Notes under the pieces: generated by a model
Database searches by the model: none
Seen by the model: the letters and a program-made list of their open reading frames with translations, nothing else
What the model was told of the DNA's origin: nothing
Assembly (NCBI GenBank): GCA_038851755.1
Contig: JAWCKR010000005.1
Location: forward strand, 1-64,000
From: Candidatus Hadarchaeales archaeon
GTDB taxonomy: Archaea > Hadarchaeota > Hadarchaeia > Hadarchaeales > WYZ-LMO6
DNA: 64,000 bases
Direction: 5' to 3'
Made by a program: the position numbers and the translations under genes
In this document: piece after piece, positions 1-64,000 of the stretch
How the letters are laid out: each line of letters begins with the position of its first letter
How positions within the stretch are numbered: the stretch's first letter is position 1

Positions 1-1030
1 GGGGCTGGGGGAGGGGGAATTCCCCTCCGCCGTGTGGAGGAAGGCCTGCGAAGCCAAGCTGGTGGGCCCCAGGATCCCGCAGGAGCAAGGGGGGGCTGGG
101 GCGGGCATGCTGACGAGCGTCCTCATCCAGGAGGAGTTCTCCAGAATCAACCCGGGGCTGGCAGAGATCCTGGCCTCGGCCACCCTCGGGAGCGACCTGG
201 TGGGAAGGTTCGGCACCGGGGAGCAGAGGGAGAGGTACCTGCGCCCCCTGGCGGAGGGAAGGGCGAGGATGGGGGTGGCGGGACTGGAGGGAGAAAGGAC
301 CCTCAGGGTGAGGGAGAGAAGCGGTAAAATGGAGGTGAGGGGAGAGGTGGACCTCCCGCGGGGTCCCGTCCCCGAGTACCTGGTGGTGAAGGGGTGGGTG
401 GAGGGGCTCCCCTCCCTGCTCCTGCTGGAAACCGGGGGGAGCGAGGTGAAGGAGCTGGCGGGGGGAAACCTGCTCGTGGTGAAGGGGGAGGTGGAAGAGG
501 AGAACGTGCTGGGTGGGAAGGGGGAGGAGCCCAGGATGACGGCGGAGTTCCTCACCCTGTGCAGGATAGAGAGGGCGGGGCAGGCCCTGGGAACGGCTGA
601 GGGGGCCGCAGAGAGGGCCCTGCGCTACCTCAGGGAGAGGGAGGCCGCAGGGAAGCCGGCCTGGGAGTACTCCCACACCCTGCGCAAGCTGGCGGAGATA
701 GAAACGGAGGTGGAGGCCTCCCGCTGGCTCGTGTACCGGGCGGCCTGGTCGGTGGACCGGGGGGAGGTGAACCCCGCCCTGGCGGTGATGGCCGAGTGGA
801 AGGCAGGCAGGACGGCGGTGATGGCGGCGGAGGAGGCCTCCATGCTCCACGAGGGGACCTGGGGCCACCTGGAGGACTACAGGATCGACCGGTTCAGGTC
901 CTTCTCCCTCCTCCACCCGCGCTTTCCCCCCTTCTCGGCCCAGAAGCTCACGCCCTCCCGCTTCCTCCCCGAGGGGCTGGAGGAGGTGGAGAAGTTCCTC
1001 AGGAGGGGCGGGACTCGAGGGGCGTCCTGA
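1..1030 (+). CDS. Acyl-CoA dehydrogenase-like protein, degenerate; probably 5'-truncated by the window edge
   Basis: ACAD-like segments IPQEQGGAG, FGTGEQRERYL, RIERAGQALGTAEGA, LAEIETEVEASRWLVYRAAW. The TEPxxGSD and YEGT motifs are absent. Confidence 0.75.
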   Translation, partial: GLGEGEFPSAVWRKACEAKLVGPRIPQEQGGAGAGMLTSVLIQEEFSRINPGLAEILASATLGSDLVGRFGTGEQRERYLRPLAEGRARMGVAGLEGERTLRVRERSGKMEVRGEVDLPRGPVPEYLVVKGWVEGLPSLLLLETGGSEVKELAGGNLLVVKGEVEEENVLGGKGEEPRMTAEFLTLCRIERAGQALGTAEGAAERALRYLREREAAGKPAWEYSHTLRKLAEIETEVEASRWLVYRAAWSVDRGEVNPALAVMAEWKAGRTAVMAAEEASMLHEGTWGHLEDYRIDRFRSFSLLHPRFPPFSAQKLTPSRFLPEGLEEVEKFLRRGGTRGAS

Positions 1031-1394
1031 AGATCCTCTCCCCCACCCTCACCCCCAGCCAGAGGTAGAGGGGGTAAAGGGCGAACATGAAGATGCTGAG
1101 GAACATCCCCTCCGGGGAGAGGGTGTTGAAGGAGGAGCCCGGCTCCACCAGGGAAAGGATGCCACCGTTGATCATCCATTCCGTCCCGCTCCTGGCCCCG
1201 CAACCCTTCCAAGCCCACTCCAAAAAGCCCAGGTTGCAGAACATCCCCACGGAAACCACCCAGAAGAGGAGGATCACCAGGGAGGAGAGGAGGGGGACGA
1301 AGAGGCGGCTGTTGAAGAAGAGCTTCTTCCTCACCAGGGAAACCGCGAGGCCGCAGAGGAAGAGCAGGAAGGGGTCCATCCAGAAGGCCATCAA
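999..1394 (-). CDS. Small membrane protein (about 3 TM)
   Basis: Hydrophobic 131-aa ORF whose start overlaps the stop of the upstream Fe-S gene. Confidence 0.7.
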   Translation of the reverse strand: MMAFWMDPFLLFLCGLAVSLVRKKLFFNSRLFVPLLSSLVILLFWVVSVGMFCNLGFLEWAWKGCGARSGTEWMINGGILSLVEPGSSFNTLSPEGMFLSIFMFALYPLYLWLGVRVGERIFRTPLESRPS

Positions 1395-2506
1395 ACCGCC
1401 CTCACCGGCCTCCTTATCACCACCTCATCCCCCTCCTCCTCCACCACCCCGGAGGAGAAGAGGAGTTTCACGTTCTCCCTCCCCTCCTCCTCGCTCCCCC
1501 AGCACACGAGCTGGCAGAAGGAACAGGTGGGGCCGAAGTCCTCCGGCGACATGACCTCCTTCCTCAACCCCAGCATGATGCCCTTGGCGAACCTCAGCAC
1601 GTTCTCGGCCTTCCTTCCCCCGGCGAGCAGGTACTCCACCACCGTCCTGCGTATCAGGGCGTCAGCCTCCTCATCGCTCTCGGGGACCCTCAGCCTCCAG
1701 GGCGACCAGGTGGACCACCCCTCCCTGGAGCCGCTCGAGAACCCGCCGCAGCAGAGAACGCACTTCGAGAGGCTCCCGTGCCTGCATACCCTGTCCTCCA
1801 CCTTCCCTACCCTTACCAGCTTGGCCTCCTTCACCGCCAGGAAACCTGAGGGGCAGACCGAGACGCACCTCCTGCATCCCGAGCAGGGGTTCTCCTCCAG
1901 CTGCGGATCAGGCTTCAGCTCTGCGTCCGTGATCACGCTCCCCAGGTAGACCATGGCCCCGTACTCCACCGTGACCAGGTTCCCGCTCCAGCCCAGCCTC
2001 CCCAGGCCAGCCGCCACCGCAGCGTACCTGTGGGAGAAGGTGGGCGTGTAGTCTGGGTTGTAGAGCTCCACCTCACCCGACCTCAGCGCCTGGATGAGGG
2101 GATGCCCGGGATCGGTCTGGGCCAGCTCGGCTATCATCCTCGCACCCTCCCACCTCTCCCTGTCCCTCACGTGGTTCCTGTAGTCCAGGTTCCTCTCGCA
2201 GTTGACCGCCCGGTAGCCTTTCCCCCTCAGCCACCCCACGACGGCCTCCCCTATTTCCTCCAGCCTGCAGTAGGTCTCGTACTCCAGAAGGGCCATCCCC
2301 CTGCGGGCCGAGGGGTCCTTTTTCCCCAGGTACGCACGCACCACCCTCCTGTCCAGCGGAACGGCGAAGCTCACCACGGACCTGGCGGAGGGGAGGTAGT
2401 AGGAAGGGTCGGCACAGGCGTGGCCCTCCAGCCTCTCCCTGGAGGTAATCCCCACCAGGACTGCCCCCGCCCCCCTCGCCCTCTCCTTGACCTCTTCCTC
2501 CAACAT
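1391..2506 (-). CDS. Epoxyqueuosine reductase (QueG)/reductive dehalogenase-like Fe-S protein
   Basis: GAVLVGI, SARSVVSFAVP, FSHRYAAVAAGLGRLGWSG, YLGSVITDAEL, CxxCxxCxxxCP and CxxCxxxC. Start moved to the ATG at 2506. Confidence 0.8.
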   Translation of the reverse strand: MLEEEVKERARGAGAVLVGITSRERLEGHACADPSYYLPSARSVVSFAVPLDRRVVRAYLGKKDPSARRGMALLEYETYCRLEEIGEAVVGWLRGKGYRAVNCERNLDYRNHVRDRERWEGARMIAELAQTDPGHPLIQALRSGEVELYNPDYTPTFSHRYAAVAAGLGRLGWSGNLVTVEYGAMVYLGSVITDAELKPDPQLEENPCSGCRRCVSVCPSGFLAVKEAKLVRVGKVEDRVCRHGSLSKCVLCCGGFSSGSREGWSTWSPWRLRVPESDEEADALIRRTVVEYLLAGGRKAENVLRFAKGIMLGLRKEVMSPEDFGPTCSFCQLVCWGSEEEGRENVKLLFSSGVVEEEGDEVVIRRPVRAV

Positions 2507-2537
2507 CTCCTTTCTTAATCCCACGCACCTTAAAGTT

Positions 2538-3806
2538 TTGGAGAGGGTGGAGCGAAGGGACGTGGTGGTGCTGGGGGGAGGACCGACCGGGATCTCCGCG
2601 GCCCTGGCCGCCAGGCGCCTGGGGGCAAGCGTGCTGCTGGTGGAGAGGTACGGCTTCCTGGGGGGAACCGCCACCTCCGGCCTCTACGGCTCCCTCTGCG
2701 GTTTCTACACCTCCGGACCCGAGCAGGTGCAGGTGGTGAAGGGGATAGCGTGGGAGATGGTGGAGTTCCTCTCCTCGCAGGACGCGCTGATGGGCCCCGT
2801 GAGGTCGGGGGCCATGGTGGTCCTCCTCTACGATCCCCCCACCCTCAGGCTGGTGCTGGACGAGATGGTGCTGAGGGAGAAGGTGGAGCTCCTCCTCCAC
2901 TCCACGGTGGTGGGGGTGAAGAGGGAGGGGAGCAAGATTACCTCGGTGAGGATCTGCACCAAGTCGGGGCCGATGGACCTGGAGGGGAAGGTTTATGTGG
3001 ACGCGACGGGGGATGCGGACGTCTGCCACCTGGCGAAGGTCCCTGTGGAGAAGGCGGAGCCCCTGCAAGCGGGATCCATGATGTTCAGGGTGTGCAACGT
3101 GCGGGCGGAGGAGGTGATCCCCCTCCTCCTCTCGGGGGAGCTCAGGGAGAGGGTGAGGGAGGCCGTGGCCTCGGGGGAGTACGACCTCCCGAGGGAGGAC
3201 GGGAACCTCATACCCCTCCCCAGGGAGGGGAACTTCGTGGTGGGCTTCTCCAGGGTGGCCGTGGACGGGACGGACGTGAACTCCCTCACCAGGGCGGAAC
3301 TCGAGGGAAGGAGGCAGGTGAGGGAGTGCCTCCGCTTCCTGAAGGAGAGGATCCCGGGTTTCGAGAACGCCTACCTCTCGGAAGTGGCCTTCCACGTGGG
3401 GGTGAGGGAGACCAGGAGGGTGAGGGGAAGGCACGTGCTGACGGAGGAGGAGGTGCTCTCCGGGGCCAGGTTCCCGGACGCCGTGGCGAGGTGCGCCTGG
3501 CCCATCGAGCGCCACCTTCCCCACCTCAGGACCACGGAGCTCAGGACGCTGGAGGGGGACAGCTGGTACGAGATCCCCTACCGGTGCTGCCTCCCGCAGG
3601 AGGTGGACAACCTGCTGGTGGGGGGAAGGTGCCTCTCCACCACCTCCGTGGCCCAGGCCTCCACCAGGGTCATCGCACCCTCCATGGCCACGGGACAGGC
3701 CTGCGGGACGGCGGCGGCCCTCTGCGCCCTCCAGGGGATCCCCGCTCCGCAGCTTCCGGCGGAGGAACTCAGGGAAGAACTGAGGAAAGGTGGGGCTCTC
3801 CTCTAG
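2538..3806 (+). CDS. FAD-dependent oxidoreductase (FAD_oxidored family)
   Basis: DVVVLGGGPTG, LGGTATSG, VDATGDAD, VRETRR, YEIPYRC, NLLVGGRC. Confidence 0.9.
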   Translation: MERVERRDVVVLGGGPTGISAALAARRLGASVLLVERYGFLGGTATSGLYGSLCGFYTSGPEQVQVVKGIAWEMVEFLSSQDALMGPVRSGAMVVLLYDPPTLRLVLDEMVLREKVELLLHSTVVGVKREGSKITSVRICTKSGPMDLEGKVYVDATGDADVCHLAKVPVEKAEPLQAGSMMFRVCNVRAEEVIPLLLSGELRERVREAVASGEYDLPREDGNLIPLPREGNFVVGFSRVAVDGTDVNSLTRAELEGRRQVRECLRFLKERIPGFENAYLSEVAFHVGVRETRRVRGRHVLTEEEVLSGARFPDAVARCAWPIERHLPHLRTTELRTLEGDSWYEIPYRCCLPQEVDNLLVGGRCLSTTSVAQASTRVIAPSMATGQACGTAAALCALQGIPAPQLPAEELREELRKGGALL

Positions 3807-4537
3807 GTCAGGTCACCGCAGGAGCAGAAGACCTCGTGCACCAGGTCGTACAGCCTCTCCATTCCCTCTCCCCTTTTCGCGCTCACCCCCACCACCCTGC
3901 CGGGGGGAAGGAACTCGCGGAGGAGGGAGGAGAGCCTGCCCGCCAGCTCCGCCTCCACCCCCGGCATCCCCTCCAGTTTGGGCAGCTCCTCCTCCAGAAC
4001 CTCCAGCCCGCCCTCCAGGAGGTCCACCTTGTTCACCACGCAGAGGGTGGGAACCCCCAGCCTGAGCTGGACGGAGAGGTTCAGGAGCCTGGCCAGGACG
4101 AGGCCCGCGGGATCCCCCAGGAGGGAGGCGTCGAAGAGGAAGAGGGAGAGGGTGGTCCCGTCGAGCAGGGAAAGGAGCCTCCTCCCGCCGTGGAAGAGGA
4201 AGATCTCCAGCTGGCCCGGGGTGTCCAGGAGCCTCACCTCCGCCCTCACCCTCCCTATCTCCCCAGCAAAGGACTCCGCTCTCCTCTCCAGCAGGGCCGA
4301 GGCCCTCACCATGGCCCCGTTGGGGCCCAGCCCGTACTTCCTCATCAGGCCGGAGAGGGTGAAGTGGCGACGCACGTCGAAGGAGGGCCTGAAGGGGAGC
4401 CTCTCGCAGCCAGGGTCCAGGTTCACGAAGGCCACCTTCATTCCCCTCCTCCCCATCCACCTCCCGAAGGCGCGGGTGAGGGTGGTCTTTCCCGACCCCG
4501 CGGTGCCCAGCACCGCCAGGTTGAGGGGATAGGGCAA
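3803..4537 (-). CDS. GPN-loop GTPase
   Basis: GTAGSGKTT, VNLDPG, LGPNG, DTPGQ, NKVD. Confidence 0.92.
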   Translation of the reverse strand: MPYPLNLAVLGTAGSGKTTLTRAFGRWMGRRGMKVAFVNLDPGCERLPFRPSFDVRRHFTLSGLMRKYGLGPNGAMVRASALLERRAESFAGEIGRVRAEVRLLDTPGQLEIFLFHGGRRLLSLLDGTTLSLFLFDASLLGDPAGLVLARLLNLSVQLRLGVPTLCVVNKVDLLEGGLEVLEEELPKLEGMPGVEAELAGRLSSLLREFLPPGRVVGVSAKRGEGMERLYDLVHEVFCSCGDLT

Positions 4538-4539
4538 GC

Positions 4540-6012
4540 CTAGTCCACCTTCTTCCCCATCTTCCTGTCCGCCAGCCTGCTGTAGTACTCCACGTTCTTC
4601 CCGGAGCCGTCGTACCCCTCCTCCACCATGAGCTCCAGCTTCTCCCTGGTGAGGTCGAAGGGCCAGATCTGTCCCTTGCTCCAGTCCACGGACGGGAAGT
4701 CGGAGGGACGGAGAAGTTCCACGGAGGGGTCGAGGAGGAACTGGAACCTGGAGGTCTCCTCCAGGGGGGGAAGCTCCCCGGTCTCCCTGTCCAGACCGGC
4801 CTCGCTCTCCAGCAGCTCCAGGAACTCCTTGCTGGGAGGGCTCTCCAGGTACTGCCTGAGGTTGATGGGCTCCAGGGAGGGTGGAACCACCCTGGCCATC
4901 ACGAAGGGTGGGACTATACCTTTGGAGTGGGGATAGAAGGGGCCCTGCTCGAAGAAGAGCTTCCTTATCCTGAAAAGGTGGGGGATTTTCTTCCTCCCGC
5001 AGGCGTACTTGTGGAAAGCGTCGTACCCCCCCAGGAAGAGCTGGACCATGCGCTTCACGAAGGTCTCCTGCGGAAGGTTGAGGAGGGTCCTGAAGAGGGG
5101 AGGGGCCGGGACCTGGGAGAAGAGGTTGTACCCGACACCCAGGGCCCTGGTGTTGAGGCCGTAGTAAACCCAGAGGAAGAACTCCGTGCTGGTGAGGGCG
5201 TTCTGCGCGATCATGCTGATGTAGGCGGAAACGCAGGAGAGGTAGAGGGTGGAATGGGGGTACTGGGGCAGGGCCCTGGCCTTTATCCCCTCCAGCTCAC
5301 CCCTGAGCACCGCGCCCCAGTCGTAGGTGTCCCAGTACCTCTTGGGGATGTCTTTCAGCCTGATGCCGAGGGCCTGATGCCTGAGGTTCAGGCTCTCCTC
5401 CAGCCCCCTCCTGTCGGTTGCCGTCGTCCTGGTGGTGGAGGAGGTGAAGAAGGCCTCCTCGTCCTCCGCGTCAAAGAGGGTGGAGAGCTCGTCGGAGACC
5501 CCCACCGTCCAGCGGTGCACCGGGATGCCGTCCTCGTTGTGGTACCCGTTGATCCAGTAGATTTCCCCGGTGAAGTCATCAACGTGAACGTACTCCACCG
5601 TGGCGTACTTCCCGTAGAGGAGCTCGCAGGTGCTCTTCCCTATGTCTGGTCTGCACAGGTAGGCAGGGGGATGGCTGAGGTAGCAGAGGTTATCCACCTG
5701 GTAGAGCTCCTCCCTATGCGGTGGGTTCTTGGCCAGGCGGGCGGAGGTCTCCACCGCCTGGTCCACCCTGTAGGACCACTCCACGAAGTTCTCGTACTTC
5801 AGCCTCCTCCACACCTCCCTGCTCATCCCCAGCCTGCGGAAGGCGTGAAGCCAGTTGGGCCTCACCAGGAAGATCTCCAGGTTCCTGGGTACCTTCCCCG
5901 GAAAGGGGCTGACCTCCTCCAGCCTCCTCCAGATGTCCGTCAGCCCGCTCTCCTCCACCCACTTCCTCCACTCCCCCTCCTGCCTCCTGCTCCTCTCCTC
6001 CATCCTCTCCAT
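4540..6012 (-). CDS. Hypothetical protein, 490 aa, Tyr/Trp-rich
   Basis: Long ORF with host-like codon bias, tightly packed in an operon; no family recognised. Confidence 0.85.
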   Translation of the reverse strand: MERMEERSRRQEGEWRKWVEESGLTDIWRRLEEVSPFPGKVPRNLEIFLVRPNWLHAFRRLGMSREVWRRLKYENFVEWSYRVDQAVETSARLAKNPPHREELYQVDNLCYLSHPPAYLCRPDIGKSTCELLYGKYATVEYVHVDDFTGEIYWINGYHNEDGIPVHRWTVGVSDELSTLFDAEDEEAFFTSSTTRTTATDRRGLEESLNLRHQALGIRLKDIPKRYWDTYDWGAVLRGELEGIKARALPQYPHSTLYLSCVSAYISMIAQNALTSTEFFLWVYYGLNTRALGVGYNLFSQVPAPPLFRTLLNLPQETFVKRMVQLFLGGYDAFHKYACGRKKIPHLFRIRKLFFEQGPFYPHSKGIVPPFVMARVVPPSLEPINLRQYLESPPSKEFLELLESEAGLDRETGELPPLEETSRFQFLLDPSVELLRPSDFPSVDWSKGQIWPFDLTREKLELMVEEGYDGSGKNVEYYSRLADRKMGKKVD

Positions 6013-6015
6013 CCT

Positions 6016-6381
6016 TCACCTCCGCAGGCTGGAGGCCAGGAAGGGGAGAAGTCTCGCCCAGAGGGGGATGCTCCTGGAGAGGAGCCTGAACTTCCCCTTC
6101 GCCCTGATCTCCCTGTTGATCACCATCCACACCAGCTCCTCCTCCCCCCTCATCCTCCTCAGGCGAGCAAGGGGACCCGAGAGGACCATTTCCACCCCCT
6201 CCTTTGGGGGAGGGGACAGGCGGGCCATCCTCCACCCGTCCATCTCCACCAGGACCCCCTTCCCGTCCAGGACCACCAGAACTCTCCCCCTGAACCCTCC
6301 TTTCCCTCCGAACCTGTGGGAGTTCCACCTCGCCCTTACCCTCTCGTACCAGTCCTCTTTCGCTTGGGGGGGCACATACAC
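6016..6381 (-). CDS. SCP2/sterol-carrier-like lipid-binding protein (tentative)
   Basis: C-terminal pattern LARLRRMRGEE..WMVINREIRAKGKF resembles SCP2 domains. Confidence 0.5.
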   Translation of the reverse strand: MYVPPQAKEDWYERVRARWNSHRFGGKGGFRGRVLVVLDGKGVLVEMDGWRMARLSPPPKEGVEMVLSGPLARLRRMRGEEELVWMVINREIRAKGKFRLLSRSIPLWARLLPFLASSLRR

Positions 6382-6459
6382 ACATAGAAAACTCCAATAT
6401 TAACCGTTGGGGGGGCAGGAGGGGCGCGATAAGGTTAAATCCGTGGGGAGAAAAACGGG

Positions 6460-7410
6460 TTGTTTCGGATGCCCGTCCTCCGTTCCCTCATCCAGAGGCT
6501 GAAGACGTTCAAACCCCTCCTCAGGAAGTCGTACATCTCGGAGCTGATGGGGATTGTGGGAAGCCGATCCCTGGAGGACGCCGGTTTCGTGGAGGTGGGC
6601 GGTAGGACGGTGGTGGTCTCGTGCGATGGCATCCTGGAGGAGGTGGTGAGGGCCTTTCCCAGGCTGGCAGGCTACTACTCCGTGCTGGTCAACGTCCAGG
6701 ACGTGGTGTGCAAGGGGGCCAGGCCTCTGGGCTTCCTCTACGTGCTCTCCTCCTCCTCGCCCAGGGTGAGGAGGGAGATGACGGAGGGAATAAGGGAGGG
6801 TCTGGGGAAGTTCGGCCTGGAGTTCCTGAAGGCCCACACCCATCCGGACACCTCCTACGACGCCGTGGACGGGATGTGCGTGGGCCTCGCCAGAAAGGTT
6901 CTGAGGAGCAACACGGCGAGGGCGGGGGAGCACCTCCTGCTCGCGGTGGACCTGAAGGGGACCTTCAGAAAAGGGGAGCTCTTCAACGCGCTGGACTCCG
7001 TGAGGGAGAGGAGCAGGAAGGAGGTGCTCAGGCAGGTGGAGGGAATGGTGAAGGTGGCGGAGGGCGGCCTGGCCTCCGCCTCGAAGGACGTGAGCGCCCC
7101 GGGCATCGTGGGGACCGCGGCCATGCTGTGCGAGTACAGCGGGGTGGGGGCGGTGCTGGAACTGGACCGAATTCCCCTTCCAGAGGGAGTGGGGATGGAG
7201 GAGTGGCTCCTCACCTACCCCAGCACCTGCTACCTCCTCACCTCCTCCCGCCCGGAGAGGTGCCTGAAAACGCTGAGGGCCCACGGGCTGGAGGCCGAGA
7301 GGGTGGGGGAGATCACTAGGGAGAGAAAAGTGGTCCTCAGGCTGGGAGGGAAGGAAGAGACCTTCCTGGACCTGAGGAAGGAATCCGTCTTCGGCTTCAA
7401 GCGAACCTGA
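6460..7410 (+). CDS. AIR synthase-related protein (methanogenesis marker 2/sll0787-like)
   Basis: EDAG, VVSCDGI, AGYYSVLVNVQDV..KGARP, HTHPD, KDVSAPGIVGT, WLLTYP. Confidence 0.85.
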   Translation: MFRMPVLRSLIQRLKTFKPLLRKSYISELMGIVGSRSLEDAGFVEVGGRTVVVSCDGILEEVVRAFPRLAGYYSVLVNVQDVVCKGARPLGFLYVLSSSSPRVRREMTEGIREGLGKFGLEFLKAHTHPDTSYDAVDGMCVGLARKVLRSNTARAGEHLLLAVDLKGTFRKGELFNALDSVRERSRKEVLRQVEGMVKVAEGGLASASKDVSAPGIVGTAAMLCEYSGVGAVLELDRIPLPEGVGMEEWLLTYPSTCYLLTSSRPERCLKTLRAHGLEAERVGEITRERKVVLRLGGKEETFLDLRKESVFGFKRT

Positions 7411-8134
7411 TCCCGAAGACCTTCTCCGCGTTCCCCGTGGTGAGGCTGGCCACCTCCTCCGGGTCCAGGCCCTTGAGCTCCGAGAGGGCCCTGAGGCTCC
7501 TCACCACGTCACCCGGTCTGGCTTCCTTCCCCCCGTACTTCACGGGGGAGTCCGTCTCCAGCAGGATTCGCTCCACCGGGCAAGCCCTCAGGGCGTTGCG
7601 GTGGGGGGGACTGTACTCCAGGGCGGGGGTGGCGGAGAGGTAGTGTCCCAGGTCCAGGATCTCCCCCACCAGCTCCTCCGGCCCCGAGTACCAGTGGAAG
7701 ACGGAGGGGGGGAGGTCCCGCCCCCTCAGCTCCTCCAGCACCTCGCGCCAGGCCCAGCGGGTGTGGAGGAGGAGGGGCTTCCCGTACTCCTCAGCCACCT
7801 TCACCACCTCCCTCAGCACCCCGCGCTGCAGCTCGGGGGGTTTGGGGATTTTCAAATCCATCCCCACCTCCCCCAGCGCCACGACCTCCCCCGCGTGCTC
7901 CCTCAGAAACTCCAGCTCACCCCTGGGCTCAGGGGAAAGGGACCAGGGGTGCAGACCCACCGCCGGAAGGACGAACCCACCGTGTTCTCTCCCCAGCCTC
8001 AGGGTCTCCAGGTTGGAGTCCCTGTCCATGCCCACGGCGACCACGGCGACCACCCCCGACCCCCTTGCCTCCTCCAGCTCCCTCGCCAGCTCTGGAATTT
8101 CGTTCAGATGGGAGTGAGTGTCCACCAGCTTCAA
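7397..8134 (-). CDS. tatD: TatD family hydrolase
   Basis: DTHSHL, GLHPW, GEVGMD, LHTR, FHWYSG, LLETDSP. Confidence 0.93.
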   Translation of the reverse strand: MKLVDTHSHLNEIPELARELEEARGSGVVAVVAVGMDRDSNLETLRLGREHGGFVLPAVGLHPWSLSPEPRGELEFLREHAGEVVALGEVGMDLKIPKPPELQRGVLREVVKVAEEYGKPLLLHTRWAWREVLEELRGRDLPPSVFHWYSGPEELVGEILDLGHYLSATPALEYSPPHRNALRACPVERILLETDSPVKYGGKEARPGDVVRSLRALSELKGLDPEEVASLTTGNAEKVFGIRFA

Positions 8135-8180
8135 CGGGAAAAGAGGGGGTGACGGAAGGAAAAAGGTTGCGGGGCAAAAA

Positions 8181-9380
8181 TCAGAAGGTCTTCGTTATGT
8201 CCCTTCCCAGCATCAGCCTGGCGATGGCGTTCTTCTGGACCTCCTTCGTCCCCTCGATGAGCTCCAAGCACTTCGCGAACCTGTACCAGCGGTCGATGTC
8301 GCTCTCCACGTACCCGTACCCCGCCATCACGTCCATGGCCAGGTCACAGGCCTGGACCGCCGTCCTGGCCCCGAACCACTTCGCCATGGAGGCCATCTTC
8401 ACGGACTCCTCCCCGTACACCGCCGGGTTCTCCCTGGCCTTCTGCACCAACCAGGCGGTGCGGAAGCAGTGGGCCTTCAGCATCTCCACCTGCGTGGCCA
8501 TCTCCACCAGCCTGAAGGCGAGGGCCTGGAAGCCCCCTATCTTCCTCCCGAAGGCCTCCCTCTCTCCCGCGTAGGAGATGGCCCTCTCCAGGGCTGCCTC
8601 GGCCGTGGCCAGACCCTGCCATCCCACGGCTGCCCTGGTCACGTCCAGGAACATGAGGCCCAGGTAGAAGCCCTTGTTCAGGTTGGAGGGTCCTCCCAGG
8701 ATGTCGTTGTCCGTGACCCTCACGTCGTTGAACCTGACCTCGCAGGTGGGGGAGGCCAGCCAGCCCATCTTGTCCTCGTACTTCCTGGCCTCGATGGCAT
8801 CGGACCTCTCTATCACGAACTCGGTCTGGCCCCTGTAGGGCCGGTCCACCTTGGTGTCCGTCTGGACGAGGGTCACGAACACGGAGGCGGTGGTCCCGTT
8901 GGTGATGAACTGCTTGGTGCCGTTGATCACCCACTCGTTACCCTTCCTCTCCGCCCTGGTGTCAAGCACGCGGGCGATGTCGCTCCCTCCCCCGGGCTCC
9001 GTGAAGCACCCTGCCGAGGTGATCTCACCCTTCGCCAGCCTGGGGAGCCACTTGGCCTTCTGCTCGTGGGTCCCAGACTCCGCGATCATGTCCGCCCCGA
9101 AGATCCCCGCCAGCACGGCCGCGCTCACGGGTGGGTCCGCCTTCACGAGCTCGTACGTCACCAGCATGGCATCCAGGAAGGAAACACCCTGCCCCCCGTA
9201 CTCCTGGGGCCAGGTCATCCCCAGGAAGCCCTGCTGGCCGCACTTCCTGTAGATCTCCCAGGGGAACTCGTGCTTCTGCTCGAGCTCCTTCGCCTTGGGC
9301 TGGATCTCCTTGAGGGCGAACTCCCTCGCCGTTTGCTGGATGAGCTTCTGCTCCTCCGTCAGTTCAAAATCCAGAGGCAC
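8181..9380 (-). CDS. Acyl-CoA dehydrogenase
   Basis: FTEPGGGSD, INGTKQFITNG, REAFGRKIG, AGYGY, LIEGTKEVQK. Confidence 0.95.
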   Translation of the reverse strand: MPLDFELTEEQKLIQQTAREFALKEIQPKAKELEQKHEFPWEIYRKCGQQGFLGMTWPQEYGGQGVSFLDAMLVTYELVKADPPVSAAVLAGIFGADMIAESGTHEQKAKWLPRLAKGEITSAGCFTEPGGGSDIARVLDTRAERKGNEWVINGTKQFITNGTTASVFVTLVQTDTKVDRPYRGQTEFVIERSDAIEARKYEDKMGWLASPTCEVRFNDVRVTDNDILGGPSNLNKGFYLGLMFLDVTRAAVGWQGLATAEAALERAISYAGEREAFGRKIGGFQALAFRLVEMATQVEMLKAHCFRTAWLVQKARENPAVYGEESVKMASMAKWFGARTAVQACDLAMDVMAGYGYVESDIDRWYRFAKCLELIEGTKEVQKNAIARLMLGRDITKTF

Positions 9381-9549
9381 GTTTTTTTTCCTCTCCGCCC
9401 TTTAAAAAATTTTCTATGCTTCCGGTCCAGGTCATCACCCGCACCGTCGGGACCTGCTCCGGCGGACCCGGAGCCCCTTCCCCTCCTGGAGCGAGTGATC
9501 CAGCCTCTCCTGCGATGACGTTAAATAGAGGGGAGAGGAAGGGATTCAC

Positions 9550-9774
9550 GTGAAGAGGAGAGTCGAGGAGATCCTGAACCAGCTCCGTCCCGAGCTCCAG
9601 GCCCACGGGGGAGACGTGGAGCTGGTGGAGGTCACTAAGGATAACCTGGTGAAGGTGAGGCTCACGGGGGCCTGCGCGGGCTGCCCCATGTCCACCCTCA
9701 CGCTGGCCATGGGTGTGGAGAGAGCCCTGAAGAGAGAAATCCCTGAGGTAAAGGGAGTGGTAGCCGTTCCTTGA
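9550..9774 (+). CDS. NifU C-terminal (Nfu) Fe-S carrier
   Basis: LRPELQAHGGDVEL, LTGACAGCPMS. Confidence 0.93.
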   Translation: MKRRVEEILNQLRPELQAHGGDVELVEVTKDNLVKVRLTGACAGCPMSTLTLAMGVERALKREIPEVKGVVAVP

Positions 9775-9938
9775 GGGGGAGGAGCCTGTCTGGAGAGGTG
9801 CTGGTCTGTCCGAAATGCAAGTTCAGGTTCAGCAAGTCCTACGCCAGGATAACGGCCTGCCGCGGCTGCACCCTCTCGGTCTCCTCCTGCTCCAGCATCA
9901 AGTGCCCAAGGTGCGAGCACGAGTTCCCCTTGAGGTGA
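9771..9938 (+). CDS. Small Cys-rich protein (about 50 aa), not in ORF track
   Basis: Manual translation ...EVLVCPKCKFRFSKSYARITACRGCTLSVSSCSSIKCPRCEHEFPLR*. It fills the nfu-mrp gap; the start could be TTG 9771, CTG 9786 or GTG 9798. Confidence 0.8.
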   Translation: MRGRSLSGEVLVCPKCKFRFSKSYARITACRGCTLSVSSCSSIKCPRCEHEFPLR

Positions 9939-9951
9939 TGGGGGATAGGGG

Positions 9952-10752
9952 ATGGAGAGCAGGACCGAGGACCGCCTGAAGGAGAGGATGTCCAGGATCA
10001 GGCACAAGGTGGCGGTGCTCAGCGGTAAGGGTGGGGTGGGGAAGAGCACCTTCACCGCCAACCTGGCCCTCGCCCTCTCGGTGAGGGGCCACCGGGTGGG
10101 CATCCTGGACGCCGACCTCCACGGCCCCAGCATCCCCAAGCTCCTGGGCATGAGGGGAAGGAGGATGGAGGGAGGAACCCCCGTGGAGGGTCCAGCGGGG
10201 TTGAAGGTGGTCTCCCTGGACTTCCTCCTACCGGACGACAGCACGCCCCTGATCTGGAGGGGACCGATCAAGGCGATGGCCATAAGGCAGCTGCTGGAGG
10301 AGGTCGAGTGGGGTGAGCTGGACCTCCTCCTCATCGACCTCCCCCCGGGCACCGGGGACGAGCCCCTGAGCATAATACAGGAACTCCCCGAGATGGACGG
10401 GGTCCTCATCCTCACCTCCCCCTCCGAACTCTCCGCCTTGGTGGTGGGAAGGGCCGTGGGCTTCGCCAGGAAGATGGGCGTGAGGATCCTGGGGATAGCG
10501 GAGAACCTGAGCGGGTTCACCTGCCCCAGGTGCGGGGAAACCGTGAGGATCTTCGGGGAGGGAGGGGGAAGGAAGATGGCCGGGGAGCTCGGGGTGCCCT
10601 TCCTGGGCGAGGTCCCCCTGGACCCGCACCTCTCCGAAGACTCGGACCGGGGTGAGCCCTTCGTCCTGAAGAGGCCAGAGGCCCCCGCTGCAAAAGCCTT
10701 CCTGGAGCTCGCCGGAAGGCTGGAGCAGGAGCTGGGGCTGAAAAGGCTTTAG
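9952..10752 (+). CDS. mrp: Mrp/NBP35 (ApbC) Fe-S cluster carrier ATPase
   Basis: SGKGGVGKST, DADLHGPSIP, IWRGP, DLPPGTGD, CPRC. Confidence 0.95.
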   Translation: MESRTEDRLKERMSRIRHKVAVLSGKGGVGKSTFTANLALALSVRGHRVGILDADLHGPSIPKLLGMRGRRMEGGTPVEGPAGLKVVSLDFLLPDDSTPLIWRGPIKAMAIRQLLEEVEWGELDLLLIDLPPGTGDEPLSIIQELPEMDGVLILTSPSELSALVVGRAVGFARKMGVRILGIAENLSGFTCPRCGETVRIFGEGGGRKMAGELGVPFLGEVPLDPHLSEDSDRGEPFVLKRPEAPAAKAFLELAGRLEQELGLKRL

Positions 10753-13172
10753 AAGAACCTCCCCAGCCTGGTCTGCTCCCCACCCGGTGAGCGCAGGTCC
10801 TCCTCCCTGTATCCCAGCACCTCCATGATCCTCATCACGGCGGGGAGGACCTGGTGCTCCACGTAGTAGCTGGCGTCGTACTCCATCCTCTCCGGGTCGA
10901 AGTCCTCCACGGGGGTGGCCCTGTCGCTTATGCTCCCCGGCCCCTTCACCTCCACGTAGGCTATCATGGTCCCGGGCTCCACCGGATAACCTTTCTTCCT
11001 GAGCTTCTTGGCCGCCACCACGTGCGGCCCTATCGCCCTGTAGCTCTCTATGGGCATCTTGAGCTGGGTGTAGATCACCAGGTCCTCCAGCCCCACCTTC
11101 CCCCCCTGCAGCTCCCTCACCACCCTCTTGATGATCTCCGCAGCCTTCCTGGGCGATCCCTCCCTAAGGATGGCGTCCAGCACCTCCTGCTGGGTGCGCT
11201 TGGCCACGGCCGCCCAGTCCCTGCGCACGAACTCCAGACCCTTCACGATGAGCCTCCCCTCCTCGTCCACCAGGGCGTACCTCTTCTTGGTGATGAAGAC
11301 CCCCCTCGGGTAGAAGCCCTCCAGCTCCAGCTCCATCACCCCGGGCAGCTCCCTGTTCACCTCCTCCAGGAACCTCAGGATCTCCTTCCTGCTCTTCCCC
11401 CCCGTCCTGCAGTAGAGGCCGTCGGTATCGGCGTACACCACCTCCATCCCCTCCCTCTCCGCCCTCGCTATCGTCTGGTGGATGTAGTGTCTGCCCAGGC
11501 TGGTGATGCTCTCCGCGCACTCCTTGGAGTACCACCTGGCCCTGGCGTACCCGAACATGCCGTAGAAGGAGTTGGAAACGATCTTCAGGGCCATCTGGCG
11601 GCTGTCCAGCTCCAGGTACTCGGGGGTTCCGGGCCTCAGCTTCTTCAGTTCCTTCTTCAGCTCCGCCCTCCTCTCTATCAGCCGTTCCAGGATGGAGGGG
11701 ACGAAGCCCTTCCTCTTCCTGCAGAACCTGTAGCCCAGCTCAGGGACCACCGTGGCCTCCTCCGGGCCGCAGCAGTCGCAGTTCAGGGTGGAGGGGTCTA
11801 TGTTGTGGGAGACGATGATGCTGGGGTACAGCGACCTGAAGTCGAAGGCCACCAGGTCCTCGTGCAGCCCGCGCTTGGGCTCCATCACGTAGGCTCCCGC
11901 GTAGGTCTCCTCCATCCTCTCCCCGTACTCCTCACCCCTGGGCCTCGGGGGGACCAGCTCCCCTCGTCCGAAGGCCTCCCTTATGAGCAGCCACTCCACC
12001 AGCTGACCGGGGGTCATCCTGCTCACGTCGAAGAGGGTCTGACCCACCAGCCTGGTGAGCTCCCGGAAGAGGGGGAGGAAGGCCAGACCCAGCTCCAGGG
12101 TGGCCTCGGCGTCCGAGAGGGAGTACTCCAGCAGGCGCTTCAGTTCCTCCCCTCCCCTCTCCCACGCCCTGGCTATCCCCCCCATCTCGAAGTCGGGTTT
12201 TTCCTTTCCCAGCACGTGCCTGTACACGTCCTCCAGGGTGTAGTGGATGAGCCTGATGGCCCCTATGGTGGCCAGGAAGCTCACCATGGCGTACACGTCC
12301 ACATGCACCCTCCCCGGCACCCGGGTGGCGGTGGCGAACTTCCTTCTCCTGGTCCTGGCCCCTCCCCCCTCCCTCCCCAGCGCCAGGTCCACCCCCAGCC
12401 TCCTCGCCCTCTCCCTGAGATAGGGGAAGTCGAAGAAGTCGGTGTTGTACCCCAGGAGGAGATCCACCTCCCTCTCCCGCACGAGCTCCACGAACCTCTC
12501 CAGCATCTCCCTCTCGCTCCCCACCACCTCCACGAACTCCGGAGCCCCCTCCACCTCCTTCCATGTCAGGACCTTCCTGAAGCCGCCGGGCGCCGCCAGG
12601 CTTATCATGATCACCGGATCCCTGTCCGACCTGGGGATCCCGGCGGGGTTGTGGACCTCGATGTCGAAGCTCATCACCTCCAGCTCCTGAGGGTGCTCCG
12701 GCCCAGGCTCTGGGGGGCGGGAGGCCAGGACCACGCCCTCCCTCCTCTCCCCCTCCACCCTCACCCCCTCCAGGGGTACCATCCCCCTCTCGATCAGGTA
12801 CTGCCGGGCGAGGGGGAGGTCGAAACCGTAGAACTCCTTCACCCCCGGGAGTTCCCGGATGGCGTGCCTGAGGGGGGTGAGGTGCCTGGGACTCTCCAGG
12901 AAGACCCGCACCGCCTCCACCTCCTTTCCCAGCAGCCCCCTCCTCACCACCTCCACCCTCTTCGGCCTGAGGGTCTCCCCCTTCTCCGTCACCTCCACCT
13001 TGGAAACCAGCTTGGCCGCCCTCTGGGGGTCCTCGGCGGTGAAGTAGAAGGAGGGCTCAAAGCTCGGGTCCTGCACCACCTCCACCTTCCCCCCGCGCTT
13101 GAGGTAGAGGGCCAGGGAAGGGAGTCCCTCCTCAGCCTGATCCACGTCCAGGAGAAGACCTTCGAGGATCAT
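10749..13172 (-). CDS. polB: Family B DNA polymerase (PolB3 type), no intein
   Basis: Exonuclease motifs FDIE and YNTDFFDFPYL; polymerase motifs DFRSLYPSII, KIVSNSFYG, YADTDG, KKRY; C-terminal PIP box QTRLGRFF. Start at the ATG at 13172. Confidence 0.97.
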   Translation of the reverse strand: MILEGLLLDVDQAEEGLPSLALYLKRGGKVEVVQDPSFEPSFYFTAEDPQRAAKLVSKVEVTEKGETLRPKRVEVVRRGLLGKEVEAVRVFLESPRHLTPLRHAIRELPGVKEFYGFDLPLARQYLIERGMVPLEGVRVEGERREGVVLASRPPEPGPEHPQELEVMSFDIEVHNPAGIPRSDRDPVIMISLAAPGGFRKVLTWKEVEGAPEFVEVVGSEREMLERFVELVREREVDLLLGYNTDFFDFPYLRERARRLGVDLALGREGGGARTRRRKFATATRVPGRVHVDVYAMVSFLATIGAIRLIHYTLEDVYRHVLGKEKPDFEMGGIARAWERGGEELKRLLEYSLSDAEATLELGLAFLPLFRELTRLVGQTLFDVSRMTPGQLVEWLLIREAFGRGELVPPRPRGEEYGERMEETYAGAYVMEPKRGLHEDLVAFDFRSLYPSIIVSHNIDPSTLNCDCCGPEEATVVPELGYRFCRKRKGFVPSILERLIERRAELKKELKKLRPGTPEYLELDSRQMALKIVSNSFYGMFGYARARWYSKECAESITSLGRHYIHQTIARAEREGMEVVYADTDGLYCRTGGKSRKEILRFLEEVNRELPGVMELELEGFYPRGVFITKKRYALVDEEGRLIVKGLEFVRRDWAAVAKRTQQEVLDAILREGSPRKAAEIIKRVVRELQGGKVGLEDLVIYTQLKMPIESYRAIGPHVVAAKKLRKKGYPVEPGTMIAYVEVKGPGSISDRATPVEDFDPERMEYDASYYVEHQVLPAVMRIMEVLGYREEDLRSPGGEQTRLGRFF

Positions 13173-13195
13173 CACTCCTGAGTGCCCCTGGGACC

Positions 13196-13203
13196 AAAAA
13201 AAA
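13196..13203 (-). terminator. T8 archaeal-type terminator
   Basis: A8 run on the + strand immediately 3' of the closing helix of the candidate ncRNA. Confidence 0.55.
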
Positions 13204-13204
13204 G

Positions 13205-13437
13205 TGGCGGGGATTTCGACCCGTCCGCTACTCTTTGGACGGAACCCCGAACCTCGACCACTTTCAGGGCACCGCCCTTTTTTCACGTCCCGGGTCTGTC
13301 TCCCGCGATAGGTGCATCGCACCGACCTCCCCGGTGCCTATCCGCCGCCTTCCCGGGTTTTTACCCCGGTTTTTCGGCGGCTCCCCGTTGCCCTTAGGCT
13401 CCGGTTCTGCCCCTCTCGCGGGCTTCCATCCCCGCCA
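13205..13437 (-). ncRNA. Unclassified large structured RNA candidate (about 233 nt)
   Basis: Perfect 10-bp terminal helix TGGCGGGGAT/ATCCCCGCCA, several internal helices, TATA-like TTAAAA about 23 nt upstream, T8 downstream, no credible ORF. Confidence 0.7.
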
Positions 13438-13457
13438 ATCATCTATCCTACCTGGCT

Positions 13458-13467
13458 TCTTTTAAGA
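13458..13467 (-). promoter_or_regulatory. TATA-like box for the candidate ncRNA
   Basis: CTTAAAAGA on the minus strand at archaeal promoter spacing from 13437. Confidence 0.5.
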
Positions 13468-13518
13468 GTTGTTCACCCAGAATGTGATATTCCAACCCTC
13501 AAGATATCTCCGGGTAGA

Positions 13519-14154
13519 CTATATGGAAGATTTTGAGAGGTGTGGTTTCACCTCGTAGGCGGAGGGGAAGACCCCTGCGGGACCCTCGGGGGGGATCTTC
13601 CCGGTGGGGCAGGCCCTGGAGCAGTAGCCACAGAGCTTGCAGTACTCCGTCTTGTCCGGGAAGAGGGACACCAGGCGATTCACCCCCCTGCCCACGAAGG
13701 TCAGCACCCCGTCCTGGGTGACCGAGGAGCAGGTGCGCACGCAGAGACCGCACAGGATGCACTGCTCTTCCTTCTTCCCCACCCTGTTAGCAAACCTGGA
13801 GGGGTCGGCACCGTGCTCCCGGACCATCCGCCAGAAGTGGCTCCCCTCCTTCAGCGGCAGTCCCCTGAGGGAGGCCAGCTCAAGCAGGGTCTTTCTGAGC
13901 AGGTGCAGCTCCGGGTTCCGTGTCGTGACCTTCAGGCCCTCCTCGGCGGGGTAGGAGCATGAGGCCACGATCCTCTTTCTCCCCTCCCTCTCGATCTCCA
14001 CGCTGCATACCCTGCAGGCCCCGTAGGGCTCCAGCCCCTCCCCCTGGCACAGGGCGGGGATTTCTATCCCCCCTCCCCTGGCCGCCTCCAGGAGGGTCAT
14101 GCCTTCCCTGGCCCTCACGACCTTCCCGTCGATTTCCAGCGTGACCTCCTTCAC
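13519..14154 (-). CDS. NuoG/HydA N-terminal-like 2Fe-2S/4Fe-4S protein with no catalytic domain
   Basis: [42 protein letters not shown]; only 211 aa. Confidence 0.9.
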
Positions 14155-16064
14155 TTCCTCACCTCCCGTCTCTTGGGCCTCGTCCCGGGCGCAGGGGGTG
14201 GAGGGACGGGTTCACCGGAGAGCTTCCTCACCGCCTCGAAGGTACAGACCTCGAAGCAGGTGCCGCACTTCGTGCACTTCCCCTGGTCTATCACGTGCAC
14301 CTCCTCCTTTCCTCCCCTGATGGCCCCCACCGGGCACCGGGTGAGACAGAGGCCGCAGGCCTGGCAGAGGTCGGGATCGATGTAGTAGGCAAGCAGGCCC
14401 CTGCACACCTTCGCCGGGCACCTCCCCCTAAGATGGGCCTCGTACTCCTCCCCGAAGTATTTCATGGTGGTGAGGACGGGGTTCACGGCCGTGGTACCCA
14501 GGGCGCAGAGGGAGGCCTCGGCCATGGTCTCGCCTATCTCCTCTATGGTCTTCAGGTCCTCCTCCTTCCCCCTCCCCTCGCACAGGTCCGTGAGGAGGCG
14601 GTTGAGCACCCTCAGCCCCTCCCTGCAGGGGATGCACTTCCCGCAGGACTCCTCCAGGAGGAAGTGGATGAAGAAGCGGGCCACGTCCACCATGCAGGTG
14701 TCCTCGTCCATCACGATCATGCCCCCCGAGCCCATCATGGAGCCCAGCTTGGTGAGGGCGTCGAAGTCCACGGGGGTGTCCAGGTACTGCTCGGGGATCA
14801 CCCCTCCCGAGGGTCCGCCCGTCTGGACGGCCTTGAACCTCTTCCCTCCCCTTATCCCTCCCCCCACGTCGTAGATGATCTGCCTGAGGGTCATGCCCAT
14901 GGGGACCTCCACCAGCCCCGTGTTGTTGACCTTCCCCACCAGGCTGAAGATCTTGGTACCCGGGGACCCCTCGGTCCCTATCCTCCTGAACCAGTCCGCC
15001 CCGTTCAGGACGATCAGGGGGACGTTGGCCCAGGTCTCCACGTTGTTCAGGCAGGAGGGCCTGTCGTGGATCCCCTTCACGGCGGTGTGGATGTACTTGG
15101 GCCTGGGCTCCCCGACCTTCCCCTCTATGGCCGTCATGAGGGCGCTGGACTCCCCCGAGACGAAGGCCCCCGCCCCGCGGTGGACCTCCACGTCGAAGTC
15201 GAAGCCTGAGCCCAGGATGTTCTCCCCCAGCAGGCCTCGCTCCCTGGCCTGCTCTATGGCCGTGGTCACGTTCTCCACGGCCAGGGGGTACTCCTCCCTC
15301 ACGTAGATGTAGCCCTGGTGGGAGCCTATGGCATAGGCCCCTATGATCAGGCCCTCCAGGACGGAGTGGGGGTTGCCCTCCATGAGGGAGCGGTCCATGA
15401 AGGCTCCGGGATCGCCCTCGTCGCAGTTCACGATCACGTACTTGGGCTCACCCGGGGCGTTCCTGGTGGTCTCCCACTTCCTCCCCGTGGGGAAGCCCCC
15501 TCCACCCCTCCCCCTCAGGCCGGAGCGCTTCACCTCCTCCAGGACCTTCTCGGGGCTGAGCTCGAAGAGGGCCCTGGCCAGGGCCCTGTATCCCCCCTCC
15601 GCCACGTAGTCCTCTATCCTGGTGGGGTCGATCCTGCCGTTGAGGGAGAGGAGGAGCCTGTGCTGGTGGCGGTAGAAGGGGAGGTCGGAGGCCTTCCTGA
15701 TCCTCTGCCCGGTGACGGGGTCCTGGTAGAGGAGGCGGTCCACCACCCCTTTGGAAACCACGGCGTCCACGATTTCCTTAACGTCGGAAGGCTTGACCGA
15801 GACATAAAAGGTCTCCTCGGGGTAGACCGTCACCACGGGCTCCCTCTGGCAGAACCCGTTGCAGCCCGTCTCTTTCACCTCTATTTCCCCCACCAGTCCT
15901 CTGCTCTCTATTTCCTCTTCCAGAGCCAGGAAGACCTTGTCACTTCCGGCCGCCAGACCGCAGGCAGATTTGGTGCAGATGGTGAGGAGGGGGCGGTGGG
16001 GGTCCCTGCCCCTAAGAAGCTCCTCCCTCCATCTGTCCAGGTCCGCGGGAGAGTTCAGCCTCAT
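14151..16064 (-). CDS. NuoF/HydB-type NAD(P)H- and FMN-binding subunit
   Basis: [39 protein letters not shown]-terminal thioredoxin-like 2Fe-2S domain, C-terminal 2x4Fe-4S. Confidence 0.95.
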
Positions 16065-16732
16065 CCTCTCACCCTAGTCCCCACCTCCGCAGGCACGGCC
16101 GGGGGTGCGGCCTTCACTCCGAACTTCTCCAGCAACCTCGCCACGGAGGCGGGCGTGAGGTTCCCGTAGTAGTCATCGTTGATCATGATCACCGGTCCTA
16201 TCGCGCAGCACCCCAGGCAGTTGACGGTTTCAAGCGTGAACTGGAGGTCGGGAGTGGTCTCCCCGGGCGAGATGCCCAGAAGGTTCGTTATCCTCTCCAA
16301 AATCATCTGCGAACCCCTCACCTGGCAGGAAGTACCCATGCATACCCTGATCAGGTTCCTCCCCCTGGGGCTCAGGGTGAAAGCCTTGTAGAAGGTCACG
16401 ATGCGGTAGACGTTACTCAAAGGCACATTGAGCTGTCTGCTCACCTCCAGGAGGACCTCCATCGGAAGCCAGCCCAACCCCTTCTGCAGTCTCAGCAGGA
16501 TCTGGATCAGCTTGGTCCTGTCGTAGCCGAACTCCTCCAAAACCTTGTTCACTAGGTTGCCCATCCCGCCGAGCCTCATCTGTTGCTCAGGCTGTGGCTC
16601 CGGCGCCTTTTCCTTCTCCGTACCCTCCGGCAACTTGACCTTGAACCTGCAGCGAGGACAGGTGGTGTAGAAAGCCCCCTTCCCGCGGTAATCCCAGACG
16701 TACCCGCAGTGCTGACACTTTACCTTACTCAC
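16061..16732 (-). CDS. NuoE/HydC-type 2Fe-2S subunit with an N-terminal Zn ribbon
   Basis: [20 protein letters not shown]; N-terminal CQHC..CPRC. Confidence 0.92.
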
Positions 16733-16804
16733 CTACTCACCAACCTACTTTACCTCCCTCTTGTTTTATATACTTTTTCCTTATAATATATAAATATCCT
16801 TAAT

Positions 16805-16816
16805 ACGATATATCGT
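16805..16816. promoter_or_regulatory. Perfect 12-bp palindrome in the AT-rich promoter of the nuoEFG-like operon
   Basis: ACGATATATCGT, just upstream of a TATA-rich stretch at about 16781-16797. Confidence 0.4.
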
Positions 16817-16877
16817 GAGTACTTATTACCTTTTATCCCCTCAAACGGCATAACTTGTTAATACTAATGAGGAGGGC

Positions 16878-17096
16878 CTACCACCTCACGTGCGACCAGC
16901 CCGTCCCTTCACAGGATGGACACATCAGATGGTCCTTTGTCCGGCCAGTCCCACCGCACAACCCGCACTTGGTGGGTGGGGAGGCCACTACCACGCTTCC
17001 TTTCCCCTTACAGGCTGGACACTTCGCGTTACAGCATCCCCATCCGCTTCCCCTGCACCAGGCGCAGGTGACCTTGACCTCCTTTCCCTCTTCCAT
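16878..17096 (-). CDS. DnaJ-type zinc-finger protein (CxxCxGxG repeats)
   Basis: CAWCRGSG, CPACKGKG, CGLCGGTG, CPSCEGTG. Confidence 0.85.
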   Translation of the reverse strand: MEEGKEVKVTCAWCRGSGWGCCNAKCPACKGKGSVVVASPPTKCGLCGGTGRTKDHLMCPSCEGTGWSHVRW

Positions 17097-17097
17097 C

Positions 17098-18150
17098 TCA
17101 CCCACTGGACTCGCTCGGACTCTCGGTCAGGGGGTAACCGAAGGTGTGGTTAATCACGGTCTTGGCTATCTCCCCGCCGCAGGTGTAGATATCCATGAGA
17201 TTGGCCCTCACCAGGCAGGTGGAGCACACCGCGAAGGGGCGCTTTTCCTTCTTCGCCATCTCCCCCAGCACCTGCATGTTCAGGTCCTCCATCTCCCCCA
17301 GGGCATCCAGCACCTTGTTGGCCTTCTCGGTGTCCTTGCCCCAAAAAGCCTCCACCGCCTCCTCGAAATGCACGTAAGAGGCCTGCCCCATGTTCACCAT
17401 CCTCTCCAGCACGGAGGGATGGAACTTTTCCTCCTGGTGGACGAGCAGGTTGGAGATGTTGACCGCCAGGTCGGCCACCCTCTCCATCTGCTGGACGAAG
17501 TTCTGGTAGTCCAGACAGTCCAGGAGGTTGATCCCTATCCTCCCGGCTATCACGGGATCGAAGGCGGCGTTCCGCAGCATCCTGAGGAGGAGGAGGGAAA
17601 AGCGGTCCACGTCCTCATCCAGGGAAGCGATGGTCTTGGCCAGCTCGGCGTTTTCCTCCTGGAGGGCCTTCAGCATGTCGGCGCACATGGAGGCCACGAT
17701 GGTGTGCATCCTCTTCATGCCGGTGTGAAGGGAGATCTTCGACATGTCCAGAAGGCTCTCGATGATGAATTCCTGGGAATCGGCCTTCATGATCCTCAGG
17801 TAGAGCTTGCCCGCTATGTCCCTCACCGTCTGTTGTTGCTCGGCGTTGAAGACCTCCTCGGAGACTATCCGGAAGCGGGAGGCCCCGTTCAGGTATCCAG
17901 ACACGACCTCCCTGACGAACACCTCCTTCCTCTTGTCCTTCTCGAAGTTGATGGTGAGTTCCCTCTCCGCCTCCCTGAGCTCCCTGGGATAGACTACCAA
18001 GGACCCGTCTCCCCTCATGCTCAAATGAACGGTCCTACCAGGTTCCAGCCCGTGGAGATCCACCCACTGCTTGGGAAGTGAAACCACCAGTGTCGACTTC
18101 CCCAGTTGGACTACTTTCCTGGGCTGCACATAATTATGTTTCTCTTTCAT
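17098..18150 (-). CDS. AbrB-PhoU family regulator
   Basis: RKVVQLGKSTLVVSLPKQW AbrB domain followed by two PhoU repeats (DEDVDRF, MERVAD). Confidence 0.9.
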   Translation of the reverse strand: MKEKHNYVQPRKVVQLGKSTLVVSLPKQWVDLHGLEPGRTVHLSMRGDGSLVVYPRELREAERELTINFEKDKRKEVFVREVVSGYLNGASRFRIVSEEVFNAEQQQTVRDIAGKLYLRIMKADSQEFIIESLLDMSKISLHTGMKRMHTIVASMCADMLKALQEENAELAKTIASLDEDVDRFSLLLLRMLRNAAFDPVIAGRIGINLLDCLDYQNFVQQMERVADLAVNISNLLVHQEEKFHPSVLERMVNMGQASYVHFEEAVEAFWGKDTEKANKVLDALGEMEDLNMQVLGEMAKKEKRPFAVCSTCLVRANLMDIYTCGGEIAKTVINHTFGYPLTESPSESSG

Positions 18151-18539
18151 ATATATATCTCCTTCTTTTTTTACCCATCAACCTTCTTTTCTTTGAATAT
18201 ATAAATTTAGCAGTTATATGTATTATATGGAAAAAGTATTTATTTCAACCTGTTCGAAAAATAAGGATGCTGAAATTAAAGGTGGAAGAACGCTGGGGGA
18301 GGCTCAGGCTAGTGGTATACCTCCCCAAATCCGGGATCTGCAAGTGGATGCCCAACGGAGGAAATAAAACCTCTCTCCCAAAGGATCCCTGAGCTTTTCT
18401 GGAAAGGGAGGATACAGGGAATTCTTGGGTTTAACTTCATGTTTTAAATATTTGGTATATATCCAAAGAAATTTGTTAAGAAATCTATTCCAAAAGTATA
18501 TAAATTAGAAGAAAGTATGTATAAACGGAGGTGAGAAAA

Positions 18540-20234
18540 ATGAAAACCCTTGAGTTGGAACCCCTGGGCAAGAAGTGGACGGTGCTGATGGTGGAGAAGG
18601 AGTACGACGAGCCTCTCTGGGAGCACGACGAGGTTCTGTTCCCCCGTCTACCCAAAGCCCTGGAAGTGGTCCGGACCCCCTCCGTGGCCTTCAGGGAGTT
18701 CCTCTGGGAACTCCTGACCAAGGAGAGACCGGACTTCGTCACCGACGAAAAAGGAAGGAAGAGCGACAGGGAGTTCTACGAGGAAAACCCGGTGGCCCAA
18801 ATATGCTCCGAGAAGGGGATACCTCTCTATCCTGCAGACGTGGACGAGAACGCCAGGTACTACCTGGAGGGAAGGGCGAGTGAAATCAGGGAGAAAAGGG
18901 ACGAAGTCTTGAAAGTGCTGGCCCGCAAAAGAAGGGGTGAAAAGCTCTCTCCCCAGCAGCTTGAGTACCTGAAGGCCTACGCACAGTACCTCCACCAAGA
19001 GCTGGAGGAAGAGGTGAGGAAGGCGGAGTTCGAGGTCAGGGAAGCCTGGATCACCATGGGAATTCTGGAGAGGGCCAAGAAGACCGATAAAGACAGGATT
19101 CTGGTGGTGCACCTGAGCAGCCCAAGGCACGTGGAAGGTGTGGCGAAACTCCTCAGGTCGATGGGAGCCACCATCACCCACGTGAAGCTGGAGAAGAAGG
19201 CCCTCCCCAACCTGAGGATGAATTTTCCCCCCACCAGGTTGGGGAGGGACCTCGAGCTACCCGGCTTCGAGGTCGTGCCCACGGCGAGGGTTGTGGGAGA
19301 GGAGGAGATACCTTCCCTCCTTTTTTTTCTCGACACCGAGCCGCACGTGAGCCCCTTCGACATCTCGCTGGCCTATGATGTGGGGTTCGACGCGGTCATC
19401 CCCTACGCTGGGGTCAGGGCTGAGGACGCCAAGAGCATCGTCCAGGACGCCCTTTTCTCCAGGGGACCCAAAGGGGTGAAGCGTTCCACCTTCCTCATAG
19501 GCGGAAGGTCCCTGGAGGAGGCAGAGAAAATCCTGAAGGTGGTGAAGGAGAGCATGTTTCCCCCCTTTGAGACCTCAGTGGTGATAGACCCACACGGGGC
19601 CTACACCACCTCCGCGGCCCTCGTGGCCAAGGTAGAGGAAGGAATCAAGAAGCTGGGGATGGTGAGCAAGGGCCTGAAGGCGGTGGTGCTCGCCGGAACA
19701 GGACCAGTGGGAATGGCCTCGGCCACTCTGCTGACCAGGCTAGGCTTCAGGGTGTACCTCACCTCCAGGAAGGAGGAGAGGGCCAAAAAGAGCGCGCAGG
19801 AAATCCTGGAGAGGTGGGGCGCAGAGGTGGAGGGCGTGCAGGTCGAAGACCAGGAAAAAACCTTCGAACTTCTCAGGGACACCTCCGTGGTGGTGGCAAG
19901 CGGGGCCCCCGGAGTGGAGCTGGTCTCGGACACCACCCTGGCAAGGCTGGAGGGAGACAGAAGGATCATGACGGACATCAACGCTGTGCCTCCGAGCGGG
20001 ATTGCGGGGCTGAAGCCCGACTATGACCTGCGGGAGTTCCGTCCCGGAATTTTCGGAATAGGAGCCCTAGTGGTGGGCAAACTCAAGAACAGAACAGAGA
20101 AGGAGATCCTCACCAGGGCCAGGCTCACCGGAAAGGGGGTGTACGACCTAGACTACGCCTTCAGAACGGCCAGGGAAATGCTCAGGGGAGTGGAGAGGGA
20201 AATAAAGCTGGCCCCTCTGCAAATCACCTACTGA
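18540..20234 (+). CDS. Fusion of a TraB/TIKI-like N-terminal domain with an NAD(P)-dependent methylene-H4MPT/H4F dehydrogenase (MtdA/MtdB family)
   Basis: C-terminal SPFDISLAYDVGFD, FSRGPKG, DPHGAYTTSAA, AGTGPVG, DINAVPPSGI, GIGALVVGKLK. Shine-Dalgarno GGAGGTGA precedes the ATG at 18540. Confidence 0.85.
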   Translation: MKTLELEPLGKKWTVLMVEKEYDEPLWEHDEVLFPRLPKALEVVRTPSVAFREFLWELLTKERPDFVTDEKGRKSDREFYEENPVAQICSEKGIPLYPADVDENARYYLEGRASEIREKRDEVLKVLARKRRGEKLSPQQLEYLKAYAQYLHQELEEEVRKAEFEVREAWITMGILERAKKTDKDRILVVHLSSPRHVEGVAKLLRSMGATITHVKLEKKALPNLRMNFPPTRLGRDLELPGFEVVPTARVVGEEEIPSLLFFLDTEPHVSPFDISLAYDVGFDAVIPYAGVRAEDAKSIVQDALFSRGPKGVKRSTFLIGGRSLEEAEKILKVVKESMFPPFETSVVIDPHGAYTTSAALVAKVEEGIKKLGMVSKGLKAVVLAGTGPVGMASATLLTRLGFRVYLTSRKEERAKKSAQEILERWGAEVEGVQVEDQEKTFELLRDTSVVVASGAPGVELVSDTTLARLEGDRRIMTDINAVPPSGIAGLKPDYDLREFRPGIFGIGALVVGKLKNRTEKEILTRARLTGKGVYDLDYAFRTAREMLRGVEREIKLAPLQITY

Positions 20235-20268
20235 ATCCTTTTTTAGCTCGAGAAGAAAAGAAGAGGAG

Positions 20269-20556
20269 ATGGGAACCGATCCAAGCTGGCTCGTCCCCCT
20301 CCTCGCCCCCTTCCTGATAGGGCTGGTGGTGGGGGCCATGGTCAAGGCGGCGGCTAAGTTCGTCCTCCTCCTGCTGGTGCTGGTGGCCATCCTGGCCGTG
20401 ACCGGGCTCATCGCCTTCTCCGTGGAGGACCTCTTCGGGAGGGCCATGGACTACCTCCCCAACCTCCTCAAGACGGGGAGCGCGGCCAAGGACGTCCTCC
20501 CCTACACCTCCCTCAGCTTTCTGCTGGGCTTGCTGCTGGGGCTCTGGAAGCTCTAG
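20269..20556 (+). CDS. Small membrane protein
   Basis: Hydrophobic 95-aa ORF with a purine-rich RBS. Confidence 0.75.
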   Translation: MGTDPSWLVPLLAPFLIGLVVGAMVKAAAKFVLLLLVLVAILAVTGLIAFSVEDLFGRAMDYLPNLLKTGSAAKDVLPYTSLSFLLGLLLGLWKL

Positions 20557-20561
20557 AGACC

Positions 20562-21350
20562 TTGAGGATCCGTCCCGTGGTGGGTTCTCCCGCTCTCTCC
20601 TTCTCGGCGGGAGGGGAGCGGGTGCTGGTGGTGGCCGACCTCCACCTGGGGATGGAGGGAGAGCTGGCGGAGAAGGGGATCTCCCTCCCCAGCCAGATCC
20701 CTTCCGCGAGGAGGAGACTTGAGGAGCTGGTGAGGACGGAGAGGCCACACAGGCTGGTCTTCCTGGGGGACGTGAAGCACAACGTCCCCACCAGCACCTG
20801 GAGGGAATGGGCCGAACTTCCCTCCTTCTTCGAGGCCCTGCTGGAAGCGGTGGAGAGGGTGGAGGTGGTGAAGGGCAACCACGACGGGGACATAGAGGGG
20901 ATGATCCCGCACGGGGTGAGGGTGCATGATCCCGGAGGAATGAGGGTGGGCGAGGTAGGACTGCTCCACGGGCACACCTGGCCCTCCCGGGACCTCTGGG
21001 GGGCGAAGGTGCTGGTGTGCGCCCACAGCCACCCGGCGGTGGAGTTCAGGGACCCGCTGGGCGGGAGGGTGGTGGCGCCCGTGTGGCTGAGGGGAAAGCT
21101 GGACACCTCCCTCCTCCCCCCCGAGAGGAGGAAGGGGGTGGAGGGGCACCGGAAGGTGGTCGTGCTGCCGGCCTTCGGGGAGCTGGTGGGGGGATACGCC
21201 GTGAACGGGCCCTCCTCCGAGGAACTCCTCGGGCCCCTCTTCCGCTGCGGAGCCGTTCGGATGGAGGAGATGGAGGCCTTCCTGCTGGACGGCACCTACC
21301 TGGGAAAGGTGGGCGGGCTCCCAGGGAAGCCTAATTACTCGGGAGGGTGA
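20562..21350 (+). CDS. Calcineurin-like metallophosphoesterase
   Basis: ADLHLG, LGDVKH, KGNHDG, HGH, HSHP, VLPAF. Confidence 0.92.
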   Translation: MRIRPVVGSPALSFSAGGERVLVVADLHLGMEGELAEKGISLPSQIPSARRRLEELVRTERPHRLVFLGDVKHNVPTSTWREWAELPSFFEALLEAVERVEVVKGNHDGDIEGMIPHGVRVHDPGGMRVGEVGLLHGHTWPSRDLWGAKVLVCAHSHPAVEFRDPLGGRVVAPVWLRGKLDTSLLPPERRKGVEGHRKVVVLPAFGELVGGYAVNGPSSEELLGPLFRCGAVRMEEMEAFLLDGTYLGKVGGLPGKPNYSGG

Positions 21351-21360
21351 GGGAAAGGAG

Positions 21361-21558
21361 ATGGGAGCGGTCTTCAGGCCGGAGGACATGAAGAGGAGGG
21401 AATGGGTGAGGAGGGCCCTGAGGGACCTGAGCCCGGAGGTGGTGAGAAGGGTGGAAGAACTCCTGACCAGGAGGGGGGAGGGATGGGAAGGAGAGCTGGA
21501 GAGGCTGGTGGGGAGGGAGAGAAGCAAGCGGCTTCTGGAGGAGCTGGGGGGGCGGTGA
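21361..21558 (+). CDS. Hypothetical small protein
   Basis: 65-aa Glu/Arg-rich ORF with AGGAG RBS. Confidence 0.65.
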   Translation: MGAVFRPEDMKRREWVRRALRDLSPEVVRRVEELLTRRGEGWEGELERLVGRERSKRLLEELGGR

Positions 21559-21559
21559 A

Positions 21560-21652
21560 GTGGTGGTCAAGGGTTTGGTCTACCTGCTCCTGGCCCTCCT
21601 CCTGCTGGGCCTTCACCTCCTCCTCCGCCACCTCAAGCGGAAAATGGTCTAG
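21560..21652 (+). CDS. Possible 30-aa single-TM peptide
   Basis: VVVKGLVYLLLALLLLGLHLLLRHLKRKMV*; fills the gap exactly and follows a GGTGA RBS-like sequence. Confidence 0.4.
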   Translation: MVVKGLVYLLLALLLLGLHLLLRHLKRKMV

Positions 21653-22831
21653 CTACCTTCCCTTCGCGGCCACGATGCTTATCACGTCGCCGTCCTTCAG
21701 CTCGTGGTCCTCCCCCACCCTGCGCTTCGTCCTGGCGTCTATGGCGTAGAGGAAGGATTCCCCCAGCTCCGTATGGATCCGGTAGGCCAGCTGTCTGGCT
21801 GTGGTCCCCTTCGGCACCAGGAAGGCGTCCGGGAGAACGTTCCCGTCCTTGTCCGTGAGCTTGTTCTCGTCCTCCACGGGGTAGACGGCTATCAGGCCCA
21901 GGAACCTGTAGACGGCGGTGTCCAGGCACTCCTGCACCCCCGTGCTCCCCCACCTCTCCAGGTACTTCTTCACCGCCTCGAGCGCCCTGGCCTGCTCGGG
22001 GGTGAGGGCCTCCGGCTTCAGGACCCGGAAGGTGGGATCCCCAGGCCTGTAGGAGACCAGCCCCTTCTCGGCCGCCCTCCTCAGGAGGAGCTCGGCCTCC
22101 GAGCTCACCGGGACCACCGTGTAGCCCGCGGCGCGCATCCTCTCCACGTTCTCCGCCGCCCCCCCCAGGTCGGCCTTATTGGCCACCGCCATGATGGGCT
22201 TGCTCAGCTTCCTGAGCTCCCTGGCCAGCTCCAGGGGACGGGAGGGATCGAAGGGAGCACGCTGCAGGGCGAGGGAAACCTGCTCTTCCGTGATACCCAG
22301 GCCGCTCAGCCTCTTCGACAGCTCCACCGCCAGGTCCTCCCCCCTCAGCTCCACCGCCCTGGCGAACTTCTTCCATCCCCTCTCCAGAATCCCGCACAGC
22401 CACAGGTCTATCTCCTCCTCCAGGAAGGCAAGGTCCTCCAGCGGGTCATGGGTACCCGGGGGGCACGGTCTCCCGTTCTCGTCCGTGGAGCCAGCGGCGT
22501 CCACCACATGCAGGAGGGCGGAGGCCATGCGAAGGCTGTCCAGAAACTTGTTCCCCAGTCCCTTCCCCTGGTGCGCCCCCTTCACCAGACCAGCCACGTC
22601 GATAATCCTCACGGGGATGTACCTCACCCCGCCCACGCAGGCGGAGTTCCTGGGATGGCATTTCACCCCGAACTCCCCGCAGGGGCACTTCCCCCTCACA
22701 TGGGCCACGCCCACGTTGGGCTCTATGGTGGTGAAGGGGTAGTTGGCCACGGGCACGCTCGCCAGGGTGGCGGCGTTGAAGAAGGTGCTCTTCCCGGTGT
22801 TGGGTTTGCCCACCAGGCCCAGCTCTATCAT
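21653..22831 (-). CDS. ychF: YchF/Obg-family ATPase with TGS domain
   Basis: GLVGKPNTGKST, NYPFTTIEPN, DVAGL, GLGNKFL, NKAD. Confidence 0.95.
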   Translation of the reverse strand: MIELGLVGKPNTGKSTFFNAATLASVPVANYPFTTIEPNVGVAHVRGKCPCGEFGVKCHPRNSACVGGVRYIPVRIIDVAGLVKGAHQGKGLGNKFLDSLRMASALLHVVDAAGSTDENGRPCPPGTHDPLEDLAFLEEEIDLWLCGILERGWKKFARAVELRGEDLAVELSKRLSGLGITEEQVSLALQRAPFDPSRPLELARELRKLSKPIMAVANKADLGGAAENVERMRAAGYTVVPVSSEAELLLRRAAEKGLVSYRPGDPTFRVLKPEALTPEQARALEAVKKYLERWGSTGVQECLDTAVYRFLGLIAVYPVEDENKLTDKDGNVLPDAFLVPKGTTARQLAYRIHTELGESFLYAIDARTKRRVGEDHELKDGDVISIVAAKGR

Positions 22832-23166
22832 GGGGAACCCAGGTGCTCGAAGTAGTATCCAGGTTCCTTCTTGCTCCCGAAGCTCCTGACCCCCTTCTCC
22901 CTCAGCTGCTTCCTCAGCCCCCCGGCGTACTCGTGGGTGATCTCCCCCCTCCTCTCCAGATAGTCGATGATCTCCTCCGCCTCCTTCTCGCTCTCGCACC
23001 TCCGCAGAAAGTCCACCGCGGAGGGGGAGAAGCCCTCTCCCCTGGCGGCCCTCTCCGCCTCCCCCCTCTCCGTTCTGCTCCCGGAAATCCTCACCGTTCC
23101 CTCCCCACCCATCTCCTCCGCCAGGTGGGGGAAGAGCTTCCTGAACTTCTCGGGGGTGAACTCCAA
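22828..23166 (-). CDS. DUF2095 family protein
   Basis: FRKLFPHLAEE, DFLRRC, EIIDYLERRGEI, GVRSFGSKKEPGYY. Confidence 0.85.
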   Translation of the reverse strand: MEFTPEKFRKLFPHLAEEMGGEGTVRISGSRTERGEAERAARGEGFSPSAVDFLRRCESEKEAEEIIDYLERRGEITHEYAGGLRKQLREKGVRSFGSKKEPGYYFEHLGSP

Positions 23167-23167
23167 G

Positions 23168-24472
23168 CTACTCCTCCGAGGTCCCCGCTCCCGCCTCGCT
23201 CCCCCAGCTCCTGCGCTCGATGGTGGGCCTGGCGAGGAAGATCTGCCTGGGAGGCACGTCCTCGTACACCACGGCCCCCGGCCCAATGGCGGAATCGGGA
23301 CCTATCTTCACCCCCGGGTTGATCATGCAGTTCACTCCCGTCTTCACGTTGTCCGCTATGATGGTCCCCAGCTTCCTCCTCCTGGTCCCCACCCTGTTCC
23401 CCTCCACCTCCATCTCCACCTCGGCCTCGTCAAGGCGCAGGTTGGCGATGGTGGTCCCCGCCCCCAGGTTGCACCCGCTCCCGATCACGGAGTCGCCCAC
23501 GTAGGAGAGGTGGGCGATGTGGGTGTGGTCCATCACGATGCTGTTCTTGATCTCCACCCCGTGTCCCACCCTGACGTGGTCCCCTATGTAGGTGCATGGC
23601 CTGATGTAGCAGTTGGGGCCTATGTCACAGTGCTTCCCTATGTACACAGGACCCTCGATGTAGGAACCCGACCTTATCCTCGTTCCCTCCCCCACGTACA
23701 CGTTCTCCTCTATGTGCACCCCGAACTCTATCTTCCCGTGGACCTCCCCCTTCTGCCTCCTCAGGAAGTGCTCGTTGGCCACCAGGAGGTCCCACGGTCT
23801 CCCCAGGTCCGCCCAGAAACTCAGGGGGGAGGCGTAGATCTTCCTTCCTTCCTGGAGGAGCAGCTGCAGGGAGGTGGTGATCTCGTACTCGCCCCTCTCC
23901 GACCTCCCCGTCCTCTCTATGGCCCTGAAGATCTCGGGGGTGAAGGTGTAGACCCCCGCGTTCACCGTCCTGACCTCCGGTGCCCTGGGCTTCTCCTCCA
24001 CCCTCGCCACCTTCCCACCCTGCAGGTACACCACCCCGTACTGGCTGGCGTCCTCCACCTCGTAGGTGGCCAGGCAACCCCCGAAGTCGGGAGAGGAAAC
24101 CCTCTCGGCATGGAGGTCCAGGAGGCGCCGGATGGACCCCTCATCGGTGAGCGTGTCCCCGTTGATGACCAGGAAGTCCTCCTTTCCCACCCACTCCCTG
24201 GTGAGGGAGATGGCCTGGGCCGTCCCCAGGAGCTCCTGCTGGTGGAAGTAGGTGATCTTCAGGCCCAGGCCCGAGCCATCCCCGTACCTCTCCATGATCT
24301 GTTCCTTCCCGTAACCCACCACCATGCCCACCTCCTGGAAGGTCCCCGCCAGGAGCTCCAGCACCCTGTCCAGCGCGGGCTTTCCCGCCACGGGTAGGAG
24401 GAACTTGGGGCGGGTGAAGGTCAGGGGACGCATCCTCTTCCCCAGCCCTGCCGCCAGGACCACCGCCTTCAT
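23168..24472 (-). CDS. glmU: Bifunctional sugar-1-phosphate nucleotidyltransferase/acetyltransferase
   Basis: LAAGLGKRMRPLT, EEKP, hexapeptide repeats, HLSYVGDS. Confidence 0.92.
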   Translation of the reverse strand: MKAVVLAAGLGKRMRPLTFTRPKFLLPVAGKPALDRVLELLAGTFQEVGMVVGYGKEQIMERYGDGSGLGLKITYFHQQELLGTAQAISLTREWVGKEDFLVINGDTLTDEGSIRRLLDLHAERVSSPDFGGCLATYEVEDASQYGVVYLQGGKVARVEEKPRAPEVRTVNAGVYTFTPEIFRAIERTGRSERGEYEITTSLQLLLQEGRKIYASPLSFWADLGRPWDLLVANEHFLRRQKGEVHGKIEFGVHIEENVYVGEGTRIRSGSYIEGPVYIGKHCDIGPNCYIRPCTYIGDHVRVGHGVEIKNSIVMDHTHIAHLSYVGDSVIGSGCNLGAGTTIANLRLDEAEVEMEVEGNRVGTRRRKLGTIIADNVKTGVNCMINPGVKIGPDSAIGPGAVVYEDVPPRQIFLARPTIERRSWGSEAGAGTSEE

Positions 24473-24497
24473 CCAACCTCCCTCTCCACCGCCCGAT

Positions 24498-25829
24498 TTA
24501 TACGATGAGGGAGAGGACCTCCCTCATCCTCCTCCTGGCCACGCCCTCCTCCCGCGCCTCGCAGGTGATCCTCAGGTAGGGCTCGGTGCCCGAGGGCCTC
24601 ACCAGCACCCAGCTCCCCTCCTCGAAGGTGATCCTGAGACCGTCCACCTCCTCCGCCCCCACCACCCCGCCGAGCTTTCTGTACTCCCTCCTGAGCCTCT
24701 CCATCTTCTCCACCCTCTCCGCCGGGGAGCAGGGAAGCTTCTCCCTCAGGAGGGGATAGGAAGGCACCTCCTCCAGGAGCTCCGACAGCTTCCTCCCTCC
24801 CTCCTCCAGCATCCTGAGGACCATCACGGCGGCGAGGGGACCGTCGGGAGCCAGGTGTGCCTCCGGGAAGATCCAGGCGCCGCTGGGCTCCCCTCCGAAC
24901 CTTCCCCCCACCTCCTTCAGGGCCCTGGCCACGCTCACGTCCCCCACCCTCGTCCTCACCACCTTCCCCCCCTTCCTCTCCACCCACTCCTCCACCACGC
25001 TGGAGGCGTCCACCGTGGTCACCACCTTCTCCCCCCTCCCCACCAGGTGGGAGGCCACCAGTGCCAGTAGCCTGTCGGGCTGCACGAACCTGCCCCTGTC
25101 GTCCACCACGGCGATCCTGTCGGCGTCCCCGTCGTGGGCAAAACCCAGCTCGGCCCCGCTCGATACCACCACCCTCGAGAGGCCGGAGAGACTTTCTGGC
25201 GAAGGCTCGGACCCCCTCCCCGGAAACTCACCGCTGGGGAAACCGTTGAGGGAGAGGACCTCGCACCCCCCCTCCCTCAGGAGGAAGGGGGTCACCCTGG
25301 AGGCCGCCCCGTTCCCGCAGTCCACCACCACCCTGTGCCTTTCGCGCGGAGAAAAGCGATCCAGAACCCACCGGAGGTACTCACCCACAGGGTCGCGCTC
25401 CTCCGTCCTCCCTACCCTCTTCCACTCCACCCCGCCGGCCCCCTCCATCTCCCTCTCCAGTTCCTCCTCCCTCTCGGGCGTGAAGGCCGCACCCTCTCCA
25501 TCCCAGCACTTCAGGCCGTTGTACTCGGGCGGGTTGTGGGAGGCGGTGATCATCACCCCGGACCTCGCCCCCCACTTCCTGGTGGCGAAGGCCAGCACGG
25601 GGGTGGGGATCATTCCCGCCCTCACCGCCGTGCACCCTCCCGAGAGGAGCCCGGAGAGGAGGGCGCTCTCCAGCATCTCGCTCGAGGTTCTGGGATCCCT
25701 TCCCACCACCACCCTCCCCGAGTTCCCCAACAGGCTGGCCAGACCCAGACCCACCCTCATGGCCAGAGGTGGGTCCACCTCCCGGTTGGCCACGCCCCTT
25801 ATGCCCGAGGTCCCGAACAGGCGGGGCAA
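24498..25829 (-). CDS. glmM: Phosphoglucosamine mutase/phosphomannomutase
   Basis: LFGTSGIRG, TASHNP, DGDADR, GGEPSG, RPSGTEP. Confidence 0.93.
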   Translation of the reverse strand: MPRLFGTSGIRGVANREVDPPLAMRVGLGLASLLGNSGRVVVGRDPRTSSEMLESALLSGLLSGGCTAVRAGMIPTPVLAFATRKWGARSGVMITASHNPPEYNGLKCWDGEGAAFTPEREEELEREMEGAGGVEWKRVGRTEERDPVGEYLRWVLDRFSPRERHRVVVDCGNGAASRVTPFLLREGGCEVLSLNGFPSGEFPGRGSEPSPESLSGLSRVVVSSGAELGFAHDGDADRIAVVDDRGRFVQPDRLLALVASHLVGRGEKVVTTVDASSVVEEWVERKGGKVVRTRVGDVSVARALKEVGGRFGGEPSGAWIFPEAHLAPDGPLAAVMVLRMLEEGGRKLSELLEEVPSYPLLREKLPCSPAERVEKMERLRREYRKLGGVVGAEEVDGLRITFEEGSWVLVRPSGTEPYLRITCEAREEGVARRRMREVLSLIV

Positions 25830-25833
25830 TCTC

Positions 25834-26490
25834 TCAGACCCCGGCTCCCTCCGGGGCCGGGACTTCAGGGGCGGGGGGCTCAGCCGGTGCTGCAGGGGCC
25901 GCCTCACTCCTGGGCGGTGCCTTCATAACCTCCGTCTTCTGGACCTCCACCCTGCGTATGGGGCAGTACTTCTTGGCCACCTTGTAGATGTCGGCGGAGA
26001 GCTTGCCGAGCACGGCCTCCTGTACGAACTGGTCGAAGGTGCGCTCGGAGGCCCTGGTCGTGAGGAGGTCGGTGATCTCGGAGCGTATGGCCCGCACCTT
26101 CTCCCTGGAGATCTTCCTCACGGTCATCACCACCGAGGTGAGCTGGATCTCCCTCCCGTCCTTCGTCCTCACGGTGAGAATGTGGGTGATCTTGGTGGCC
26201 CTCCTCCTCACCTGGCTCCTCAGGAAGTGCTGCGCCAGGTCGTGACCCACGAAGTCCGTGTAGGCCTTCTCCCCGTCCACCTTCACCACCTGGAAGAAGA
26301 GCTTGAGGTAGGATTTTGAAACGTCCTGGACCAGGTCACCCAGCGAAACCTCCACCTTCCTCCCCAGCAGCTTCTCGGGCTCGGAGGCGAGGGTCTCCCC
26401 TATCCTAGTCCCCCCGAACATAGGGGGAGCGTACAGGTCGTACCAGACCTTCTTCTTCCACACCTTCGCCTGGCTTGCTTTCTCGGGCAA
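25834..26490 (-). CDS. rps3ae: 30S ribosomal protein S3Ae (eS1)
   Basis: WKKKVWY..APPMFG, LLGRKVEVSL, PIRRVEVQK. Confidence 0.95.
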   Translation of the reverse strand: MPEKASQAKVWKKKVWYDLYAPPMFGGTRIGETLASEPEKLLGRKVEVSLGDLVQDVSKSYLKLFFQVVKVDGEKAYTDFVGHDLAQHFLRSQVRRRATKITHILTVRTKDGREIQLTSVVMTVRKISREKVRAIRSEITDLLTTRASERTFDQFVQEAVLGKLSADIYKVAKKYCPIRRVEVQKTEVMKAPPRSEAAPAAPAEPPAPEVPAPEGAGV

Positions 26491-26494
26491 AGCC

Positions 26495-27976
26495 TCACCC
26501 CCCACCTTTCTCCCCGGTGGATAAAACCCTCACGTGTGCCCTCACGGGACCAGGCCAGGAGCCTTCCTCCAGCCCGTAATGGGCCAGGAAGCCCACCGCC
26601 CACCGGGTGGTCCCAAAACCGCAGCAACCCGTCCAGATCCTCCTCCCCCTGGCTTCCTTTATCCCGAAGGACTTGACGAACTTGTCCCCGTGCACGTTCA
26701 GGGAGGCCACCTCCAGCCAGTCCTGCTTGTAGGGCAGCCTCACCTCCAGGTCGTAGGTGGCCACCTCGGGCCCGCTCTTCTCCTTCTCCCCCTCCCTGAG
26801 GTAGAAGGGAGTGGCCACGGTCAGCCTCCACCTCACCCCCAGCTTCCTCAGGAGGTTCTCGCTCCTCTCCCTCACTCCCTCCCTGAGCTCCACCACCTGC
26901 TCTGGGGAGCCCAGGAACACCAGCTCTATCCTCCTGAACTCATGGGTGCGAATCAGCCCCTCCGCCCCTCCCCCCTCCCACCTGTAGGTCCAACCGCTCC
27001 TGTCGAAGAGCTTGACGGGGAGTTCCTCCAGCCTCACCTGCCTCCCGCTGAACATCTGGTAGAAGGGCTCACACTGGGCGGGGGCCAGCACGTAAGAGGG
27101 GTTCTCCACCGCCTCCTTCAGCAGCTCGGACGCCACCCTCTTCCGCAGCTTCATCTCGGCCTTGAACCTCGAGAAGGCCTGGGGGTCCCTCGGCGGGGAG
27201 CAGACGTAGTACATCCCCTCCGGTATGCCGTCCAGGTACCCTGGCATGTTCTTCATCACCTCCAGGGAAATCAGCTTGGGGAACATGGCCTCCCTGAAGC
27301 CCAGGGGCCTCACCACCTCCTCCAGGATCAGCTCCTCCAGGGCCCTCAGCAGGGACACGAAGGGGGGACCGTAGAGCCACTGACCCCTCCCTGGGAACTC
27401 CTGGATCCAGCCCCTCTTCTCCATTTCCTCGGTGGGGTTGCCGGAAAAGATGGGCGGGGTCCCCTCCTCCTCCCTGACCGCCTCGGGTACCTGCCCTGCG
27501 GTGGGGATCACGGGCTGCTGTTCCACCAGTGAAACCAAACGATCCACCGTCCCCCTCCTGAGATCGGACTCCGAAAGCCCCCTGAGCACCAGAGACACGC
27601 GTCCCTCCTCTCTCTCCACCTCGTAGTGGAGGCCCCGGAGCAAGTCATCCACACCCCCCGGGAGGGAGGGAAGCTCGAGGCGGTACTCCAAACCCTTTAT
27701 CTCCCTAAGGCCCAGTCTGTGCCTCCCCAGCATCTCCCTCAGCACTCTGGCCAGCCTCAGGAGAGCGCTGTGCGCCCTCACGTACCTGTCGGAGACCAAC
27801 AAGAGCTCCAGTTCCTCCCCCCTCACCTCCCATCCCTCCACTCTCGCGCCCTCCTTTCCGGGGGGGGCCCCCTTGCGCAGGAGCTCGGATGAGCTCTCCA
27901 GCAACCTTCCTATCTCTTCCCTGCACTCCTCCAGTCCTCCGCTGAACCTCAGCCTCGCCCTAAGCGTGAACTTCAA
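26495..27976 (-). CDS. serS: Seryl-tRNA synthetase, methanogen type (type 2)
   Basis: FPGRGQW, LAPAQCEPFY, DRSGWTYRWEGGG, HEFRRIE, WTGCCGFG. Confidence 0.93.
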   Translation of the reverse strand: MKFTLRARLRFSGGLEECREEIGRLLESSSELLRKGAPPGKEGARVEGWEVRGEELELLLVSDRYVRAHSALLRLARVLREMLGRHRLGLREIKGLEYRLELPSLPGGVDDLLRGLHYEVEREEGRVSLVLRGLSESDLRRGTVDRLVSLVEQQPVIPTAGQVPEAVREEEGTPPIFSGNPTEEMEKRGWIQEFPGRGQWLYGPPFVSLLRALEELILEEVVRPLGFREAMFPKLISLEVMKNMPGYLDGIPEGMYYVCSPPRDPQAFSRFKAEMKLRKRVASELLKEAVENPSYVLAPAQCEPFYQMFSGRQVRLEELPVKLFDRSGWTYRWEGGGAEGLIRTHEFRRIELVFLGSPEQVVELREGVRERSENLLRKLGVRWRLTVATPFYLREGEKEKSGPEVATYDLEVRLPYKQDWLEVASLNVHGDKFVKSFGIKEARGRRIWTGCCGFGTTRWAVGFLAHYGLEEGSWPGPVRAHVRVLSTGEKGGG

Positions 27977-28013
27977 GCCGGTCTTCCCCTTTGTCCCTCC
28001 GGAAATAAGTATT

Positions 28014-28256
28014 TCACAGCCCGCCCAGGTCCTCCGCCACCTCCGTACAGGCGAGCAGGTCGTCCAGGGTGGCCAGCAGGGTTTCTATCCTTCCCTCCAT
28101 TCTGACCACCGTCACCACCGCCTTCCCCCTCCTCACCGTCCTGAGCTCCACACCCTTTCCTTCCACGTTGTCGGGGGAGAGGGCCCTTGCCACGGCCTCC
28201 GCCACCCTTCGCTCAGGATAGAGGCAACGCACCCTGGCCCTGAGCTCCATCTCCAC
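28014..28256 (-). CDS. pcc1: KEOPS complex subunit Pcc1
   Basis: AEAVARALSPDN, LLATLDDLL; conserved position upstream of serS-rps3ae. Confidence 0.85.
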   Translation of the reverse strand: MEMELRARVRCLYPERRVAEAVARALSPDNVEGKGVELRTVRRGKAVVTVVRMEGRIETLLATLDDLLACTEVAEDLGGL

Positions 28257-28261
28257 ACCGC

Positions 28262-29203
28262 TCAGTCCCTTATTCCTGCCTCCGAAACGGAGAAGATGGT
28301 CTCCCCCTCCGGCAGGGAGGGGCTGTCCACCACCCTGGCTATGCGCTTGTTGGCCTTGCTCCTCCTCAGGTAAACCCTGGTAGTCACGGAGTGCGCCAGC
28401 ACGTGACCCCCTATGGGCTTGGTGGGGTCCCCGAAGAACATGTCCGGCCTGGCCTGCACCTGGTTGGTCACCAGCACAGCCAGGTCCCTGAGTTCCGAGA
28501 GCCTGTGGAGGGTGAGGAGATGCCTGGCGAGCTTCTGCTGCCTGGCGGCCAGGGCCTCCCTCCCCACGAACTCCGCCCTGAAAAGGGAGGTGAGGGAGTC
28601 CACCACCACCAGCCTGATGCTCTCCCTCTCCGCCAGCTCCTCAACCTTCTCGGCGAGGAGAAGCTGCTGGTCGGTGTTGTAGGCCCTGGCGAAGAAGATA
28701 TTCCTCACCGCCTCGCCCGGGTCCAGCTCCAGCGCCCTTGCCATGTCCTGAACGCGCTCTGGCCTGAAGGTGTTCTCCGTGTCTATGAAGACGGCCTTGC
28801 CCTCCAGGCCCCCCTTCTCCCTAGGGAGCTGCACGTTTACACAGAGCTGGTGGGCCAGCTGGGTCTTTCCCGTCCCGAACTCCCCGAAAACCTCCGTCAC
28901 GGCCTTGGTGGGTATCCCTCCCCCCAGCAGCGCATCCAGCTGCTTGCTGCCCGTGGTAATCCATCCCAGTTCCTTCCTGAGCCTCAGGACCTCGTCACCC
29001 GTGATGAACCTCCCTATGTCGGCCTTCTGCTTGGCCGCCTCTATGATCCTCTTGGCCGGAGCCTCCCCTATCTCCAGCACTTCCCTGAGCTCCTCCACCG
29101 TCGCCACGGCGATGGAGGAGAAGGTCCTGTACCCCGCCTCCTTCAACCTCTCGGCGATGGCAGGCCCCACCCCGGGGAGATCCTCCAGGTTGTCCTCTTC
29201 CAA
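28262..29203 (-). CDS. radA: DNA repair and recombination protein RadA
   Basis: Hh[34 protein letters not shown]. Confidence 0.97.
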
Positions 29204-29217
29204 GTTCCCACCCCTCT

Positions 29218-31284
29218 TTATCCTCCCCTCACTTTAACCTTTTCCAGCAGCCGCTCCGCCTCCCTCCTGGCGTCGGGGTACTCCACGGAGGTCACCCTCA
29301 GCTCCAGCTGGTCCCTGTACTCGTCTCTCCTGGTGGTGCCGGAGAGAATCACCTCCCTCCCCTCCAGCCCCAGCGATCTGTAGAAATCGGCAAGGTTCTG
29401 GAACTTCCTGTACTCCTCGAAGATCCTGGAGGAGCTCATGCCCACCAGCTCCTCTGCCACCCTCCCGAAGAGGACGGCCCTGATCGCCCCCGTTCCGTCA
29501 TCCACGACCAGGTTCAGCACGGCCCTGTGCTCCGGGGAGACCACCTTCCCGCACTCCTCGCACAGGAGGCTGGTGTCCACCGTGCCCAGCGTCCTGCCGC
29601 AAAGGGGACAGAGGTCGAAGATGGGTCGGCGCCTGACCACCTGCACGATGGTACCCCTCACCCTCACCTGAAGGTTGGGCTCCTGGATCTCCCCTATCTC
29701 CCTGGTCTCGGGGGTCATGGAAAGGCGGGAAAGAACATCGGCCGGAGGAAGCTCCTCCTCCACAGCTGGGTTCACTTCCAGCTCCCCCATCCTCCCCAGG
29801 TGCAGCTCCAGCGGGGAAGACCAGGGGGTATAGGCGTTCCGCAGGAGCAACACATCCCCCACCCTGGGAACCCTCTCAGCATGGTCACCCCAGAGAAGGA
29901 CCCTCACCTTGCCCGTCCTGTCCCCCAGAACCAGGCTGGCGAACCTCCCCTTCTTCCCCTCCCTCTGGAACTCCCTGACCTCTCCCGCCTCCACCACCCT
30001 GCCCACCACCTCCAGCCCGTCCATGCCCGGCTCCAGCTCCCCGATGCTCAGCCTTCGGGTCCCGAACTCCCCCACCTCCACACCTGGAGGGTTCACCTCC
30101 ACCGAAGCCGCTCTCCCCACGTGCAGCTCGGGCCTCCCGGAAGCTCCCTCCCTCGTGTACGCCCCCCTGAGGAGCACCACATCACCCTCCCTAAGCCTCT
30201 CCGCCCTCTCCACCGCCCCGTTCCAGAAGGAGACCTTCATGAGCCCCGTCTCGTCCTCCAGGAGAGCCCCCAGCACCCTGCCCACGCCCCCGTCCGGTCT
30301 CCCGAACTCCCGGACCTGGTACTTCCTCCTCACCCTGGCCGCCACCTCCACCCAGGGCATTCCGGATTCCACCTCCTCCAGCTTCAGCAGCTTTCCATCC
30401 ACCTCGGGCAGCTGGGAGACCCTCGGTGACTCGGGAGAGAGGACCACCCTGCTTCCTCCACCCACCCTGAGGTAAGGCTTCCCGGAGGGGTCCACCCTCA
30501 CCTGCGCGTTCTCCAGCTTGATTACCTCACCCCTCCTGAGGTTCTTCACCAGCTCGGCTTTCTCTCCCCACAGGAAGACCTTGACCTTTCCCGTTTCGTC
30601 AAGCAGCACGAGGGAGGCGAACCTGTCGGTGGTGCCGTCGGGACGCTCGGAGGTCTTCACCTCACCCACTGCCGCCACCCTCCCCACCAGGTCCACTTCC
30701 CTGTGGCCCTCCCTCAGGTCGGAAATCCTCAGCAGGGGCTCCTCGAGCGGCGGGAACTTCCCCTCCAGGGAGGGATCCCTGACCACCTCCACGGAACTCC
30801 TGGCCGAGAGCTTCAGCTCCGGCTCTCCCCCCCTGCCCTCCTGCACGTAGGCCCCGGCGATCTTGAGCAGGTCACCCTTCTGGATCGTCCCCTCTTCCAC
30901 CAGGGAGACCTTGCTGTCCCAGAGGGAGGCCCTGAGGGTACCCGTGCCGTCCTGCAGGAGGAGGGAGGCCACCCTCCCTACCGAGCCATCCCAGCGGGAG
31001 AAGCTCCTGGGCTCGTACACCCTGACCACCCTGGCGAGCAGGTTCACATTCGACATACCCGGCACCAGGTCCCTGAGGGTGATCTCCCTGGGCTTCAGCT
31101 TCTCTTCGGGGAGCCTCACCCCCAGTTCGGCTGCCACCATCTTGGCCAGGCCCTCGGGGGTGGAGATGGACCCGAACTCCCTTTCCTTCTCCCTTATCCT
31201 GACCATCACCTCCTCCCGCCTCATCCCCTTCTGCCTCATTATCTCCTCCACCACTCGATCGAACCCGGTCCCCATCCCGCTCAC
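29218..31284 (-). CDS. rpa: Replication protein A with multiple OB folds and a Zn finger
   Basis: Repeated DxTG..(L/F)W OB motifs (about five), CPLC..CEEC. Confidence 0.9.
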
Positions 31285-31322
31285 CCCTACTTCACCGTGG
31301 AAGTCTTATAAAGAGAGAAAGG

Positions 31323-32588
31323 CTATCCGCGCGACTCCAGCTCGGCGAGGATCTCCCTGGCCCGGTCCATCCTTATGCATCCCTCCTCCACCATCCTCCT
31401 CGCCACCTCCTCCACCTGCTCTCCCCTGGCTCCCGCCGCCATCGCCACATTCCTGGCGTGGAGCTTCATGTGCCCGCGCTGTATGCCCTCCGCCACCAGG
31501 GCCCTCAGGGCGGCCAGGTTCTGGGCCAGACCCACCGCTGCCATCACCTCCGCCAGCTCCTTCGAGGAGCCTACCCCCAGGATCTTCCTGCAAACCCTGG
31601 CCACGGGATGAACGCCGGTGGCCCCACCCAGCACGCCCACCGCCAGGGGGAGCTCTATCCTCCCCCTCAGGTCTCCGTTCTCCTCCCTCTCCCAGGAGGT
31701 CAGGGGTTTGTAGCCCCCCAGTGCCGCGTAAGCGTGGGCCCCCGCCTCCAGCGCCCTCACGTCGTTGGAGAGGGCAAGGGCCACCGCTATGATCCCGTTC
31801 ATGATCCCCTTGTTGTGGGTGGAGCAGCGAAAGGGGTCAGCTGCCGCCAGGGCATGGGCGTAAAGAATACCTTCCACCACCTCCTCTCCCCCCAGGGCCT
31901 CCTTCGGGAAGGAAGCCTCGGCCCTGGCCCTCCTGTAAACGGCCAGATTGGAGAGGATGCGGAGGTAGACTTTTCCCCCCGTGAGCTCCTCGATCAGCGG
32001 AGCCACGGCCTCGCACATGGTATTCACCGCGTTGGCCCCCATGGCGTCCCTCACGTCGACCAGCAGATGCACCACCACCATGGGCCCCATGCTGGTATCA
32101 AGCACCCTCACCTCCACCCCTCTCGCCCCCCCTCCCGCCTTCACCAGGAGGGGGTCCTGCTCGTTGGCCTTCGCCAGGATCTTTTCCTTTTCCCCCAAAA
32201 TCCTTCCCCTGGCCTTCTCAGGGTCCTTCAGCTTGCACACCTGGATCTGCCCTATCATGATGGGTTCATCGGCGCTGGCCCTGAAGCCGTACTTCATCCT
32301 GGCCATGCGGGCTGCGTTGGAGGCGGCGGCCACCACGCTTGGCTCCTCTATGGCCATGGGAACGAGGTAGTCCCTTCCGTTGATGAGGAAGTTGGTGGCT
32401 ATGCCCAGCGGGAGGTGCGTGGCTCCTATCACGTTCTCTATCATCCGGTTGGCCAGATCGAGAGGGAGGGAGCCCGTGTTCCTCAGGATTTCTACCTCTT
32501 CGTCCGTCAAACCCGCGAACTCCTTCACCAGCTTCAGCCTCTCCTCTGGAGAGATTTCGTGGAAGCCTGGTAGTCGGGAGGACCTCAA
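31323..32588 (-). CDS. HMG-CoA reductase, class II
   Basis: MIENVIG, EEPSVVAA, DAMGAN, THNKGIMNG, GIQRGHMKLH. Confidence 0.95.
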   Translation of the reverse strand: MRSSRLPGFHEISPEERLKLVKEFAGLTDEEVEILRNTGSLPLDLANRMIENVIGATHLPLGIATNFLINGRDYLVPMAIEEPSVVAAASNAARMARMKYGFRASADEPIMIGQIQVCKLKDPEKARGRILGEKEKILAKANEQDPLLVKAGGGARGVEVRVLDTSMGPMVVVHLLVDVRDAMGANAVNTMCEAVAPLIEELTGGKVYLRILSNLAVYRRARAEASFPKEALGGEEVVEGILYAHALAAADPFRCSTHNKGIMNGIIAVALALSNDVRALEAGAHAYAALGGYKPLTSWEREENGDLRGRIELPLAVGVLGGATGVHPVARVCRKILGVGSSKELAEVMAAVGLAQNLAALRALVAEGIQRGHMKLHARNVAMAAGARGEQVEEVARRMVEEGCIRMDRAREILAELESRG

Positions 32589-32670
32589 GCTCTCAATCTT
32601 TCTTCCTTCTTACTGTTTATTTAACGATACCAACCCCCAACCTTTAAATCTCCCTCCCAAAGCACAAAAC

Positions 32671-33453
32671 GTGAAGCTGGCGGTGTGTGGGAAGGGTGGG
32701 AGCGGGAAGAGCACCCTGGTGGCCCTCCTGGCCCACGAAGCCCTCTCCAGAAAGCACCGCGTGGTGGTGGTGGACTCAGACGAATCCAACCCCGGGCTCT
32801 TCAGGTTGCTGGGTTTCGAGAGACCTCCCTCCCCCCTGCTGGAGCTGGCGGGAGGAAGGAAGGGTGTGTGGGAGACTCTGGAGGGTGGAAAGGGAGTGCT
32901 GGCAAAGGAAAGTTTCGGAGTGGAGGAACTCCCACCCGAGTATGTGGGGAGGAAGGAAGGGCTTTCCCTCCTGTGCGTGGGGAAAATCACGATGGTGAGG
33001 GAAGGGTGCGCCTGCCCCCTGGGAGCGCTGGCCAGGGAAGTTCTGCGGAGGTTGAGGCTGGCGGAGGGGGAGCTGCTGCTGGCCGATTTGGAGGCTGGGG
33101 TGGAGCACCTCGGCAGGGGAGTGGAGGAAGGGGTGGACGTGGTGCTGGTGGTGGTGGACCCTTCCTTCGACTCGATCGTGCTGGCGGGCAGAACGGCGCA
33201 GATGGTGGAGAGAATGGAGAAAAGGGTTTACGCCGTGCTCAACAAGGTAAGGCAGGGAAGGATGGAGGAAAGGCTTAGGGCAGAGGTGGAGAGGAGGGGG
33301 CTGAGGGTGGCAGGAGTGATCCACGAGGACCGAGAGCTCTTCGAATCCGAACTGGAGGGGAGGGAACTGAGAGCGGGAAAGGCCTGGGAGGAGGCCGGGA
33401 AGGTGCTGGACTTCCTGCTCGGGGTGAATGAAGATGTGTATTGCCACCGTTAA
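32671..33453 (+). CDS. cooC: CooC/AcsF-type nickel-insertion ATPase
   Basis: GKGGSGKST, DSDESN, GCACP, DLEAGVEHLGRG. Confidence 0.9.
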   Translation: MKLAVCGKGGSGKSTLVALLAHEALSRKHRVVVVDSDESNPGLFRLLGFERPPSPLLELAGGRKGVWETLEGGKGVLAKESFGVEELPPEYVGRKEGLSLLCVGKITMVREGCACPLGALAREVLRRLRLAEGELLLADLEAGVEHLGRGVEEGVDVVLVVVDPSFDSIVLAGRTAQMVERMEKRVYAVLNKVRQGRMEERLRAEVERRGLRVAGVIHEDRELFESELEGRELRAGKAWEEAGKVLDFLLGVNEDVYCHR

Positions 33454-33601
33454 GTCGGGGGAGAGGGAAATCAAGGACGTGGTGCTGATAGAGGAGAGGG
33501 AGGGGGGATACGTGGTCACCACCCTGCTGGGAGAAAGGGTGGAAATCAAGGGCAAAATTCGTAAGATAGACATGGAACAGCACTTGGTGCTCTTGGAATA
33601 G
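33434..33601 (+). CDS. cooT: CooT-family nickel-binding protein, not in ORF track
   Basis: MCIATVKSGEREIKDVVLIEEREGGYVVTTLLGERVEIKGKIRKIDMEQHLVLLE*; has Cys2 and a C-terminal His. Confidence 0.85.
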   Translation: MCIATVKSGEREIKDVVLIEEREGGYVVTTLLGERVEIKGKIRKIDMEQHLVLLE

Positions 33602-33622
33602 CTTGAGAATTCAAGAAAGTTA

Positions 33623-33650
33623 GTATTACTTTTTTGTAAAAAAGTAATCT
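33623..33650. promoter_or_regulatory. NikR-like operator palindrome next to a TATA box
   Basis: GTATTA-N16-TAATCT containing the perfect inverted repeat ATTACTTTTTT/AAAAAAGTAAT; TTTAAATA follows directly. Confidence 0.6.
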
Positions 33651-33685
33651 TTAAATAGAGTGGATGATACAGTGTATCGATTCCA

Positions 33686-34369
33686 TTGCTGAGCAGGACT
33701 AGGGAACTGGTAGAGGAGGCCAAAAGGTTTCACGGACATCTCTGTCCCTTCCTCTCTCTGGGAGTGAGAGCCTCCGAGATCGCCATGAAAAGGCTGGGGG
33801 TGAAAAGGGCCGGAGAGGGGGAAACGGTGGGGGAAAGGCTCCTGGCCCTAGTGGAGTGCAACAGCTGCTTCACGGACGGGGTACAGGTGGCCACGGGATG
33901 CACGCTGGGGAACAACTGCCTGATCTACCTGGATTTAGGGAAAACTGCAGTCACGCTGGTGAAGAGGGGGGAGTGGAAGGGGATAAGGGTGTGCGTGGAC
34001 CCTGAGTACCTCAGGGCGAAGCACTTCAGCAGGGAGGCGCTGGAACTCTTCGAGAAGGTGGTGAGCAGGAGGGAAGGAACGGAAGAGGAGGCAAGAAAAC
34101 TGGGTGAGCTGTGGGAAGAGATAGGTTACAAGATGGCAGAACTCCCGGAGGAGGAGTTCAAGATCGAGGAAGTGGGGGTTAAGGAGCTGGAGCTGGCCCC
34201 CATCTTTGACAGCGTGAGGTGCGAAGAATGTGGTGAGCTGGTCATGAAAACCAGGATCAAAAAAAGGGAAGGAAAGAACCTCTGCCTCGGTTGTGAAGGG
34301 AGGTGCAACGCCGTGATGGGAAGGGGGATAGTGGTGGGAATGGAGGTACCCCTCAGGAGGGGAAGTTGA
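33686..34369 (+). CDS. FmdE-family protein with C-terminal Zn finger
   Basis: FHGHLCPFLSLG, CFTDGVQVATGCTLG, CEECGE..CLGC. Confidence 0.92.
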   Translation: MLSRTRELVEEAKRFHGHLCPFLSLGVRASEIAMKRLGVKRAGEGETVGERLLALVECNSCFTDGVQVATGCTLGNNCLIYLDLGKTAVTLVKRGEWKGIRVCVDPEYLRAKHFSREALELFEKVVSRREGTEEEARKLGELWEEIGYKMAELPEEEFKIEEVGVKELELAPIFDSVRCEECGELVMKTRIKKREGKNLCLGCEGRCNAVMGRGIVVGMEVPLRRGS

Positions 34370-35502
34370 TGGAGAAAGGAGGCCTGAACATCCCCGTGGT
34401 TTTGGTGGGCGCTCTCGCCCTCATTCTCCTCTCTTCCGCGGTCTTTCTCCTAATCAGTCCGGCGGAGAAAAAAGAAACTGTAGGACCTGTAGTAATCCAA
34501 GACCTTTTGGGAAGGGAAGTGGTAATACCCGAAAACCTCAGCAGGGTGGTGGCGGCGGGACCGGGCGCGCTCAGGCTTCTCTGCTACCTAGATGCCACCG
34601 ACCTGCTCGTAGGTGTGGAGGAGGCGGAGAAGAACTGGGGCTTCACGGGCCGTGACTACGCCATGGCCTATGGCCAGCGGTTTGAGAACCTCCCTGTGAT
34701 AGGCCCAGGAGGTCCGGGCAGACCCCCCTCTCCCGAACTACTGCTGGCCGTGCAGCCCCAGCTCATTCTCCTCTCCCCCACTTACGCCAGCATGTATGAT
34801 CCCGACCGCCTCCAGAACGAAACCGGGGCCGTCGTGATGGTGACGGGGTACGGGGCTACCGGAGTGGCGCTGGAGGCCTTGGAAAACATGATCAGTACCC
34901 TGGGGAGGGCCCTCCGCAGGGAAGAAAGGGCCAAAGAGCTGGTGGATTTCATCGAGGGACTGCGCCGGGACTTGGACCTCAGAACCGCGGGTCTGGAAAA
35001 CAGGCCGAGCGTTTACGTAGGTGCCATTTCCTACAAGGGGCCCCAGCCCTTCACCACCACCCAGTCGCCCTACCCTCCCCTCCAGCTCCTCAACACGCCA
35101 AGCATAGCGGATAACGCAACCAGTGGCGAACCACCCACCGTCGATTTCGAATTCATCCTCCAGAAGGATCCGAACTTCGTCTTCATAGACCAGAACAATC
35201 TGAACACCGTACTACAGGACTTCAACAAGGACCCGGCGAAGTACCGGCATCTCTCCGCCTTCCGAGAGGGGAGGGTTTACGGCCTTCTACCATACAACTA
35301 CTATGCCACCAACTTCAGCGTGGCCCTCGCCAACGCTTACTACTTGGGGAAAATACTATACCCAGACCGCTTCGCCGACGTGGACCCAGTGAAGAAAGCC
35401 GACGAAATCTTCAGAACTTTTGTGGGTAAACCTCTCTACTCAGCCTACGAGAACGCCTATGGGGGCTTCCGCAACCTCTCCGCCCTCTTTCCACCTTCCT
35501 GA
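34369..35502 (+). CDS. ABC transporter substrate-binding protein (FepB/BtuF family)
   Basis: N-terminal TM anchor, DLLGREVVIP, RVVAAGPGALR, GKILYPDRF. Confidence 0.9.
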   Translation: MEKGGLNIPVVLVGALALILLSSAVFLLISPAEKKETVGPVVIQDLLGREVVIPENLSRVVAAGPGALRLLCYLDATDLLVGVEEAEKNWGFTGRDYAMAYGQRFENLPVIGPGGPGRPPSPELLLAVQPQLILLSPTYASMYDPDRLQNETGAVVMVTGYGATGVALEALENMISTLGRALRREERAKELVDFIEGLRRDLDLRTAGLENRPSVYVGAISYKGPQPFTTTQSPYPPLQLLNTPSIADNATSGEPPTVDFEFILQKDPNFVFIDQNNLNTVLQDFNKDPAKYRHLSAFREGRVYGLLPYNYYATNFSVALANAYYLGKILYPDRFADVDPVKKADEIFRTFVGKPLYSAYENAYGGFRNLSALFPPS

Positions 35503-35505
35503 ATC

Positions 35506-36561
35506 ATGGACCCAAAGTTCAGAAGGCTAATCCGCAGGAAGAGGCTTGTCCTCCTCTTCCTGATCCTATTCGTCCTCCTCCTCATTCCCCTCTCCCTGAG
35601 CCTCGGCACCTACAGGGCCTCGCCCCTCGACGTCCTGAGGGTGCTTCTCAGGCCCGACGGTAGTCCCCTCTCGACCGTCATCTGGGATCTACGGCTCCGG
35701 AGGATTCTGGCAGCCCTTCTCATAGGTGCGGTGCTTGGCTCCTCGGGAGCTGCCGTACAGGCCTCCATGAGGAACCCGCTCGCCTCCCCCTTCACCTTCG
35801 GCCTTTCCTTCGCTGCCTCTTTGGGAGTAGCGGTGGCTCTCCTCTTCATGCACGGCGGAAACGTGGGCAGGTTCACCATCTCCGTGTACAACCCCTTTCT
35901 AGTCTCCGCCTCCGCCTTCTCCTTTTCCCTCCTGCAAGTGGCCCTCATCCTCCTCCTCGCCCGCAGAGCCGGGCTTGACACCAGGGCCGTGATCCTCTCC
36001 GCTATCGCCATTTCCTTCCTCTACCAGGCCCTCCTCTACCTGCTGCAGTATTTCGTCCTCAACGAGGTCCTGGTCTCCACCGTGATTTTTTGGACCTTCG
36101 GGGATTTGGGGAGGGTAAGCTGGACGGAACTCTGGTTCCTCTCCCTACCCTCCCTGCTCCTTGTGCTCCCCTATTTCCTGTACCGCAGCTTGGACTACGA
36201 CCTTCTGGCCAGCGGTGACGAACTCACCCGCTCGAGCGGGGTGAGCCCTGAAAGGATAAGACTGGAAACATGTATAGTGGCGGCCTTGGGCACGGCCCTG
36301 GCCACTTCCTTCGCGGGCATCATAGGTTTTGTTTGCCTAGTGGCACCTCACGCCTGTAGGCTTCTGTTGGGGGGAGGACACAGATACCTGATGCCAGCCT
36401 CCATGGTCATGGGTGCCCTCATCCTCCTCCTCTCGGACACCGTGGGGAGAACCATCCTTTCGCCAACGATTATACCCGTGGGCATCATGACCTCGCTGGT
36501 GGGTGCCCCCCTCCTAGTCTACCTGCTCATGAGGGGTGGAAGGCTTGGCGGTGGATATTAG
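35506..36561 (+). CDS. FecCD-family ABC permease
   Basis: RNPLASPFTFG, GIIGFVCLVAPH, IPVGIMTSLVGAP. Confidence 0.93.
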   Translation: MDPKFRRLIRRKRLVLLFLILFVLLLIPLSLSLGTYRASPLDVLRVLLRPDGSPLSTVIWDLRLRRILAALLIGAVLGSSGAAVQASMRNPLASPFTFGLSFAASLGVAVALLFMHGGNVGRFTISVYNPFLVSASAFSFSLLQVALILLLARRAGLDTRAVILSAIAISFLYQALLYLLQYFVLNEVLVSTVIFWTFGDLGRVSWTELWFLSLPSLLLVLPYFLYRSLDYDLLASGDELTRSSGVSPERIRLETCIVAALGTALATSFAGIIGFVCLVAPHACRLLLGGGHRYLMPASMVMGALILLLSDTVGRTILSPTIIPVGIMTSLVGAPLLVYLLMRGGRLGGGY

Positions 36562-37300
36562 AGTAAAGGGGGTGAGTGTCCTCTACCGGAGCTTCAGGGC
36601 CCTAGAGGGAGTCTCGCTGGAGGTGGGGGCAGGTGAAATCCTCTCGCTGGTGGGACCCAACGGGGCGGGAAAAACCACCCTCCTTAAGGTAATCGATGGA
36701 GTGCTGAGACCCCACAGGGGAGTGGTGTTCTTGGACGGGAGAGCGGTGGGGGAGATGCCCAGGAGGGAGGTGGCGAGGAGAATGGGAATGGTGCCCCAAA
36801 AAACTCTGCCCACTGGGATGCTCACGGTCTTCGACTTCGTGCTGACCGGTAGAAGGCCATACATGAAATGGGCGCCTTCCAGAGAGGACGAGAAAAAAGC
36901 CTACGAGAGCCTTCGGAAGGTGGGAGCACTGCGGTTGGCAGGAAGAACGCTGGAGGAACTCAGCGGGGGGGAACTCCAGAGGGTGTACTTAGCCAGGGCA
37001 CTGGCTGGGGATCCAGAAATCCTGTTGCTAGACGAGCCCACGGCAAACCTAGACCCCAAACATCAGCTGGAGACCCTGGAGCTGCTGGAAGAACTGCGCT
37101 CCCATGGTCTGTGCCTGGTTCTCGCCACCCATGACCTGACCCATGCTTACAGGGTTTCGGATAAAGTCCTCATGTTAAAAGGAGGCAGGGTCTTTGCCTT
37201 GGGTAGCCCGGAGGAAGTATTGACTCCGGGAAACCTCCTCAAGGTATACGGGGTGAGAATGCTCGTGCTGCCCACACACAGGATAATCGTGCCCGCGTGA
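36545..37300 (+). CDS. ABC transporter ATP-binding protein
   Basis: GPNGAGKTT, LSGGE, LLLDEPT, HDL. Confidence 0.95.
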   Translation: MAVDIRVKGVSVLYRSFRALEGVSLEVGAGEILSLVGPNGAGKTTLLKVIDGVLRPHRGVVFLDGRAVGEMPRREVARRMGMVPQKTLPTGMLTVFDFVLTGRRPYMKWAPSREDEKKAYESLRKVGALRLAGRTLEELSGGELQRVYLARALAGDPEILLLDEPTANLDPKHQLETLELLEELRSHGLCLVLATHDLTHAYRVSDKVLMLKGGRVFALGSPEEVLTPGNLLKVYGVRMLVLPTHRIIVPA

Positions 37301-37341
37301 GGCATGGGTTTCCGTGTGCCGTGCTTTTCGCCCTCCGCAGC

Positions 37342-37926
37342 TCACTCCTCAGGAGATGAGAACCTGCGGTGGTAAATCCTTGCCAGTACACCCAGCACCG
37401 CCGGAACGAGGGCAAAGAAGAAGGGCCAGCCCAAGGACATTCTGAGCGGAAGGGTGATGGTCGTGTTCTCCATCTCCAGCACGGCGGTGGAGCTTCCCGA
37501 GAGGTAGGGCAGGCTGAAGCCCCGCAGTTCGGGGACCTTTCCTGCAAGGAAGTTGCCCAGCAAGGAAAGTGCCAAGAGCAGGACGAGGAAGCCTACCCAC
37601 ATCCAGAGCAGCTTGGTGGCCCCGAACTTCAGCAGCCTCCTCGACCACCACCTCTTGGGGTAGAGGGAAGCCAGGATAAGGAAGATCCCCGAGATGACGA
37701 GGGTGAGGGTGGCTCCCAGACATATGAAGCGCACGAGCGTAGAAGAAATGGGCTGATCCAGCGCCACCAGCCTGAAGCTGAAGGGGGAGAGGGAGAAGTC
37801 TACCGCTCCAGTACCCAGGGTCAGGCTCCACCAGGCGCCCAGGAAGGGCAGGAGGATCATGAGGGGGCCCGCCACCAGACCGAACCAGTTGGGGCCCTTC
37901 GGACCCCACTTCAGGGAAAGCTTCAT
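37342..37926 (-). CDS. Membrane protein (about 4 TM)
   Basis: Hydrophobic ORF translationally coupled to the upstream gene. Confidence 0.75.
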   Translation of the reverse strand: MKLSLKWGPKGPNWFGLVAGPLMILLPFLGAWWSLTLGTGAVDFSLSPFSFRLVALDQPISSTLVRFICLGATLTLVISGIFLILASLYPKRWWSRRLLKFGATKLLWMWVGFLVLLLALSLLGNFLAGKVPELRGFSLPYLSGSSTAVLEMENTTITLPLRMSLGWPFFFALVPAVLGVLARIYHRRFSSPEE

Positions 37927-38483
37927 CCCTCCACCTCCTGATAGACCTCCGTCGACTCCTCCACCGGCACCCTGAATTCTATGCCATAGACGTCCAGCGT
38001 GAAGTCTCCCCTAAGGTCCAGGCGGGCTTGCAGGTAGGAATCGGTCACGTGCTGCTCCAGCAGGTGGCGGGAACCCTCATGCGTGAAAATCAGGAGAAGC
38101 CTCAGGTTCTCCCTCGACTCCGGCTCGACCACCACAGCACTCTCCAGCCTCCCCTCCCCCACTTTGAAACCATCTTCCGAGCAGAAGACCTCTAGGGAGA
38201 CCTCCTTCATCCCGAGCCTGAAGGAATAGTGATTGGTGAGGGTGATGGACGAGACTAAAGGAGGGAGGTCGTTCTCCAGGGTCACCGGCCCCTGGAAGGC
38301 GGTACCCCCCGTCTCTATCGTCGGCTCCTTGCCCTCGGAGGTCAGGTCCTCGAAGGGGCCCAAGTCCCCCAGGAGGGTGGAGCGGAGGTCCCAGCCCTCC
38401 GATGCAAAGGCCGCTAGGAAGGGGCCTACCGAAAGTGCCAAGGAAAGAAGGAAGAGCCCGACGCGAAGCGCTCTTTCGCCCAC
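37923..38483 (-). CDS. Membrane-anchored beta-rich protein (possibly LEA/WHy-like)
   Basis: N-terminal TM segment followed by an alternating beta pattern (ITLTNHYSF..., VVVEP). Confidence 0.65.
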   Translation of the reverse strand: MGERALRVGLFLLSLALSVGPFLAAFASEGWDLRSTLLGDLGPFEDLTSEGKEPTIETGGTAFQGPVTLENDLPPLVSSITLTNHYSFRLGMKEVSLEVFCSEDGFKVGEGRLESAVVVEPESRENLRLLLIFTHEGSRHLLEQHVTDSYLQARLDLRGDFTLDVYGIEFRVPVEESTEVYQEVEG

Positions 38484-38525
38484 CCTTTCCCTCCCGGCAG
38501 AGGTTCGGCACCCGAGCTTTTAACC

Positions 38526-39101
38526 CTATTTGGCCCCTGCCCTCTCCACCAGGACCCTGAGCACGTCCGCCTTGGTGATGATGCCCCTCACCCTTCCCCT
38601 CTCCACCACCAGCACGGCGGGGGCGTGCTCCAGCATCGAGAGGACGGCGGGGGCGGGGAGTTCTGGACCCACGGTGGGAAAGGGCCCACCCATCACCTCC
38701 ATCACCCTTCTCCTCAGGAGTCCCTTTCCCTCCCCCTCCGCCACCTTCCTCATCACGTCGGCCTCGGAGAGGGACCCAACCTGGGTACCCTCCTCCAGCA
38801 CGGGAAGCTGTGAAATGCCTTTAGCCTCCATGAGCTTCACCGCCTTCTCCACCAAATCGGCGGGTCTCACGTGAAAAACGGGAGAAGTCATCATCTCCCC
38901 CGCCCGAAGCAAGGGTTCTTCCTCTTGCTGGAGGAGCACGGAGGAAAGCCGCTCCAGGGTGGAGAGCTTGGGGTCGGCCTTGCCCGCCTCCATCTTCGCG
39001 ATGTAAGCCTGGGTGAGACCCGTGAGTTCCGCCAGCTTGGCCTGGGTCAGGCCCCTCTTCAGGCGAAGGGCCCTGAGTTCGGACGGTCTGAGAAGCCTCA
39101 T
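38526..39101 (-). CDS. XRE-HTH plus CBS-pair transcriptional regulator
   Basis: LRLKRGLTQAKLA..IAKMEAG..DPKLST, ISQLPV, GIITKAD. Confidence 0.92.
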   Translation of the reverse strand: MRLLRPSELRALRLKRGLTQAKLAELTGLTQAYIAKMEAGKADPKLSTLERLSSVLLQQEEEPLLRAGEMMTSPVFHVRPADLVEKAVKLMEAKGISQLPVLEEGTQVGSLSEADVMRKVAEGEGKGLLRRRVMEVMGGPFPTVGPELPAPAVLSMLEHAPAVLVVERGRVRGIITKADVLRVLVERAGAK

Positions 39102-39180
39102 ATTCCTACAGGTTATTTCGGTGACCAAAAGTATATAGACCGCCCCTCCAAAACCCACGGGGGCTCCCGGGAGGCCGTCC

Positions 39181-39972
39181 TTGGACCAGCGAGCGGAGGA
39201 ACTGCTCACAAGGGGTGCCAGGTTCCTGCTCTCCTCCCGCTACGCCCTGGCCCTCACCGGAGCGGGGATGTCCACGGAGTCGGGAATCCCCGACTTCAGG
39301 GGGCCCTCCGGGATTTGGACGAGGCACCCCGAGGAGGAAGCCAGGGCTTACCTGCTCTACCCCAAGTTCCTCTCCGATCCCAAGGGATACTGGGAGGAGG
39401 TTCTGAGCAGGCCCTCGCCACTCGGGGACCTGCGCGCGTTCTCCCCCAACCCGGGGCACCTCGCCCTGGCCGAGCTGGAGAGGATGGGGATCCTCAAAGG
39501 GGTGATCACCCAGAACATAGACGACCTCCACCGCAGGGCAGGAAGCGTGAAGTTGCTGGAGTACCACGGGAACGCCTTCAAGCTCAGGTGCTTGCGGTGC
39601 GGTGCCAGGTATCCCAGAGAGGGGTTCGACCTGGAGGGAATGAGGAGAAGGGGAGAACTGCCTCCCAGGTGCAGGTGCGGGTCCCCCCTGAAGTCCGATG
39701 TGGTCTACTTCGGAGAACCCATCCCTGAAGACGTGATGAGGGAGAGCCTGGAGGAGGTAGGGAAGTGCGACCTCGTCCTCGTCTGCGGCACCTCGGCGGT
39801 GGTCTACCCCTTCGCCCACCTCCCGCGTCTGGCCAAGGAGAAGGGGGCTCTGCTGATGGAGGTGAACCTGGAGCCCACGCCCCTGACCGATTTCTCCGAC
39901 CTCTCCCTTTTCGGGAGGGTGGGAGAAATCCTCCCAGCGCTGGTGGAGAGGGTGAAGAGGCTGAAGGGATAA
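39181..39972 (+). CDS. cobB: Sir2-family NAD-dependent protein deacylase
   Basis: TGAGMSTESGIPDFRG, ITQNID, HG, GTSAVVYP. Confidence 0.95.
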   Translation: MDQRAEELLTRGARFLLSSRYALALTGAGMSTESGIPDFRGPSGIWTRHPEEEARAYLLYPKFLSDPKGYWEEVLSRPSPLGDLRAFSPNPGHLALAELERMGILKGVITQNIDDLHRRAGSVKLLEYHGNAFKLRCLRCGARYPREGFDLEGMRRRGELPPRCRCGSPLKSDVVYFGEPIPEDVMRESLEEVGKCDLVLVCGTSAVVYPFAHLPRLAKEKGALLMEVNLEPTPLTDFSDLSLFGRVGEILPALVERVKRLKG

Positions 39973-39996
39973 AAAGAGGGAAAACCACGGGGCGGG

Positions 39997-40254
39997 ATGG
40001 AGGAAGTCAGGAAGCAGCTGAAGAAGATAAGGAACGCGGGAATCCTCATGCTCTCGGCGGGGACTCTCCTGCTCCTCACGGGCGTTCTCCTGCTGAGGGG
40101 GGCGGAAAACTCGGGAGCGGCCCTCCGGGACTCCTTCCTTTCCTTCCTGGGGGGCTTCATGGCCCTGCTGGGGGCAGGGATCCTCTACCACGTGTGGAAG
40201 GCGACACGGGCGCTTGTGAAAATGGGGTCGGGGACGGGGGGACCCGGTCACTGA
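39997..40254 (+). CDS. Small 2-TM membrane protein
   Basis: Two hydrophobic helices. Confidence 0.6.
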   Translation: MEEVRKQLKKIRNAGILMLSAGTLLLLTGVLLLRGAENSGAALRDSFLSFLGGFMALLGAGILYHVWKATRALVKMGSGTGGPGH

Positions 40255-40287
40255 TACCTTTTTATACTGGACCTACAAGAGAGGCGC

Positions 40288-40349
40288 GGATATACCGTCT
40301 TCTGGATTCGTCCGGGAGACCCGAGAAACGCGAGTTTCTTGGTATATCC
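40288..40349 (+). promoter_or_regulatory. Structured 5' leader (three-way junction)
   Basis: GGATATACC/GGTATATCC closing stem around a UUCG-capped and a GCGA-capped hairpin; TTTATA about 25 nt upstream. Confidence 0.65.
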
Positions 40350-40377
40350 AACAAAAAAGAAGAAAGGAGGTTAGGAA

Positions 40378-40536
40378 ATGGACATGGGAAGAGGTCCCCG
40401 GCGGGGCTTCAGGCCTAGGGAAATGCACAAGGCCGTGTGCTCCGACTGCGGGAAGGAATGCGAGGTGCCCTTCAAGCCCACGGAGGGCAGGCCCGTCTAC
40501 TGCAGGGACTGCTGGGAAAAGCGCCGCAGGAGATAG
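40378..40536 (+). CDS. CxxC-x17-CxxC Zn-ribbon protein, not in ORF track
   Basis: MDMGRGPRRGFRPREMHKAVCSDCGKECEVPFKPTEGRPVYCRDCWEKRRRR*; strong SD AAGGAGGT. Confidence 0.92.
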   Translation: MDMGRGPRRGFRPREMHKAVCSDCGKECEVPFKPTEGRPVYCRDCWEKRRRR

Positions 40537-40585
40537 GCGGAAACGGAGTTGATCCGTTTCCGTGGCCTCTATTTTTTTTCTTTTC
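40537..40585 (+). terminator. Hairpin plus T-tract terminator
   Basis: GCGGAAACGGA-GTTGA-TCCGTTTCCGT followed by T8. Confidence 0.7.
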
Positions 40586-40732
40586 ACTTTTTGTCAATCC
40601 GTTATTTTGCTGCATCGCGGTTAGCTTTCCATTTTCTTCCACCTCTTTAAGAAACACTACTTTTGGAGATCTTACCCCATCGCCAAGCCCGCTTACTCTC
40701 TTTGAGACCAGTGGATTCACAAGGCAGGGAGG

Positions 40733-41104
40733 TCATGACCCTTTAACCCGAAAGAACAGCCAGTTCTTCGGCTCCCCCTTCTTGAACCTCAGCAGGCAGT
40801 AGGTCCCCTTCAGCTTCTTCCCCCTCAGCTCGAAAACCAGCCTGTCCTCCCTCCTCTCCTTCAGCACGTACTCCCCCCTGTCCCAAATCTCCACCTCCCC
40901 CGCCCCGTACTGCCCCTCCGGGATGATACCCTCGAAGTTTTCGTACCCCAGGGGATGGTCCTCCACCTGAACAGCTAGCCTCTTCACACCCTCCTCGCGC
41001 GGCGGCTCCTTGGGTACCGCCCAGCTCTTCAGCACGCCATCCATCTCCAGTCTCAGATCGTAGTGCAGACGCCTGGCCCTGTGCCTCTGGATGACGTAGA
41101 TCAC
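40733..41104 (-). CDS. Stand-alone LigD-type DNA 3'-phosphoesterase (PE domain)
   Basis: YVIQRHRARRLHYDLRLE, SWAVPK, RLAVQVEDHP, YGAGEVEIWDRG. Confidence 0.93.
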   Translation of the reverse strand: MIYVIQRHRARRLHYDLRLEMDGVLKSWAVPKEPPREEGVKRLAVQVEDHPLGYENFEGIIPEGQYGAGEVEIWDRGEYVLKERREDRLVFELRGKKLKGTYCLLRFKKGEPKNWLFFRVKGS

Positions 41105-43002
41105 CTTCCCAGGACCTTCCTGGCCCAGGGGAGCTTACCCCCCACCCTGACGATTTCCTCTTCCTTCTCCGAGAGAGGGGAGGAAAGGACCATCCACTCT
41201 TCCCTGTACTTTATCCTCACCTTACGGAGTTCGGCGGTTTCCACCCTCAACACCTCTTCCACCTGCAGCCTCTCGTACTGGGAAGAATCCAGCAGCAGGG
41301 GAAGCACCCCGAAGTTGATCAGGTTGTCCAGGTGGATGCGGGCGAAGGATTTAGCCAGCACCGCCCTCACCCCCAGGTACCTCAGGACCAGCGCGGCATG
41401 CTCCCTGCTGGACCCCTGCCCGTAGTTCTCTCCCCCCACCACGAAGCCTCCTCCCTCCTGCTTGGCCCTTGGGTAGAAGGTGGGGTCCAGGCGGGAGAAG
41501 GCGTATTTTGCGAGCTCCGGGAGGTTGCTCCGGAGGGGGAGGACCTCCGCCCCCGCCGGGAGGATGTGATCGGTGCTCACGTCCTCCCCCACCTTCAGCA
41601 GGACCTTGCCCTCCAGCACGGGGGGGAGGGGGGAGAACTCTGGGAGGGGACGGATGTTGGGTCCCCTCACCACCTCCACCCTATCCGCCTCCCCTAGAGG
41701 AAGAGGAGGGAGGAAGCCCGTGGAGGGAAGGAAGCGTCCTGGCATCCTCACCCTGGGATACCTGCCCATCCCCCTTGGATCCGTCAGCTTCCCCGTGAGG
41801 GCGGAGGCGGCCGCCACCTCTGGACTCACCAGGAAGACCCTGGCATCGGGAGTTCCGCTCCTCCCCTCGAAGTTGCGGTTGAAGGTCCTGAGGGAGGCCG
41901 CTCCCGAGGGAGGGGCACCCCCCATCCCTATGCAGGGACCGCAGGCACACTCCAGGATCCTGGCACCTGCCTGCAGGAGGTACCTCATCTCCCCGCTCTT
42001 CACCAGGTGCTCCACCACCTGCCTGGATCCCGGACTTATGAGCAGGTCCACCCCCTCGGCCACCTTTTTCCCCTTGAGCATGTGGGCCACCACCTTCAGG
42101 TCCCTGAGCGAAGAGTTGGTGCAGGAACCTATCACCACCTGCTGTACCTCCTCCCCCTCCACCTCCCTCACCGGCTTCACATTGCCCGGGCTGTGGGGGA
42201 GGGCCACCAGGGGCTCCAGCCTGTCCAGTTCCACCTCCTCCGCCTCCCCGTAACCTCCCTCCTCAGGAAGGGGAACCCAGTCACCCTCCCTCCCCTGTGC
42301 CCTGAGGAAGTGCCTGGTCACCCCGTCGCTGGGGAAGAGACTGGTGGTGGCACCCGTCTCCGTCCCCAGGTTGGTCACCGTGGCCCTCTCCGGAACGCTC
42401 AGTCCCCTCACCCCCGGTCCGAAGTACTCCAGCGCCTTCCCCCTCCCCCCTCTGACCCCGAGCCTCCTGAGCACCTCCAGGGCCAGGTCCTTGGCGGAGA
42501 CCCACTCGGGAAGCCCGCCCGAGAGCCTGATTCCCAGCACTTCAGGATAGGTGAAGGAGTAGGGAAGGCCGGCCATGGCCAGGGCCACGTCCAGCCCACC
42601 CGCCCCTATGGCCAGGCAACCCACCGCCCCGGCGGTGGGGGTGTGGCTGTCCGAGCCCAGGAGGGTCTTCCCTGGGGAGGCGAAGCGTTCCAGGTGGAGC
42701 TGGTGGCAGATGCCGTTGCCGGGTGGAGAGAAGTGAATTCCGTACCTCCTGGCCACCGAAAGCAGGTAACGGTGGTCATCAGCGTTCCTGAAGTCGGTCT
42801 GGAGGGTGTTGTGGTCCACGTAGCTCACGCTGAGCTCCGTCCTCACCCGCGGAAGCCCCAGCGCCTCAAACTCCAGGTACGCCAGCGTGCCCGTGGCATC
42901 CTGTGTGAGGGTCTGGTCCACCCTCACCGCCACCTCCTCACCGGGCGAGGGCCTGCCTTCGGCCAGGTGCTTCTTTACTATCCTCTCCAGCAGGGTCGCC
43001 AT
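41101..43002 (-). CDS. Aconitate hydratase (fused large and swivel domains)
   Basis: QDATG, DHN, GICHQ, DSHT, IGSCTN, CGPCIG, STDHI, GSSREHA. Confidence 0.93.
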   Translation of the reverse strand: MATLLERIVKKHLAEGRPSPGEEVAVRVDQTLTQDATGTLAYLEFEALGLPRVRTELSVSYVDHNTLQTDFRNADDHRYLLSVARRYGIHFSPPGNGICHQLHLERFASPGKTLLGSDSHTPTAGAVGCLAIGAGGLDVALAMAGLPYSFTYPEVLGIRLSGGLPEWVSAKDLALEVLRRLGVRGGRGKALEYFGPGVRGLSVPERATVTNLGTETGATTSLFPSDGVTRHFLRAQGREGDWVPLPEEGGYGEAEEVELDRLEPLVALPHSPGNVKPVREVEGEEVQQVVIGSCTNSSLRDLKVVAHMLKGKKVAEGVDLLISPGSRQVVEHLVKSGEMRYLLQAGARILECACGPCIGMGGAPPSGAASLRTFNRNFEGRSGTPDARVFLVSPEVAAASALTGKLTDPRGMGRYPRVRMPGRFLPSTGFLPPLPLGEADRVEVVRGPNIRPLPEFSPLPPVLEGKVLLKVGEDVSTDHILPAGAEVLPLRSNLPELAKYAFSRLDPTFYPRAKQEGGGFVVGGENYGQGSSREHAALVLRYLGVRAVLAKSFARIHLDNLINFGVLPLLLDSSQYERLQVEEVLRVETAELRKVRIKYREEWMVLSSPLSEKEEEIVRVGGKLPWARKVLGR

Positions 43003-43036
43003 TTCTGATTCTTACGTCCCCCGACCTAAAAGGAAG

Positions 43037-43309
43037 CTAGCCCCGGGGCTTCATCAGCTTCCTGAGTTCCTCCGCCCTGGCAGGGGTAATGATTTTTCTC
43101 TTCTCCAGGTCTTCCAGGCACTTGTCCGCGTACTTGCACCAGACCACGCAGGAAGGGGAGGCCTCCCTGTGGACCTTCCTCCCGCACTTCGGACACTTGG
43201 TCTCGGTCTCGTACTCGAAGAACTCCACTTCCTCCCCACAGGCTGGACAGGTCCTGAGCACGATCTGCGGCTCCACCAGCTTTCTTATCCCGGGGCAGGT
43301 GTCCATCAT
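43037..43309 (-). CDS. Small Cys-rich metal-binding protein
   Basis: CPG, CPAC, CPKC, SCVVWCKYADKC. Confidence 0.8.
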   Translation of the reverse strand: MMDTCPGIRKLVEPQIVLRTCPACGEEVEFFEYETETKCPKCGRKVHREASPSCVVWCKYADKCLEDLEKRKIITPARAEELRKLMKPRG

Positions 43310-43320
43310 CCCTCCTCACC

Positions 43321-43692
43321 TCACCTGCTCTTCCAGAGGCCGTGGATGTTGCAGTACTCCCTGGCCCTCTCCGCCTTCACCCTGAACTCCGCCTCCGGTG
43401 CCTCGCCTGGGTTCAGGAACTTCAGGCAGAGGAAACCCTCTCCTTCCGCCTCCACCCACTCGATGTAGTGCTTCTCCTCCATCGGGTGGGGCACCGAACC
43501 CACCTTCACCTTCGCTCCCCTCTCCGTTCCCTCCACCACCGGCACGTGCTTCTCCCTTCCCACTTCCTCCGTTCTCTCCTGCAGGAGCTCCATGGGCTGA
43601 CCGCAGCAGACCAGCTGCCCCCTCCCGGCGTGTAGCACCATCACGATGTTACCGCAGACGTTGCACCTATAGACCTGCTTCCTTTCCGTCAT
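43321..43692 (-). CDS. dfx: Desulfoferrodoxin (2Fe superoxide reductase)
   Basis: [31 protein letters not shown]. Confidence 0.96.
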
Positions 43693-44688
43693 TCATTTCC
43701 TCTTTTTTCCCCGCGATAAAATACTTCTCTTCTTCCCCTTCAGGACCCAAAGAGTCCCCCCGGTCAGGAGAACGAGGATTGCGACGGCCACCGCCACGAG
43801 AAGGGGCAAGGATGTAGCTGGAGGGGAGTACTCATAGGAGATGCTCGTTTCCCCCAGATCACGGATCAAGGACTGAAATAGCTCCATGTTCTCGCCCGAA
43901 AACGTGTAGATTGCGCCCTCGTTCTCAAAGCCCGGGGGGAGGCCGGAAACCGACGCCCCTTCGGGAAGCTTGAGGACCAGGGAAAAGTTTCCCACGGATG
44001 TTTCCCCCAGTAAACCACCCAGGTTGAGGTTCTCGGGCAAGTTCACCACCACCCGGCCTTCCTCATGTGGGAGGCTGAACTCCGAGCGCGCCGAGAGAAG
44101 CGCTCCTCCCTCCGCCAGCTCTAGGGAAAGCTGCAGGCTCAAGGGCAGGTACTCCCTTCCCCTCTCCACCCCTCCCAGCACCACCAGGAGGGAGAACCTC
44201 ACACCGGGCTGGAGCACCTTAAGCTCCTTCACCTCCACCTTCTCCAGCACCATCTCCCTCATCTCCTCTGGAAGCTCGATCTCGGGGAACTCCAGCTGGG
44301 GGAGTCCCGTGGATTCCCCTCCCTCCATCAGCTCCCCCAGGGTCTTCCCCTCGTAGGAGGAGAGGAAGGTGTTCAGGAACTGAAGGTCCAAGGAAGAGAG
44401 GAGATCCTCCACCCCCTCGGGAAGCTTCACCTCCGCGCTCCCCCCAAGCTCCAGCTTCACGGAGGAGGAACCCGACGTGGAGACCCTAAGTTCCAGCTCC
44501 AGGGGGAAGAGGTTATCCGTTTCTCCCCGCAGCACGGCCGAGGCCTCCACGAGACACTTCGCCTGGGGAGTCAGCTCCACCTGCAACCGCAGGTTCTCCA
44601 CCCGCAACTCCTTCCCCTTCACTCCGGCTAATCCTGCCGAAGCCAGCAAGAAAAGTGCCATCAACGAAAGGGGGAGGAGCCTCCGCAT
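43693..44688 (-). CDS. Secreted protein with C-terminal membrane anchor
   Basis: N-terminal signal peptide, C-terminal TM segment and basic tail. Confidence 0.75.
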   Translation of the reverse strand: MRRLLPLSLMALFLLASAGLAGVKGKELRVENLRLQVELTPQAKCLVEASAVLRGETDNLFPLELELRVSTSGSSSVKLELGGSAEVKLPEGVEDLLSSLDLQFLNTFLSSYEGKTLGELMEGGESTGLPQLEFPEIELPEEMREMVLEKVEVKELKVLQPGVRFSLLVVLGGVERGREYLPLSLQLSLELAEGGALLSARSEFSLPHEEGRVVVNLPENLNLGGLLGETSVGNFSLVLKLPEGASVSGLPPGFENEGAIYTFSGENMELFQSLIRDLGETSISYEYSPPATSLPLLVAVAVAILVLLTGGTLWVLKGKKRSILSRGKKRK

Positions 44689-44804
44689 GTCATTCCCTTT
44701 AAAATCCCACCTTAAATAACAGGGAGTTCCCTCACCCGCTCAGAGGAACATCCCTCCCTCCGGGGGGGTAGAGTTTAAAATGTGGGAGGGGGAAAGAAAG
44801 AAAG

Positions 44805-45074
44805 ATGGAGTTCCCCGAGATCCTGGAAGAGGAGGAAGAAGAGGAAGAGGAGGACTGGATCACAGCGGCCAGACTGGAGGTGCTGGAGTACCTCCTCCGC
44901 CGGTACGGGAACCTGAGGGCCAAGGACCTGGCCGAAATCCTTGGGTGCAAACCCGCCACCATCCAACCCCTCCTGAAGAGGCTCGAGGGATGCGGGAGGG
45001 CCAAGTGCCTGAAGGTGGGGAGAAGCTCGGTGTGGGCGATCAACGAGCGCTTCCCCGATACCATCTACTACTAG
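44805..45074 (+). CDS. Winged-HTH protein with an acidic N-terminus
   Basis: LRAKDLAEILGCKPATIQPLLKRLE..KVGRSSVW; poly-Glu run. Confidence 0.75.
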   Translation: MEFPEILEEEEEEEEEDWITAARLEVLEYLLRRYGNLRAKDLAEILGCKPATIQPLLKRLEGCGRAKCLKVGRSSVWAINERFPDTIYY

Positions 45075-45114
45075 GTTCCGATAGGGTAAAAACCGGGGAA
45101 CCCCAAGGAATGGC

Positions 45115-45330
45115 GTGGAGAAAATCCCCGAGCTGGAGCTGAAGCTTTCTTCCCTGACCAAGCGGCTGGAGGAGCTGGAGAAGCGCCTGGAGCTGCTGGA
45201 GAGGAAGCAATTCCATCCCAGCCCTCCACCCGGCCCGCAGGAGACTGAGAAACCCAAGAACGAAAAACAGTGGGGTTATCTGAGCAAGACCATAGCCGCG
45301 GCCAAGAGGGAGTACCAGAAAACCCTCTGA
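45115..45330 (+). CDS. Small coiled-coil protein
   Basis: Heptads LTKRLEELEKRLELLE. Confidence 0.6.
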   Translation: MEKIPELELKLSSLTKRLEELEKRLELLERKQFHPSPPPGPQETEKPKNEKQWGYLSKTIAAAKREYQKTL

Positions 45331-45372
45331 TTCCCCCAAATAAGGAGGAACCACTATTCCTTCTGGTGGAGC

Positions 45373-45933
45373 ATGAGGGAGGAACTCCTCAGCCCGCTCT
45401 TCTGGCTCCTGATCCTTGGGGGTTGGGTGGCCGGGGTTTCCTTCGGCTACTGGATGGGGGGGGACCTCTCCCGGGAGCTGAGCCTGGTGACCAGCGTTCC
45501 CCCACCCTCCGAGCTGGGGGGATGGTGGGAGCCCCTCCTCTTCTTCGCCCTCACCCCCCTCTCCTGCTACCTGCTCTCCCAGCTCTTCTTCGGTGCGAGC
45601 GCCCCGCTCCTCCTCTTCCTCAGGGGCACCCACGACGGGGGCATCCTGATAAGAACCCTCGAGGCCTCTTTCTCCGGCTTCTCCTTCCCCCACTTCTCCC
45701 CACGGGAGGTCCTCTCCACCCTCTTCATCCTCCTGGTTCTCTCCGTCAACCTCCCCCTCTGCCTCTGGGCCTCCCACCTGGGGACCTCCAGGGCCACCTA
45801 CCTGAGGCACAGGCTCACGGGAAGGCCCATCCGCGCGGGAGAGGGCTCCTCCACCTTCTCCTCCCTCCCCCTCCTCCTTGGTCTCTCCCTGGTGGCCGGT
45901 CTCTTCGCGTCCCTCCTCTTCGGCCACCTGTGA
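45373..45933 (+). CDS. Membrane protein (about 5 TM)
   Basis: Hydrophobic 186-aa ORF. Confidence 0.75.
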   Translation: MREELLSPLFWLLILGGWVAGVSFGYWMGGDLSRELSLVTSVPPPSELGGWWEPLLFFALTPLSCYLLSQLFFGASAPLLLFLRGTHDGGILIRTLEASFSGFSFPHFSPREVLSTLFILLVLSVNLPLCLWASHLGTSRATYLRHRLTGRPIRAGEGSSTFSSLPLLLGLSLVAGLFASLLFGHL

Positions 45934-45946
45934 GGTCAGAAGGGAT

Positions 45947-47065
45947 TCAGGCGGGCCTGAACCTGTCCTTAAGCTTCTCGAGCACCTTCGGGAGGGTGGT
46001 GTACTCCATGGCGTCGTGGGCCAGACGGGCGGGCTCGAACTCGCCCATCCTCCTCAGCACCGCCATGTACTCCATCGCCTCCCTCCTGGCCAGGTCAAAG
46101 GCCACGTCCTCGAAAAGGTCCGCCACCATCGGGTTGCCCGAGTCGTCCTTGGCTATGGCCCCCTCGCAGACCTGGAAGCCCAGCCCCACCAGCCTGGGGG
46201 GCCCGTCGAAGACCGTGCACCTTGAGTCCTTCAGCCCCACCGGCATCAGGGGGCCCCAGTGGCTTCCCCTCATCCAACCCTCCACGAAGTAGCTGTGCAT
46301 GAAGGGGGCCAGGATCTCGCCCACCGCCGGCAGGCCATGCTGGGCCCTCACCACGCACACTGGGTCGTCCTTGCCCACGTACTTCCCTGCGATCAGGGAA
46401 AGCTTGGTGGTGCTGGTGGAGGCGCAAACCATATCATCGGAAGCCCTCCAGATCCTGGAGATCACGTACCTCCCGGGGCTGCCCACCAGCGCCAGCACCT
46501 CGTACATCTCCTCCGGGCACTTCAGCACGATCTTCTTGCTCTCTATCAGGTCGAACACCTCGAACTTGAACCCTCCCACCATGGCGGGGTCGATGACCAG
46601 GCCAGCTGTGTTGAAGGGATCGGCGAAGGCCTTGAAGAGGGGATAGTTGAAGGCGCCCGGCTCCGTCTTGTCCATCGCCAGGACTATCACGGGATCGGAA
46701 GGACGCTCCTCGAACTCCATCTCCGCCACCCCCGGACCCATTCCCTTTACGTTGCCGCTGAAGGCCGTCTTCAGGATGTCCTGCCCCGCCGCGTAGAGCT
46801 TCAAGCTCCTGGACCTCTCCGCGGCCTTCCTGAAGGTCTCCCAGGCCAGGCCGTGGATCTCGGGGTTGTCCTCCCCCCTCCGGTGCACCATGAGGAGCTC
46901 CAGGTCGTCCCCGGCGTTGAACACGTAGGAGCTGTTGATCAGGCCCTCTTTCTCCGCCTTCTTCAGCTCCTCCCTGGCCACCCTCAGGAGGGGTTCCGGC
47001 ACGGTGTGATGTCCCACCAGCGAGCCCACGTCAGCCTTGATCACCGATACCGTGGTCTTGACCAT
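45947..47065 (-). CDS. fbp: Fructose-1,6-bisphosphate aldolase/phosphatase
   Basis: SVIKADVGS..GH, GDD, DKTEPGAFN, YVGKDDP, GWMRGSH, MEYTTLP. Confidence 0.96.
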   Translation of the reverse strand: MVKTTVSVIKADVGSLVGHHTVPEPLLRVAREELKKAEKEGLINSSYVFNAGDDLELLMVHRRGEDNPEIHGLAWETFRKAAERSRSLKLYAAGQDILKTAFSGNVKGMGPGVAEMEFEERPSDPVIVLAMDKTEPGAFNYPLFKAFADPFNTAGLVIDPAMVGGFKFEVFDLIESKKIVLKCPEEMYEVLALVGSPGRYVISRIWRASDDMVCASTSTTKLSLIAGKYVGKDDPVCVVRAQHGLPAVGEILAPFMHSYFVEGWMRGSHWGPLMPVGLKDSRCTVFDGPPRLVGLGFQVCEGAIAKDDSGNPMVADLFEDVAFDLARREAMEYMAVLRRMGEFEPARLAHDAMEYTTLPKVLEKLKDRFRPA

Positions 47066-47097
47066 CTCCCTACTTCCTTCCGCGGATATAAAAAGAC

Positions 47098-47286
47098 TCA
47101 GCGGACCCTGAGGGCGTAGCTCCCTTCCTGCTTGATCTTGAGGGCCTTGGCTATCTGGGACCTCTCCGGATCCCTCACCACCACGTATCCCTTCCACTCC
47201 GAGGAAAAGGAGTTCCCCTTGCAGACAGGACAAACCTCCGCCTTGCCCACTATCCTGTAGCACTTCTTGCAGGCCTGCTCCTTCAT
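47098..47286 (-). CDS. spt4: Transcription elongation factor Spt4 (RpoE'')
   Basis: ACKKC..CPVC, WKGYVVV.DPERSQIAK, GSYALRVR. Confidence 0.95.
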   Translation of the reverse strand: MKEQACKKCYRIVGKAEVCPVCKGNSFSSEWKGYVVVRDPERSQIAKALKIKQEGSYALRVR

Positions 47287-47840
47287 CCCTTACCCCCCTT
47301 CTTTCCCTCCGCCAACCACTCCAGCTTGCCCAGACCAGGCTGGCGCATGGTGAGCCCCACCTTCCCCCTGTAGTCCCTCCTGAGGCTGACCGACACCACC
47401 CTGGCCCTTAGCCTGTCCCCCTCCTTCAGCGACCTCCCCGTTTCCTTTCCCACCAGGGCCCCTTTCTTCTCGTCGTAGGAAACGTAGTCGTCCATGACCT
47501 GCGAGATATGGAGGAGGGCGTCCAGAGGGCCCACCCTGACGAAGCTCCCGAAGCTCACCACCTCCACCACCTCCCCCAGCACCACCTCGTTCAGCTCTGG
47601 GCGGTAGGTGAGGGCCTCGAAGACCACCTGGTGGTAGCTGGCCCCGTCCCCCATGATCACCCTCCCCACCCCTATCTCCTTCACCCCCGTGATGGCCACC
47701 ACCATCCCCACATCTTTGTCCATCACCCCTTCGTAGGTCTGCTGCAGCAGCTCCGCCACCACCTTCTCCAGGGGCTCGCCGAAGCGGTGGGGTGGAACCC
47801 TCACCGTGTCCCTCAGAGTCACCCTCCAGTGCACTTCCAC
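47283..47840 (-). CDS. rpoE: RNA polymerase subunit E' (Rpo7)
   Basis: VRVPP..FG, GDGA, DALLHISQ, LTMRQPGLGK. Confidence 0.96.
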   Translation of the reverse strand: MEVHWRVTLRDTVRVPPHRFGEPLEKVVAELLQQTYEGVMDKDVGMVVAITGVKEIGVGRVIMGDGASYHQVVFEALTYRPELNEVVLGEVVEVVSFGSFVRVGPLDALLHISQVMDDYVSYDEKKGALVGKETGRSLKEGDRLRARVVSVSLRRDYRGKVGLTMRQPGLGKLEWLAEGKKGGKG

Positions 47841-47900
47841 ACCTCCAGACCAGAGAACCTAATCATCCTCACCAAAGAGCCTATTAAAAGGTTGCCGAAC

Positions 47901-48308
47901 TCACTCCAGGTCGCGGCTGAGCATCAGGTAGGACCTGTGCCTCAGACGGGCCACCGGAATCCCCACCTTCTCAAGCTTCTTCTGGAGTACCCTGTCGTTG
48001 GTGCCCACCACGCAGCCCTTGGCCCCCTCCTTCTGGGCCAGCTTCAGGATGGTCTCGTCCGCATCCTCCCCGCCCTCCACGATCTCCCCCTGCTCAGCCA
48101 GGACCATCCCCAGTCTGGCGGAAGACCTCTCGCTCGGGGTTCCCCTCCTCGCCAGATACTCCAGCTCCTTCAGCACGGGGGAGGGGATGAGGAGCTTGTA
48201 CCTCCTCTCCAGCAGCCTGTTCAGCTCGCTGATGATGTCCACTCCGAAGGTCCCCGGTATCATCAGGAAACTCGTGTCCGCTATCACCTTCAGGTACTTC
48301 AATTCCAT
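47901..48308 (-). CDS. PIN-domain protein (Fcf1/Utp24-like)
   Basis: DTSFL, VLKELE, ADETI, TND; conserved position upstream of rpoE. Confidence 0.88.
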   Translation of the reverse strand: MELKYLKVIADTSFLMIPGTFGVDIISELNRLLERRYKLLIPSPVLKELEYLARRGTPSERSSARLGMVLAEQGEIVEGGEDADETILKLAQKEGAKGCVVGTNDRVLQKKLEKVGIPVARLRHRSYLMLSRDLE

Positions 48309-48355
48309 CCCTTAGGGCCCTCTCAATAAAGAAAAGACCTGAGTCCTTAAAAAAA

Positions 48356-49126
48356 ATGATGCTGGTCTTCGTGGGACTGGGCCTTTGCGGCCAAGAGGGA
48401 CTCTCCCTCAGGGGGCTGAAAACCGCCAGGGAGGCCGACTGGGTGTACGCCGAGCACTACACCAGCCTCCTCCCCGAGCTGGACCTGGGGAAACTGGAGG
48501 AGCTTGTGGGGAAAAACGTGAAGCTGGTGGACCGGAAGACCCTGGAGGAGCACCCAGAGGAGATCCTGGAAAGAGCGGAGAGGGGAAGGGTGGCCCTGCT
48601 GGTTCCAGGGGACTCCATGGTGGCCACCACCCACGTGGACCTCAGGCTGAGGGCGGAGAGGAGGGGCATCCGCACCCTGGTGGTCCCCTCGCCCTCCATC
48701 CTCTCCGCGGCCCCGGGGCTCACGGGGCTGCAGAGCTACAAGTTCGGTCGCTCCGCCACCATCCCCTTCAGGGACAACCCCTCCAGGACCCCCTACGACA
48801 CCCTGGTGGAGAACCGGGAAAGGGGGCTGCACACCCTCCTCCTCCTCGACCTGAGGGCGGAGGAGGGCAGGTACATGACGGCGAGGGAGGGGATGGAGGT
48901 CATGCTGGAGCTGGAGTCCAGGATGGGAAAGGGGGTCTTCACCAGGGACAGCCTGGTGGTGGTTCTGGCCCGCGCGGGATGCTCCGACGGGAGGGTGAGG
49001 GCGGGGAGGGTGGGGAAGCTGATGGAGGAGGACTTCGGGCCCCCCCCACACGCGCTGGTCGTCCCGGGGAGGCTGCACTTTCTTGAGGAGGAGGCGCTGA
49101 GGGTACTGGCGGGGGCTGAGCCTTGA
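48356..49126 (+). CDS. dph5: Diphthine synthase
   Basis: FVGLGL, EHYTS, GDSMVATTH, GLQSYKFG, GLHTLLLLD, DFGPPPH. Confidence 0.96.
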   Translation: MMLVFVGLGLCGQEGLSLRGLKTAREADWVYAEHYTSLLPELDLGKLEELVGKNVKLVDRKTLEEHPEEILERAERGRVALLVPGDSMVATTHVDLRLRAERRGIRTLVVPSPSILSAAPGLTGLQSYKFGRSATIPFRDNPSRTPYDTLVENRERGLHTLLLLDLRAEEGRYMTAREGMEVMLELESRMGKGVFTRDSLVVVLARAGCSDGRVRAGRVGKLMEEDFGPPPHALVVPGRLHFLEEEALRVLAGAEP

Positions 49127-49368
49127 GGGACCCGAAGGAGGAGCTGGAAGCCGAGATAGAGAGATGGTCGAAAAGGCTGGAGGAGGCCTTGGAGAAAACC
49201 AGGCCCCTAGACAAGAGAGGGGAAAAGCTCCTGGAGAACATCAGGGCTTACCAGCAGGACTCTTCCCACTTCAGGTCCCACTCGCCCGTGAAGAGCTTCG
49301 AGTGCCTGGTGTGGGCCTGGGCCCTGCTGGAGATGGGGAAGGAGTTCGGCTGCCTCTCAGGGCCCTAG
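49123..49368 (+). CDS. DUF357-like protein
   Basis: NIRAY..DSSHF, FECLVWAWALLE; follows dph5. Confidence 0.75.
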   Translation: MRDPKEELEAEIERWSKRLEEALEKTRPLDKRGEKLLENIRAYQQDSSHFRSHSPVKSFECLVWAWALLEMGKEFGCLSGP

Positions 49369-50049
49369 CGCGGAAGCCAGCCTCCTGACCTCCCCCACCG
49401 CCTCCTCCACCGCCCTCTCCAGCATCCTCTTTCCCAGCCTGAGGTCCGCCCTCACCCCTCCCTCCAGAACCTCCCTGGCATGCCTCTCAGCCCACTCGTA
49501 CCTACGGCGAGCCTTCTCCAGCCCGGCGAAGCCCACCTCCGGGTGCCTCTCGGGGTCCACGTGCTCCCTCAGCCTGGAGAGGTCCGCCAGGCCTGCTGCC
49601 GCCGCCGCGCTGACCTCCCCCGTCCCCGCGTGTGGCCCCTCCAGGTCCACCAGCAGGGTGCTGAAGGCCAGCTTCATCCCCAGCCTCTTCTCCAGACGCG
49701 GCAGACGGTCCCTGAGGGGCTTGTTCCCCCCGTGAGCATTGACCAGCACCGCCGCCCTCACTCCCAGTACCTCCCTGGCCTCCTTCAGCCTCCTACACAG
49801 CTCACCCACCACCTTCCCCAGCGGGTGGTGTCTACCCGTCTCTATGAGGGGAAGCTCGTAGGAGGTGAGGAGGACCCCCAGGAACTTGGCCCCGCTGCGC
49901 TTGGCAGCTTCCAGGGCCACGTGGGCCGCCAGCTTGGCATCGGTGTCGGGGGGGAGCACCGCCCCATGCCTCTCCTGGTGAGAGCCCAGGGCCAGCACTC
50001 CCACCCTGGTTTCAGCCGATCCCCAGCCTTCTGGCCGTCTTGACCGCAC
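49357..50049 (-). CDS. arfB: ArfB-type FAPy deformylase (creatininase family); start uncertain
   Basis: LGSHQERHGAVLPPDTD, NAHGGN, EGPHAGTGE, PEVGFAG; last gene of the riboflavin operon. Confidence 0.85.
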   Translation of the reverse strand: MRSRRPEGWGSAETRVGVLALGSHQERHGAVLPPDTDAKLAAHVALEAAKRSGAKFLGVLLTSYELPLIETGRHHPLGKVVGELCRRLKEAREVLGVRAAVLVNAHGGNKPLRDRLPRLEKRLGMKLAFSTLLVDLEGPHAGTGEVSAAAAAGLADLSRLREHVDPERHPEVGFAGLEKARRRYEWAERHAREVLEGGVRADLRLGKRMLERAVEEAVGEVRRLASALGP

Positions 50050-50422
50050 TCTCCACCGCTCTCCTGGCGTACTCGTTCACCCTGTCCAGCGCCTGCAGTC
50101 TGGTCATGCCCGGTCCGGAGATGCCCAGCGCCACCGGCTTGCCGTACTCAAGAGCAAGGTCCATCAGCTTCCTGGTCGTGTGCTGCATGATCACCTCGTC
50201 GTGCTCCGTCTCCCCCTCTATCACCGCCCCCAGCGTCACCACGGCGTCCACCTTTCCCTCCGAAAGCAGCTTCTTCACCGCCACCGGTATCTCCCAGACC
50301 CCGGGAACCAGCACTTCCCTCTCCAACGACGCACCCAGGAACTCCGCGTGCCTCTTCGCGAACTCCACCATGGGTCCCACTACGTCCCAGGAGAACTCGC
50401 TCGCCACCAGTCCCAGCTTCAC
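50012..50422 (-). CDS. ribH: 6,7-dimethyl-8-ribityllumazine synthase
   Basis: VPGVWEIP, LGAVIEGETEHD, GISGPGM. Confidence 0.95.
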   Translation of the reverse strand: MKLGLVASEFSWDVVGPMVEFAKRHAEFLGASLEREVLVPGVWEIPVAVKKLLSEGKVDAVVTLGAVIEGETEHDEVIMQHTTRKLMDLALEYGKPVALGISGPGMTRLQALDRVNEYARRAVESAVKTARRLGIG

Positions 50423-50429
50423 CAGGTTC

Positions 50430-52221
<1,792 letters not shown>

Positions 52222-52285
52222 TTTACCACTTTTGGTTAAATTACCAAATGTGATTTCTTACCCGCTCGGAGGAAGTTATATATAA

Positions 52286-53308
<1,023 letters not shown>

Positions 53309-54520
53309 ATGTCGATCCCCACTCTGGACCAGGCGGACGTGAAGGGCAGGACCGTTCTCCTCAGGGTGGACATCAACTCCCCCCTCGACCCCAGGACAGG
53401 TGACATCCTGGAGGACTCCAGGATGAGGGAGTCGGCACCCACCATCAAGGAGCTGGCGGAAAAGGGGGCGAAGGTGGTGGTGCTGGCCCACCAGGGAAGA
53501 CCGGGGGACGAGGACTTCACCAGGCTGGAAAAGCATGCGAGGAGAATGGGCGAAATCCTGGGCATGCCCGTGAGGTACGTTCCCGACCTGCTGGGGCCCT
53601 CCGCAAAGGAGGCCATCAGAGGGTTGAAACCTGGAGAGATCCTTTTGCTGGAGAACGTGAGATTCCTCGCTGAAGAGTCCCTGAGTGGCCCACCGGAAGA
53701 GATGGCCAAAACCTTCCTGGTGAGGGAACTCTCCTCCCTGGCCGACCTCTACGTGAACGACGCCTTCGGGGCCGCACACCGCGGGCAGCCCTCGCTGGTG
53801 GGCTTCGGAGCCGTGCTCCCCACGTATGCGGGTAGGTTGATGGAAAGGGAGCTGAAGGGGCTGGGCAGGGGGAGGGAGCCGGAGAGGCCCTGCGTCTACG
53901 TGCTGGGTGGGGGGAAGTCCAAGGATTCCATGAGCATGATCGAGAACGTGCTTTCGAAGGGAATCGCCGACTGGGTCCTCACGGGCGGGCTGGTTTCACT
54001 GCTCTTCCTCTCGGCCTCAGGAGTGGACCTGGGGGGACCCAACCTGCAGGTCCTGAAGGAAAAGGGATTCGAGAAGGAAAGGGAGAGAGCCAAGAGATTA
54101 CTGTCCACCTACGGGGAGAGGATAAAGCTTCCCGTGGACGTGGCCGTGGAGAGGAAAGGGAGAAGGGAGGAGGTGGAGGTTTCCAAGCTCCCCGTGGACG
54201 CACCCGTGAAAGACGTGGGGGGCAGGACCATAAGTGAATACTCCGAGCTCATCAGAAAGGCCAAAACCGTGGTGGCCAACGGCCCGCTGGGGGTGTTTGA
54301 GGAGGAGAACTTCGAGAAGGGAACGGTGGAGGTGCTGCGGGCCATGGCCGGGTCAGGAGCCTACACCATCGTGGGTGGGGGTCACATGGTGGCCGCGGCC
54401 GAGAAGGCTGGAGTGCTCTCCAAAATCAGCCACGTGAGCACCGGAGGTGGGGCCTGCATAAGCTTCCTGGCCGGGGAGCCCATGCCGGTGGTGGAACTCC
54501 TTCTGAAGGCCAGGCGCTAA
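53309..54520 (+). CDS. pgk: Phosphoglycerate kinase
   Basis: RVDINSP, HQGRPG, LLENVRF, NDAFGAAHR, HVSTGGGA. Confidence 0.96.
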   Translation: MSIPTLDQADVKGRTVLLRVDINSPLDPRTGDILEDSRMRESAPTIKELAEKGAKVVVLAHQGRPGDEDFTRLEKHARRMGEILGMPVRYVPDLLGPSAKEAIRGLKPGEILLLENVRFLAEESLSGPPEEMAKTFLVRELSSLADLYVNDAFGAAHRGQPSLVGFGAVLPTYAGRLMERELKGLGRGREPERPCVYVLGGGKSKDSMSMIENVLSKGIADWVLTGGLVSLLFLSASGVDLGGPNLQVLKEKGFEKERERAKRLLSTYGERIKLPVDVAVERKGRREEVEVSKLPVDAPVKDVGGRTISEYSELIRKAKTVVANGPLGVFEEENFEKGTVEVLRAMAGSGAYTIVGGGHMVAAAEKAGVLSKISHVSTGGGACISFLAGEPMPVVELLLKARR

Positions 54521-55557
54521 TCCCATTCCCCGGGCCAGAGACCCAGCTCTTTCGCCGTGCGTTTCACCTCTTCCCAGATTTCGTTGGGGAGGGGGATACC
54601 CTCCCTCAGGTACCTCTCCCTCTTCCTGAACTCCGGCTCCCCGGGAAGGAGAATCTCCTGGACGCCCTCCGCCCTCCTGGAGGATTTCACCTCCCGGATG
54701 AACTCCTCAGCTTCACCCAGGAACTTCTCCCTGTCGGTAAAGGCCGAAGGGTCCAGCGCCAGCATCAGGTCCCCCTTCGTGCAGAAGCCCTCCACCGGTT
54801 CCAGCGTCCCCCTGACCTTCTTCCCCGCGGCGGCGTTCACCATGGGACCTGCCAAGAGTTCCAGCACGAAAGCCAGCCCGTATCCCTTGGGACCACCGAA
54901 GGGGCTGAGGGCCCCCTTCAGCCCCTCCTCGGGATCGGTGGTGGGCCTTCCCTCCCTGTCCACCGCCCAGCCCTCCGGTATCCTCTCCCCCTTTTTGGCT
55001 GCCTCCACCAGCTTCCCCCTGGCCGCCACGCTCATCGCCATGTCCAGAAGGATGGGGGGACGGGTGGGGAGACCCAAGGCAAGGGCGTTGGTTCCCAGCA
55101 GGGGCTCGCACCCACCCCAGGGGTGCACCAGGGGATCGGTGGTGGTGGCCACCACCCCCACCATGCCCTCCTTCATGGCCATCTCCGCGTAGTATCCAGC
55201 GATGCCGAAGTGATTGGAGTTGAACACGCCCACCGCCCCTATCCCCGCCTTCCTGGCCTTCTCCACGGCCAGCGACATCGCCCTCTTGGCCACATGGTGC
55301 CCCAGCCCGTGGCCCCCGTCCAGCAGCGCCGTGGCCTGGGTCTCCCTGACCACCCTCACCTCCGCCCGCGGGAGGATGGTCCCCCTCCTCAGCGCCCTCA
55401 GGATGTAGGGGAGCCTCAGCAGGCCGTGGGAGTGAAAGCCCCTCAAATCACCCTCCGTCAGCACCTCCGCCACGTCCTCCGCCTCCTCCTCCCCCGACCC
55501 TCCCCTCAGGAGGAGGGTGCGTATCACCTCCTTCTCCCTCTCAGCCGTGAGGATCAT
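54517..55557 (-). CDS. Ldh_2-family malate/L-sulfolactate dehydrogenase (ComC-like)
   Basis: DLRGFHSHGL, SNHFG, GTN, LDMA, PFGGPKGYGL, LPGEPE. Confidence 0.9.
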   Translation of the reverse strand: MILTAEREKEVIRTLLLRGGSGEEEAEDVAEVLTEGDLRGFHSHGLLRLPYILRALRRGTILPRAEVRVVRETQATALLDGGHGLGHHVAKRAMSLAVEKARKAGIGAVGVFNSNHFGIAGYYAEMAMKEGMVGVVATTTDPLVHPWGGCEPLLGTNALALGLPTRPPILLDMAMSVAARGKLVEAAKKGERIPEGWAVDREGRPTTDPEEGLKGALSPFGGPKGYGLAFVLELLAGPMVNAAAGKKVRGTLEPVEGFCTKGDLMLALDPSAFTDREKFLGEAEEFIREVKSSRRAEGVQEILLPGEPEFRKRERYLREGIPLPNEIWEEVKRTAKELGLWPGEWD

Positions 55558-56648
55558 TCCTTCCTCCCTCCGGGGTTCTCCCTGAACCACTCCATGGCCT
55601 CCTTAAAGAAGTCTTCCCCTCCCACGGGTCTGAGCTCGAACTCGTTCCCCCTCTCGCGGTACCTCTCCGCCACCCTCTCCGGATCCGCCTGCTCCGGAGC
55701 GAAGCCCTTCAGCTCCTCCTTCTCCAGGGGCATGGAGATGAGCCCCGTCCGGTGATGCATGGAGTAGGGCGCCCTCACGTCCCCCATGGGCTTCATCACG
55801 GAGGGATCGAAGAGCACCTTCCCCTTCCTCCTCTCCTTGTGGGCCACATCAGAGGTGGTGAGGCCTGGAAGCTGCTGGGAAACCTCGAACTCCAGGAAGC
55901 GGATGAGGTCCGCGTAGAAGCTGAAGAGGTTCCTCTCCCTCTTGCCCGCCTGCAGCTCCAGCGGGCGGTAACCCTCGGGAAGCCCGTGGGGCCTGAAGCT
56001 CGCCCAGAGCTGGAAGCCCCTTGAACCGCTGTACTTCAGTCTGGGCTCCAGACCGAAGTCCTCCATCCTCTTCAGGGTGACCTCCACCACCTTCCTCACC
56101 TCCCTCTCCGGCACTTCCTTCCCCGCATCCAGGTCCAGCACGAACCAGTCGGGGCGGTCGGAGTTCACGGAGTGGATGTAGGGTATGAAGTCTATGCCAT
56201 GGAGGTCCAGCCACCTCTGCAGGTCGGAGGGGCTCCTGAGGGTGATGTATCTGGGCCCCATCTTCCTCTGCAGCCACGCCCTCCCGGTGAAGAGCCTGAA
56301 GACGGAAACCCACCTTCCCCTGCAGAACTCCAGCAGGGTGGGCGCCACCACGGGATAGTAGCGCTTGGCCCTGTAGACCTTCAGGTAGTCCTGGTTCAGC
56401 TCCTCCCGGATCTCCCTCCACCTGCGCTCGAAGTACTCCCTCCCCTCCTCCGTAAGGGCGTAACCCTCGCCCTCCCTCCTCACCAGGCCCTCCTCCGCCA
56501 GTTCCTCCAGGAGACCGGAAACCTCCCTCTCCGAAAGCTCCCTTCCGGTATCGCGGCTCACCTTCTCCCTTATGTGCTCCAGGTCCACCAGCTTTCCCTT
56601 CGGCTTTATCGCCAGCGTCATCAGGATGTGGTCCCTTGGCCCCGCCAT
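55554..56648 (-). CDS. LigD-POL/Prim-Pol type primase-polymerase with an N-terminal wHTH
   Basis: YYPVVAP.LL...GR, RPDWFVLDLD, SGSRGFQ, KGKVLFD, APYS; N-terminal LAEEGLV..Y.LTEEGR. Confidence 0.85.
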   Translation of the reverse strand: MAGPRDHILMTLAIKPKGKLVDLEHIREKVSRDTGRELSEREVSGLLEELAEEGLVRREGEGYALTEEGREYFERRWREIREELNQDYLKVYRAKRYYPVVAPTLLEFCRGRWVSVFRLFTGRAWLQRKMGPRYITLRSPSDLQRWLDLHGIDFIPYIHSVNSDRPDWFVLDLDAGKEVPEREVRKVVEVTLKRMEDFGLEPRLKYSGSRGFQLWASFRPHGLPEGYRPLELQAGKRERNLFSFYADLIRFLEFEVSQQLPGLTTSDVAHKERRKGKVLFDPSVMKPMGDVRAPYSMHHRTGLISMPLEKEELKGFAPEQADPERVAERYRERGNEFELRPVGGEDFFKEAMEWFRENPGGRKE

Positions 56649-56664
56649 GTCGGCTCCAGAGGGA

Positions 56665-56829
56665 TCAGAGCTCGGCCAGCTTCCTGCCCAGCAGCTTCTC
56701 GGCGCAGTCCTGGCAGAAGAACCTGGCCTTGGCCTCCCCGGGGACCACCACCTTCAGGTAACCGGCGCCGTAGCTCATGAGCTGGATCTGCTTCCCGCAG
56801 GACTTGCACTTCGGCCCCTTGGCGCGCAT
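56665..56829 (-). CDS. Small Zn-finger protein, not in ORF track
   Basis: MRAKGPKCKSCGKQIQLMSYGAGYLKVVVPGEAKARFFCQDCAEKLLGRKLAEL*; SD GGGAGG. Confidence 0.8.
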   Translation of the reverse strand: MRAKGPKCKSCGKQIQLMSYGAGYLKVVVPGEAKARFFCQDCAEKLLGRKLAEL

Positions 56830-56900
56830 CCTCCCTTTCCTCCTCCCCTTAAATCAGCTTTTCCCCCTCCCCAAGATAAAAGCTCCCCCTCCCAGAGTTC

Positions 56901-57593
56901 ATGGTGCTTCCCATCCTCAGACCCCGCGGCGCGGTGAACCTGAACCAGCTGATAAAAATCCAGCGCAGAGTGGCCGAGAAAGTCAGTACCGTGGACGGGT
57001 GGAAAAGGCTCGAGAGGGTGGCGGGGCTTGACCTGGCCTACGCGGGAAAGGACCGGGGATACTCCTCCTGCGTGGTGCTGGACCTCACCACCCTCGAGGT
57101 GCTGGAGCAGAGGGTGAAAAAGGTCAGGATAAGGTTCCCCTACCTCCCCACCTTCCTGGCCTTCAGGGAGCTGGAGGGGATGCTGGAGGTGGCCAGGGGG
57201 GTGGAAGCGGACGTGTACATGGTGGACGGGCACGGGGTGGCCCATCCCAGGAGGGCTGGACTGGCCTCCCACCTGGGGGTGGTGCTGGACAAGCCTGCGC
57301 TGGGGGTGGCGAAGTCCAGGCTCTGCGGCGAAGGGGAGGACCCCCCCCTCCGCAGGGGTGGATGCTCCCTGCTGAGGGAAGGGGGGGAGGTGGTGGGGGC
57401 CGCGGTGAGGACCAGGACAGGCGCGAAACCCGTGTACGTGAGCGTGGGACACAGGCTCTCCCTCCGAACGGCCATAGAGCTCACGCTCAGGACCTCCCCC
57501 TCTTTCAGGATACCACAGCCCCTCAGGCTGGCCCACCTTCTAGCCACCCTCAAAGCTTCGAGGAGAGCTGTGGAAGGGTTCGGCCACCTTTGA
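56901..57593 (+). CDS. nfi: Endonuclease V
   Basis: AGLDLAY, FPYLPTFLAFRE, VDGHGVAHPRRAGLASH, GVAKS, VSVGH. Confidence 0.95.
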   Translation: MVLPILRPRGAVNLNQLIKIQRRVAEKVSTVDGWKRLERVAGLDLAYAGKDRGYSSCVVLDLTTLEVLEQRVKKVRIRFPYLPTFLAFRELEGMLEVARGVEADVYMVDGHGVAHPRRAGLASHLGVVLDKPALGVAKSRLCGEGEDPPLRRGGCSLLREGGEVVGAAVRTRTGAKPVYVSVGHRLSLRTAIELTLRTSPSFRIPQPLRLAHLLATLKASRRAVEGFGHL

Positions 57594-57596
57594 AAA

Positions 57597-57909
57597 GGCG
57601 GCGGGCGCGCCGAAGGTGGACGCCTTCGCCGCGCACCGTTGACCGGCCCCTCAGGCTCCATCCCGCTTTCCGCAAGCGCCGAACGTCCTGCCCACCCTTG
57701 CTGACTTCCGCCCCTGGGGGGTTCAGCAGGCAAGGGAGGTTCTCCCCGGCCCTCCGGTCGGGGCCCCTCCGCCGCCGACCCTGCGGGGCGGGACTTCCGC
57801 GCCCGGAACCGGGCGGTGCGAGGTTCCAGCGCCGCCCCCCGGCTTCGGCCCGGCGTGTAGCGGATTTCCGGTCACAGGGGACCGCTAGCCCCCCGCCTAG
57901 CCCGCCGCC
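57597..57909 (-). ncRNA. ffs: Archaeal SRP (7S) RNA
   Basis: Terminal helix GGCGGCGGGC/GCCCGCCGCC; Alu-domain GGGCTAGGC..GTCCCCTGT.ACCGGAAA; helix 8 CCAGG-GGC-GGAA-GTC-AGCA; about 313 nt. Confidence 0.95.
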
Positions 57910-57946
57910 ATTTAAAGAGTGGTTCCCCCACCTTATCAATTTTGGT

Positions 57947-59143
57947 TTACAGGAGGGAGGGGAAGAGGTTCAGGAGGAGGATGAAGAGGAGGAAGAGGGA
58001 GAAGGAATTGGAGAGCTGCCTGGCCCTCCTTTTCGACATCCTCAGCTCCAGCAGGCCCCTGAACATGTAGCCCCCGTCCAGGGGCACCAAGGGAAGGAGG
58101 TTGAACATCCCTATGCCCAGGTTCAGGACGAAGATCCACTTCAGGAGGTCCACCAGCGGCCAGGGAACGGAGGGGGTGTAGAAGTAGCGGTGGAGGAGGG
58201 CGTAGGGGGGGAGGACGGGCCTTCCCAGCAGCTCGTTCACCATGAGGCCTAGCATGGAAACGGGATGGAGGAGCTCGAGGCGGGAGGGCGAGGAAACGGG
58301 CCATATCCCCAGACCCCCCCTGTTGTCCCTGTTGTCCGCCGTGACCAGGAGGTTCTCCTTCTCCGTCTCCAGGACCACGTTCTCCCCCGGTCTCAGGTTC
58401 TCCACCTCCCTGGCGTAGTCCTCCCAGGTGCGCAGGGGCTTGCCGTTCAGGGAGAGGAGGAGGGTGCCCAGCTCCAGGTTCTCGCAGGGTCCGTTCTCCC
58501 TCACCCCCCAAACGCGCACGCCCGGACGGGGGGAGAGGAGGAGGAAGAGCAGCAGGAAGACCAGGAGGCCCACCAGAACGTTGGCGAAGGGACCCGCCGC
58601 GAAGACGCGCAGCCTCTTCCTCAGGGGGGAGACGTTCAGCCTCTTCTCGTCGGGCTCCACGAAGGCCCCGGGTATGGCCACGAAGAGGAGGAGACCCATG
58701 GACTTAGCGGGGATGCCCTGGGCCCTCATCAGGAGGCCGTGGGAGACCTCGTGCACCAGGAGAACCACTGCCACCGAGATCAGCCACCAGTAGACGGTGA
58801 GACCGGGGATGACACCGGGGAGCACGAACCTGGCCCCGGCCACGGACAGCTCGGGCCTCCGCAGGATGAGGTAGGCGTTGAGGAGGAGGTTGAGGAGGAC
58901 GAAGAACATGAGGAGGAGGCCCACCCAGACCCCCACCTCTCCGAACCGAACCCATCCCGTCCTTCGGCGTCGCGCGGCGCGGTCGATGAGGCTGAGGCCC
59001 CTCTCGGTCCTCCAGAGGAGCATACCCCCCTCCAGGGAGAACCCGTACCTCTTCAGCCCCCACTCCCGGTAAAGGAGGAGGAAGACCGCCCAGAAGAAGC
59101 CCAGCCCAAGGAGAAACAGGAGAAGGTGCTGTGAGGGATCCAT
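57947..59143 (-). CDS. Site-2 protease (M50) with PDZ-like domain
   Basis: HEVSH, GAFVEPD, AAGPFAN, NLLPLVPLDGG. Confidence 0.95.
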   Translation of the reverse strand: MDPSQHLLLFLLGLGFFWAVFLLLYREWGLKRYGFSLEGGMLLWRTERGLSLIDRAARRRRTGWVRFGEVGVWVGLLLMFFVLLNLLLNAYLILRRPELSVAGARFVLPGVIPGLTVYWWLISVAVVLLVHEVSHGLLMRAQGIPAKSMGLLLFVAIPGAFVEPDEKRLNVSPLRKRLRVFAAGPFANVLVGLLVFLLLFLLLSPRPGVRVWGVRENGPCENLELGTLLLSLNGKPLRTWEDYAREVENLRPGENVVLETEKENLLVTADNRDNRGGLGIWPVSSPSRLELLHPVSMLGLMVNELLGRPVLPPYALLHRYFYTPSVPWPLVDLLKWIFVLNLGIGMFNLLPLVPLDGGYMFRGLLELRMSKRRARQLSNSFSLFLLFILLLNLFPSLL

Positions 59144-59210
59144 CCTTTCCCCTCTCCCCTCCCCTCGTATAAGCCCACCCCAACCCTAATACTTCTGGGG
59201 TCGGAGTGGA

Positions 59211-59516
59211 ATGATGTATGTGCTCCTCACCACCGTGGACGAAAGGAGGAAGGCCGAAGAGCTGGCGAGGAGGGTGGTGGAGGAGAAGCTGGCCTCCTGC
59301 GTGACCGTGCTCCCGGGCGCCAAATCTTTCTACTTCTGGAAGGGAAAGAGGGAGGAGGCGGGGGAGCTCCTGCTCCTGATGAAGACCCTCAGTCCCAGGA
59401 AGCTGATGAGGAGGCTGAAGGAGATCCACCCCTACGAGGTGCCCGAGCTGCTGGTCCTCAAGGCCTCCGCGGTCTCGGAGGAGTACCTGCGATGGGCAAG
59501 AGAAGCGGTGGGGTGA
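59211..59516 (+). CDS. cutA: Divalent cation tolerance protein CutA
   Basis: VEEKLASC, SFYFWKG, HPYEVPE. Confidence 0.95.
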   Translation: MMYVLLTTVDERRKAEELARRVVEEKLASCVTVLPGAKSFYFWKGKREEAGELLLLMKTLSPRKLMRRLKEIHPYEVPELLVLKASAVSEEYLRWAREAVG

Positions 59517-60226
59517 ACCCGGCCTCCCCGAAGGCCGACAGGAGGGAGGTGATCTACCCTCCCAAGAGATGGGAGTTGCTGAAGGGGCTGAGGGAGAGGG
59601 CGCTGGAGGTGATGGAGGCCCTCTCGAGGAGGGGGATGGAGGCGCTGGCGCACGGAAGCCTGGCCAGGGGTGACGTGGAGGAGGATAGCGACATCGACCT
59701 CTTCCTTCCCCAGCCCTTCCCCTCCTACCTGGTGGAGACGGCCCTGTTGGAGACGGGCCTCGCTCCCGAGCGGAGGGAACTGGTGATGGCCACACCCTGG
59801 CAGCTTCCCAAGGCCCACCTCCACCTGGATGAGCGAACCGTGGTCACCTTTCCCCTCCTGAAACCCAGACCCCTGGAGCTGGAGTTCTACCACTTCGGGG
59901 GCGCGCTTGAGAGAGAGGGCCTGGGCAGGGGAGAGAGGGTACCGGGAGTGGACAAGAGGCTCATGCTCATCGAGCCCACCCCTTCGGGGCACGTGGAGAG
60001 CCCGGTGAAGGGAAGGGAAGGGGAGGTGGCCAAGAGGCTGGGCGTGAGCTTGGAGATCGTGAGGGAGAGGGTACAGGTGCTCACCGCCAGAAAGGAGGAA
60101 GGGCACACGGGTCTCTTCCTCAGAAGGGAGCTTTCGCCTTCCGAGAGCTTCGAGGAGGTCTTCGACTCCCTGGCCCGCTCCCATTCCTTCCTGAGGCTGA
60201 GGCTCAAGCCCGGGAAGCCTCGGTGA
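59513..60226 (+). CDS. Pol-beta-fold nucleotidyltransferase (archaeal conserved family)
   Basis: HGSLARGDV..DSDID, EFYHFGG, RVPGVDKRL, GHTG. Confidence 0.85.
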   Translation: MNPASPKADRREVIYPPKRWELLKGLRERALEVMEALSRRGMEALAHGSLARGDVEEDSDIDLFLPQPFPSYLVETALLETGLAPERRELVMATPWQLPKAHLHLDERTVVTFPLLKPRPLELEFYHFGGALEREGLGRGERVPGVDKRLMLIEPTPSGHVESPVKGREGEVAKRLGVSLEIVRERVQVLTARKEEGHTGLFLRRELSPSESFEEVFDSLARSHSFLRLRLKPGKPR

Positions 60227-61778
60227 GGCGGGAGATGACGAAGTCCCTCTCCATGGCGGAAAGGAAGTTCCCCACCCTGGGCCCCGCTTCCCTACCTATG
60301 AAGACCAGGTAGAGGGCCTTGAAGAGCTCCGGGGGATCCATCCCCAGTTCCCTAGCCACCTCGTAGACCCTGTTGTGGAGGGCCACGGGGTCGTACTCCC
60401 TCTCCCTCAGGTCGGAAGCCAGCTGGGAGAGGGCCCTCCTCTGCACCTCCGTGAGCCTCCCCCTCACCTCCTCCGGCAGGACCTCCAGCACCCTGAACCT
60501 CATCCACTCCGGGGCGTACTCCTCCGCCCACCTCCTGGCCCTCCTGAGCCTGGCCAGGGCCCGCTTCACGTCCTCCTCCTCCGGCCGTACCAGGAAACCC
60601 CTCTCCCTCATGATTTCCAGTCCCCTCTCCTCCTTCTCCCCCACCACCTGGCTCAGGACCGCCGCGAACCTGAAGGGGACGCGCTGGGGCTTCCCGGCGG
60701 GGACTTTCCCCACCTGGGAGAGCTCGTAGATCCTGGAGAGCTGCTCCTCCCTCTTCCCCTCCCCACCGGAGAAGTAGACCTCCTCTACCCTGTCGTACTC
60801 GTCGTAGAGGTCCAGCAGGGGGAGACCGGGATCGAAGGACTTGCTCTTCATGGCCTTGCTCCTGAAGATGAAGTACCTGAGGAGCTCCGGCTCGGCTATC
60901 GAGAGCCACTGGGAGAGGGTGAAGACCACCCCCCTGGAGGAGGACATGCGCTTCCCCGACAGGCTCACCCACTCGTAGGGGATGGGATAGGGGGCGGGCC
61001 AGCCGAAGATCCTCTCCGCAATCTCCTTCCCCGTCTCGTAGCTGCCCCCTTTCACCGCGTGGTCCTTCCCGAAGGGCTCGCAGGTCACGCCCAACAGCTT
61101 CCACCTGGCCGGCCACTCCACCCTCCAGGTGAGCTTACCCTCCCCCTTCGTGTAGTCCGCCTTCCCCTCGTGCCCGCATCCCCCCACGTAAGTGCAACCC
61201 TCGCACACGTACTTCACGTAGTCACCAGACCACGCGTACGCCCTGGTGGTGGAGATCCTGCCGCAGTTCTCGCAGAGGGGATCGTAGGGGAGCCATCCCT
61301 CCGGGAGGGGCTTGTCCCGGTGCCGGTTGAGGATTCCCCTTATCTCCTCCGCCCTCTCCAGGGAGAGCCTTATCAGGGGTGCCATTCTTCCGCTCCGGTA
61401 GACCTCGCTCCCCCTCATCACCTTCAGCCTGAGGCCGAACTCCTTGAAGGAGGCTATGAAGTCACGGGAGAAGTAGTCCACAAAATCCTCGAAACCCTCC
61501 TCGGGAGAGGGAAGCGTGGCGTAGGGCATCCCCAGGTACTTCTGGTAGGAGGGGGGCAGTGGCCAGGGGACCCGGCGGAGGGGGTCGAAGTCGTCGGCAT
61601 ACCAGACGGCCTCGGCCTCGCCCCCCCTCTCCTCTATCGACCTCCTCACTCCGTCCGCGATGAACACGTCGTTGGAGTGCCCTATGTGGATGTGTCCGGA
61701 GATGGAGATCCCGCTCGCCACCAGGTGCTTCTTCCCCCGGGCCAGGAGTTCCTCCGCCACCTCGTCGATCCAGTGCAT
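60204..61778 (-). CDS. lysS: Class I lysyl-tRNA synthetase
   Basis: MHW, SGISISGHIHIG, DDFDPLR, GKLTWRVEWP, EPFGKDH, RMSSSRG. Confidence 0.96.
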   Translation of the reverse strand: MHWIDEVAEELLARGKKHLVASGISISGHIHIGHSNDVFIADGVRRSIEERGGEAEAVWYADDFDPLRRVPWPLPPSYQKYLGMPYATLPSPEEGFEDFVDYFSRDFIASFKEFGLRLKVMRGSEVYRSGRMAPLIRLSLERAEEIRGILNRHRDKPLPEGWLPYDPLCENCGRISTTRAYAWSGDYVKYVCEGCTYVGGCGHEGKADYTKGEGKLTWRVEWPARWKLLGVTCEPFGKDHAVKGGSYETGKEIAERIFGWPAPYPIPYEWVSLSGKRMSSSRGVVFTLSQWLSIAEPELLRYFIFRSKAMKSKSFDPGLPLLDLYDEYDRVEEVYFSGGEGKREEQLSRIYELSQVGKVPAGKPQRVPFRFAAVLSQVVGEKEERGLEIMRERGFLVRPEEEDVKRALARLRRARRWAEEYAPEWMRFRVLEVLPEEVRGRLTEVQRRALSQLASDLREREYDPVALHNRVYEVARELGMDPPELFKALYLVFIGREAGPRVGNFLSAMERDFVISRLTEASRA

Positions 61779-61813
61779 CCGCAAGATTTTATTCGCGCCC
61801 TCTAAAAGGTGCT

Positions 61814-62971
61814 GTGTCACCCAGACCCGCGGAGAGGATGAAAAACATACCTCCCTCCAGCACCCTCAGGGTGCTCTCCCTGGCCAAGCGGCTGGAGAGG
61901 GAGGGAAGGAAGATCCTCCACCTGGAGGTGGGGGAGCCCGACTTCGACACCCCGGATCACGTGAAGAGGGCCGCCTGGGAAGCCCTGCAGAGGGGGATGA
62001 CCAAGTACACGCCCTCGGAGGGGCTGCCCGAACTGAGGGAGGCCGTGGCGGAGAGGGTGGGAGCGGAAGCTGGGAACGTGCTGATCACCCCAGGGGCCAA
62101 GCACGCCATCTTCTGCGCCATGGAGGCCATCCTGGACCCCGGGGAGGAGGTAATCCTTCCCTCCCCCTGCTGGACCTACGACGGCATCGTGCTGAGCGCG
62201 GGGGGCAGGCCTGTCTTCCTGGAGACGAGGATGGAGGAGGGCTTCAGGGTGGATCCGGGGAGGCTGGAGAGGGCGCTCACCCCCAGGACCAAGCTCCTCG
62301 TCCTCAACTCCCCCTCCAACCCCACGGGGGCCGTGCTGGACGAGGAGAACCTCAGGGCCATCCTGGAGCTGGCCAGGGAAAGAAACCTCTGGATCCTCAC
62401 GGACGAGATCTACGACCACCTGGTCTACGAGGGGAAGAGCGCCAGCCTCCTCTCCCTCGCGGGCTCCCTGGAGGGCATCGTCTACATCAACGGCTTCTCC
62501 AAGACCTACGCCATGACGGGCTGGAGGCTGGGATACGCGGTGGCGCCCAAGGAGCTGGTGGCGGAGATGAACAAGATCCAGCAGGCCTCCACCTCCTGCG
62601 TCCCTGGCTTCGTGCAGGTGGCGGGGCTGGAGGCCCTCAGGGGACCCCAGGACTTCGTGGAGAGGATGAGGGAGGAGTTCCGGAGGAGGAGGGACTTCCT
62701 GGTGAAGGGGCTCTCCTCCCTGGGCCTGAGGTGCCTGCCACCCCAGGGGGCCTTCTACGTCTTCCCCCGCCTGCCCGAGGGGATGGGGGACTCCACCCGC
62801 TTCTGCGAGCTGCTTCTGGAGAAGGCCGGGATAGCCTCCGTCCCTGGAGCGGGTTTCGGGCCCTTCGGGGAGGGCCATGTGAGGTTCAGCTTCGCCTGCT
62901 CCATGGAGGTGCTCAGGGAGACCCTGGAGAAGCTTGGTGAGTTCCTGAGGAACCTCCGTACCCGAGGGTGA
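61814..62971 (+). CDS. PLP-dependent aminotransferase class I/II (AspC-like)
   Basis: GEPDFDTP, NSPSNPTG, DEIY, GFSKTYAMTGWRLG. Confidence 0.95.
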   Translation: MSPRPAERMKNIPPSSTLRVLSLAKRLEREGRKILHLEVGEPDFDTPDHVKRAAWEALQRGMTKYTPSEGLPELREAVAERVGAEAGNVLITPGAKHAIFCAMEAILDPGEEVILPSPCWTYDGIVLSAGGRPVFLETRMEEGFRVDPGRLERALTPRTKLLVLNSPSNPTGAVLDEENLRAILELARERNLWILTDEIYDHLVYEGKSASLLSLAGSLEGIVYINGFSKTYAMTGWRLGYAVAPKELVAEMNKIQQASTSCVPGFVQVAGLEALRGPQDFVERMREEFRRRRDFLVKGLSSLGLRCLPPQGAFYVFPRLPEGMGDSTRFCELLLEKAGIASVPGAGFGPFGEGHVRFSFACSMEVLRETLEKLGEFLRNLRTRG

Positions 62972-63590
62972 GGAGCTCCCTGATCCTCCTCGCCTTGACC
63001 CTTCCTATCCCCCTCACCTTCCTCAGCTCCCCCTCCGAGGCCCTCATCACCGCCTCCACCGTCCCGAAGTGCTGGAGGAGCCTCTCGGCCAGCACGGAGG
63101 AAACCCCCGGAAGCCCCTCCACCACGAACCTCTGCTGAAGGGAAAGGGGAAGACCCTCCCTCTTCCTCCTCAACGGGGGGAGCCTCCTCCTCTCCTCCCT
63201 CTCCCTCCTGGTGAGGAGCCAGAGGAGGGAGGCGGTCTGGGAGCAGTTCCTGGTCCTGAGCACGGGTATCCCCAGATCCATGACCAGGTGGAGCATCGCC
63301 CCCTGCACCGCGTGGGGGTGGAGCTTCCCCAGCTCCTCCGGGGCTTCCTCACCCTCCACCACCAGCACCGGCCTCTCAAACTTTTCCCTCATCCTCCTGG
63401 CCTGGTCCATCAGCCTGCCGTCCACGATCGACCTCACGAAGTCCCTCACGCTCTTCCTCTCCACGACCACCCTGTCGCTCACCACGAAGTCTCCCACCTC
63501 CAGCCTGCTCACCTCGGGCTCCACGCCCCTCTTCCTCAGCTCCCTCTCCAGCTCCCCTCCAAGCTCCTGCCTGTCCGCCAGTATCCTCAG
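62913..63590 (-). CDS. Short XPF/ERCC4 nuclease with (HhH)2
   Basis: ILADRQE, GDFVVS..VERKS..DF, LPGVS, VRGIG. Homology extends upstream of GTG 63524 to CTG 63590. Confidence 0.9.
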   Translation of the reverse strand: MRILADRQELGGELERELRKRGVEPEVSRLEVGDFVVSDRVVVERKSVRDFVRSIVDGRLMDQARRMREKFERPVLVVEGEEAPEELGKLHPHAVQGAMLHLVMDLGIPVLRTRNCSQTASLLWLLTRREREERRRLPPLRRKREGLPLSLQQRFVVEGLPGVSSVLAERLLQHFGTVEAVMRASEGELRKVRGIGRVKARRIRELLTLGYGGSSGTHQASPGSP

Positions 63591-64000
63591 GCGCTCCGGA
63601 AGAACTCCTCCAGCCTCCTCCGTAGCTCTCCCTCCTCCACCCTCCTCAGCCTCTCCGCCATCCAGCCCGGCAGGCTCCCCCTCACGAAGGGGGAGAACAC
63701 CCTCTCGTCCAGGAAGACGATGGCCGCCCTGTCGGAGAGGAGGCGGTGGGCCCTCCCGGCGGCCTGGGCCAGGCGCCGGTGGGCCGGAAGGTAGTACCCG
63801 TACCTCCTGCCAAGGCCGGGGAACTGGTCCTCCCAGTACTCCACCGTCCTCTCCAGACGCTTGCTCGGGGGTGCGTAGGGAATCCCGACCGCCACCACGG
63901 AGTCCATCTGGTGCCCCGGGTAGTCTCCCCCCTCCGCGTTCCTCCCTCCCATCACCCCCAGGAGAACCGCTCCACCCCTCTCCGCGCAGGACTTGAACTC
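63587..64000 (-). CDS. XPD/Rad3-family helicase, C-terminal part (truncated by the window edge)
   Basis: MGGRNAEGGDYPG, VGIPY, QAAGRAHR...DRAAIVFLDER. Confidence 0.9.
   Translation of the reverse strand, partial: EFKSCAERGGAVLLGVMGGRNAEGGDYPGHQMDSVVAVGIPYAPPSKRLERTVEYWEDQFPGLGRRYGYYLPAHRRLAQAAGRAHRLLSDRAAIVFLDERVFSPFVRGSLPGWMAERLRRVEEGELRRRLEEFFRSA

Follow-up and report, generated by a model that had tools for sequence, protein, structure and literature searches.

Positions 13203-13437 of the Candidatus Hadarchaeales contig analyzed here (64,000 nt, hereafter "the window") hold, on the minus strand, a gene for a structured RNA that carries a BRE/TATA promoter of its own and a terminator of eight Ts (T8), and that belongs to a previously undescribed RNA family; no Rfam family matches this RNA or its paralogs. 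That the family is real, independent and new is, in our judgment, nearly certain. A preliminary description of the same DNA, made from the sequence, had named as the first of two possibilities an undescribed stable archaeal non-coding RNA (ncRNA) on the scale of an RNP or a ribozyme, and this is borne out by the lack of any Rfam match, strong covariation, a dedicated promoter and terminator, and very high RNA levels confined to the gene. We favor, with a probability of roughly 70% for the explanation as a whole, a free-standing gene that belongs to a new family of stable structured ncRNA and whose product would be circular and act as an RNP scaffold.

Organization of the RNA gene

The gene as proposed beforehand consisted of a TTAAAA element at 13465-13460, a perfect closing helix, a T-tract and an RNA of 233 nt. 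All of these elements were recovered in place: the helix is a 10-bp pairing of UGGCGGGGAU (13437-13428) with AUCCCCGCCA (13214-13205), the eight Ts occupy 13203-13196, and the length agrees with the junctions of the circular form (232-234 nt, see below). The resemblance noted to the layout of the SRP gene, in which a T-run comes after a terminal helix, holds as well, and the gene for a family B DNA polymerase, polB, indeed begins just beyond the T-tract (GTG at 13175 or ATG at 13172, i.e., 21-24 nt after T8). Coordinates of all features are collected in Table 1.

Table 1. Features of the RNA gene and its surroundings (positions in the window; sequences read on the minus strand).
Feature	Position	Strand	Remarks
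RNA gene	13203-13437	-	232-234 nt; from depth limits, fold and covariation
Conserved upstream motif GGAATATCAC	13484-13493	-	family-f1 form of the GA(N)ATAT(N)TC palindrome
BRE/TATA-like promoter AACTCTTAAAA	13460-13470	-	3' end of TATA ~23 nt upstream of first P1 base
P1, 5' strand GGCGGGGAU	13428-13436	-	all 9 P1 pairs compensatory (93 sequences)
Junction J1/2, GGAAG	13423-13427	-	purine-rich three-way junction; kept in all paralog classes
5' domain: P2 and three hairpins in a four-way junction	13302-13422	-	covariation (helices 2-6)
P2/P2a, closing the four-way junction	13422-13408 with 13316-13302	-	
Hairpin B, UNCG-type loop	13404-13385	-	
Hairpin C (GCCGCC/GGCGGC around CCGGG/CCCGG)	13380-13342	-	A-rich internal and apical loops
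Hairpin D (CACCG/CGGUG)	13337-13319	-	
Junction J2/3	13297-13301	-	GACAG in the source genome; AAAAAG in most homologs
3' domain: P3, internal loop, apical hairpin	13218-13296	-	covariation (helices 7-10)
P3, GACCC/GGGUC	13296-13292 with 13222-13218	-	
CGU/GCG helix	13287-13285 with 13228-13226	-	
Internal loop, GAAAAAA opposite AGAGUAG	13284-13278 opposite 13234-13228	-	
Helix GGGCGG/CCGUCC	13277-13272 with 13242-13237	-	
T1-specific invariant loop GUGGUCGAG	13253-13261	-	exact in 42/45 T1 sequences
P1, 3' strand AUCCCCGCC	13206-13214	-	followed by unpaired A13205 and C13204
T8 run, archaeal-type terminator	13196-13203	-	RNA depth stops here
polB (family B DNA polymerase), neighbor	10749-13175	-	PF00136, 1.4e-70; PF03104, 9.8e-26

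A patchily distributed family with three paralog classes

Homologs were detected by BLASTN in 27 of 41 relatives, and a covariance model built on the family (R1) matched 51 of the 65 genomes of the Hadesarchaeal/Hadarchaeal order (51 of 66 for the phylum), with one to six diverged paralogs per genome. As far as searched, the family is restricted to this order, within which its spread is patchy (0/7 genomes in genus g5, 1/4 in g7 and 1/9 in family f4) and thus not that of a universal housekeeping RNA. Paralogs were grouped into three classes, T1 to T3 (names coined in this analysis), the window copy being a T1, and tandem T2-T1 pairs occur. Broadly speaking, all paralogs have a core in common and vary at the periphery, and the classes seem to differ from one another only in the apical hairpin of the 3' domain; in the core, unpaired nucleotides show high conservation from paralog to paralog, with many invariant purines and A-rich loops. 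No divergent homolog emerged at the polB loci of five R1-negative genomes (G010, G029, G019, G014 and G065), where the best score with filters off was 15.3 bits. The polB loci of G010 and G029 carry a different RNA-like element that has a closing helix of the same kind. Titles and opening lines of abstracts in the literature on Hadesarchaea/Hadarchae non-coding RNA mention no such RNA, and one preprint (10.64898/2026.10.21.760802), the supplements of which may list clusters, uses neither "Hadarchae" nor "Hadesarchae" in its main text.

Transcription signals recur throughout the family. Of the 29 T1 copies 26, and of the 12 T2/T3 copies 10, have a TATA-like 8-mer, which in most cases precedes P1 by 19-24 nt, and T-rich runs lie downstream of nearly all copies. 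Further upstream, 20 of the 29 T1 genes have a GA(N)ATAT(N)TC-type motif that ends 46-48 nt ahead of P1, one more has it at 64 nt (21/29 overall), and it is found in 2 of the 12 T2/T3 genes as well; its form in the window, GGAATATCAC, is a possible transcription-factor site. The palindrome GGAGATATCTCC was also considered as the mark of a wider regulon and rejected: sites with one mismatch were enriched over a reversed control in many genomes, some of them lacking the RNA, and the 16 extra sites of this type that were inspected are not followed by promoter-like sequence and apparently lie within coding sequence (as judged by eye). The f1 form, GGAATATCNC, occurs six times in the source genome vs. 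~9.5 times expected by our own arithmetic, and one of these sites, upstream of a membrane-protein gene and then rtcB, is taken as a chance occurrence.

A fold supported by compensatory changes

The predicted minimum free energy of the RNA is -125.9 kcal/mol, compared to -93.6 ± 4.7 kcal/mol for 200 shuffled sequences (z = -6.83), none of which was as low. Across 93 homologs, 95.3% of the alignment cells pair under the proposed fold, vs. 74.7% in shuffles and 33-45% when the partners are slid, and both-sided (compensatory) changes affect 57 of the 63 pairs, a level that 0 of 500 shuffles reached on any measure; within T1 alone (29 sequences), 38 of the 63 pairs are compensatory. The check for covariation among homologs from relatives that the preliminary description had proposed thus turned out in its favor. 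Many G-U pairs (e.g., UG 23 and GU 25 at single pairs), together with the orientation of the promoter and terminator, place the RNA on the minus strand.

The fold (Table 1) is organized as follows: a closing helix P1 of 9-10 bp opens into a three-way junction, from which a cloverleaf-like 5' domain and a 3' domain emerge. Among the helices suggested beforehand, the closing helix, GCCGCC/GGCGGC around CCGGG/CCCGG, CACCG/CGGUG and a small GCC/GGC were retained, and covariation gave no support to the remainder (GAUAGG/CCUAUC, GGGC/GCCC, CCGUCC/GGACGG and the long-range GAACC..GAGCC/GGUUC..GGUUC), which are confined to the sequence of the source genome. Homologs support instead CCCGCGA/UCGCGGG (P2), GACCC/GGGUC (P3), CGU/GCG, GGGCGG/CCGUCC and the apical hairpin with loop GUGGUCGAG. 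A T-arm-like pairing at the 3' side (GGGG/CCCC around UCGAAAU) was rejected because it is P1 and P3 that covary. The GAAAA/AGUA internal loop of the 3' domain may be a loop-E or sarcin-ricin-like motif, going by the AGUA/GAA consensus. A mutual-information scan with APC correction over the 93 sequences returned no pseudoknot or extra tertiary pair, its high-scoring non-nested pairs corresponding only to differences between paralog classes.

An abundant and probably circular transcript

In two sediment metatranscriptomes (X3 and X4), depth ranged from 1.2e3 to 3.3e5 over 13192-13437 and from 0 to 5.8 elsewhere in 12700-13900. In these samples the RNA is one of the most abundant transcripts that its hosts make; depths and joints were both taken from contigs of the two samples, and carry neither strand nor true ends nor the circular fraction. 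Back-joints linked the two ends of the RNA, from 13435 to 13204 (depth 1677 in X3 and 113 in X4) and from 13436 to 13203 (depth 1693 in X4), and none was present in X1, a sample that is probably DNA. Such end-to-end joints indicate a circle of 232-234 nt (13204-13435 or 13203-13436), and joins of 3' to 5' ends seen in RNA and not in DNA are what characterizes circular ncRNAs. With an RNA that is this abundant, the same joints could arise from template switching by reverse transcriptase; on balance, the circular form is probably real in vivo.

RtcB is encoded in the source genome (593.8 bits). This ligase acts on RNA that ends in a 5'-OH and in a 3'-phosphate; a primary transcript that begins at P1 has neither, which counts against closure by RtcB. 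An Rnl3-type RNA ligase was not found in the source genome, where the only two matches to PF09414, both weak, belong to ATP-dependent DNA ligases. Inspection of the cut sites revealed no evident BHB motif, and none could form there if the transcript starts at P1, where the promoter places it, leaving no 5' flank. The 9 nt upstream of P1 are not conserved, and both cut sites are 0-3 nt away from one and the same end of a helix.

Alternative explanations

In size, closing terminal helix and multi-helix junctions the RNA is RNase P-like, its three-way junction with a GAAAA/AGUA loop appears 5S-like by eye, and the source genome contains no RNase P RNA over cut-off (best 17.7 bits vs. a cut-off of 84), so that a divergent or permuted universal RNA (RNase P, 5S rRNA, SRP RNA or tRNA-like) missed by the Rfam models had to be considered. 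However, scans with the whole Rfam library, RF02357 among its models, gave no match at the gathering score, none at E<=10 in 13100-13560 and none at E<=1 in 20 paralog loci, nor any in the related g7 locus. In 38 of 41 relatives in which the new RNA occurs as well, canonical RNase P RNA (RF00373) exceeds its cut-off at a different locus, as it does in three of the four same-genus genomes (the fourth has a partial match of 68.5 bits), and its absence from the source genome is taken as an assembly gap; canonical 121-nt 5S rRNA is likewise over cut-off in 34 of 41 genomes, among them the source genome (C4:52894-53014, 98.1 bits), and no 5S match falls in the region; an insertion-bearing form of 5S was rejected too. 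Because the relatives carry the canonical genes elsewhere, the RNA is neither RNase P nor 5S. The sole SRP RNA match of the window (RF01857, 149.5 bits) is at 57599-57907 and none lies in the RNA region, ARAGORN found 0 tRNA genes in the window, and a family of one to six copies per genome that is missing from whole genera is not what a universal RNA would give. We therefore regard this alternative as exceedingly improbable, in agreement with the preliminary description, which had set aside SRP RNA and RNase P and had named a divergent RNase P as a match that would count against it. Its other suggestion, an attenuator-like leader acting in cis, with P1 and the T-run terminating transcription and regulated read-through expressing polB, draws on the 21-24 nt that separate T8 from polB, on a same-strand downstream polB at 16 of 33 T1 loci in three families (13 of them within 19-106 nt), and on family f1, where no space is left for a separate classical promoter between T-run and polB. 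This does not hold as a general explanation, since polB is downstream in only those 16 T1 loci: the other 17 have no polB within the available flank, and the T2/T3 and other T1 copies lie between convergent or unrelated genes (22 contexts, with neighbors such as DRG-like GTPase, geranylgeranyl-reductase-like and glnA-like genes, named by eye from N-terminal sequence). Depth, again from contigs of the two samples, is 10^3-10^5 on the RNA vs. 0-2 on polB, dropping at the T-run; the end-to-end joints mark a discrete processed molecule; and a TATA-like TTTTAT stands between RNA and polB at several loci. The constant 5' position without a separating promoter that defines cis-leaders and riboswitches is thus not what the family displays, and a polB leader is very unlikely, even if the synteny at 16 of 33 T1 loci leaves room for some local cis effect. 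The T8 run could conceivably also serve polB as a TATA element, in which case the polB mRNA would be leaderless.

A ribozyme, in which the conserved core would be catalytic (e.g., in self-circularization or in action on another RNA), would suit the three-way and four-way junctions, the invariant unpaired purines and A-rich loops, a size and complexity typical of ribozymes, a core kept by all paralogs under a variable periphery, and a circle that forms though neither a BHB motif nor an Rnl3-type ligase was found. No known self-cleaving or self-splicing Rfam class matches, however, and the mutual-information scan produced no pseudoknot or tertiary pair, which leaves this reading unlikely. The closure by P1, as in riboswitch aptamers, the high conservation of unpaired core nucleotides and the very high abundance could speak for a ligand- or ion-binding RNA working in trans, as an aptamer-like sensor or buffer independent of any mRNA; its ~230 nt exceed most aptamers, though, no riboswitch family matches, and no expression platform or consistent downstream gene was found, and we consider it a rather remote prospect. 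Patchy spread, one to six copies, tandem T2-T1 pairs and circularity, the last also reported for omega RNAs in archaea (PMC12558985), might suggest the RNA of a mobile element, virus or defense system (an omega RNA, a retron-type RNA or a viroid-like replicon in DNA form). Against this, each paralog class keeps a conserved chromosomal neighborhood across genera, no transposase- or integrase-like neighbor, nor one of the TnpB, IscB or RT kind, was noticed in the 22 contexts (N-terminal sequences, by eye), every copy listed has a cellular-type promoter, and the T1 pattern had 0 matches in 2.9 million viral contigs; moreover, all loops are conserved, so that there is no variable guide-like single strand. 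Such an origin is hardly credible. Separately, C/D box sRNAs were considered and rejected, no C/D family matching inside the RNA. The only C/D match, to sR7 (12.4 bits, E 2.5), is in the polB start region (13130-13179).

A possible mode of action

Under the reading that we prefer, of a circular scaffold RNA, transcription would start at or beside the first G of P1 and stop in the T-run, P1 would keep the ends together, and a ligase would seal the circle of 232-234 nt, which would then be shielded from exonucleases. The conserved core would provide a binding platform for one or more proteins or for the ribosome, and the apical hairpin of the 3' domain would set the partner of each paralog. From the sharing of this core by all three classes we infer action in trans as an RNP scaffold; we give a trans-acting RNP or ribosome-associated scaffold about even odds.

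In T1, the hairpin would present GUGGUCGAG, which could pair with the 3' tail of 16S rRNA beside the anti-Shine-Dalgarno sequence. Three T1 loop variants retain a UGGUCGA core. The loop GUGGUCGAG is complementary to CUCGAUCAC, 6-14 nt from the 3' end of 16S rRNA, in the 16S genes of 3/3 relatives (no rRNA operon is assembled in the source genome), and in 3/3 genomes no other site in 16S and 23S rRNA gives the loop as good a duplex as this tail (-14.7 kcal/mol). Also in favor, only 1097 of 200,000 shuffled loops match the last 25 nt of 16S. On the other side, this complementarity is a post hoc observation, and 469 of 5000 shuffled loops have an equally good site anywhere in 16S and 23S. The same 16S tail occurs also in genomes without the RNA, classes T2 and T3 do not have the GUGGUCGAG loop, and T3 apical loops, compared to 16S and 23S, have no site common to genomes. 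Exact complements of the T1 loop number 19 in the source genome, none of them beyond its own locus in a recognizable RNA gene (flanks judged by eye). Functional pairing with the 16S tail is in our view doubtful.

It is nonetheless tempting to speculate about a circular ribosome-targeting RNA: T1 would dock through GUGGUCGAG on CUCGAUCAC, directly 5' of the anti-Shine-Dalgarno CCUCC, its core would bind either the small subunit or some protein partner, and in slow-growing subsurface archaea it would silence translation initiation stoichiometrically, serve as a hibernation factor or be a chaperone of small-subunit maturation, with T2 and T3 aiming the same core at other sites. We hold this scheme as a whole to be rather improbable, and we know of no such ribosome-targeting circular RNA in archaea or bacteria.

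Significance and comparison with known systems

New classes of structured RNA that are this large and covary strongly are seldom met with, and apart from the universal ones hardly any are known in archaea. The combination seen here is unusual: an abundant RNA, apparently circular without the usual archaeal routes having been found, in three classes built on one core, in an uncultured lineage whose habitats are hot and deep. Should it turn out to be an RNP scaffold, a ribozyme or a regulator that binds the ribosome, it would add a new component to archaeal RNA biology, and it would also represent a natural heat-stable circular RNA scaffold. With the covariance model at hand, the RNA can serve as a marker specific to these archaea in metatranscriptomes, and an Rfam entry would end the reading of the locus as intergenic.

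Several known RNAs resemble this family in part. Archaeal RNase P RNA is also the product of a stand-alone gene of 200-300 nt, very abundant, with a terminal helix formed by its paired ends and a multi-junction core of invariant unpaired purines; unlike it (RF00373, and likewise the small type-T form), the new RNA has one to six paralogs, is absent from whole genera and matches no model. A three-way junction, a terminal helix of 9-10 bp and an arm with a GAAAA/AGUA loop-E-like loop are common to 5S rRNA, the insertion-bearing form of which in Halococcus, at 231 nt, comes close in length, but the 5' arm of the new RNA is a four-way junction and not helix II-III. With circular archaeal ncRNAs (C/D box sRNAs, RNase P and segments of 7S RNA) it has in common that it is encoded in DNA, that its ends lie in a terminal stem and that they are joined in RNA-seq. 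Danan et al. (2012; PMC3326292) report circular forms of C/D box RNAs, of RNase P and of RNAs whose function is unknown, and Liu et al. (2022; PMC9014305) tie the circularization of C/D sRNAs to an ATP-dependent RNA ligase. In contrast to circular C/D sRNAs, the new RNA is without C/D boxes and four times longer, with no Rnl3-type ligase found and no BHB evident.

Eukaryotic and bacterial Y RNAs and vault RNAs are small and stable, have a terminal stem and a T-run terminator, comprise paralogs that differ in an internal module, and serve as RNP scaffolds. The likeness is one of layout only (terminal stem, T-run and paralogs with a variable internal module), without any sequence relation, and no TROVE/Ro protein was found in the source genome, which is 93% complete. 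Finally, OLE, the raiA motif and ROOL/GOLLD are lineage-restricted, abundant RNAs of extremophiles and anaerobes, with ornate, A-rich-looped folds and a biochemical function that is unknown. The new RNA differs from these in being archaeal, shorter (~233 nt), apparently circular and present as several paralogs per genome, and has no sequence or model similarity to them, but it has in common with them a restriction to one lineage, a conserved ornate fold with A-rich loops, and a high abundance.

An independent, structured and abundant RNA

The minus-strand gene directly upstream of polB (family B DNA polymerase) encodes a real, independent, highly expressed and probably circular structured ncRNA, whose family is not in Rfam 15. 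The landmarks of the preliminary description (the TATA-like box, closing helix, T8 run and polB start) were all found on the minus strand (see table), which further upstream carries ferredoxin-like and NuoF-like flavoprotein genes. The minimum free energy of the 250-nt stretch is −125.9 kcal/mol, compared to −93.6 ± 4.7 for 200 dinucleotide shuffles (z = −6.83), none of which (0/200) was as stable.

Positions of the RNA gene and of related elements
Feature	Position	Strand	Evidence
TATA-like TTAAAA	Window 13465-13460	minus	sequence
Perfect terminal helix (P1), UGGCGGGGAU with AUCCCCGCCA	Window 13437-13428 with 13214-13205	minus	sequence
T8 run, preceded by one C	Window 13203-13196	minus	sequence
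polB start	Window GTG 13175 or ATG 13172	minus	Pfam PF00136 1.4e-70, PF03104 9.8e-26
Palindrome region	Window 13484-13493		sequence
149-nt element upstream of polB, genus g7	L236 1321-1469	plus	
192-nt element upstream of polB, genus g7	L235 3935-4126	minus	
~70-nt hairpin-like element, genus g7	L236 1205-1275		
~70-nt hairpin-like element, genus g7	L235 1139-1208 (reverse complement)		

To evaluate expression, contigs of four sequencing runs were placed on window positions 12700-13900. Two of the runs, X3 and X4, are sediment metatranscriptomes of a single study; here, depth over bins 13192-13437 was 1.2e3-4.2e4 and 2.9e3-3.3e5, respectively (values that sum related strains and paralogs and are not copy numbers), vs. 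0 and 0-5.8 elsewhere in this range, polB and the upstream gene included. Such a difference excludes DNA carry-over and reveals a discrete, very abundant RNA with limits that match P1. Both runs also include contigs joining its 3' end to its 5' end, through a 13435->13204 back-joint (depth 1677 in X3 and 113 in X4, circle of 232 nt) and, with one base of ambiguity, a 13436->13203 back-joint (depth 1693 in X4, circle of 234 nt). Such joints could possibly arise from template switching during reverse transcription, yet we consider the circle likely to be real. No back-joint was found in X1, a run labelled metatranscriptomic that is probably DNA.

Conserved fold and paralog classes

Full-length BLASTN matches were detected in 27 of 41 related genomes, and an alignment of 29 such matches (A1) yielded 63 RNAalifold pairs, with compensatory changes at 38. 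From A1 we built a covariance model (R1), which found the family in 51/65 genomes of the order (51/66 for the phylum), with 1-6 matches per genome. Once 93 of these matches were aligned to the model (A3), standard pairs occupied 95.3% of cells vs. 74.7% with shuffled partners and 33.0-44.6% with partners slid by 1-3 columns, 57/63 pairs displayed both-sided changes, and none of five pair measures was reached by shuffles (0/500). A3 is fitted to R1 and thus favours the structure, but the independent MAFFT/RNAalifold result on A1 agrees in direction; the homologs do covary, as the preliminary description had proposed to check. G-U pairs recur at many positions and, along with the way promoter and terminator are oriented, place the RNA on the minus strand.

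The conserved organization is as follows: P1 (9-10 bp) closes a purine-rich three-way junction with strands J1/2 GGAAG, J2/3 AAAAAG (in most members) and J3/1 GAA. In the 5' domain, P2/P2a closes a four-way junction with hairpins B (GA/AA internal loop and UA(C/A)G tetraloop), C (AAAAA/GAAGG internal loop and, in T1 copies, a GCGAAAAA apical loop) and D. The 3' domain includes P3 (GACCC/GGGUC), a 3-bp helix, GAAAA facing GAGUAG, a 6-bp helix and an apical hairpin. The GAAAA/GAGUAG pair is a candidate loop-E or sarcin-ricin-like motif, by likeness to AGUA/GAA, which we take to be the consensus of that motif. Several helices first proposed from the window (GAUAGG/CCUAUC, GGGC/GCCC and CCGUCC/GGACGG) are specific to this genome's sequence and find no support among homologs, nor does the long-range GAACC/GGUUC pairing, likewise confined to that sequence.

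Based on R1 scores, we named three paralog classes: T1 (230-277 bits, ~233 nt), which includes the window's copy, T2 (~134-166 bits, ~205-215 nt), often in tandem ~70 nt from a T1, and T3 (~83-125 bits, ~205-215 nt); a small number of matches score lower still (38-77 bits). Common to every class are P1, the junction strands, hairpins B-D, P3 and the GAAAA/GAGUA loop. The classes diverge chiefly at the tip of hairpin C and in the 3' domain's apical hairpin. The T1 apical loop, GUGGUCGAG, is exact in 42/45 T1 sequences, and the three variants keep a UGGUCGA core. The window's genome and the other five genomes of its family, f1, carry a single T1 copy each.

Promoter, terminator and polB context

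A BRE/TATA-like box precedes 36 of the 41 copies inspected (26/29 T1, 10/12 T2/T3), and a T-rich run follows P1 in nearly all. The TATA 3' end mostly lies 19-24 nt upstream of the first P1 base which, given the usual archaeal TATA-to-start spacing, points to transcription starting at, or right beside, the first G of P1. Further upstream, a palindrome GA(N)ATAT(N)TC ends 46-48 nt before P1 in 20/29 T1 genes (21/29 when including one at 64 nt); upstream of 2/12 T2/T3 genes there is a shorter version, GATATC. The palindrome is a likely transcription-factor site; the other genomic matches to this palindrome, examined by eye, looked to lie within coding sequence and had no promoter-like sequence after them.

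The alternative initially considered, an attenuator-like leader of polB, is not supported. polB does lie downstream on the same strand in 16/33 T1 loci (13 within 19-106 nt, three at 279-1029 nt), a synteny that is old since it spans several families, and that may have a local effect on polB. However, the remaining 17/33 T1 loci and the T2/T3 loci sit between unrelated, often convergent genes, and RNA depth in the X3 and X4 contigs drops at the T-run. In family f1, the T8 run is only 21-24 nt from the polB start codon and could, judging from this spacing only, also act as TATA box for a leaderless polB mRNA. The polB synteny cannot explain the RNA family as a whole. Over the polB start (13130-13179, minus strand), sR7 gives a weak match of C/D-box type (12.4 bits, E 2.5, with UGAUGA and CUGA strings), most likely due to chance.

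Known RNA families and distribution

The only Rfam 15 match in the window is an SRP RNA (57599-57907, 149.5 bits), which lies elsewhere, in agreement with the RNA being described as not SRP. The RNA region itself returned only four chance-level matches at E<=10, with no relevant family, and 20 T2, T3 or weaker paralog loci returned nothing relevant at E<=1. A divergent RNase P RNA, a competing identity raised beforehand, was rejected, as the canonical RF00373 scores over cut-off at other loci in 38/41 relatives. The window's genome (93% complete) has no RF00373 match over cut-off, and its best score of only 17.7 bits suggests that the RNase P gene was probably not assembled; 5S and SRP RNA genes are present, while a search with four universal motifs found no 16S or 23S and the rRNA operon is absent from the assembly. 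5S rRNA was also rejected (this genome has a normal 121-nt 5S by RF00001, which is over cut-off in 34/41 genomes), as was tRNA: ARAGORN predicts none in the window, consistent with the lack of a cloverleaf noted earlier. Genome-wide, ARAGORN reports three 'tRNA-???' genes with four-base anticodons (C2:79623-79715, C4:51328-51418, C18:1657-1747), which are probably tRNAs with introns, scanned with intron mode off.

An IUPAC pattern taken from hairpin B and scanned for exact matches over one genome per species (185,579 species) hit 64 stretches, 56 of them titled as Hades- or Hadarchae-something. The others were five 'Hodarchaeaceae' (two isolates), one 'uncultured archaeon', one 'Methanobacteriota archaeon' and one bacterium; R1 found a full-length member in 7/8 (lineage by record title only), the exception being the bacterium-titled record. 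No viral contig matched. The family has a patchy distribution across the order (families f1 5/5, f2 40/46, f3 1/1, f5 3/3 and f4 1/9; genera g5 0/7 and g7 1/4).

In two g7 genomes without the family, a different GC-rich, strongly folding element lies directly upstream of polB, with a TATA-like box, a trailing A or T-rich run and a 10-bp closing helix of the family's kind (GGCGGGGAGG/CCUCCCCGCC and GGCGGAGGCG/CGCCUCCGCC). It scores only 15.3 bits with R1 and has no Rfam match; it could be a relative that diverged rapidly, or a substitute occupying a conserved RNA-gene slot. Just upstream, both genomes carry a conserved ~70-nt hairpin-like element (GGGG...CCAAGCUGGCUGGGAC...CCCC), also without Rfam match.

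Complementarity to the 16S rRNA tail

Against the 16S of three relatives, the T1 loop has a sole 9-bp site that needs no more than one G-U, CUCGAUCAC, located 6-14 nt from the 3' end and directly 5' of the anti-Shine-Dalgarno CCUCC. This is the best duplex site of 16S and 23S in all three genomes (−14.7 vs. −14.0 to −12.1 kcal/mol for the next best). Composition-preserving loop shuffles matched the last 25 nt of 16S in 1097/200000 cases, and anywhere in 16S and 23S in 469/5000. The 16S 3' end is assembled in 29/65 genomes of the order and, counting the Hadarchaeal-type copy of each, all 29 carry the tail CUCGAUCACCUCC, including six without the RNA family (G010, G029, G033, G019, G027 and G011). 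The T1 loop thus fits a lineage-typical tail, and RNA presence and tail sequence do not covary; T2 and T3 lack this loop. A functional pairing, whose complementarity was found post hoc and by a small margin, seems doubtful.

Hadarchaeal-type 16S tails across the order read GGCUCGAUCACCUCC. The usual form, GGCUGGAUCACCUCC, was confined to extra contigs in two genomes, probably contaminants since both also carry the CUCG form. Separately, the 23S match of a genome of the same genus (G002, L231, C3:22038-25606) is longer and lower-scoring (3569 nt, 2254.9 bits) than those of two other genomes of the order (3053-3056 nt, ~2800 bits), which suggests an insertion or intron of ~500 nt.

Proposed function and circularization

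Covariation, a dedicated promoter and T-run, the lack of an Rfam match and expression support the original proposal of an undescribed stable archaeal ncRNA, and no mention of the family was found in the literature searched on Hadesarchaea/Hadarchaea ncRNA and structured-ncRNA discovery. We infer that it acts in trans as an RNP scaffold, possibly ribosome-associated, in which the variable apical hairpin of the 3' domain would set the partner. The alternatives retained, a ribozyme and, with slightly lower odds, a ligand-binding RNA, both appear improbable.

As for circularization of this putative scaffold, the window's genome encodes RtcB (593.8 bits), and a search of this 93% complete assembly gave no Rnl3-type ligase, two weak RNA_ligase hits being ATP-dependent DNA ligases. 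The bases 5' of P1 are not conserved, and a BHB motif cannot form if transcription starts at P1. Closure could thus proceed through RtcB after end remodelling, through a ligase that escaped recognition, or by self-ligation of the RNA. Stable ncRNAs in circular form are already known from archaea (PMC3326292, PMC9014305 and PMC4731332).
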